Of a stretch of DNA of 32,813 nt, positions 1-32,813 are shown one piece after another (the first letter of the stretch is position 1; every line of letters begins with the position of its first letter). The stretch lies in contig JAPEUD010000041.1 of the NCBI GenBank assembly GCA_026026165.1, positions 186,001-218,813 of the forward strand. The letters run 5' to 3'. The position numbers were made by a program, and so were the translations under genes. This stretch comes from Sarea resinae (lineage: Eukaryota). The notes below the pieces were generated by a model. The model searched no databases and was not told where the DNA came from. It worked only from the letters and a program-made list of their open reading frames with translations.

Positions 1-42
1 GTCATCCCGTCGCCCATTTGCTCTAACACATGAGTACTCAAG

Positions 43-2648
43 AATACAGACAGCCTTATCGAGAAGAACAAGTCCAACAAAGCCGTTCTCCAACAGCTTT
101 TCGCAAACCTGGATCTTATCATAAAGCTCTTCTACGACTTGTCTTGTCAAGACCTTCCGCCAATCTTCGAGGAGAATTTATCTGATATAGCTCAGCTCCT
201 ACACAAATATCTCATCTACGACAATCCACTTCTACGTACCGATGACGACAGTGAATCCGGCCCGCTTGAGTTTACCAAGGCTGGGATCTGCGAAGTGCTG
301 GTCCTTTACGTTCAAAAATATGAAGACGCCATTGGCGTCCATCTCGGCCAATTCATCGAAAGTAGTTGGACTCTTCTCACAACGATTGGTGAAGAGACCA
401 AGTACGATATTCTCGTCAGCAAGGCTCTACAATTCTTAACAGCTGTCGCACACATCCAGACACACGCGCAGGGTTTCAACAATGAAGCGACGCTGGGCCA
501 AGTGGTCGAGAAAGTCATATTGCCCAACCTCAGTCTTCGGGAATCGGACCTTGAGATGTTCGAGGATGAGCCGATCGAGTTCATTCGGCGGGACTTGGAA
601 GGCTCCGACAGCGACACACGAAGACGAGCGGCCACGGATTTCTTGAGGCAATTGATGGAGCAGTTTGAGAAATTAGTCACCGAGGTCGTTTTTCGCTACA
701 TCGATCACTATCTGGCCGACTATGCAAAGGATTCTAAGAGCAACTGGAAGTCAAAGGATACTGCCGTGTATTTATTTTCTTCCATTGCTGCCAAGGGTGG
801 AGCTACCACTAGCCAGGGGGTGAAAACCACGAATTCCTACGTCAATGTCGTGGATTTCTTCCAGAAGAACATCGCCAGCGATCTTGTCGGAGATAGTGGA
901 GTTGAGCCCATTCTCGAAGTCGATGCCATCAAATACCTCTACAATTTCCGAACTTTACTGACCAAACAGCAATGGCATGATGCCTTCCCTCTCCTCATCA
1001 GGCACCTAGCATCTTCAAACTATGTTGTCTATACTTATACCGCTATCGCTGTTGAGCGGGCACTATACCTTAGCAGCGACAGTCGGGAACCCATATTTTC
1101 TCAAGCCGATGTCTTACCCTTGGCAAAAGATCTGCTGGAGCATCTCTTGCAGCTTATCGAGAAAGACAAGGCTCCGGAAAAAATCCAAGAGAATGAATTC
1201 TTGATGAAGTGCGTGATGAGAGTGCTCATCGTCATCAGAGATGGCATCATCCCTCTGACTGATAACCTGTTGGCACACTTCATCAATATCACCGAGATCA
1301 TAAGTAGCAATCCCAGCAACCCAAGATTCTATTACTTTCATTTCGAAGCGCTAGGGGCTTTGGTGAGGTGAGTACCTGGACATCTTGTTTACTGCGGCCC
1401 ATGTGCTCACGGTTTAGATTTGCTGCTCCTTCACAGCCTGAAAAGCTGGAAAATACCCTCTACGGTCCTTTTGCCTCTATCCTGCAGAATGATGTGCAGG
1501 GTAAGTATCGTGCCGCTTTTCGAGAACTGCGCTGATCGATCTTGCAGAATTTATGCCATATGTCTTTCAACTTTTCGCCGCCTTACTCGAAGCTAACCCT
1601 TCTGCCTCTTTATCCGAATATTACAAGTCCCTTATTTCCCCCATAATAATGCCCGCTCTATGGGACTCACGAGGCAATGTGCCAGCGCTTGTTCGATTGC
1701 TCTCCTCTATCATTCCGCGAGGAGCTGAAGACATTGCCAAAAACAATCAGATCGAGCCCATCCTTGGGATCTTTCAGAAGCTCGTCTCTTCCAAGACACA
1801 TGAAAGCTATGGCTTTGACCTTCTTGAAACGGTGGTTTCTAGTTTCCCTGTGTCAGTTATTCATACACCTTGTGGCATCTGCAAAAGTTAATTCGTCTTT
1901 AGTACTGCTCTCGAGACATACTTCGCACCCATGATCCAGATCATGCTCACTCGGCTGCAGAGCTCAAGGACCGAAAACTTCGCCCTCAAATTTGTTCGGT
2001 TCTATCATTTTATGTGTGCTCGAAATGAGCAAGGTCTTGGTACGGATCTATTCATCAACGTCACCGAGCAGGTGCAGGCGGGGTGAGTCTTTCTTCATCC
2101 CATCTATTTTTATGAAGCTCATGGTGTCTATTAGCATCTTTACTCCAGTCTATACCACCATCATTCTTCCAGAGACCCAAAAACTCGCACGTCCTCTTGA
2201 TCGGAAAACTGCCGTCATCGGCCTTACCAAGACGCTGACTTCTTCCGTCGCGTTCGCGGAGAAATATAAGAAAGGCTGGGCTTTTACGTGCGAGGCTTTG
2301 CTGAAACTGCTGGAGAATCCTCCATTGCCGACTACGACCGATGACACGATCATGGAGCAGGATGTCGATGATCTTAGCTTCGGTGTAGGCTTTACGCAGT
2401 TGAATACGTGCAAGAAGGTCGTCAAAGACCCTTGGCCAGAAGTGACTGATGTGAAGCGATGGGTTGGTCTGTTCATACAGGAAGAGGATAAAAAGAATGG
2501 CGGACGAGTAAGCGGAAACCCTCTTCTTGGACAGCGCGCCTGTGATCGATGGCCACATGCTGATGATATATTTCAGATCAATGGCTTTGTACAGGAGCGC
2601 CTATCCCCGGAGGCAAAGCAGGTGTTACTCTCTTACATGCAATCGTAG
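43..2648 (+). CDS. CSE1: Importin-alpha re-exporter / exportin-2 (Cse1/CAS), 5' end outside window
   Basis: Contains Cse1 motifs LFYDLSCQDLPPIFEEN, FEDEPIEFIRRDLEGSDSDTRRRAATDFL, NWKSKDTAVYLF and ENEFLMKCVMRVL. Frame-consistent exons: 43-1367, 1418-1500, 1548-1851, 1903-2082, 2135-2507, 2577-2648 (TAG), all with GT-AG introns. Confidence 0.96.
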
Positions 2649-3141
2649 GGTAGTGGAGATGGGACGAAGAGATGCGAAAAGGATAGAGGCAATTGATGCA
2701 AAAGCGTTCTTTCGACTTTCAGCATTTGTGCAAAGTGACAGTGGTCCTGGCCAAAGATCACCAGGATGCATGTGCTCGGCCTGTGCGCGAGCGAACGATA
2801 GAACCACCGAATGTGTCATAGGAACAATCTAGTGAATACGTCAAGCCATGAAAAGAGATTGACAATCACTGAATCCCAGATTATTGATCATCTATATGAA
2901 TGATGATTACCTTAGTCTGTTGTGTTGAGCTTAAGTAGGTAGGTATCCGGACGAGGGATGTACAGCGATATACTACCTCGTAGTATATTGATACGTAATT
3001 TTGGAAGTGGGTGGGTGGAATCGCGAAGCGGCCAGGAGCAGCGTAACGTAACCTGTCCTGTGCGACAGCCCAGCATCTTTGAAGAAATAGCTTCAGCTCA
3101 GGACCCTGATTTCGAGGCCACTCCGAGGCTTTTACCAGACC

Positions 3142-6080
3142 ATGGCGGTCGACACGCCCGATCCTAGGACTTTCAAGACCTGGGATGATGCCTTCCAATA
3201 TCCTATTCCTGCGGTGCGCCGCTTGGAGCAACAGCTCCGGAGGGATATCGACGCAAACCGCGAGAAGCTCCGGTCGCTGGTGGGGTGCGCTCACCTGCTA
3301 TATCCCAACGAATGAATGAAATACTAACCTGTATGCGATATGCAGGGCAAGCTATCGCGATCTGTTGTTGACTGCGGAACGCATCATACAGATGGATGGG
3401 CAGATCCAGCAGGTCGACACTCATCTGGGGGACATGGGTAACAAGAGCAACTCCCGCGCCATCGAGAAGCTCGGACGAAGCTATGAGAAATGGGACAGGA
3501 GCAGGAAATTGCAGGGTACTGTTGATTCGAAGCTGCGGACTGTAATGCGTGGCTGACGGAACTGTTCCTCATTTTCTAGACAAGGACCGCTTTTCATTCG
3601 CGTCGCAGCTTGCCGTGCTGCAAAACTGTCCGATCGTCATCTCACGAGTCCTCCGAAGAGGAGGAGCTACCTTGATTGCAGCAAAGGTTCTGGTGCTGTC
3701 TAGATTGCTCCATAAGACGCTCTCGTCACAGAATGCGGAAACGCCGCCATTGGTGGAGGCGATGCGAAGTCAATTGGCCTCGCTGAGACGGAAACTGCTC
3801 AGTCATATCGACCACCAATTCTCGAACCCGAATGCCTCGGGCTCGACACTGGTAGAAGCCATGTGCGCTTTTACTCTTGCCACGAGCTCTACGCCGACGG
3901 ACGTTCTACGCCACTTTCACCATGTCCGGCTAGAGGCGATCACTGCCCAGTTCGCTCCAGGGCAGGGGGATCACAATGGCATCTTGAAGGCGCTGAAACT
4001 GTACATCCGCACGCTACAAGATACCCAAGCCAAGCTTTCGAAGCAGCTTGGCGACGCTTTGTTCAGACTCAAGTCACAGCCATTACTAAAGGACCCGGAT
4101 ATCAGATCGTTAATAGAATTGAAGTTGGACATTCACGCGAGATGGATCGACGAGGATATTAGGAATTTCACGCCCTGGATCCGTCATGACGACCTGCAAC
4201 AAAAAGACCAAACAGAGTCGCTATTGAGGGACTGGTCCAAGCAAGCTTTTCAGACTCTGATCAGTGGTTTGCAGACAAGCTTGGGGGAAATTGAAGATCT
4301 TTCCTCACTTGTCCAGATTCGCAGAGAGGTGTTGGAGATGTGGCTCGACAGCCGCAACAGAGTCCCGAGATTTGCGACTCCTCCGGATTCACTGGAGAAG
4401 CTACGAGGTGCCATGATCTCTCGCTTCGAGCAGCTTATACGGCAACGCGCCCGCAACCTTTCCGCCACCGCCGTCGAACTCCTTTCTCGGGTTGAGAATT
4501 GGTCGTCCGAGCTTCTATCCTGTCCGTCGCTTTGGGACTCTGAGACGATCGAAATGGATATCAGCAATGGTGCCCCTGCTTTCCGAAAAGCGATCATCGA
4601 CCGTAGTCACGGCATCAGCCTAGCCGAACAGTCAGTGTTGAAGGTCTACGAAGACTGGCTGGCTTCCGTCGCCGAAGTATCGATGACTATCAAGCACTTG
4701 CGGCAAAGCAGATGGGATGATTTCGATCTCGAGCTCGACGAAGACGAAGACGACGAACTTGCCGAGGAAGGAGGAGGAGAAGACCGTCTCCAGACCCTCC
4801 TCAGCGAATCCGATCCGCGCCTTCTAGAGCAAGATTTTCAATCTGCTCTTCTCGCGAGTTTCAAATCCTTCCAGAAAGCCGTCTCGGACATGGCGAAAGA
4901 CTTTTCCGCCGAGCATCGGGGTGGCCAAGCCATGTTCGTCCTCCGCATTCTGCGAGAGATCCGACAGAATCTGCCTCAGAGTATGGATATGGACGGTCCC
5001 AGTGCGCCGTCGTTGTCATCGTCGTCGTCCGTGGTGCCAGACCTGCACGTCATGATCGCCGAGAGCGTATCGGCGCGCGCCTTGCTCTCTTTCAGACGCC
5101 AGCATTCTTCCTCGGTTTCTTCCAAACGCCGCGCTAATGAGAAACGAGCACGGCGACAGCAGCGGCAGCGCAGGCAAAGGCTCGCCGTCCGAGCTCTTTG
5201 GGAGGGCACGCCCGCGCTCCCGGTGCAGCCTTCGCCGGAGATCTTCAAGCTCCTCCATAGACTCGTGTCGTCGATGGCGGAGGTTGGGGCTGATCTTTGG
5301 AGTCCGGCCGCCACGAGGACGCTGAAACGCATTGTCCGCGAGCAGGTCGCCGAGGTCCTGGCCGTCTATTTACGTGAGATGGGGTCTCCTCGTACTGGTA
5401 CGGCTAGCGGGGGTGGAGGTAGGGGTGGAGGCGTCAACGGACATGCGGGTAACCTATCGCTTAAACCTTCTCATCCTCCTGAAGAGGAGGAGGAGAACGG
5501 TGCTGCTACTATCGTAGGAGACAAGGGGAATGATGATGATGGGGATGGAGAGAGGGAGACCACACCCAACGGCCACCACCGCCACGTTGACGACGCTATC
5601 GCCGGCGAAAAGAAAGATTCCTCCCCCTCCTCCGACAAGACCAACAATTACGCCCGCGACCACCTCCTCCAAGCCCTCTTCGATATTTTCTTTCTCCAAC
5701 ACGCCCTCTCCATCTCCTGGTCCCCCGCCGTCGTCTCCGAAGCAGCAGACTCTAAGCGTGTGCAAGACCACGACCACGACCACGACCGAGACCACGAGGA
5801 CAAAAACAACGAGCCGGAAGCCGACGATGCCCTAGCCTCTCTCGCGCACTCCTTGGCCATCACCGAGCCTCCCTCTTCCCAGCCACAATCACAACCGCAA
5901 TCGCAACTCCAGGGAACCAAACACGTTACCTCACCATCACCATCAACATCAACACCACCACTAGTACCACTCTCAGCGATCACGACACCAATCCCAGACG
6001 CAGAGCTCGACCGGCTCCGGCGCGGCGCCGCCGAGTACTGGAAACGAACGGCGCTGTTATTCGGTCTGCTGGCTTACTAG
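3142..6080 (+). CDS. COG1: Conserved oligomeric Golgi complex subunit 1 (Vps51/Vps67 N-terminal domain)
   Basis: The spliced N-terminus MAVDTPDPRTFKTWDDAFQYPIPAVRRLEQQLRRDIDANREKLRSLVGASYRDLL matches the Vps51/Vps67 pattern. It also has ALWEGTPALPVQPSP and a C-terminal EYWKRTALLFGLL typical of fungal Cog1. Exons 3142-3284, 3346-3515, 3580-6080. Confidence 0.85.
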
Positions 6081-6374
6081 TTTGTCCCTTTGGCCGTCTC
6101 GTCACATTGCTTTTCTTAACGTTGCTTTCGTCTCGTCTCGTCTCGTCTCGTTTCTTTTCTTTTGTTTTCTCTTGCTTGTTCTCTTGCACAAGCCACTAGA
6201 CACATCTATCTATTCACTTTCTCCCTCTTTCGTTTCGTTGAGATGGATAGAACAGACGATGCTGAGATCAGGTGTGATTTATAGCGGAAGAAAGTGCCAG
6301 CTGCAGTAGCAGTAGCATAGCAGCAGTGCCAGCAGCAGTAGCAGCAGTAGCAGCAGTGGCATAACAACAGCAGT

Positions 6375-6409
<35 letters not shown>

Positions 6410-7127
6410 TAGGAGCACGCAAATCTTCCATCCCGTGCTGTATGTATAAATATACTTTCCGTACATCTCCATCAAGACCAACTATAATGGCTTCGACATA
6501 ACCCGACACCCAGACATCCAGATACCCATCTATCTATCTATCTACGGAAGTAAACACACCCATCCAACCCCCTTTCCCTCCCCCTTTCCCTCTTTCCCTG
6601 CCCCCCTTTCTCCCCATCCCCATCCCCAGCTCCCCGTTCCCCGCTCTTACCCAGCCCGGGCCGGGCCCATCGTTTACATTCATATTCGCATTCATATTCA
6701 AATCCCCATTCAAATCCACATCCAAGCTTTCCCCCCTTACCGAGCTTTCGTTTTCGCGGTTGACCGGTTTCGCGTTGACCGGTTTCGGTGAAGCACCAAC
6801 CACCGGTGGATGGTAGATGGTGGATGTTGAAGTTGATGTCTATATTACAAAAGACGGGGGGAAACGTGAGACTCAAATGAATGAATGAATGAATCCACCC
6901 ACCCACCCACCCCAATCTATTCGATTTGATTCGATTCGATTCTAGGAAATACAATCCATTCGTCCTGCCACCCCCTTTTCCCCGTTCCCCTTTTCCCCAT
7001 TGCCTTTTCCCTTTACCTTTGTCCTTTTCTCTTTTCTCCACGCACGAGAACGACACAAGAATGGGCTCAAGCTAGCTAGCTAGCTGGCTGGCTGGCACAG
7101 CCTAGTTCTGGGATAGCCTAGCCCAGC
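6081..7127. repeat. Compound microsatellite/low-complexity spacer between convergent genes
   Basis: Successive tracts: (TCGTC)n ~6128-6150, (CAG/TAG)n ~6298-6407, (TATC)n ~6528-6543, C/T-rich runs 6570-6640 and 6970-7035, (GAAT)n/(CCAC)n/(GATTC)n 6878-6942, (GCTA)n/(GCTG)n 7070-7095. Confidence 0.9.
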
Positions 7128-8603
7128 CTAGCCCAACGACACATAGCCCGGATTGACGCCCTGATTCAGGCCCGCGATCAACTCCACCGCGTCAGGGCCC
7201 GCGGCCATGCCTGCTCCACCACCACCATTATTGGAAGCACCCCCGTTACCACCGTCCGAGGAGTCGCCGCCGCCACCGCTACTGTTCGAGCCAGCGAGAG
7301 AAGCAGAGATGGCCGACGACGGCGTCAACGAGGCCGAGAGGGCCGAACCGGAACCGCCAGAATCCGACGACGAAGCAGAAGCGGCCTTCTTGGCGCGCTC
7401 GGCGACATACGAGTGGTATCGTAACGAGCTCAGGATCATAAAGGCCATGCTGATGATGGTGATGGCGGCGCGGCGCGTGAGCACCCACCGGAGCCCCTCG
7501 ACCTCGCTCTTGCTGTCCGAGTTCAGCGCGACCGTGATCTTGTAGTTGAGCTCCTGGATCCGCGTCGCCATGCCGCGCTGCTCCGTGTTGACCACCATCT
7601 TGCGGTCGTTGAACATGCCCTTGAGCGCCTCCTTCAGCGTCAGCATGTCCTGCGTCAGCTTCTGGTTCAGGATGTCGACTTCGTGCTGCAGCTGCGTGCG
7701 CTCCGTGCGCATCTTTTCCGTTTCCGCCTTGCGGTTGTTTTGGATCTCCGTGCGCAGCTCGCTGCACGCGGCCCGGAAGAGATACGTTTCCTATTTCTTT
7801 ACGTTAGCCTCGGTGGTGTTTCCAGGTCTGGCCAAAAAGAAAAAAGCCAAGGACATAATACAACATACATTCTCGACATCTGATTTCGAGACCAGCCCTT
7901 TCTGTGCCTTCTCGAGATTCAACGTCAGCAGGTCCCTGACCGCTTTCATGATGGTAACGCTGCTGGCCTCGGTGAAGCCGCCCTCTGCTAACCGGCGCAC
8001 GAGCGAGTAGGTGTCGAAGTGGTGGACGTAGGGCGTCGCCTGCAGATGAGGCGGCTTACGGTCTTCCGGGATCGACGACGGCGGGCCCATGTGCAATACT
8101 GTTCCCATGGCCTCGGTGGTGGGGGGCAAGTCTTCTTTTGGTGGCGGTGGGGCGGATTCCTGCTCGACCCGCTGGGGCTGTTCCTCTGGTTTCGGCGCGT
8201 CTGATTCCAGCGAGTTGTCATCGTACTCATCGGTGTTATTGGCAGGGTCATCCTGCCCGAATGGCGACGTTGACGATTCCTGTGCTTTTTGCTGTTCCGG
8301 GCCTTGGGGCGACTTGTTGCTTTGGCCGTCACCCTTGACCTCTTTCGCGTCCTTCAAGGGCGCTTTTTCCGCATCTCCCATGCCCCGTCCAGTAGGTGGT
8401 GGCGTCGGCTCACTAGCAGGGCCATATCGCTGTCGCGCAGTTGCCTGTTGTTTTCGCCGCGGGGTGCAGTGAAAGCCAGCTCGGGGCGTAGCTCGGTACT
8501 GCGATGCCTTTGCCGGCTGGTGTGAGGCGGCCGCGAGGGACTCTCCTATGCGTGCAGTGCGGAACAGGCTCGGATAGAGGAATGTGAGACGCGGTATCGA
8601 CAT
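7128..8603 (-). CDS. Mitochondrial DUF1640 / CCDC90 (Fmp32/Put6/Put7-like) coiled-coil membrane protein
   Basis: Arg/Ser-rich presequence-like start MSIPRLTFLYPSLFR; YVHHFDTYSLVRRLAEGGFT...LVSKSDVEN|ETYLFRAACSELRTEI; C-terminal SEVEGLRWVLTRRAA followed by a hydrophobic helix. Exons 8603-7869 and 7790-7128; intron GTATGT...TAG. Confidence 0.88.
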
Positions 8604-8756
8604 TTTTGCCGCGGGGGAGGATGAGAAGGATGAGGATGAGGATGCGTGGAAGATGGAGCTGGAGACCGAGTCGAGTTCTAGAACACCGTTACACAGGGCC
8701 AAGCCACGTGTTGGAAGGAGAAATGTTTGGGCATTCGTCATTCCTGCAGGAATTGC

Positions 8757-8859
8757 CGAGGTACCTCGACTCACGCGTCGGCAACGTGCAACGCGAGGTA
8801 CCTCCCATCTCAACCCGGAGTCACATCGGAGGGCCCTCGGCCTCTCTCTATTTAATAGA
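8757..8859. promoter_or_regulatory. Three GAGGnnCCTC palindromes and a TATA-like palindrome upstream of the DUF1640 gene
   Basis: CGAGGTACCTCG 8757-8768, GAGGTACCTC 8795-8804, GAGGGCCCTC 8829-8838; CTCTATTTAATAGAG ~8845-8859. Function is inferred. Confidence 0.4.
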
Positions 8860-9531
8860 GGACAACGTCAGGAACAATGGCTGCGAACACGAAGATGGAT
8901 GAGGTTGATACAGACTGGAAGAGTCATGCAATCTGCACATCCAGTACCCAAGCTGTAGCGTATTTGGATTCAAAGATCCTGTGTTGTCTATCACATCACG
9001 AACGAGATGGATCCAGCTCCAGCCAGATTCGGCGAGAAAGAGTTAAGCTCTGCCGTGGCAAAGAGGTCGAGGAAGCCCGGACCAGAAGAATAAGAGGAGA
9101 AGAGAAGTGAAGAAGAGCGACGCCGGCCGGCACAAGGTTTCGTATCCTTCAAATCCTTCAGAAGAGTTCCGCCCGCTCGCTATCAGCGCTACGTAAAAAG
9201 GTATATGTACACAATATGAGAAAGAAGTGATGGACATGAAGGTTCTTCGAACATCGAGAGGGGCCAGGCAAAGAAGCATCAGAGAAGGGATATATAGAAT
9301 CACCACAAAAGGAATCGTGATCGTCAAGTCCGTAGAAAATAGGCAATGCTTGCTTCGATGAGTGTCCATTGCTGACACCATCAGCACACCCCGCACCCCG
9401 CACCCATCTTCCGCCATAATCAGAAATCGTAAAGTTTCACTCCCGTCCCTGAAAAAGCTCGCACTCATATTCTGCCTCTCAACAAACAAACTTGGGGTAT
9501 CAAAGTGAAGAGTAAAGCCTGCACGGCCTGA

Positions 9532-11210
9532 TCAGAATGCACCACCTCTCTCCCCGAACACGCCGACACTACCTCGCCAGCAAAGGATAGGCATAGCAGG
9601 CGTAGCGCTAAGTCTAGCCGTCCCGCCATCAAGCTCGGCAGTCGCATAGTTGGCGTCGTCGGAATGGGTGCTAAGGCCCGAGCTACGGCGCGAAGAATTG
9701 GAGTTTGTTTCTGTCTGTGTGCGAAGAAGCGTTGAGCCTGTGGCGGATACCCGACGGGTGAAATCAGTGAGGCTCAGATGTTTGTTGTTGACACCTGCGG
9801 TTGGGGAGCCGATCCCGCTACGGCTGCGCTGATCGGCTTCGAGTCCATCCATATCGACAGTGGCACGGCGTTGAGAGGCACGGCGAGAGACGCCTCCTCC
9901 TCGAACACTGGGGGATCTGGATGGATCAGCTAGATCTCCGCCTCCTGACTTTTCCTGTGGACTGCGACGCGAGATGAATTCGAGCGCTCTCATAGTCGCT
10001 GACGGTATCTTGCCTTCCTTCTCTTCCTCGCTTTCTTCTCCAGGCCGTTCCTTAATCCGATGCCGCTTTCTATCTGTCTCCCGCTCGGCCATGAGGGCCT
10101 CGAATCGAGCCACCGAGCTCAGGTTTGTGGACGTCTCGGCTTCGCTGCCGGGGACGCACTTCATTGCGAATGCTCTATCCAAGATGGATTCTCGTGGAAT
10201 GCTGGCACTCATCGGTGAGGATCTTGTGGGTGAATTAGGCCGGATCTGCAGACGATGTTCCACGTTGGGAGCTTTGGGAGTCACGGGCATGTCGAGAGCT
10301 GGACTAGGAAGATCGGAGGCCCTGCTGAACATGGATTTCTTGTCGGATGCACTACTGGACAGATCGCTACGCATAGACCGGACGGATCCTGCGGCACTGA
10401 ATTGGACAGAAGGCACAAATCCACTCGATTGATATGACGATGGCGGCTGGGATGGGATGTTACGGGACGATATGGATGGCCGGCCACTTCGGCTGATGGA
10501 CATCCGAGCTGGCTCGGTGTTTTGGAACTGTGGCATTGGCTTAAGCCGAGCTATGATGTTTTCCTGCCAGTCGTTGAGATTATAGCGGTCCTCGGGGAAT
10601 TTTCGCAGATAGAAGGTCTTAAACTGAGAATCCGAAGACGAGGAGGCCGGATTTCCAGTTTGGCCGGACCAGCGCTTGGTGGAGCTGAACGACTTGGATA
10701 TCGACGACGTTGTGGGGGCACGCAGCTCAATGGTGACTGCGAGCGTTGGGACGATGGAGCCTGCCTTGCGTTCTGGGACGTTTTCTAACGCGCATGCTCT
10801 AATTGACGGTACTGGAATGCAAGTGTCGGGGTACATATCTTCCTGCGAAATCATGCCAGTGAGATGTCTGTGGTGATATATCAATCCTCCCGTAAGCTGG
10901 ACATACCTTCTCCTTGAAGACCTGTAACCACCAGGTGTCCGAAGGCATGCGATTGGCGTCGGTGCTGGATGAATTGGTAGGAAAGCGCATCAATTCTTTA
11001 TTACTGGACCGCCGTCTGTCATTCGTTGGCTGACGGGAGAGCGCTGTTGATGCATCCTGAGATTGGATCTCAGGGCTCAAGACGACGTATCGTGTCTATG
11101 TTGGTCAGACACAATCCAGAGCGATCACAGGTATCACCATCTCGTACCTTCCACATTGCCCGCCCTAGAACACCCTTCTTTTCGCGATACATGTACAGAT
11201 AACCCTCCAT
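9532..11210 (-). CDS. Uncharacterised fungal protein with an interrupted PH-like N-terminal domain and a Ser/Arg-rich disordered tail
   Basis: Exons 11210-11148, 11095-10907, 10842-9532, both introns phase 0. MEGYLYMYREKKGVLGRAMWK|TRYVVLS fits the PH beta1-beta2 pattern (EGYL...WKxRYxVL); later segments WWLQVFKEK|EDMYP, PTLAVTI and FYLRKFPEDRYNLNDWQENI fit the remaining strands and terminal helix. Confidence 0.8.
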
Positions 11211-12004
11211 AGTCCTGACTGGTGGAAACAATAGTCTAGATGAGGAGCCTATTGAGAGAGGATCGGAATCGGGGACAGAGACGGTAAAGACAGAGGCAGC
11301 CGTGTAGCCAAGTAATGTCAGATGAAATACTCAAGAAACCGACTGGCTATGGTGAGCATGGTGCGTCGGCCAAGGAGGAAGGAATCTATTAAAGACGGCC
11401 GAGCATGTTTGCACGCATATGGGGACGCAATCACGATCCAGATGAAGCACGCAAACGGTTCAGGGAAGAGGAAATGTTCGGCCGGTAAGGGTGGTGAGAG
11501 TGGTGAGGGTGGTGAGAGGGTGAGAGGGTGAGAGGGTGCAAAGCCAGTGCGTGGCCGGCTGAGAGCCTGTCTCTCCGTCTGTTCTGCCTGGTCGTCTCTC
11601 GTTTGATGCACGGGCGCAGGAGGTATTTTGTACGAGGTCGTAGTCAGGTAGGTAGTGAGGTAGGTATAGAAGTAGGCAAAGGCAGGTAGTAGGTATGAAT
11701 GTCCGTCCCCCTAAGCTACCCAAGGTTGCATTGGTATCTGTCTCCCCGCTCCACTGTTCTTTCCCGCTGCGAGATGGATAAAGGGCAAATGATTGCAGGC
11801 GGATGCAAAGGGAAGGTATGGATATCGATATTCGAGGGAGCAGCAAGTCCGAATCAGCACGGCCAGTGGATGGATGGTTGAAAGGGACCAGAGAGGCGTA
11901 TGCAGGATCGAGGGTGGTCGCAGGTCGCAGGTCGCAGGTCGCTGGAGCATGTCGCAGGCGCAGAGGCGCATCCCATCCATGGATATATCCTCAATCGAAC
12001 TGCA

Positions 12005-12070
12005 GACACTACGGACACTACGGACACTACGACTACGACTACGACTACGACTACGACTACGACTACGACT
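12005..12070. repeat. Tandem repeat: 9-mer (GACACTACG-like) grading into (GACTAC)n
   Basis: Read directly: gacactacggacactacggacactacgactacgactacgactac... Confidence 0.9.
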
Positions 12071-13759
12071 GCCCTCACGGGATCTTCATCATCGCCATCG
12101 TGATTGTAGCCGACGAGAATAGCAGGCCGTAGCCGGCAGCCTCTGATGCTTGCTACGTACGAAGGTCCATGGTCCATGATCGGAATGGCATCCATACAGA
12201 CAGACGTCGTACTTGGTACAGCCCCTACGCGGTGCAGCCCGCACTATCGTTATTACGAGTGGACTCGTGGAGCCAATATTACGACTATCCCTTCTATCTC
12301 TGCTAGTGAGGGGCGCCGGAGCATGGATAATCACCTGCATTTCCCCAATCCAGACTGGTAACATATCCGAGTCGAAGCTTACTAGTAAAAACCCTACGAC
12401 AACGAGGAGACGGGGGTTCAGGAGGGCCAGGAGGGCCAGGAGGGCCAAGAGTATCAGAGTAGAGTCTTCCGGAGGTTCGGACATAGCGGACGGACCACCC
12501 ACCAACGCGAGGGTAAGATCCGAGGGCAACTGTTAAGTACGAGTCCATACCGCTCCAAGCCATGATTGACCATGGTAGGGGGGAGGGGACGGCGCAAGGT
12601 ACTACTGTGTACGATGTACGTAGTATTGACGAAAGTGGGAGGCTCCCCTGCAGCACTGAAGACCGAAGACGATAGACAATAATAATATCCAGGCAAGATC
12701 ATCCTCCTCCTCATGCTCACCACCATGATCAGCATCATCGATTGAATGACGAGGCGTGGTCGGCAAACGAGGGGCCCCCCCATGGTCCATCCCAATGGAT
12801 ATCTCGGTTCATCGCGATCGATCTTGGGGCCAAGAATCCAGGATTCTTGGACTGTTCAAGCCTCGTTCGCCTTGAAGTCTAATCGTTGCTGGATATAGAG
12901 TAGATTACCCAATCTGCACCACCGAGCACGCCGCCACTCGACACCAGCGGCGACGAGGATGACGAGGACGAGGATGGTGATGGTGCTGGTGACGGTGATG
13001 GTGATAATGATAGCGGCCGCCCTGGCTGCCCATCGTCATTTGCAGGACCGTAGTTCCGCGTCTGCCTTTCCGCTTCCTCGTTTTTCCTCTCCGCCCTCCA
13101 CGTTGGTGTCCATCCGCTATCCGCTCTACGCTCTCCAGAACACCGACCATGACTAACCACCGAGACCCTGACTACTCCGGAGTACTCGACTTACTCAAGC
13201 AACCCGAGTCTCGATCGACACGGTGCAGACTCGGGGAGGATTACTAGCGTGCAGGCGCGCCAGATGCTGCGAGCCTTGAAGGCTTCTGAAAACATCATCA
13301 CTCGTCCCTTCGCAGCTTGTCGCATGCCAATCACCTGCACTCAGCGATGATCCCAAAGCCTCATCCTTCTGTCTATCGCTGTCCCTCCTGCGTACTCCGT
13401 ATGTCGGTCAGGCTGCCTCGCTGTCCAGGGCGGTCAAAGGTCCATCGACGGCATCTTCCACGGCGCAAGCCATGGCCTTTGTTCCATCTGGTACCTGAGC
13501 TGCCTTACCCGTCGGTCGGTCAGGTCCCACAGCGTACAGCGTCCCGCCCACCGCCAACAGCAAGGCACACCCGTCGGTCCCACACACACTAAAACCCCCG
13601 TTCCGGAAAAGACAGAGCGCGACAGTGGAGAGCCCTGTGGAGAGAGGAAGAAGCTCGGGCCTTTTCTCTCCTCTCTCCGCCGTCCGTCCTTCTCCTCTCC
13701 TCCTCGCTCCGCTCGCCCCTAGCGAACCCGCTGTGCCGCACACTACCTTGGCTAAAGTA

Positions 13760-13805
13760 CCACCGCCGCCACCACCACCACCACCACCACCACCACCACC
13801 CCACC
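13760..13805. repeat. (CCA)n microsatellite
   Basis: Read directly; it produces the poly-P/G/W ORFs in the track. Confidence 0.9.
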
Positions 13806-15479
13806 TCGCGGCCCCTTGGCAGGTGCTTTGTGCGAAGACGCCAACCCTCAAACGGCGAGCGCGGCTATCTGTAAATGCAGTTGCCTCTTTGTCGGTCTGT
13901 GTGTGCGTACTCGAGACGCCTAACCTGCCCGCCCGCCTCCCTACCAATTCAATTCAGCTCAGCTTCCTGTTCCTGGCCGCATCTCCGAAGCATCATGTAG
14001 GTGTCAGGCAAGTACTTCAGTAGTACCTAGTGAGCCGACCAAGTACGAGTACCTCGTAATGGTACTTCGTACATTCGCTCTACGCCACACACCTGCGCCG
14101 ACGACGCCCACGACAGCCAGCCCACGCGACACCAAAGTACGAAGTACTCCGAGTAAGATCGTAACTCATCTACGACTTTTCGCCTCAAGTCCGATTCGCA
14201 AATCGACACCTCGAGAAATGAATATTTTCTTGATGTCCGACCCCGTAGTCTGGCTATTCTGTCACACACGCCACTGCGAACGCAAAATGCGAACACTAAA
14301 TAAAGACGGCCCACATCCACCTCCAAAACGCCCGGGCTCTATCATCCACCGTCCATGCCATCATCCAGGTTCGAGTCTTCCCTTTCTTCTTCCTCGACCA
14401 AAATACCAATTGCAGAAATTCGACCACCAGGAACGCAAAGAAAGAAAGGAAGAGAAAGAGGGGTCAAAAAAGTGACACAACAAACACAGTGGATACCCTA
14501 CCCTCCCCAATTCCACCAGCACCAACACCAACACCCACACCAGCACCAGTCCCAATCCAATGCCATCACCAATCCCGACGCCACTACCGTGATAGGATGC
14601 AAAGGAAGAAGAATCAAAAAGTAGCCCCTTACCTGACTTACTCTGGACCCTGTATTTGTGCTCGGTGCACTGCTTGCTGGTCCGCGCGCGCTCGCCAGAC
14701 AGGCGCGGCTGACGTACCCTATGCCTGTGCCTATGCTATAGCCTCGTGCTGTTAAAGAGCTGTTTTTATCCCAATATCTCTCGTCTTCCCTGACCGCACT
14801 GGCCTTGTCCTTTTCCATCTTACAGGAGGTGTCTACCTAGGTAGGAAAGATGTGTTATCAGCTTCCATCCATGGCTCAGTCTCCAGCTAGGTAAGATCGT
14901 ACTCTATCATATGTAATACTCGTAGTAGCTCGGTTCGGCTCAGCCTGGCTCGGCCGGGCTCAGCTTAGGTAGCTTGGCCTAGGCTTGGCTTACGCACGCA
15001 CTCCTATCTAAACCTCCCCTACCTGACCCTACCCTACCTTATCCCATGCCTATGCCTACTCCCTCCATCCTGTAGGTATTTGTATCTGTACTCCAGAGTG
15101 AGTCTGCTCGCCTGCGCTGCTTGAGCCAAGGTGGGCTTGACTTGACTTGACTTATCTGAACCTGCCCTGACTTAACCTGCCCTAACATAACGACGTAGAC
15201 TGCGCAGAGGCTTCACTCTTCGCTCTTCGCTCTTCGCTCTTCGCTCTGCATACCTACTATATACAAGTACGAGAACGGAGTAGGGAGTACAGCGTACAGA
15301 GTACTTCATGTTAATGTTCTTGTAGGTAAGGTAGGTTCTATAGGATCAATCCAATGTTTCCCAAGCCCCTGGGTCGTGCGTCTGCATATACCTAATCCTG
15401 CATCTGCAGAAAAACACGTGGATACACACTAGCTGCCCCTCCCTCTCTTCTCTGCCTCTTCTTACTTCCTAGACCTCTC

Positions 15480-15693
15480 TCTAAGTAGCGCTCTACTACT
15501 ATATGTTATTGTATATTGTAGTATGTATACACTCTTGAGCGGCCTACCCTTAAGGCAGATAATATCTGTTGTTTTGTATGAGAAAAATTGATTGTTAGTA
15601 AGTGTTTTGTTTTTATTTGTTTGTTGTGTTTGTTATCTGTAGCTTGTTCGTTATTCAGGTTGTTTTATTATGTGTAGATATATATAGAGAGAG

Positions 15694-15729
<36 letters not shown>

Positions 15730-16110
15730 ATTATAGTAAACTATACCTATATAACCAAAAAAAGTATAATTAAATAAACAAACAAACACTTACCTAAGTA
15801 TTCCCTACAAAATAGAAAAGTATATTGCTATTGTTATTAGTAGCTCTATCACTTTTCTATTGCTATTCTAAGAGAAGAGAAGAAGAAGAAGAAGAGAAGA
15901 AGAGGTAATATTTCTTATTTAGAGGAATATAGATACAGAGTTCGTTTTGGTTGTTGTTCTTGTTGTTATTGTAAAAGTAGTACATAGTGGTAGAAGGTAG
16001 GAAGTATACATCACAGTTGAACCTGTGCAAATACTAACCCAACTCTCGATATAGAAACGACTGAGAGAAGCATAAAAGCTCTTCTACTATCTCAAAAAAA
16101 GAAAAACGTC
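15480..16110. repeat. AT-rich, TpA-rich island with (AG)n, (AT)n and (AGA)n tracts; possible RIP-degraded repeat relic
   Basis: Visibly lower GC than the flanks, many TA dinucleotides, (AT)n ~15698-15726, (AGA)n ~15872-15904, and no ORF listed between 14818 and 16087. Confidence 0.6.
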
Positions 16111-16381
16111 GATGCTATTTCGCCCTCTCTCCCTCTCTCCTTCTCTCTTTCTTTCTCCGAGTAGTGTCGGCAATGGGCTACAATGATACGATGAGATGGA
16201 ATGAGAGTCTTGAGCTTGATCATTCACAGTATACGACTTGGCGCACAGATAACATACACACGTAGTGTGAGAGAAGGAGAACAAAGGTGAAAAAGTCATA
16301 CGGAGGATAGTTAGGTATGCAGGAGCGGAAGATGAGCTCTTATAGACACGAAAAGCACTCTTCTGATGCATCCACCATCAT

Positions 16382-19300
16382 TCAAGGGCCAAAGTCCATC
16401 CGGAGCGCAATACTAGGCACCCTCTCGCCCTCCATGTCCCTGCCACCACCAGCACCACCAGCAGAACCACCGCCTCTCCCGCTTCCGCCCGCCCCCGCTC
16501 CACCGACTCGAATGACCTTCTCCATGAATGTCCTAGCCTCTGCTCCCAAGGCCCCGACCACGCCCCTGAAGCCGTCTTGGTCGACGTTGGCCAGCTCGAG
16601 GAGGCGCGCTGCTGTCTCGCGGTACGTGGCCGGGCCGTCGCGGGTGGCGCGCGTTAGGAGGGCGGGGAGGAGCAGTGAGATGTACGTTGCGCGCTTGGAA
16701 GGTGTGGCGAGGGTGGCTGTGAGAGAGGTCAGTGCGTGGGCGATGAGCGGGCGCGTTGTGGGGATTGTGTCTGGCGTAGGCGGCGAGTCGGTGGTGAGGT
16801 GGTGAAGGAGATGCGGGAGGAGGTAGCGCGTGTATGGAGATGCTGCCGTCGTGGATGCTGAGGAAGTGAGAAGGAGGGTACGTGTGCAATTTGCGGCGAC
16901 CTTGCTTGTCTGTCAAGTCGGTCGGTGTTAGTGTTCGTTGCGTCCAAAGTCGGGTTGGATCTGCTGAATGAAAAGGGAGATATGAAACACATACCATAGT
17001 GTCATTCAAGCAATCAAGCATTTCGTCCAGGAAGCGAGTGACTAGAGGATCAGTCGGTACAATGTCGTTTGCGCCACTGGTCAGCAAGATAGTCGTTGCA
17101 AGGATGGTGTTCTTTGCACAAGGAAGACTAGCTTCCGATGCCCGCTTTTGAGCATTCAATAAGATGGTCAGAAAGCGCCGAAGACAGACTCGAATCTGAT
17201 TCGCCACGTTGTCATTCTCTGGCGTCTGCCCATGGCCAGTCTGGGTGATGCCGGTGACGAAACGCTTGAAGATCGGTAATGCTTGAGGAACAACCGTCTC
17301 CTGACATGAGCCTGTGCCAAGGATGGTAGCGAAGATGTGGAAGATGCAAGCATGCAAGTCCGTCTTGATGACCGAGGGGAAAACTTCTGCGGCGTCGACG
17401 AGGGCGTCGAGAGAAAGCCTGATTAGAGAGATGGCTTCATCGGAGAGATTGTGGCGAGCTAGCAACCGAATTAGTTCAACCAGATATATTGCAGCTAGCA
17501 ATCTTACCTGGAGAGGATGCCTCAGTGAGGTTGGGCACCAGACCAGCCAAGACCAAGACTATAATACGAGTGAGCTCGAACAATTGATCGATGTCATCAG
17601 AGAGGTGATCCTCGGCAGAAGAACTAGGCGTATGTTAGCGTCAGATTCCAGCCAGAGAAGCGCATCTTGGTACTTACTCCTCGACCTCCCTTGCAGATGG
17701 ATGACTTAGACACAGGTTCCTTGCAATCTCCACAATCACAGCCTGAACGTCCAAGCCTTCGGTCAAGACCATCCGATCCAGAAGGTCCATGGTCTCAGAA
17801 AACACCACTTCCTGATAGATTGCATGGCCTGACACAGACGGGTGCAGAATCTTTTTCAGAGCCAACAAAACCTCCAAAGTCTGTTCCTGATTGACCAAAG
17901 AATCGCTGCTAGACCGGCTGACGAGGGCTTCAAAGGAAATACCGAAGAGTACAAAGAAGAAAGCGACCGGCTCGTCTCGGTAGTTGATATCGTTGCCTTT
18001 ACTAGAGGTGCCGTTGGCCGTCGATGACTCAGTCTTGCCATCCAAAGCATCAAACACGAACTCGCTGTCTTGCTCGATGAGACTTGCAATGGCATCGACC
18101 AGATTCAGCCAGGAATCTTGGTAGAACTGATATTTGTCAGCGTGAGTCGTCATCACCAGATCTAAATCATTAATTACCTTGAGCAGTGTCTCGCGATTGA
18201 GAGCTGAGTAGATCGTATCAAGACTGCCAGATACAGAGGCGGGCCCGGCGCTCGTAGAAATGTCCGGCTCGAATCTCAACCGAGCAAATTCGCGCAACGA
18301 GGATAGCCATAGGGGAGTCAAGGTTGCAATATGAGGTTTAACCACCTCGATAAGGTAACTTTGTTCTCGGCTTGCCAATTGAAGCTCGGCCCAGGCCGAG
18401 AAAATGGCCATTTTTACCATGACTTGCGCATTAGAGCTTAACCCCTTGAGGTCTCCAATTGAAGTGGCCTCTGAATCATCTGGGGTAGGTCAGCAACCAT
18501 CTTTCCGGTAGAAGGTACAAATGTACTCACTCGAGAAACTTTCAAGTGCTGAAACAAGGAGTTTCAGTATCCGCCCCATACGATCGACGTCGGTTACGAT
18601 TCCGGTGGAAATGAAGGCCGCACAGACGTTGATGGCTTCAGATGCTAGTTCCGGGGATGAATCTACGGCAAAAGCTGGAGTGAGCGCGGAGCTGATCTGC
18701 GCCTGGTACTGGTCCAGTAGTGAGGCCTCTGCGAAGTCCGGATCTGGCGTTTTACCAAAGATCTAACATCATTAGCTACGATATACAAACATTAGACGGG
18801 CTTTCAAACCTTTAGAATCTGATCAATGATCTTGAGACCCCAGACTCGCAGCTCTAGAACATTGGCGGTAGAAGCTGAGAAAGCCATTCTGATTACCTCT
18901 GCGATTCTTTGCTGAAGAGCCATCTCAGCAGCGCTTGCGCCGTCCGAAGAGGAGTCTTTGACAATGACCGAGAGGAGCTCGCTCAAGCAATGAACGGCGA
19001 ATGCTCTAACTTGCCATCTAAGCAATTCTTGGCCTGATCCAACAGTGTCCGCCGTGTCATCTTTTGCCGCGCCCACGGCAGAAGCAAAGCCAGCAACTTC
19101 CTCGTCTTGAAGGTCCGGTAACGCAGGTTTGTCTAACTTTTTGGAAGATGCATCTTCATACTTTGCAGGCTTCGTCTTCATCAGGACGTTCTGACACCTC
19201 TGCACCCAGCGAGCCGTGTCTGAGATGCTGGTCTGCTGCAACCAATTCATGATGATGTTTCGGATACCCTCATGAGTCGGAATGTCATCGAGGACAAGCC

Positions 19301-22300
19301 AAAGTTGATCTTCAAGACCAGCTTCAGCGGTCCGTATCACTTCATCCGCATCTCGTTTCATCAGATTGTAGAGTCCATCAATTGCCACATCCCGCAATTC
19401 CGCATTTGACGATTGTAGGTCGCTCTGTAGGTGACGTATGTAACCTGCAAAGTCCATATGCCCGGAAGCATATAGAGACAAGTGCTCAAGACATCTCAAG
19501 CTTCCAGTAAGGACGAGCGAATCTTCTTCCGTCTGAAGTTGTTCAACAAGAGTAACAATGAGATCGCGCGCTTTAGTCAGATCTGCCAGATCTGGACCTA
19601 GAACATTGACTAAGGAATCAATGCACCGAGCAAGTACTGCGGCAGTTGGACGGTCCTCTTCTAGGTTTGAGGTTGCTGCAGAAGCCACTTCGGCGTTGTG
19701 GGTGTCTGAAACATATAATTGAGCGAGCATGCCCAATGTACTCGACACATATCCAGAGAAAGTTAATCCTGCAGATTCCGCGACTTTTGAGAAGCTCTCG
19801 AGAGCCCAGAAATGCACCGTCGGATGAGGGTCACTGCAAAGGGACATGAGCACGCCAAGAATTGTTTTCAAATGGTAGCCAGCAGCCATCCCGCCGACTT
19901 GGGAGTGGATGCAACCAAGAGCTACGGCACATCCTGCACGTGCATTTGGCTCACGATTAGTGACGATGAGATCCACAAGATATTTGATCTCATTCGTCGT
20001 AAAGGCGTTGCCAGAATTGCTGCAGAGACGGCCCAGAGCTTCGTAGGCGATATTGCGGATGTATTGGTCGTGATGTATAACGAGATCCTTGGTCGCCGTT
20101 AGTACGAGGTAGCACATATGTCAGTGGAGCACCTACACGTAATAGCTCTTGTATGATTTTCTCCACGGCAGAATTCTTTATATCACCTGGAGCTGACAAG
20201 GTTTCCCTTACTGCAACCTTCAGAGTAGCTAACAATGCTGTTGCGACATTGATTGTCATAGCTGTCTTTCTAGCAGGATCCCTTTGGAGGACGTTCGCCG
20301 AGAGGTACGTGACAACTTGCTCGAGGATACTCTCTTGCACCTTGGAGCTCTGGAGCGGAAGAGAGATGGCAAACAGAGTAATTGCAGAATTCACCACCTC
20401 TGTAGCCGGTGGATCCGGAAGGTCGTCAGAATCTTGCACAGGGCTGATGTATAAAGAGACCGAATCATGTTCTCTAGCTCCACAGATAGGAGACAACAGC
20501 TAAAGAGTTTAGCACAGTTTCATCAATGACCGAGATCTGACTTACGGTTTGGTCGATTGCTGCCTCGGCTCCGCTTCTTGTAAGCCAATGTGCCTGGCTA
20601 GCGCCCTCTTGTTCATATGGCAATTTCCTGATCTCGAGCCCCTTTACAAGTCCAGTAACACCAAAGCCGCAATTGTCACCAACTTCCCAAACAGTCTCAA
20701 ATGCTCCTGCTGAGCTCGCTATTGACGTGCTCAAGGAGCTTGGAGAGTAGTTGTCTGGTTCCGCGAAGAAAGAAATAGCTAAAGTGAGGACGTTGGACTG
20801 GAGAAGAGTTTCAGCACTGCCAGGGGGACTCAGATACACTAATTTAGTGTAGCATTGCAAGACTCTCCGTCGAACCATCAGTTCGAGATCGTTCAGATCC
20901 AAAGAGGGGGATAGTCTTTGAGATACGTCCTCTGTGGACTTTTTCTTAGGAATACTGTTTAGGAATAAAGTGGTATTCTGGAGCATAGCGGCCAGCCGTT
21001 TAGACACGTCGATGGTGAGTAATCGTCCGTTGAATTCGAGAAAGGCAAGCATAGAACCAAGAGCACATTCTCGAACATGGGTTAGAAAGCTCAATTCAAG
21101 CATGCTCCGTTGAACCATGCTGTCTTTGGCCAGTGGCTTGGGAAGCGCGTTTTTCCACATGAGGAGAAGCTGAGAAAGGTGAATCTTCACAAAGTTCGGG
21201 CCAAGGGTCATTAATCCACCAATGAGGATCCATGCCACTTGTATCTGCGTGCTTGATATTCTCAGCTCTGAATTGCCGCTGGATTTCAGTAGCCCTGTGG
21301 CCAAGGACAGGACGCGTGAATTGATGTCAACCGATCCGTAAAGCGGCTGCAAAGGGGATATGCTCAACACTGCAGAAAGGCCATTGGCATAGCCTACACA
21401 TCGCCTAGGGGAATGTCTTGGCGTTGATAGAAGGTTCAACTCGCGATTGACGCTATTCATGCAGATTGTCACACATGGAAGCAGCTGCTGTGGACAGGCG
21501 AGAACGTAAGCCCTTATACAGTGAGAAGTCGATATTTGAACAGTATAGCTCGGATGTTGTAAGACTTGAAGGAGGCCATCTCGACACAGGTCAGCAATGC
21601 TAGTCGTAGCGGAACCAAGAGAGTTGATCAAAGAAGCAAGGGCGCTTAGAGCACCCGTGAGAGAATGCTTGCTAGGCTCCGGCCGCTCGGGAATGACCTG
21701 GGGATAATTCTTTAGGATGTCATTGACAAGAAACTTGGCTGCCCTCAGCTGGCCGGACTCGCCGAGGATTTGCTGTCCAACGACGTCCTCGATAATGATC
21801 CTGATGTACTTCCTCGTACTGAGCAGTCTGTACCGATTCCGATAGATGTTGGTGTTATTCAGTAATTCGAGAAGCAGGTGGTCGACAATTTTTCCGTATT
21901 GGCTCTCGACAACGCTCCCATTTAGCCCCTTTACCACCCGGATATAGCATACAGCAATACCAGCCCGAGCTCTATTCGTCGTCGAGGTTCGAACGTACTG
22001 GGTCGAGAGCTGTTTAAGCAGATCTGGAAGGCTGAATGCGAGACCCAAGGAAGCCTTTTTGGGGGTCGGGGACTCCGGTCTTTGTATATCTTCCTCGTCG
22101 CCTTGGGATATTGCCATTGATTGCCTTTTGTTGGCCTTCTTCGTCTTCTTCAACTTCGGTAAAGGCTCCCTGTTCGCGTCTTCTGAAAAATGTTTTACCA
22201 ACGCCGCAGCCAAGCAGGAAGCTGCTGCATGTCTTGCTGTTGGTGCCGAAGTATCGATAGTCTTCCAGATCGTGGACTTTAGGGACTCGAAATCATTTGA

Positions 22301-22996
22301 GTTGTCAAAGTATGTTGTACAACGTACAAGCTGCTCCAAGCACTTGCAAGCGCTGGCTTGGACAATAACAGCCTTGTCTCCCGAAGCAGCGGATCTGGCG
22401 TGTTTCCAGACATCTTTAGCAGCGCTTTCGTCCGCCGACCCTGCTATGCCCTCGAAGACCTTTCCCAGCGCCTTGTAGATCGAGCTCTTCAGTCCCGACA
22501 AATTCGTCGCGTATTTCAGAAGCTTTGTCAACGCCGAGCAGGTCAAGATGGACAGACTGATTGCTCGATCCCCTGCAACCCTGTAGATCTCCCCAACGCA
22601 GTGTACCGCCGCATGCCTGGCTTTCAATTCCTTGTCGCCTTTGCTAGCAGTGAGTATACCCACCAGCTCATTGATCGATTCGAACAACAGCTTTCTATCT
22701 CCTTTCCCAAAGATTCCCGCGAAGCATCGGCCAATGTTATTGCGAATCGCGCGGGTAGGCGTAGGAGACGATAGAGTGATCATCTGAAAGAGCTCCTTCT
22801 TGATGTAAATCTGATGCGCCGAAGCCCCATCAGCGTCGAGGCTCTCCACATGGTGAGCGAGATCGGACGAGAAGGTCAGAAGGTAGAGATCTTGCTGTTC
22901 GGAGGGTAGGGAGTGTAGCTTTGGGATATCGAGCTCTGGATTAGAGACAGCGGCGCCGCCATTGGTAGTGGTGCCGCCTGGATCGGTTGCCGACAT
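16382..22996 (-). CDS. LAA1: Large HEAT-repeat AP-1 accessory protein (Laa1 / HEATR5 family)
   Basis: Motifs LMTLGPNFVKIHLSQLLLMWKNAL, ARAGCAVALGCIHSQVGGMAAGYHL, IFGKTPDPDF...LLDQYQAQISSALTPAF and C-terminal PSIALRMDF. Exons 22996-20546, 20499-20137, 20087-18810, 18762-18531, 18479-18178, 18126-17678, 17623-17508, 17458-16995, 16909-16382 (TGA); the frame is conserved across all junctions. Confidence 0.93.
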
Positions 22997-23306
22997 GAGA
23001 AGAGAAGCGCTGGCCAAAATGTTAGGACATTAGAATTGATCGTGAAGCCGCAGATCGAAGTGCGATTCAATTACAAGAAACCTGTGGCTGTCGTGATTCT
23101 AAGTTGTGTCTCTGATGCTGTAATTGGCATCTGCTGTCTACTCGGTATGCTGTCCCTATTCGGTAGTCCAAGACACGCGATACGCATTTCGCTACGGCGA
23201 ACCAGAGACTTCCCATTTCACCCAAAATATTTACAACGGAAACAGCTATCATTACCGGAGTCTTGAGATATAGCTAAAGCTCCGCCGAGTTACAATCTGA
23301 GCAGTA

Positions 23307-24299
23307 ATGGCAACCTTGTCTCGCGGTCTCCTGCAGCGTTCTGTAAATCTCGATGGCTACATATGCCAACGCTGCCGCAACCTCTCCTCGAGCGCATATC
23401 TCAACTCCGGTCACAGCCGCTGGTCGACAATTAAGCACGATAAAGGCAAGGCCGATGCGGTGAAGAACAAGCAGCGTTCAATCCTTGCCCAGGAGCTGAC
23501 GCAGGCGTCGAAACGTATGTCCACGCCTTGATCTTTGCGATTTATAGTCGAAAATGGAGCACTGATCGTCGGACAGTATTCGGCGCGGATCCGAACAACA
23601 ATCCTCGTCTCGCGACAGCAATACAGACTGCCAAGAAGGCCGGCTTCCCAAAGGCTTCAATGGAAGCGGCGATATCCCGAGGACAAGGAATATCACTGTC
23701 TGGTGCTGCTCTCGAGACCTTGACGTTGGAAGCTATTCTCCCACCGTCGGTGGCTTTTGTCATCGACTGTCAGACGGACTCGAAGGCTCGGACGCTGCAG
23801 GACTTGAGAGTACTTATTAAAGACTTCAATGGGACTGCCACGCCAACCAGCTATCTATTTGAGAAGAAAGGCCGCATAGAATTCGAGGAAGCCGAGGGAA
23901 TAAGTGGGGATGACATCCTGGACGATGCAATAGAAGCTGGCGCATCCGATATTGTTGAAGGCCCCGATGGAAGTATCACCGTGTTTACCGAGCCAAGTCA
24001 GACGAGATCCGTCATGGAAGCACTTACCGCTTCTTCGGCGAAGCTAAAGGTGGACACTTCAGAGATAATATGGGATCCCAATGAAGACACAATGGTCGGG
24101 CTTCCGAGCGACGACGCTGCGAAATCACTGTCAAATTTCATAGGTCAGCTTCACATCTTCGCCATCCTGGGTGATGCTAATGAATCCGTCAGATGCGCTC
24201 CAAGAGGATCCAAGCGTGCTGGGTGTGTATGCCAACGTCTCACAAGGAGACGTCAGCGAGGGAGCATGGGTGGAGTTGAAAAGTAGACTTGGCAATTGA
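23307..24299 (+). CDS. TACO1: Mitochondrial YebC/PmpR (DUF28) family protein, TACO1/Dpc29-like translational activator
   Basis: Presequence-like N-terminus, then SGHSRWSTIKHDKGKAD, GADPNNNPRLATAIQTAKKAGFPKASMEAAI, VIDCQTDSKART and SYLFEKKG. Exons 23307-23514, 23577-24143, 24193-24299 (TGA). Confidence 0.9.
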
Positions 24300-24470
24300 G
24301 CTGTCAGGAATTGTACAGGATATAAGTAGCGTGTTGTACAACCACGGCATCCAATTCGTCATCGCAAAACGCCCGTTTGCTCGTGAAAGCCCTCAAGAAA
24401 ACGCCAATAAATGCATCCTTCATCCCTCCACATCTTCACCCGTAGGGCCGCCCTTTGCAATCCTCCTCAC

Positions 24471-24822
24471 TCACTGCTCTTGCTCCTGCTCGCCGCCCTC
24501 CGCCAACCGCCGATTTCGTCTCTCTAGCCTTCGGGTCCTCAATCGCTCCAACTCGGCCTGAATATCTTCCTTCTCAAACGGAATGCGATTCGTCTCTTCG
24601 GGCTTAGGCCAGAAACCAGGCACGGTGAATCGGCTATCGAGGTTGGTGCCAAAGTAGTACATGAAACCGATAGGAAACATGATGTAGACGCCGAACTATA
24701 GCCATAACCAAGCACGGTATTAGCATACAATCGTAGCTGATAGGAATCCGAGAGTGTCGAGATGGTGAAAAACGGGGGACGAGATGCATTACCTTGAGAA
24801 CTTCAAGATTAGGCCCGGCCAT
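24471..24822 (-). CDS. PET100: Cytochrome c oxidase assembly factor Pet100
   Basis: MAGPNLEVLK|FGVYIMFPIGFMYYFGTNLDSRFTVPGFWP...EDIQAELERLR matches the Pet100 pattern. Exons 24822-24793 and 24695-24471. Confidence 0.92.
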
Positions 24823-25063
24823 TGTGGAAAGACAAAGTGGTCAGTGATCAATATATTCGGCGGAGGTTCGTCTTGAGTGAGTCTGTTGAATAGAACAGGT
24901 CTTTATGAAGGAGGACGCGGTGTGTCTAATATCGAGGTGGACGGATGGCAGATGGTCTGGAGATGAGGCTAAAGTTCCCGTAGTGTCTTTTTGCATCCGA
25001 AGCTGCCTCAAGGTGCGCAGATCTAATCTAATCAGTCACCACAGGCGCCATGTGAGATCGAAG

Positions 25064-25069
25064 CCGAGG
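25064..25069. promoter_or_regulatory. CCGAGG (CCTCGG) FarA/FarB-type fatty-acid response site upstream of ECI1
   Basis: Exact CCGAGG about 250 bp upstream of the ECI1 ATG. CCTCGG is the known Aspergillus FarA/FarB core in beta-oxidation and peroxisomal gene promoters, but a 6-mer can occur by chance. Confidence 0.5.
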
Positions 25070-25317
25070 CACAAAGCGTCATTCTACCCCGGATAATCCA
25101 GCGAGATGTGGGGGAGGCAAGTAAGGGCATCCCAAACTCCATTGCCGTTATCACCATTTGCCTTCCGCATAATTGATCGAATTGCCTTCAACACGAGTAC
25201 TACATGAACCTCATAGAACGTATTGCGCTCTAAACCTGGACTCCATATCCTCTACACAATCTCCGTCTCAAAAACCCCCGCCGCCGCTGCATCTGCCAGC
25301 TCAGTACACAACCCAGC

Positions 25318-26317
25318 ATGTCCTCTCCCTCTTCTTCCACAAAGCTCATAACCCTCACCATCCGCGGCAAAATCGCCATAATAACGCTCAACAACCCTTC
25401 CAAACTCAACGCGCTGACACAGCCCCTCTACCTCCTTCTCGCGCAGCACATGCGCACCGCGGCCGCGAATCCAGAAACATACATCACGCTCCTAACGGGC
25501 ACAGGGCGCTACTTTTCAGCGTAAGGGAAGATCCCATCCAGTCCAGTCCACCCTCTTGCCCTCCCTCTCACATTCCAAAGCCCACCCGAAGCCAATCCTC
25601 GAAGCTCAAAACTAACCACGAACCCCTCTCCTCAGCGGCGCCGACACAAGCATATCCCGGCCCTCCCCCACCGAGGCTTCAGAAGCCCGACTATACTGGC
25701 AACACCACTTCCTGTCGACGAACCTGGCCATCACTTCGCTCTTCTCAACCCACCCGAAGATCCTCATCACGGCCCTCAACGGCCCCGCCATCGGCCTCTC
25801 GGCCGCGCTCATCGCGCATTCCGACTTCATCTACGCCGCGCCTTCGGCGTTCCTCCTGACGCCCTTCACCGCGCTGGGCCTAGTGACCGAGGGCGGCGCG
25901 AGCCGGGCCTTCGTGCAGCGCATGGGCGCCGCGACCGCGAACGAGGCACTGATCATGGGCAAGCGAATCGGCGTCGACGAGCTCGTGCGGACGGGGTTCG
26001 TGAACGGTGTCTTCGACCCGCAGGAAAGCGAGAGAGGCGCACAGCAGAAGCGCGGCGGTGAGGTGTCCACGGGTTCGGATGCGAGTAGCACGTTTCTGGA
26101 CATGGTCGTGGCCCATGTCGAGGAGCAGCTTCTCAATCGCGATCTGAATCCCGACTCGCTGCTGCTTGTCAAGGAGCTGATCAAACGGCCCGAGAAGGCC
26201 GTTATGGAGTCGCAGAATGTGGCCGAGGTGCTGGCGGGTCTGGAACGTTTCGTCGAGGGGATACCGCAGCGGGAGTTCGGGAGGCTGAGCAGGGGAGAGC
26301 GGAGACATAAGTTGTGA
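25318..26317 (+). CDS. ECI1: Peroxisomal delta3,delta2-enoyl-CoA isomerase (crotonase fold) with PTS1
   Basis: IAIITLNNPSKLNAL, TLLTGTGRYFSA|GAD, KILITALNGPAIGLSAALIAHSDFIYA, PFTALGLVTEGGAS; C-terminal RHKL is a PTS1. Exons 25318-25520 and 25636-26317. Confidence 0.92.
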
Positions 26318-26465
26318 ATGCAGTCGACGACGCGATGTTGCATATTACATTTAACGTACCGTGGGAATAATAATGGGCATTCAGGTGCTCTTTATAAAGT
26401 AGTAACAATTCTTTTGGAAGCATTAAATTGCCCTTTTTTGCGGATGATATTATAGATGAAAAACA

Positions 26466-28970
26466 TCAGAAGATCAACAACCCACCACCTCGGGGTCGCC
26501 CAACCCTTCCCCCGCCGCCGCTCGCACCTGCGCCTCCCCCGACTCCATCGCATTCATCGCGGCCCAATTCATAGCTGAGGACAGAATTATCGTAGTAATG
26601 CAACAGCAATCTGTACCGCCTCGTCCCTTCCACAGCTCTCCAAGCCTCCCCGTCGCCTCTTCCTTGCCCTCTTGACTCATCACTGCCTTCGCTTGTGTCA
26701 TCACCAGCATCGTCACTATCATCTTCATCGTCGTCGTCCTCGAGTCCTCTCTTCCTCTTTCCGGCATTTGTAGCCCGCACCCTTATCTCCCTCCCCTGTA
26801 TCGGTCCCGCACTGATACCCAAGAGCGGCACGTCTGGTCTCTGCCCCTGCGCCTCCTGGCTGCGAAACGGGAGGATACGATCGATGCGGAAGGCTTCCTG
26901 GTCTGTGCCATCGCCCCATGGTGTATTGATTCCCCCAAGGACGTCCTCTTCCTTCTGGCCCCTCGGACCATTATCCTTCTTTTTCTTAGATGCTTTCTTG
27001 CCTTTCATATCCGTATACCTCGTCAACCTAAGCACAACGACGCGTCCGATCTGCGACCCGACAACCACGACGCCGAGCTCGGGAATCTGCACCAGGAGGT
27101 TCAACCTGTCTATCTGATCGAGGTGTTGGAGGGCTGGTGGTAGGCGCTGGAGGAGCGGAGCCTGGGCTGCAATGGTGGGCCGCGAGCGTAGCGGAGGGCG
27201 GGATACGAACCGCAGGTCCGTTTCTGTAGTGTGGAGGATCGAGAAGGGGAGGGGTTCATTCTGCTGGGAGGAGGTAGGGAAGGTGGTAGGCGTGAGAGTT
27301 GATCGGCGAGGAGTGGGAGGAGAAAAAGTAGTCGTACTGGCAGTGCTGATGGAGGAAGGAGAATGTTGTTCTTCGGCCGCGTAGTCATTATCAAGGGCGA
27401 GAATTTGGCTGTTGAGGTTAGGACTCGGTAACGTGCTGGATTCTGAGAGTTGGTCAAGAAGAAAGAACTCAGGGGCAACATCGATTTCGTTATCGTTATC
27501 GCCGTCATCTTCAATATCGCCGTCACCATAGTTCTCCTCGTCATCATCTTCATCGTCCACCACATCTACAATGTCGCCAGGTATGGAAGGATTAAGACCA
27601 CTCCATCCCGAATGCCAGATAGAAGTATCGCGGACCTCCTGTCGCGAGGCAGTAATGTCCCATGCGCCTTTTATGAGTTCTGGTTTGCATCCGAAAGTTT
27701 CTCTGATGGTGCGCGTGGCGCGAAAGGAACGGGGATCGATACAAAGTACTCCCCAACCGCGCCTTGAGAAATTTTGTGGTTAATATTATAGACGATGGCC
27801 ACTGTTGTTTATTGTTGAATAACGAATGTAGGTGAGCTTACCTTGATTCTGTGGAGAAGGCACCGTACGGTACTCTCATGAGCGACTGCTGACCGAATTT
27901 ATACACCTTGATTGTCTTCCGACCCCATACATCCCAGATCACCATACATCCCGCAATGTCTGTGCTCACAAGCCATTTTCCGTGAAGATCATCATCCGTG
28001 TTGCAAAAAGTCACGCTTGGCACGTTCTCCTGATGAGCTATGAGAGATATCTTGAAATTGACATCTCTTCGAGCAAAGTGTGTGTTGATGTAGTCATGCC
28101 ATGCTGATGAGATAAGAAGCGCGGAGGACTGCATGGCGTCATTTTCATTTGGGGGCTCGGGACTGTTATTCTCGTTTTGTTGGGTGAGCCCAAAAGCATA
28201 GACAGTAATGGCATGTGTATTGGCGCTGACTGCGATCATTCGAGCAGCCTTATGTATGGCCAATCCCCAGGCGCTCATGCCGACATTTTCGAGAAAGAAG
28301 TGTCTGACTTCATCCATCCTAGTAGTCCCATTTCCTGAAGCGTCGACCTCCTTTACTAGGTCCGCACGCTCGACGGCATGAGCGATACTGCGAATACTGT
28401 AAGCCACAACGTCGCCATCATCACATGCACAGCAGAGAATCTCATCATCTCCCAGGTCTCCAACTATTAGATGATTGATTGCATGAGGGGGTGCTCGGTG
28501 GTCAATGTAGCCAGGAAGGCCTGGTCGAGAGACGGGCGGACTCAGAACTATTGCTGGCTTGGAGGAGAGGCTCTGATAGGGGAATTGCGGTCGATAGACA
28601 TGAATCTTATCCATGTAGCCCGCAAAGTAGAGGTTTCGAGTCTGTGAAAGAGCCGTCTGTGGTGATAATGCATGTTACCAATCTGCTCAGTGAGGCCCGA
28701 ATGACGGAGCTTACTAGGTTGTTCCTCCAGGGGGCACATCGCGGTGGCTGTCTATCTTCGTAGCTAAATTAAGTTCAGCCAACGTTCAATAGAGCTCTTG
28801 TTGGGTTATCATACGGAGGAAACTGCCGTAGGTAGGCATACCAAACCATTAGCAATTGTCCAAAGTCCGCCAGGCGCGCACACGACCAAACTCACCCGTT
28901 CTTCGCCTTTCTGAACACCAGAGACGAGCACGTTTGTCTCTTCAAAGCCTCTCCCTTCGTCCTCCATCAT
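26466..28970 (-). CDS. CRT10: CRT10-family WD40-like protein
   Basis: WRNNL|TALSQTRNLYF, PHAINHLIVGDLGDDEILCCACDDGDVVAY, SAWGLAIHKAARMIAVSANTH, HQENVPSVTF, RGWGVLCIDPRSF, DRLNLLVQIPELGVVVVGSQIGRV and RRYRLLLHYYDNSVLSYEL. Exons 28970-28896, 28822-28815 (8 nt), 28763-28715, 28656-27842, 27762-26466. The two 5' exons are less certain. Confidence 0.88.
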
Positions 28971-29088
28971 GAGGATGTGTTAGGCTTTATTTGATGCATG
29001 TCATTCATTGTCAACAAGAGGGCAAGTGATTCAAGTCGTGTTCACCGCATTGGCAAAAGAAGAGATGACGTTGCGCCACAAGCGAATG

Positions 29089-29098
29089 TTATCGATAA
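29089..29098. promoter_or_regulatory. TTATCGATAA palindrome (inverted double GATA) in the CRT10 promoter
   Basis: Perfect 10-bp palindrome about 120 bp upstream of the CRT10 ATG, next to an AT-rich TAAATATAATAT stretch. Confidence 0.4.
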
Positions 29099-31654
29099 GC
29101 AATTGCCCTAAATATAATATTTGCTGGACCGTGCACGAAACGAGATCAGTCACGCATGACACAATAAATGCAGCTCCTTCATTCTGATCGTATCCAGCAC
29201 ATTGGGATCACTATGGTATACACTTCAAAGTCAAAAGAAAATTCAAGTTCGCTGGCAAGATTCTTGAGATTGAGTCTAGTGTATTGTATCATCCGAATGG
29301 AACCCATTTCAGCCCCTGCAAGCATAGCTATCCGCCATCGTCCTCGTCTCACACCCGCTCTATGTCTATGTCTTTTCCGTTGCCTGATCCGCTCTATGTT
29401 GAACAAACGCTGTCGACTAACTGACTCCATCATAATATCGAATCGCCTATGTACAAAGCTCTGGCCGTCAAGTTGAAGCTCAGTACCTCTCTAGCATTCG
29501 CTGTTGTGGTTTTTTGTTCGCCGCTAGTAGAAGAGAAGCCGTGGCTTACTGGTAGCCGCCTCGATCCATGGAGAAGCTAATGAGAATGCGATATAATAAG
29601 GTTTGGTGGGTAATCAACGGTGAGTGTTCGAAGGCGAATGTTCAATATGGAAGTTGAACCACCAAAAAAGATGATATCGTGGCGGCAGTGGGATCTGATG
29701 TTGGGAGCTGAACGATGGCGTGTCTATTGGTATCCTCCTCGACCCATGACTGCAAATGTTGAAATTGGTAGGGTGTTCAAAAAGTAAAGGTTGCGAGCCT
29801 TGGAGAAGATGCAAAACTGGAGGATGACTTGAACGGCAACGAACTGCGGTTTGGAGGATCGCGGAAGATGACTATTGCTTGGCTTTCGTTCGATTATGCT
29901 GCAGGGAGAGTTCTTGTTGATGCTCGAGGATGATGATAGAGGATATGTTTGTTTGCTGACTTGATTTGCTGATGTTCTTGATTGGAATTGATGTACTTTG
30001 AATCGAAGATACTGGGACGTCTTATATGAAAGACCGCAATGCAATAGATCCACGATGCAGGAAGAAGCCTCAGACAATAACACGAGAACGTCCACTCTAC
30101 ATCCATGCAAACATAACATTGCCAGCTATAGATCTGCACGTCCAGGGCTCGCCGACCTGAGGGAAGCCTGAAGATCGACCAGCCGTCCCTGCAGCCAGGT
30201 TGCCGGGAACATCGTAAACATCACAACATGTCTGTAACTGAACACTGCAAAGCCACAAACGGCCTTTCGGAAGTAGATCAAGACTGAGACCTACCTACTT
30301 TAGATCCCGGCGCAACTAACAGCCACCTCCCGTCAAGGTCTGCGCCATAGCCTCGGTGCCTCACAGCTCTAGCGCAGCCGCCTTGGATAACTCAGGCACC
30401 AACAGGGTATCCAAATCTTGGTCGACGAGAACGATTACAGAACCCAAACGGCCGAGAAAGGAGGAATCGAGGCTAGTCGAGTACGCCTACACACCAACAT
30501 AAGCCTTGACTCCTTCTGATCTCAGCTGTGACATCTTTCCGAAGGTAGAGAATCTCCGGCTTCGAGAAGGCCACGGGAAGCCAAGCCAACGTTGGCCTGG
30601 GGCTGGAGATACGGGGCATGACAGCATAGCAAGCGGTAATACATGGTGAAGGTTGTGTCCCAAGCGTGCACTGCATCGGATATCCGATGCAGCTCGGTTC
30701 ATAGATCGCCCACCTTAGTGAGGCCCAATCGGCCGGGCGAACTGATGCAGGAACGAGAGTCATACCAGGTATCCAGCAGCCACCAAAGCTAAACGTCAGA
30801 GTAATCACCGGCTATGTTCATTAGCATACTCCAGCTGATTCTTCACTAGACGTGAGGACGAGTATTGTTAGGTAGGCAGAAGTGAGATCGGAATGACTGT
30901 GATTGACTGGGACTCCATGACTGTGACTGACTAGGTCTGACTGCCTGAGGCTGAGCTGCTCCCACTTGTGGTCATGCTTGCGGTCCCCTTCCAGTTGCCG
31001 AGCGTTGCTGGTCCGCATGATTAGCGAGCGCGCCAGCCGCCCACGCGCATCTCCTTGATTCCTTATTCAGTCAGACTCTGTGCCATTTTTGGCAATTCCA
31101 AGTTCCAACGTTCGTAATGCTAGCCAACGGGAGGTCCGATAACCACCTGGTTTCAATGTTTGGGGGCTTTATGGCCGTATCAAGCACCTACCAACTGCTC
31201 ACCACCATTCACAGCAACATCGCTCCGAACAGTTATTCTTGTTTTCCATCGTAGATCCCGCTCAGGAATCAAGTCGCATTGAGTAGAGTCGTCTGTGGAG
31301 ATTCTAAAGTTAGATCGGCTCGTTCGTACCTGATTCTGAATTTCGAGATAAAGTTTGCGATTCTTTTAGAAATCCAAGAACGGCTACTTCGTATAGTGGG
31401 AGGGCCGAGGCGGTTTGGAAATGGCAATCCATAAAACAAAACATACCAAAAGGTTGGAAAGTAGCTTCCAGATCCCTAGGTTCCTACCCACTAACCCACC
31501 TGAAGTCTATAGTATGCTTCTCACTTTACGCATGGCATCGTCATCCTATTTCGAAAGGACAGGATGGGATAGCACAGCGCCGTGACTAATGATCAATGAG
31601 GTCCTAAGTGCGGGCCAGACTCAAAGTACGAAATACTTCCAGTACTTCTCTCTG

Positions 31655-31690
31655 AAAATTGACGGTCCCTCAGGTAGGACCGTCAATTTT
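31655..31690. repeat. Perfect 14-bp inverted repeat (hairpin) with an 8-nt spacer
   Basis: AAAATTGACGGTCC (31655-31668), spacer CTCAGGTA, GGACCGTCAATTTT (31677-31690). Confidence 0.95.
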
Positions 31691-31955
31691 TCGCTTATGT
31701 AAACAAGTACGTACTACTAGATTATGTAATCCACTATTCACGTAAATCTTCGAAGTTCCCGAAAGATTTATTCACCTAAGGTAGGTAGGTAGGTATTCCT
31801 TGACTACTAGGTATATATATAACACCTCTCTCTCTCTCTTCTCTTTTTTCTCTAACTAAAAACACCACCACTACCACCACGACCACCACCCTGCTGTGCT
31901 CTACCTCCCCCCCCCTAAAATTTTTTTTTCGAAAGCTACGAAATGGAATTTGAAT

Positions 31956-32813
31956 ATGAGTACTCCCCTAGCCAATGGCTCTGTGGCTAGCACCTCCTAA
32001 CGTTGCAAACTATGACTGCTGAGTAAGTTTATTTTCTTATCGAATGCTTAACATCAATTTTCAATATTTTCGAAGTTTTACTTTTCTTTTTTTCGGAATT
32101 TTCGAAGCTTTTCTTCCTTGCATTTTACAATTCTTCTGCCTTTTTTTTCATAATTTTTGCAACTTTTCAATCTTTTTTCGAAATTTTCGAAATTCATTTT
32201 TTTGTTAATTTTCGGAATTTTCGAATCCTGACTTTGAAATAGCTAACGCAAAGCGGCCTACGAGGCTCGTTAGGGTAAGGATGCCTGCCTAGACTCAGAG
32301 GATGCAGACAGTCTCTCTGCAGAAGAACTTCTCAGGTAAGCTTTTAACTTCCTTTATTTAATATTTCTTTATTTGATAGAATTTTCGGAAATTACGAATA
32401 TTGTGCTAATTAATTTTTTAGATGCAACTTCTGGGTCAAGGATCGCAAGAGCTTCCCCCTTTGTTACTTGTGCTAGGCCTCGAACGCCCCTCGCCCTACA
32501 GGAGCGGAGGAGCCTCTCAGCCTCGACGACAAGGACTTGCTGAAGTGTGGCCACCTGTACGAGGTAAGTCTAAAAAATTTCAAATTTTTCATTAATTTTC
32601 GAAAATATTGAATTTTTCTAAACTTTCGAGATTTTCGAAATTAATGTCTAACTCTAATGTAGCCATCCGCCTTCGAGATGTGGATGGTCACGCAAAAGAT
32701 AAGCGGGCAGGAAAACAACGCCGAAGTAAGTATAATTCTCTATTCAATTCTTTTTTTTCTATTTCTTTTCTATTTTTTTCTTTTTTTTTAATTTTCGAAA
32801 TTTACTAAATTTA
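31956..32813 (+). pseudogene. Multi-exon gene of unknown family with in-frame stops; 3' part outside window
   Basis: Exons 31956-32022, 32254-32335, 32422-32563, 32663-32725, bounded by GTAAGT/GTAAGC donors and CTAAC/CTAAT branch points plus AG. Translation: MSTPLANGSVASTS*RCKL*LLTAYEAR*GKDACLDSEDADSLSAEELLRCNFWVKDRKSFPLCYLC*ASNAPRPTGAEEPLSLDDKDLLKCGHLYEPSAFEMWMVTQKISGQENNAE. Exon 1 start and frame are the least certain. Confidence 0.7.

Follow-up and report, generated by a model that had tools for sequence, protein, structure and literature searches.

Evidence for a dispersed, RIP-mutated element with two paralogous intron-rich genes in Sarea resinae

Gene A1 at the end of the window

The window analysed here, a stretch of 32,813 nucleotides, reaches to the end of contig C80 in a Sarea resinae assembly of 25.5 Mb in 143 contigs. 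It contains host genes for Cse1, a CCDC90-like protein, TACO1, enoyl-CoA hydratase, and CRT10, which together with the intron signals suggest a filamentous ascomycete; at 15501-16000, an isolated AT-rich block (27% GC) is found within otherwise 50% GC host DNA. At its right-hand end lies a gene, A1, together with the features listed in Table 1.

Table 1. Coordinates of A1, of the left side of the element, and of other loci discussed in the text. Positions without a prefix refer to the window; numbers beginning with C denote contigs of the assembly.
Feature	Position	Strand	Remarks
Element left arm	31644..32813	+	Truncated where C80 ends; homology to C1 and C64 begins here, flanks differ
Left junction	31642..31645		GT|AC
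Left hairpin	31655..31690		Perfect 14-bp stem, 8-nt loop; terminal inverted repeat in the left arm
A1 exon 1	31943..32022	+	80 nt; premature TAG at 31988
A1 intron 1	32023..32242	+	220 nt, 25% GC, five TTCGAA
A1 exon 2	32243..32335	+	93 nt; premature TAA at 32244 and TAG at 32271
A1 intron 2	32336..32421	+	86 nt
A1 exon 3	32422..32563	+	142 nt; CxxC...CxH cluster; premature TAG at 32474
A1 intron 3	32564..32662	+	99 nt; donor-like GTATGT at the same position in C97
A1 exon 4	32663..32725	+	63 nt
A1 intron 4	32726..32813	+	Incomplete, since C80 ends here; exon 5 visible in C64 and C94
DUF3435 captain-like loci	C28:21132-22364; C35:422993-423256; C104:95559-95984		1-2 stops within each match
TCGTCGAACGTCTCA motif clusters	C56:89860-90160; C24:477600-477800; C82:193590-194060; C83:33700-34300

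Each of the four GTAAG[T/C] donors listed in an initial annotation of this sequence (32023, 32336, 32564, and 32726) is present, as are CTAAY branch sites and the AG acceptors that follow them at 32421 and 32662. Such donors occur four times in about 860 nt, where 0.27 would be expected at the rate of the rest of the window. The alternation of GC-richer exons with AT-rich introns is equally evident (46-58% and 21-25% GC, respectively), and splicing as originally described reproduces a frame of 118 codons with four stops and a CxxC motif. Two of its boundaries were revised by comparison with A2, a paralogous gene in the same element: the start moves from ATG 31956 to ATG 31943, and the first acceptor from 32253 to 32242, for which CTGAC at 32228-32232 is the branch site. 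We prefer the revised model because exon 1 of A2 is also exactly 80 nt long and scores 37 against the revised exon-1 frame versus at most 15 against the original one, and because exon 2 of A2 keeps the residues gained by the longer exon 2; the later introns of A2 occupy the same places as those of A1. The revised frame has 126 codons and likewise four stops. TAG 32271 and TAG 32474 stay in frame in both models, whereas the stops originally placed at 31998 and 32013 give way to TAG 31988 and TAA 32244. That each stop could be reverted by a single T-to-C change, as had been pointed out, carries no evidential value, since every stop codon starts with T. As predicted from splice signals and the comparison with its paralog, A1 would be spliced from five exons and comprise about 200 codons, a length deduced from the copies on C64 and C94. 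Between 32040 and 32810, the introns contain T-runs with repeated TTTTCGAA words, which RIP erases in C64.

Homologues of exon 3 were found in A2 and on contigs C94 and C97. When exons 3 and 4 are compared between the window and C94, five of the non-RIP-type changes, i.e. all except window C/G to C94 T/A, fall on the first codon position, three on the second, and 18 on the third. This third-position bias (18 of 26 changes; p = 0.0002) shows that the A1 reading frame is real and that purifying selection acted on it in the past. The relative on C97 shares 46% identity with exon 3, lacks intron 2, and has a donor-like site at the position of intron 3; the surrounding region (about 94900-95700) looks like a decayed longer gene, the C-terminal part of which is homologous to exon 3, and nothing resembling an end of the element was seen in its vicinity. 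In the C94 fragment, exon 5 continues stop-free into unrelated sequence, giving a 169-codon frame (6275-6784 of locus L008 on C94, minus strand) that may be a chimera and has no Pfam match.

Copies of the element and RIP damage

The initial annotation had proposed a multicopy element gene starting about 300 bp inside a boundary, and this agrees with what we find: the boundary lies at 31644, the start codon at 31943, and the copies are dispersed. A search of the same genome with a query stretch from the window yielded matches of 98% on C1, where the copy lies at the start of the contig, of 88% on C64, and of 84% on C94, which has a fragment. The left boundary is common to C80, C1, and C64, the flanks of which are all different; C80 and C1 do not differ over the initial 570 bp of the element, and differences start only at 32214. 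A right boundary is common to C64, C15, and C124, the latter two being located at contig ends. Altogether, three copies of each end are present in the assembly, where the boundaries are sharp and the flanks differ, and one copy, on C64, is complete. The right ends on C15 and C124 are identical over 127 of 127 nt and sit at contig ends, and we therefore conclude that the assembly was interrupted by two or more young copies; their interior was not found in it, searches of the genome with interior DNA and frames having returned the known copies only. The copy on C64 spans 14,289 bp, including a nested, RIP-damaged Gypsy-type LTR retroelement (C64:29578-36973; 305-bp LTRs, 94.8% alike; 5-bp target duplication). 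Without this insertion it measures 6,888 bp and is not the large mobile element originally envisaged.

Very probably, the right-hand end of the window belongs to the left arm of a dispersed DNA element that is about 6.9 kb long, contains A1 and A2, is present in RIP-mutated copies, and carries in A1 a gene once under selection. We regard it as an undescribed, RIP-damaged family of fungal DNA transposons; no description of it was found in the literature. A host pseudogene of the ordinary kind, or a pattern arisen by chance in AT-rich sequence, would agree with the fact that no homologue was found outside the S. resinae genome in searches that are insensitive. The probability of this explanation is nevertheless close to nil, because the copies are dispersed and have defined ends that form pairs, the paralog is conserved and shares the introns, and the third codon positions are biased; the copy and end analysis amounts to its refutation.

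The differences between copies are strongly polarised. Compared with C64, 139 of 147 are window C/G to copy T/A, a few of the others lying in the flank, and compared with C1 the same holds for 24 of 25; the window has one private change versus C1 and is the least damaged copy. In C64, mutation rates reach 16/17 for CCA, 38/44 for TCG, 9/11 for CCG, and 19/29 for TCA, versus 33/79 after a purine. Such polarised C>T/G>A changes with a dinucleotide bias show that the family is RIP-mutated, as had been suspected. CpG is struck as hard as CpA, which had been named as the preferred target, and a 5′ pyrimidine is favoured.

The four stops of A1 are common to C80, C1, and C64, and the last of them is found in C94 too. 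Because they are shared with C1 and C64 despite one private change in the window, they predate the separation of C80 and C1. A1 was therefore broken before these copies split, from which we infer that it is a passenger or accessory gene, dispensable in cis; most likely, it is a passenger. One could also imagine that the stops are read as Trp via A-to-I editing and that A1 is live in a stage-specific manner, and the sharing of the stops among copies would be in line with this. So would the composition of the window exons, which show no overall depletion in CpA/TpG (48 versus 49 expected): since the exons are not CpA-poor, the stops, occupying four of eight Gln-type sites (Fisher p 0.03-0.006, under assumed counts), look enriched, which argues against a simple RIP reading. 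However, three of the four lie in a C-CA context, the hottest for RIP, as the CCA rate in C64 illustrates, and this explains much of the enrichment. In addition, one of the stops is TAA, and at the alignable positions an alignment by eye places polar residues of the C97 relative, not Trp. Editing is accordingly highly improbable in our estimation, and we retain the reading of A1 as a broken passenger gene.

Coding content and ends

Besides A1 and A2, two five-exon genes that each encode a CxxC...CxH cluster, the element contains a candidate gene B, a low-stop plus-strand frame of about 290 codons downstream of the A genes. In the right arm, minus-strand intron-like segments recognised by eye suggest that another gene is read from the right end towards the interior; RIP-aware frame scoring proved too noisy and ambiguous to settle the gene models of this arm.

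The A1 peptide matches no recognised family, in accordance with the initial annotation. Pfam six-frame scans of the C64 arms, in which the plus-strand frames of A1 were represented by exon 3 and which extended to 280 nt from the end of the element, revealed no domain, the sole match (E 0.66) being disregarded; in the same RIP block, the nested Gypsy element was recognised by RVT_1 at 2e-20 plus four more domains. With a RIP-aware aligner, exon 3 of A1 recovered A2 (score 118.7 versus a shuffle mean of 32), and five captain pieces and the PIF1, all from the same genome, stayed at shuffle level on the element (best captain 49.7, shuffle maximum 48.8). Word-index homologue searches with exon 3 and the C97 relative, both short or RIP-damaged queries, were blank, as were HMMER searches of cluster representatives with a 269-residue plus-strand frame of the right arm (possibly the wrong strand) and PHROGs and PDB sequence searches, which are insensitive. 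Single-sequence folds had mean pLDDT values of 34 and 37, making them unusable, and a fold search returned nothing at E <= 0.001. Because the queries were short, RIP-damaged, and exon-split, these blank searches count as weak evidence. A resemblance of gene B to Ulp1-like proteins, noticed by eye, was unsupported.

The left hairpin starts 11 nt inside the boundary and has a fold z of −5.9, none of 200 shuffles folding as well. The inverted repeats are 13 bp long and asymmetrically placed: the left one lies 11-12 nt from the element end, whereas 23 nt separate its partner from the right end, where no significant hairpin was detected (198 of 200 shuffles fold equally well). TACTTC is repeated near both ends. 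A GTAC tetramer is formed at four of the six junctions, both ends of C64 included, and is broken at the other two. The flanks of C64, the one complete copy, have no repeat longer than 6 bp, and their 4-6 bp repeats overlap the conserved element ends; on this comparison there is no clear target-site duplication, merely short junction repeats. Rfam gave no match over six loci, and there is therefore no sign of 5S rDNA at the ends examined. The terminal pattern occurred at three loci in metagenomes, none of them homologous, and at no viral locus.

Two other repeats were seen. A metagenome contig (L055 70-350) contains four copies of a 12-bp repeat with core TTGACGGTCC, two of which make a hairpin; it showed no further homology. 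Within the S. resinae assembly, a motif of about 15-18 nt (core TCGTCGAACGTCTCA) forms intergenic clusters of 3-4 copies on four contigs, and on C56 one copy adjoins a hairpin that has the element's 13-bp left-end arms but an 11-nt loop. These clusters may be remnants of the ends of a related element, or else binding sites for a host protein.

Possible modes of movement

The ends fit Helitron2 best and Starship nearly as well. Helitron2 hallmarks are asymmetric inverted repeats of 8-17 bp, of which the 3′ one is set back 20-30 bp from its end and the 5′ one 0-2 bp, where it pairs with downstream DNA as a hairpin (PMC3627910; for context on HLE2 ends, see also PMC11417382 and the ToxB-HLE preprint). 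The element shares the asymmetric repeats, with the right one at a comparable distance from the end, the folding of the left repeat into a hairpin, and possibly also the lack of a target-site duplication. FoHeli elements measure 5-11 kb, FoHeli1/2 insert between T and A, and FoHeli3-5 are described without a 3′ hairpin (PMC5148889); the size of our element, its T/A-like insertion site, and the position of copies at contig breaks are similar. FoHeli3 also carries an extra ORF without a known domain (PMC5148889), and a 13-nt G-rich word of its 3′ ends recurs about 60 nt inside the right end of the element, a low-complexity and hence weak likeness. The element differs from Helitron2 in that its left repeat lies 11-12 rather than 0-2 nt from the end, in the lack of a significant 3′ hairpin, in insertion that is not between T and T, and in its two paralogous intron-rich genes. 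Its repeat sequence and terminal motif are missing from the FoHeli supplements (PMC5148889), the motif also from the one, possibly truncated, supplementary file of PMC11162782 that was searched.

No RepHel was found in the C64 arms, either by six-frame Pfam scans or by RIP-aware alignment. Across the genome, Helitron_like_N gave no match, but neither did the control; PIF1 gave one. A1, for which a Helitron/Helentron gene had been considered, is not a RepHel but a short Cys-containing gene, duplicated in the element. Non-autonomous Helitron2 members lack RepHel by definition. We lean towards a Helitron2-like (HLE2) mode of movement, by analogy and tentatively, short of calling it probable. In this mode, the element would be copied and pasted via an intermediate that is single-stranded or circular. 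An enzyme of the RepHel type would recognise the left repeat in its hairpin as well as the partner repeat near the right end, and insertion would occur without target duplication at T/A-like sites resembling the element's own end-to-end junction. Because the complete copy on C64 shows no such enzyme, it would be supplied by a trans source or by the unassembled interior of young copies.

The same ends could be those of a captain-less or miniature element moved by a Starship- or Crypton-like tyrosine recombinase, which would excise it as a circle and integrate it by crossover in the 4-bp GTAC microhomology, the offset repeats serving as putative binding arms. The GTAC junctions are reminiscent of the TT//AC crossover of Hephaestus (PMC10104507), and the repeats, approximately 10 and 21 nt off the direct repeat, of those at 14 and 28 bp in Tangerine (10.1101/2025.11.25.690456); DUF3435-like loci are present in the genome on C28, C35, and C104. 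Starships, among them Hephaestus, Tangerine, and Enterprise (PMC8092012), combine junction microhomology with offset inverted repeats, as the element may do, and are likewise fungal and targeted by RIP. With 6.9 kb, however, the element is far below the at least 15 kb of Starships, the smallest of which has 15,020 bp (PMC11162782), and a left hairpin is not mentioned in the descriptions of these Starships that were compared. Neither DUF3435 nor any other recombinase was matched in C64, the terminal repeat does not occur beside the captain loci in the stretches examined, and two of the six junctions break GTAC. The first gene is not the captain that had been suggested for A1: it lacks a DUF3435 match, has about 200 codons, and aligns with captains at shuffle level only. 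CryptonF elements resemble ours as fungal DNA transposons with 4-6 bp terminal direct repeats (PMC3212892), but they encode a YR + GCR1_C protein and have no inverted repeats (PMC3212892, PMC13465315), whereas the element has inverted repeats and yielded neither a YR nor a GCR1_C domain. A recombinase is thus a credible but doubtful candidate.

Cut-and-paste DDE transposons (KDZ, CACTA/Plavaka, hAT, Mariner) have terminal inverted repeats, a target-site duplication, and a DDE or CxC domain. The element does not show these features: its repeats are subterminal, a duplication longer than 6 bp is absent, and Pfam scans of its frames on C64 were blank.

A further alternative is that the element is autonomous and belongs to an undescribed class, a mobiliser without a Pfam model being encoded by one of its own unrecognised frames, either gene B or the minus-strand gene that probably lies in the right arm. 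Candidate frames span much of the 6.9 kb, young copies exist, as the identical ends on C15 and C124 attest, and the searches detected neither a known mobiliser in the element nor a RepHel in the assembly. These blanks carry little weight, all searches having used RIP-damaged, exon-split frames; the right-arm gene was modelled by eye with ambiguous frame scoring, and the assembly is devoid of young-copy interiors. We hold an own mobiliser to be unlikely. Equally unlikely, the element would represent a class of compact, multi-gene, intron-rich elements with mixed Helitron2/Starship ends, an enzyme without a family model, and duplicated Cys-cluster accessory genes. While a Helitron2-like mode remains our tentative preference, we assign the element to no family, since tests for the enzyme that would define one were negative.

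Catalogues of rolling-circle and recombinase-driven elements in fungi are poor, and detection tools rely on transposase. An element that has paired ends, recent copies, and once-selected genes, with no recognisable mobiliser, is invisible to such tools. Its copy series records a variant of RIP in which CpG is hit equally to CpA and a 5′ pyrimidine is preferred. Should an intact copy turn out to contain an ordinary RepHel, the element would be just a new family entry. As it stands, it either extends HLE2 or Starship biology to small gene-carrying non-autonomous forms or indicates a new mobilising enzyme.
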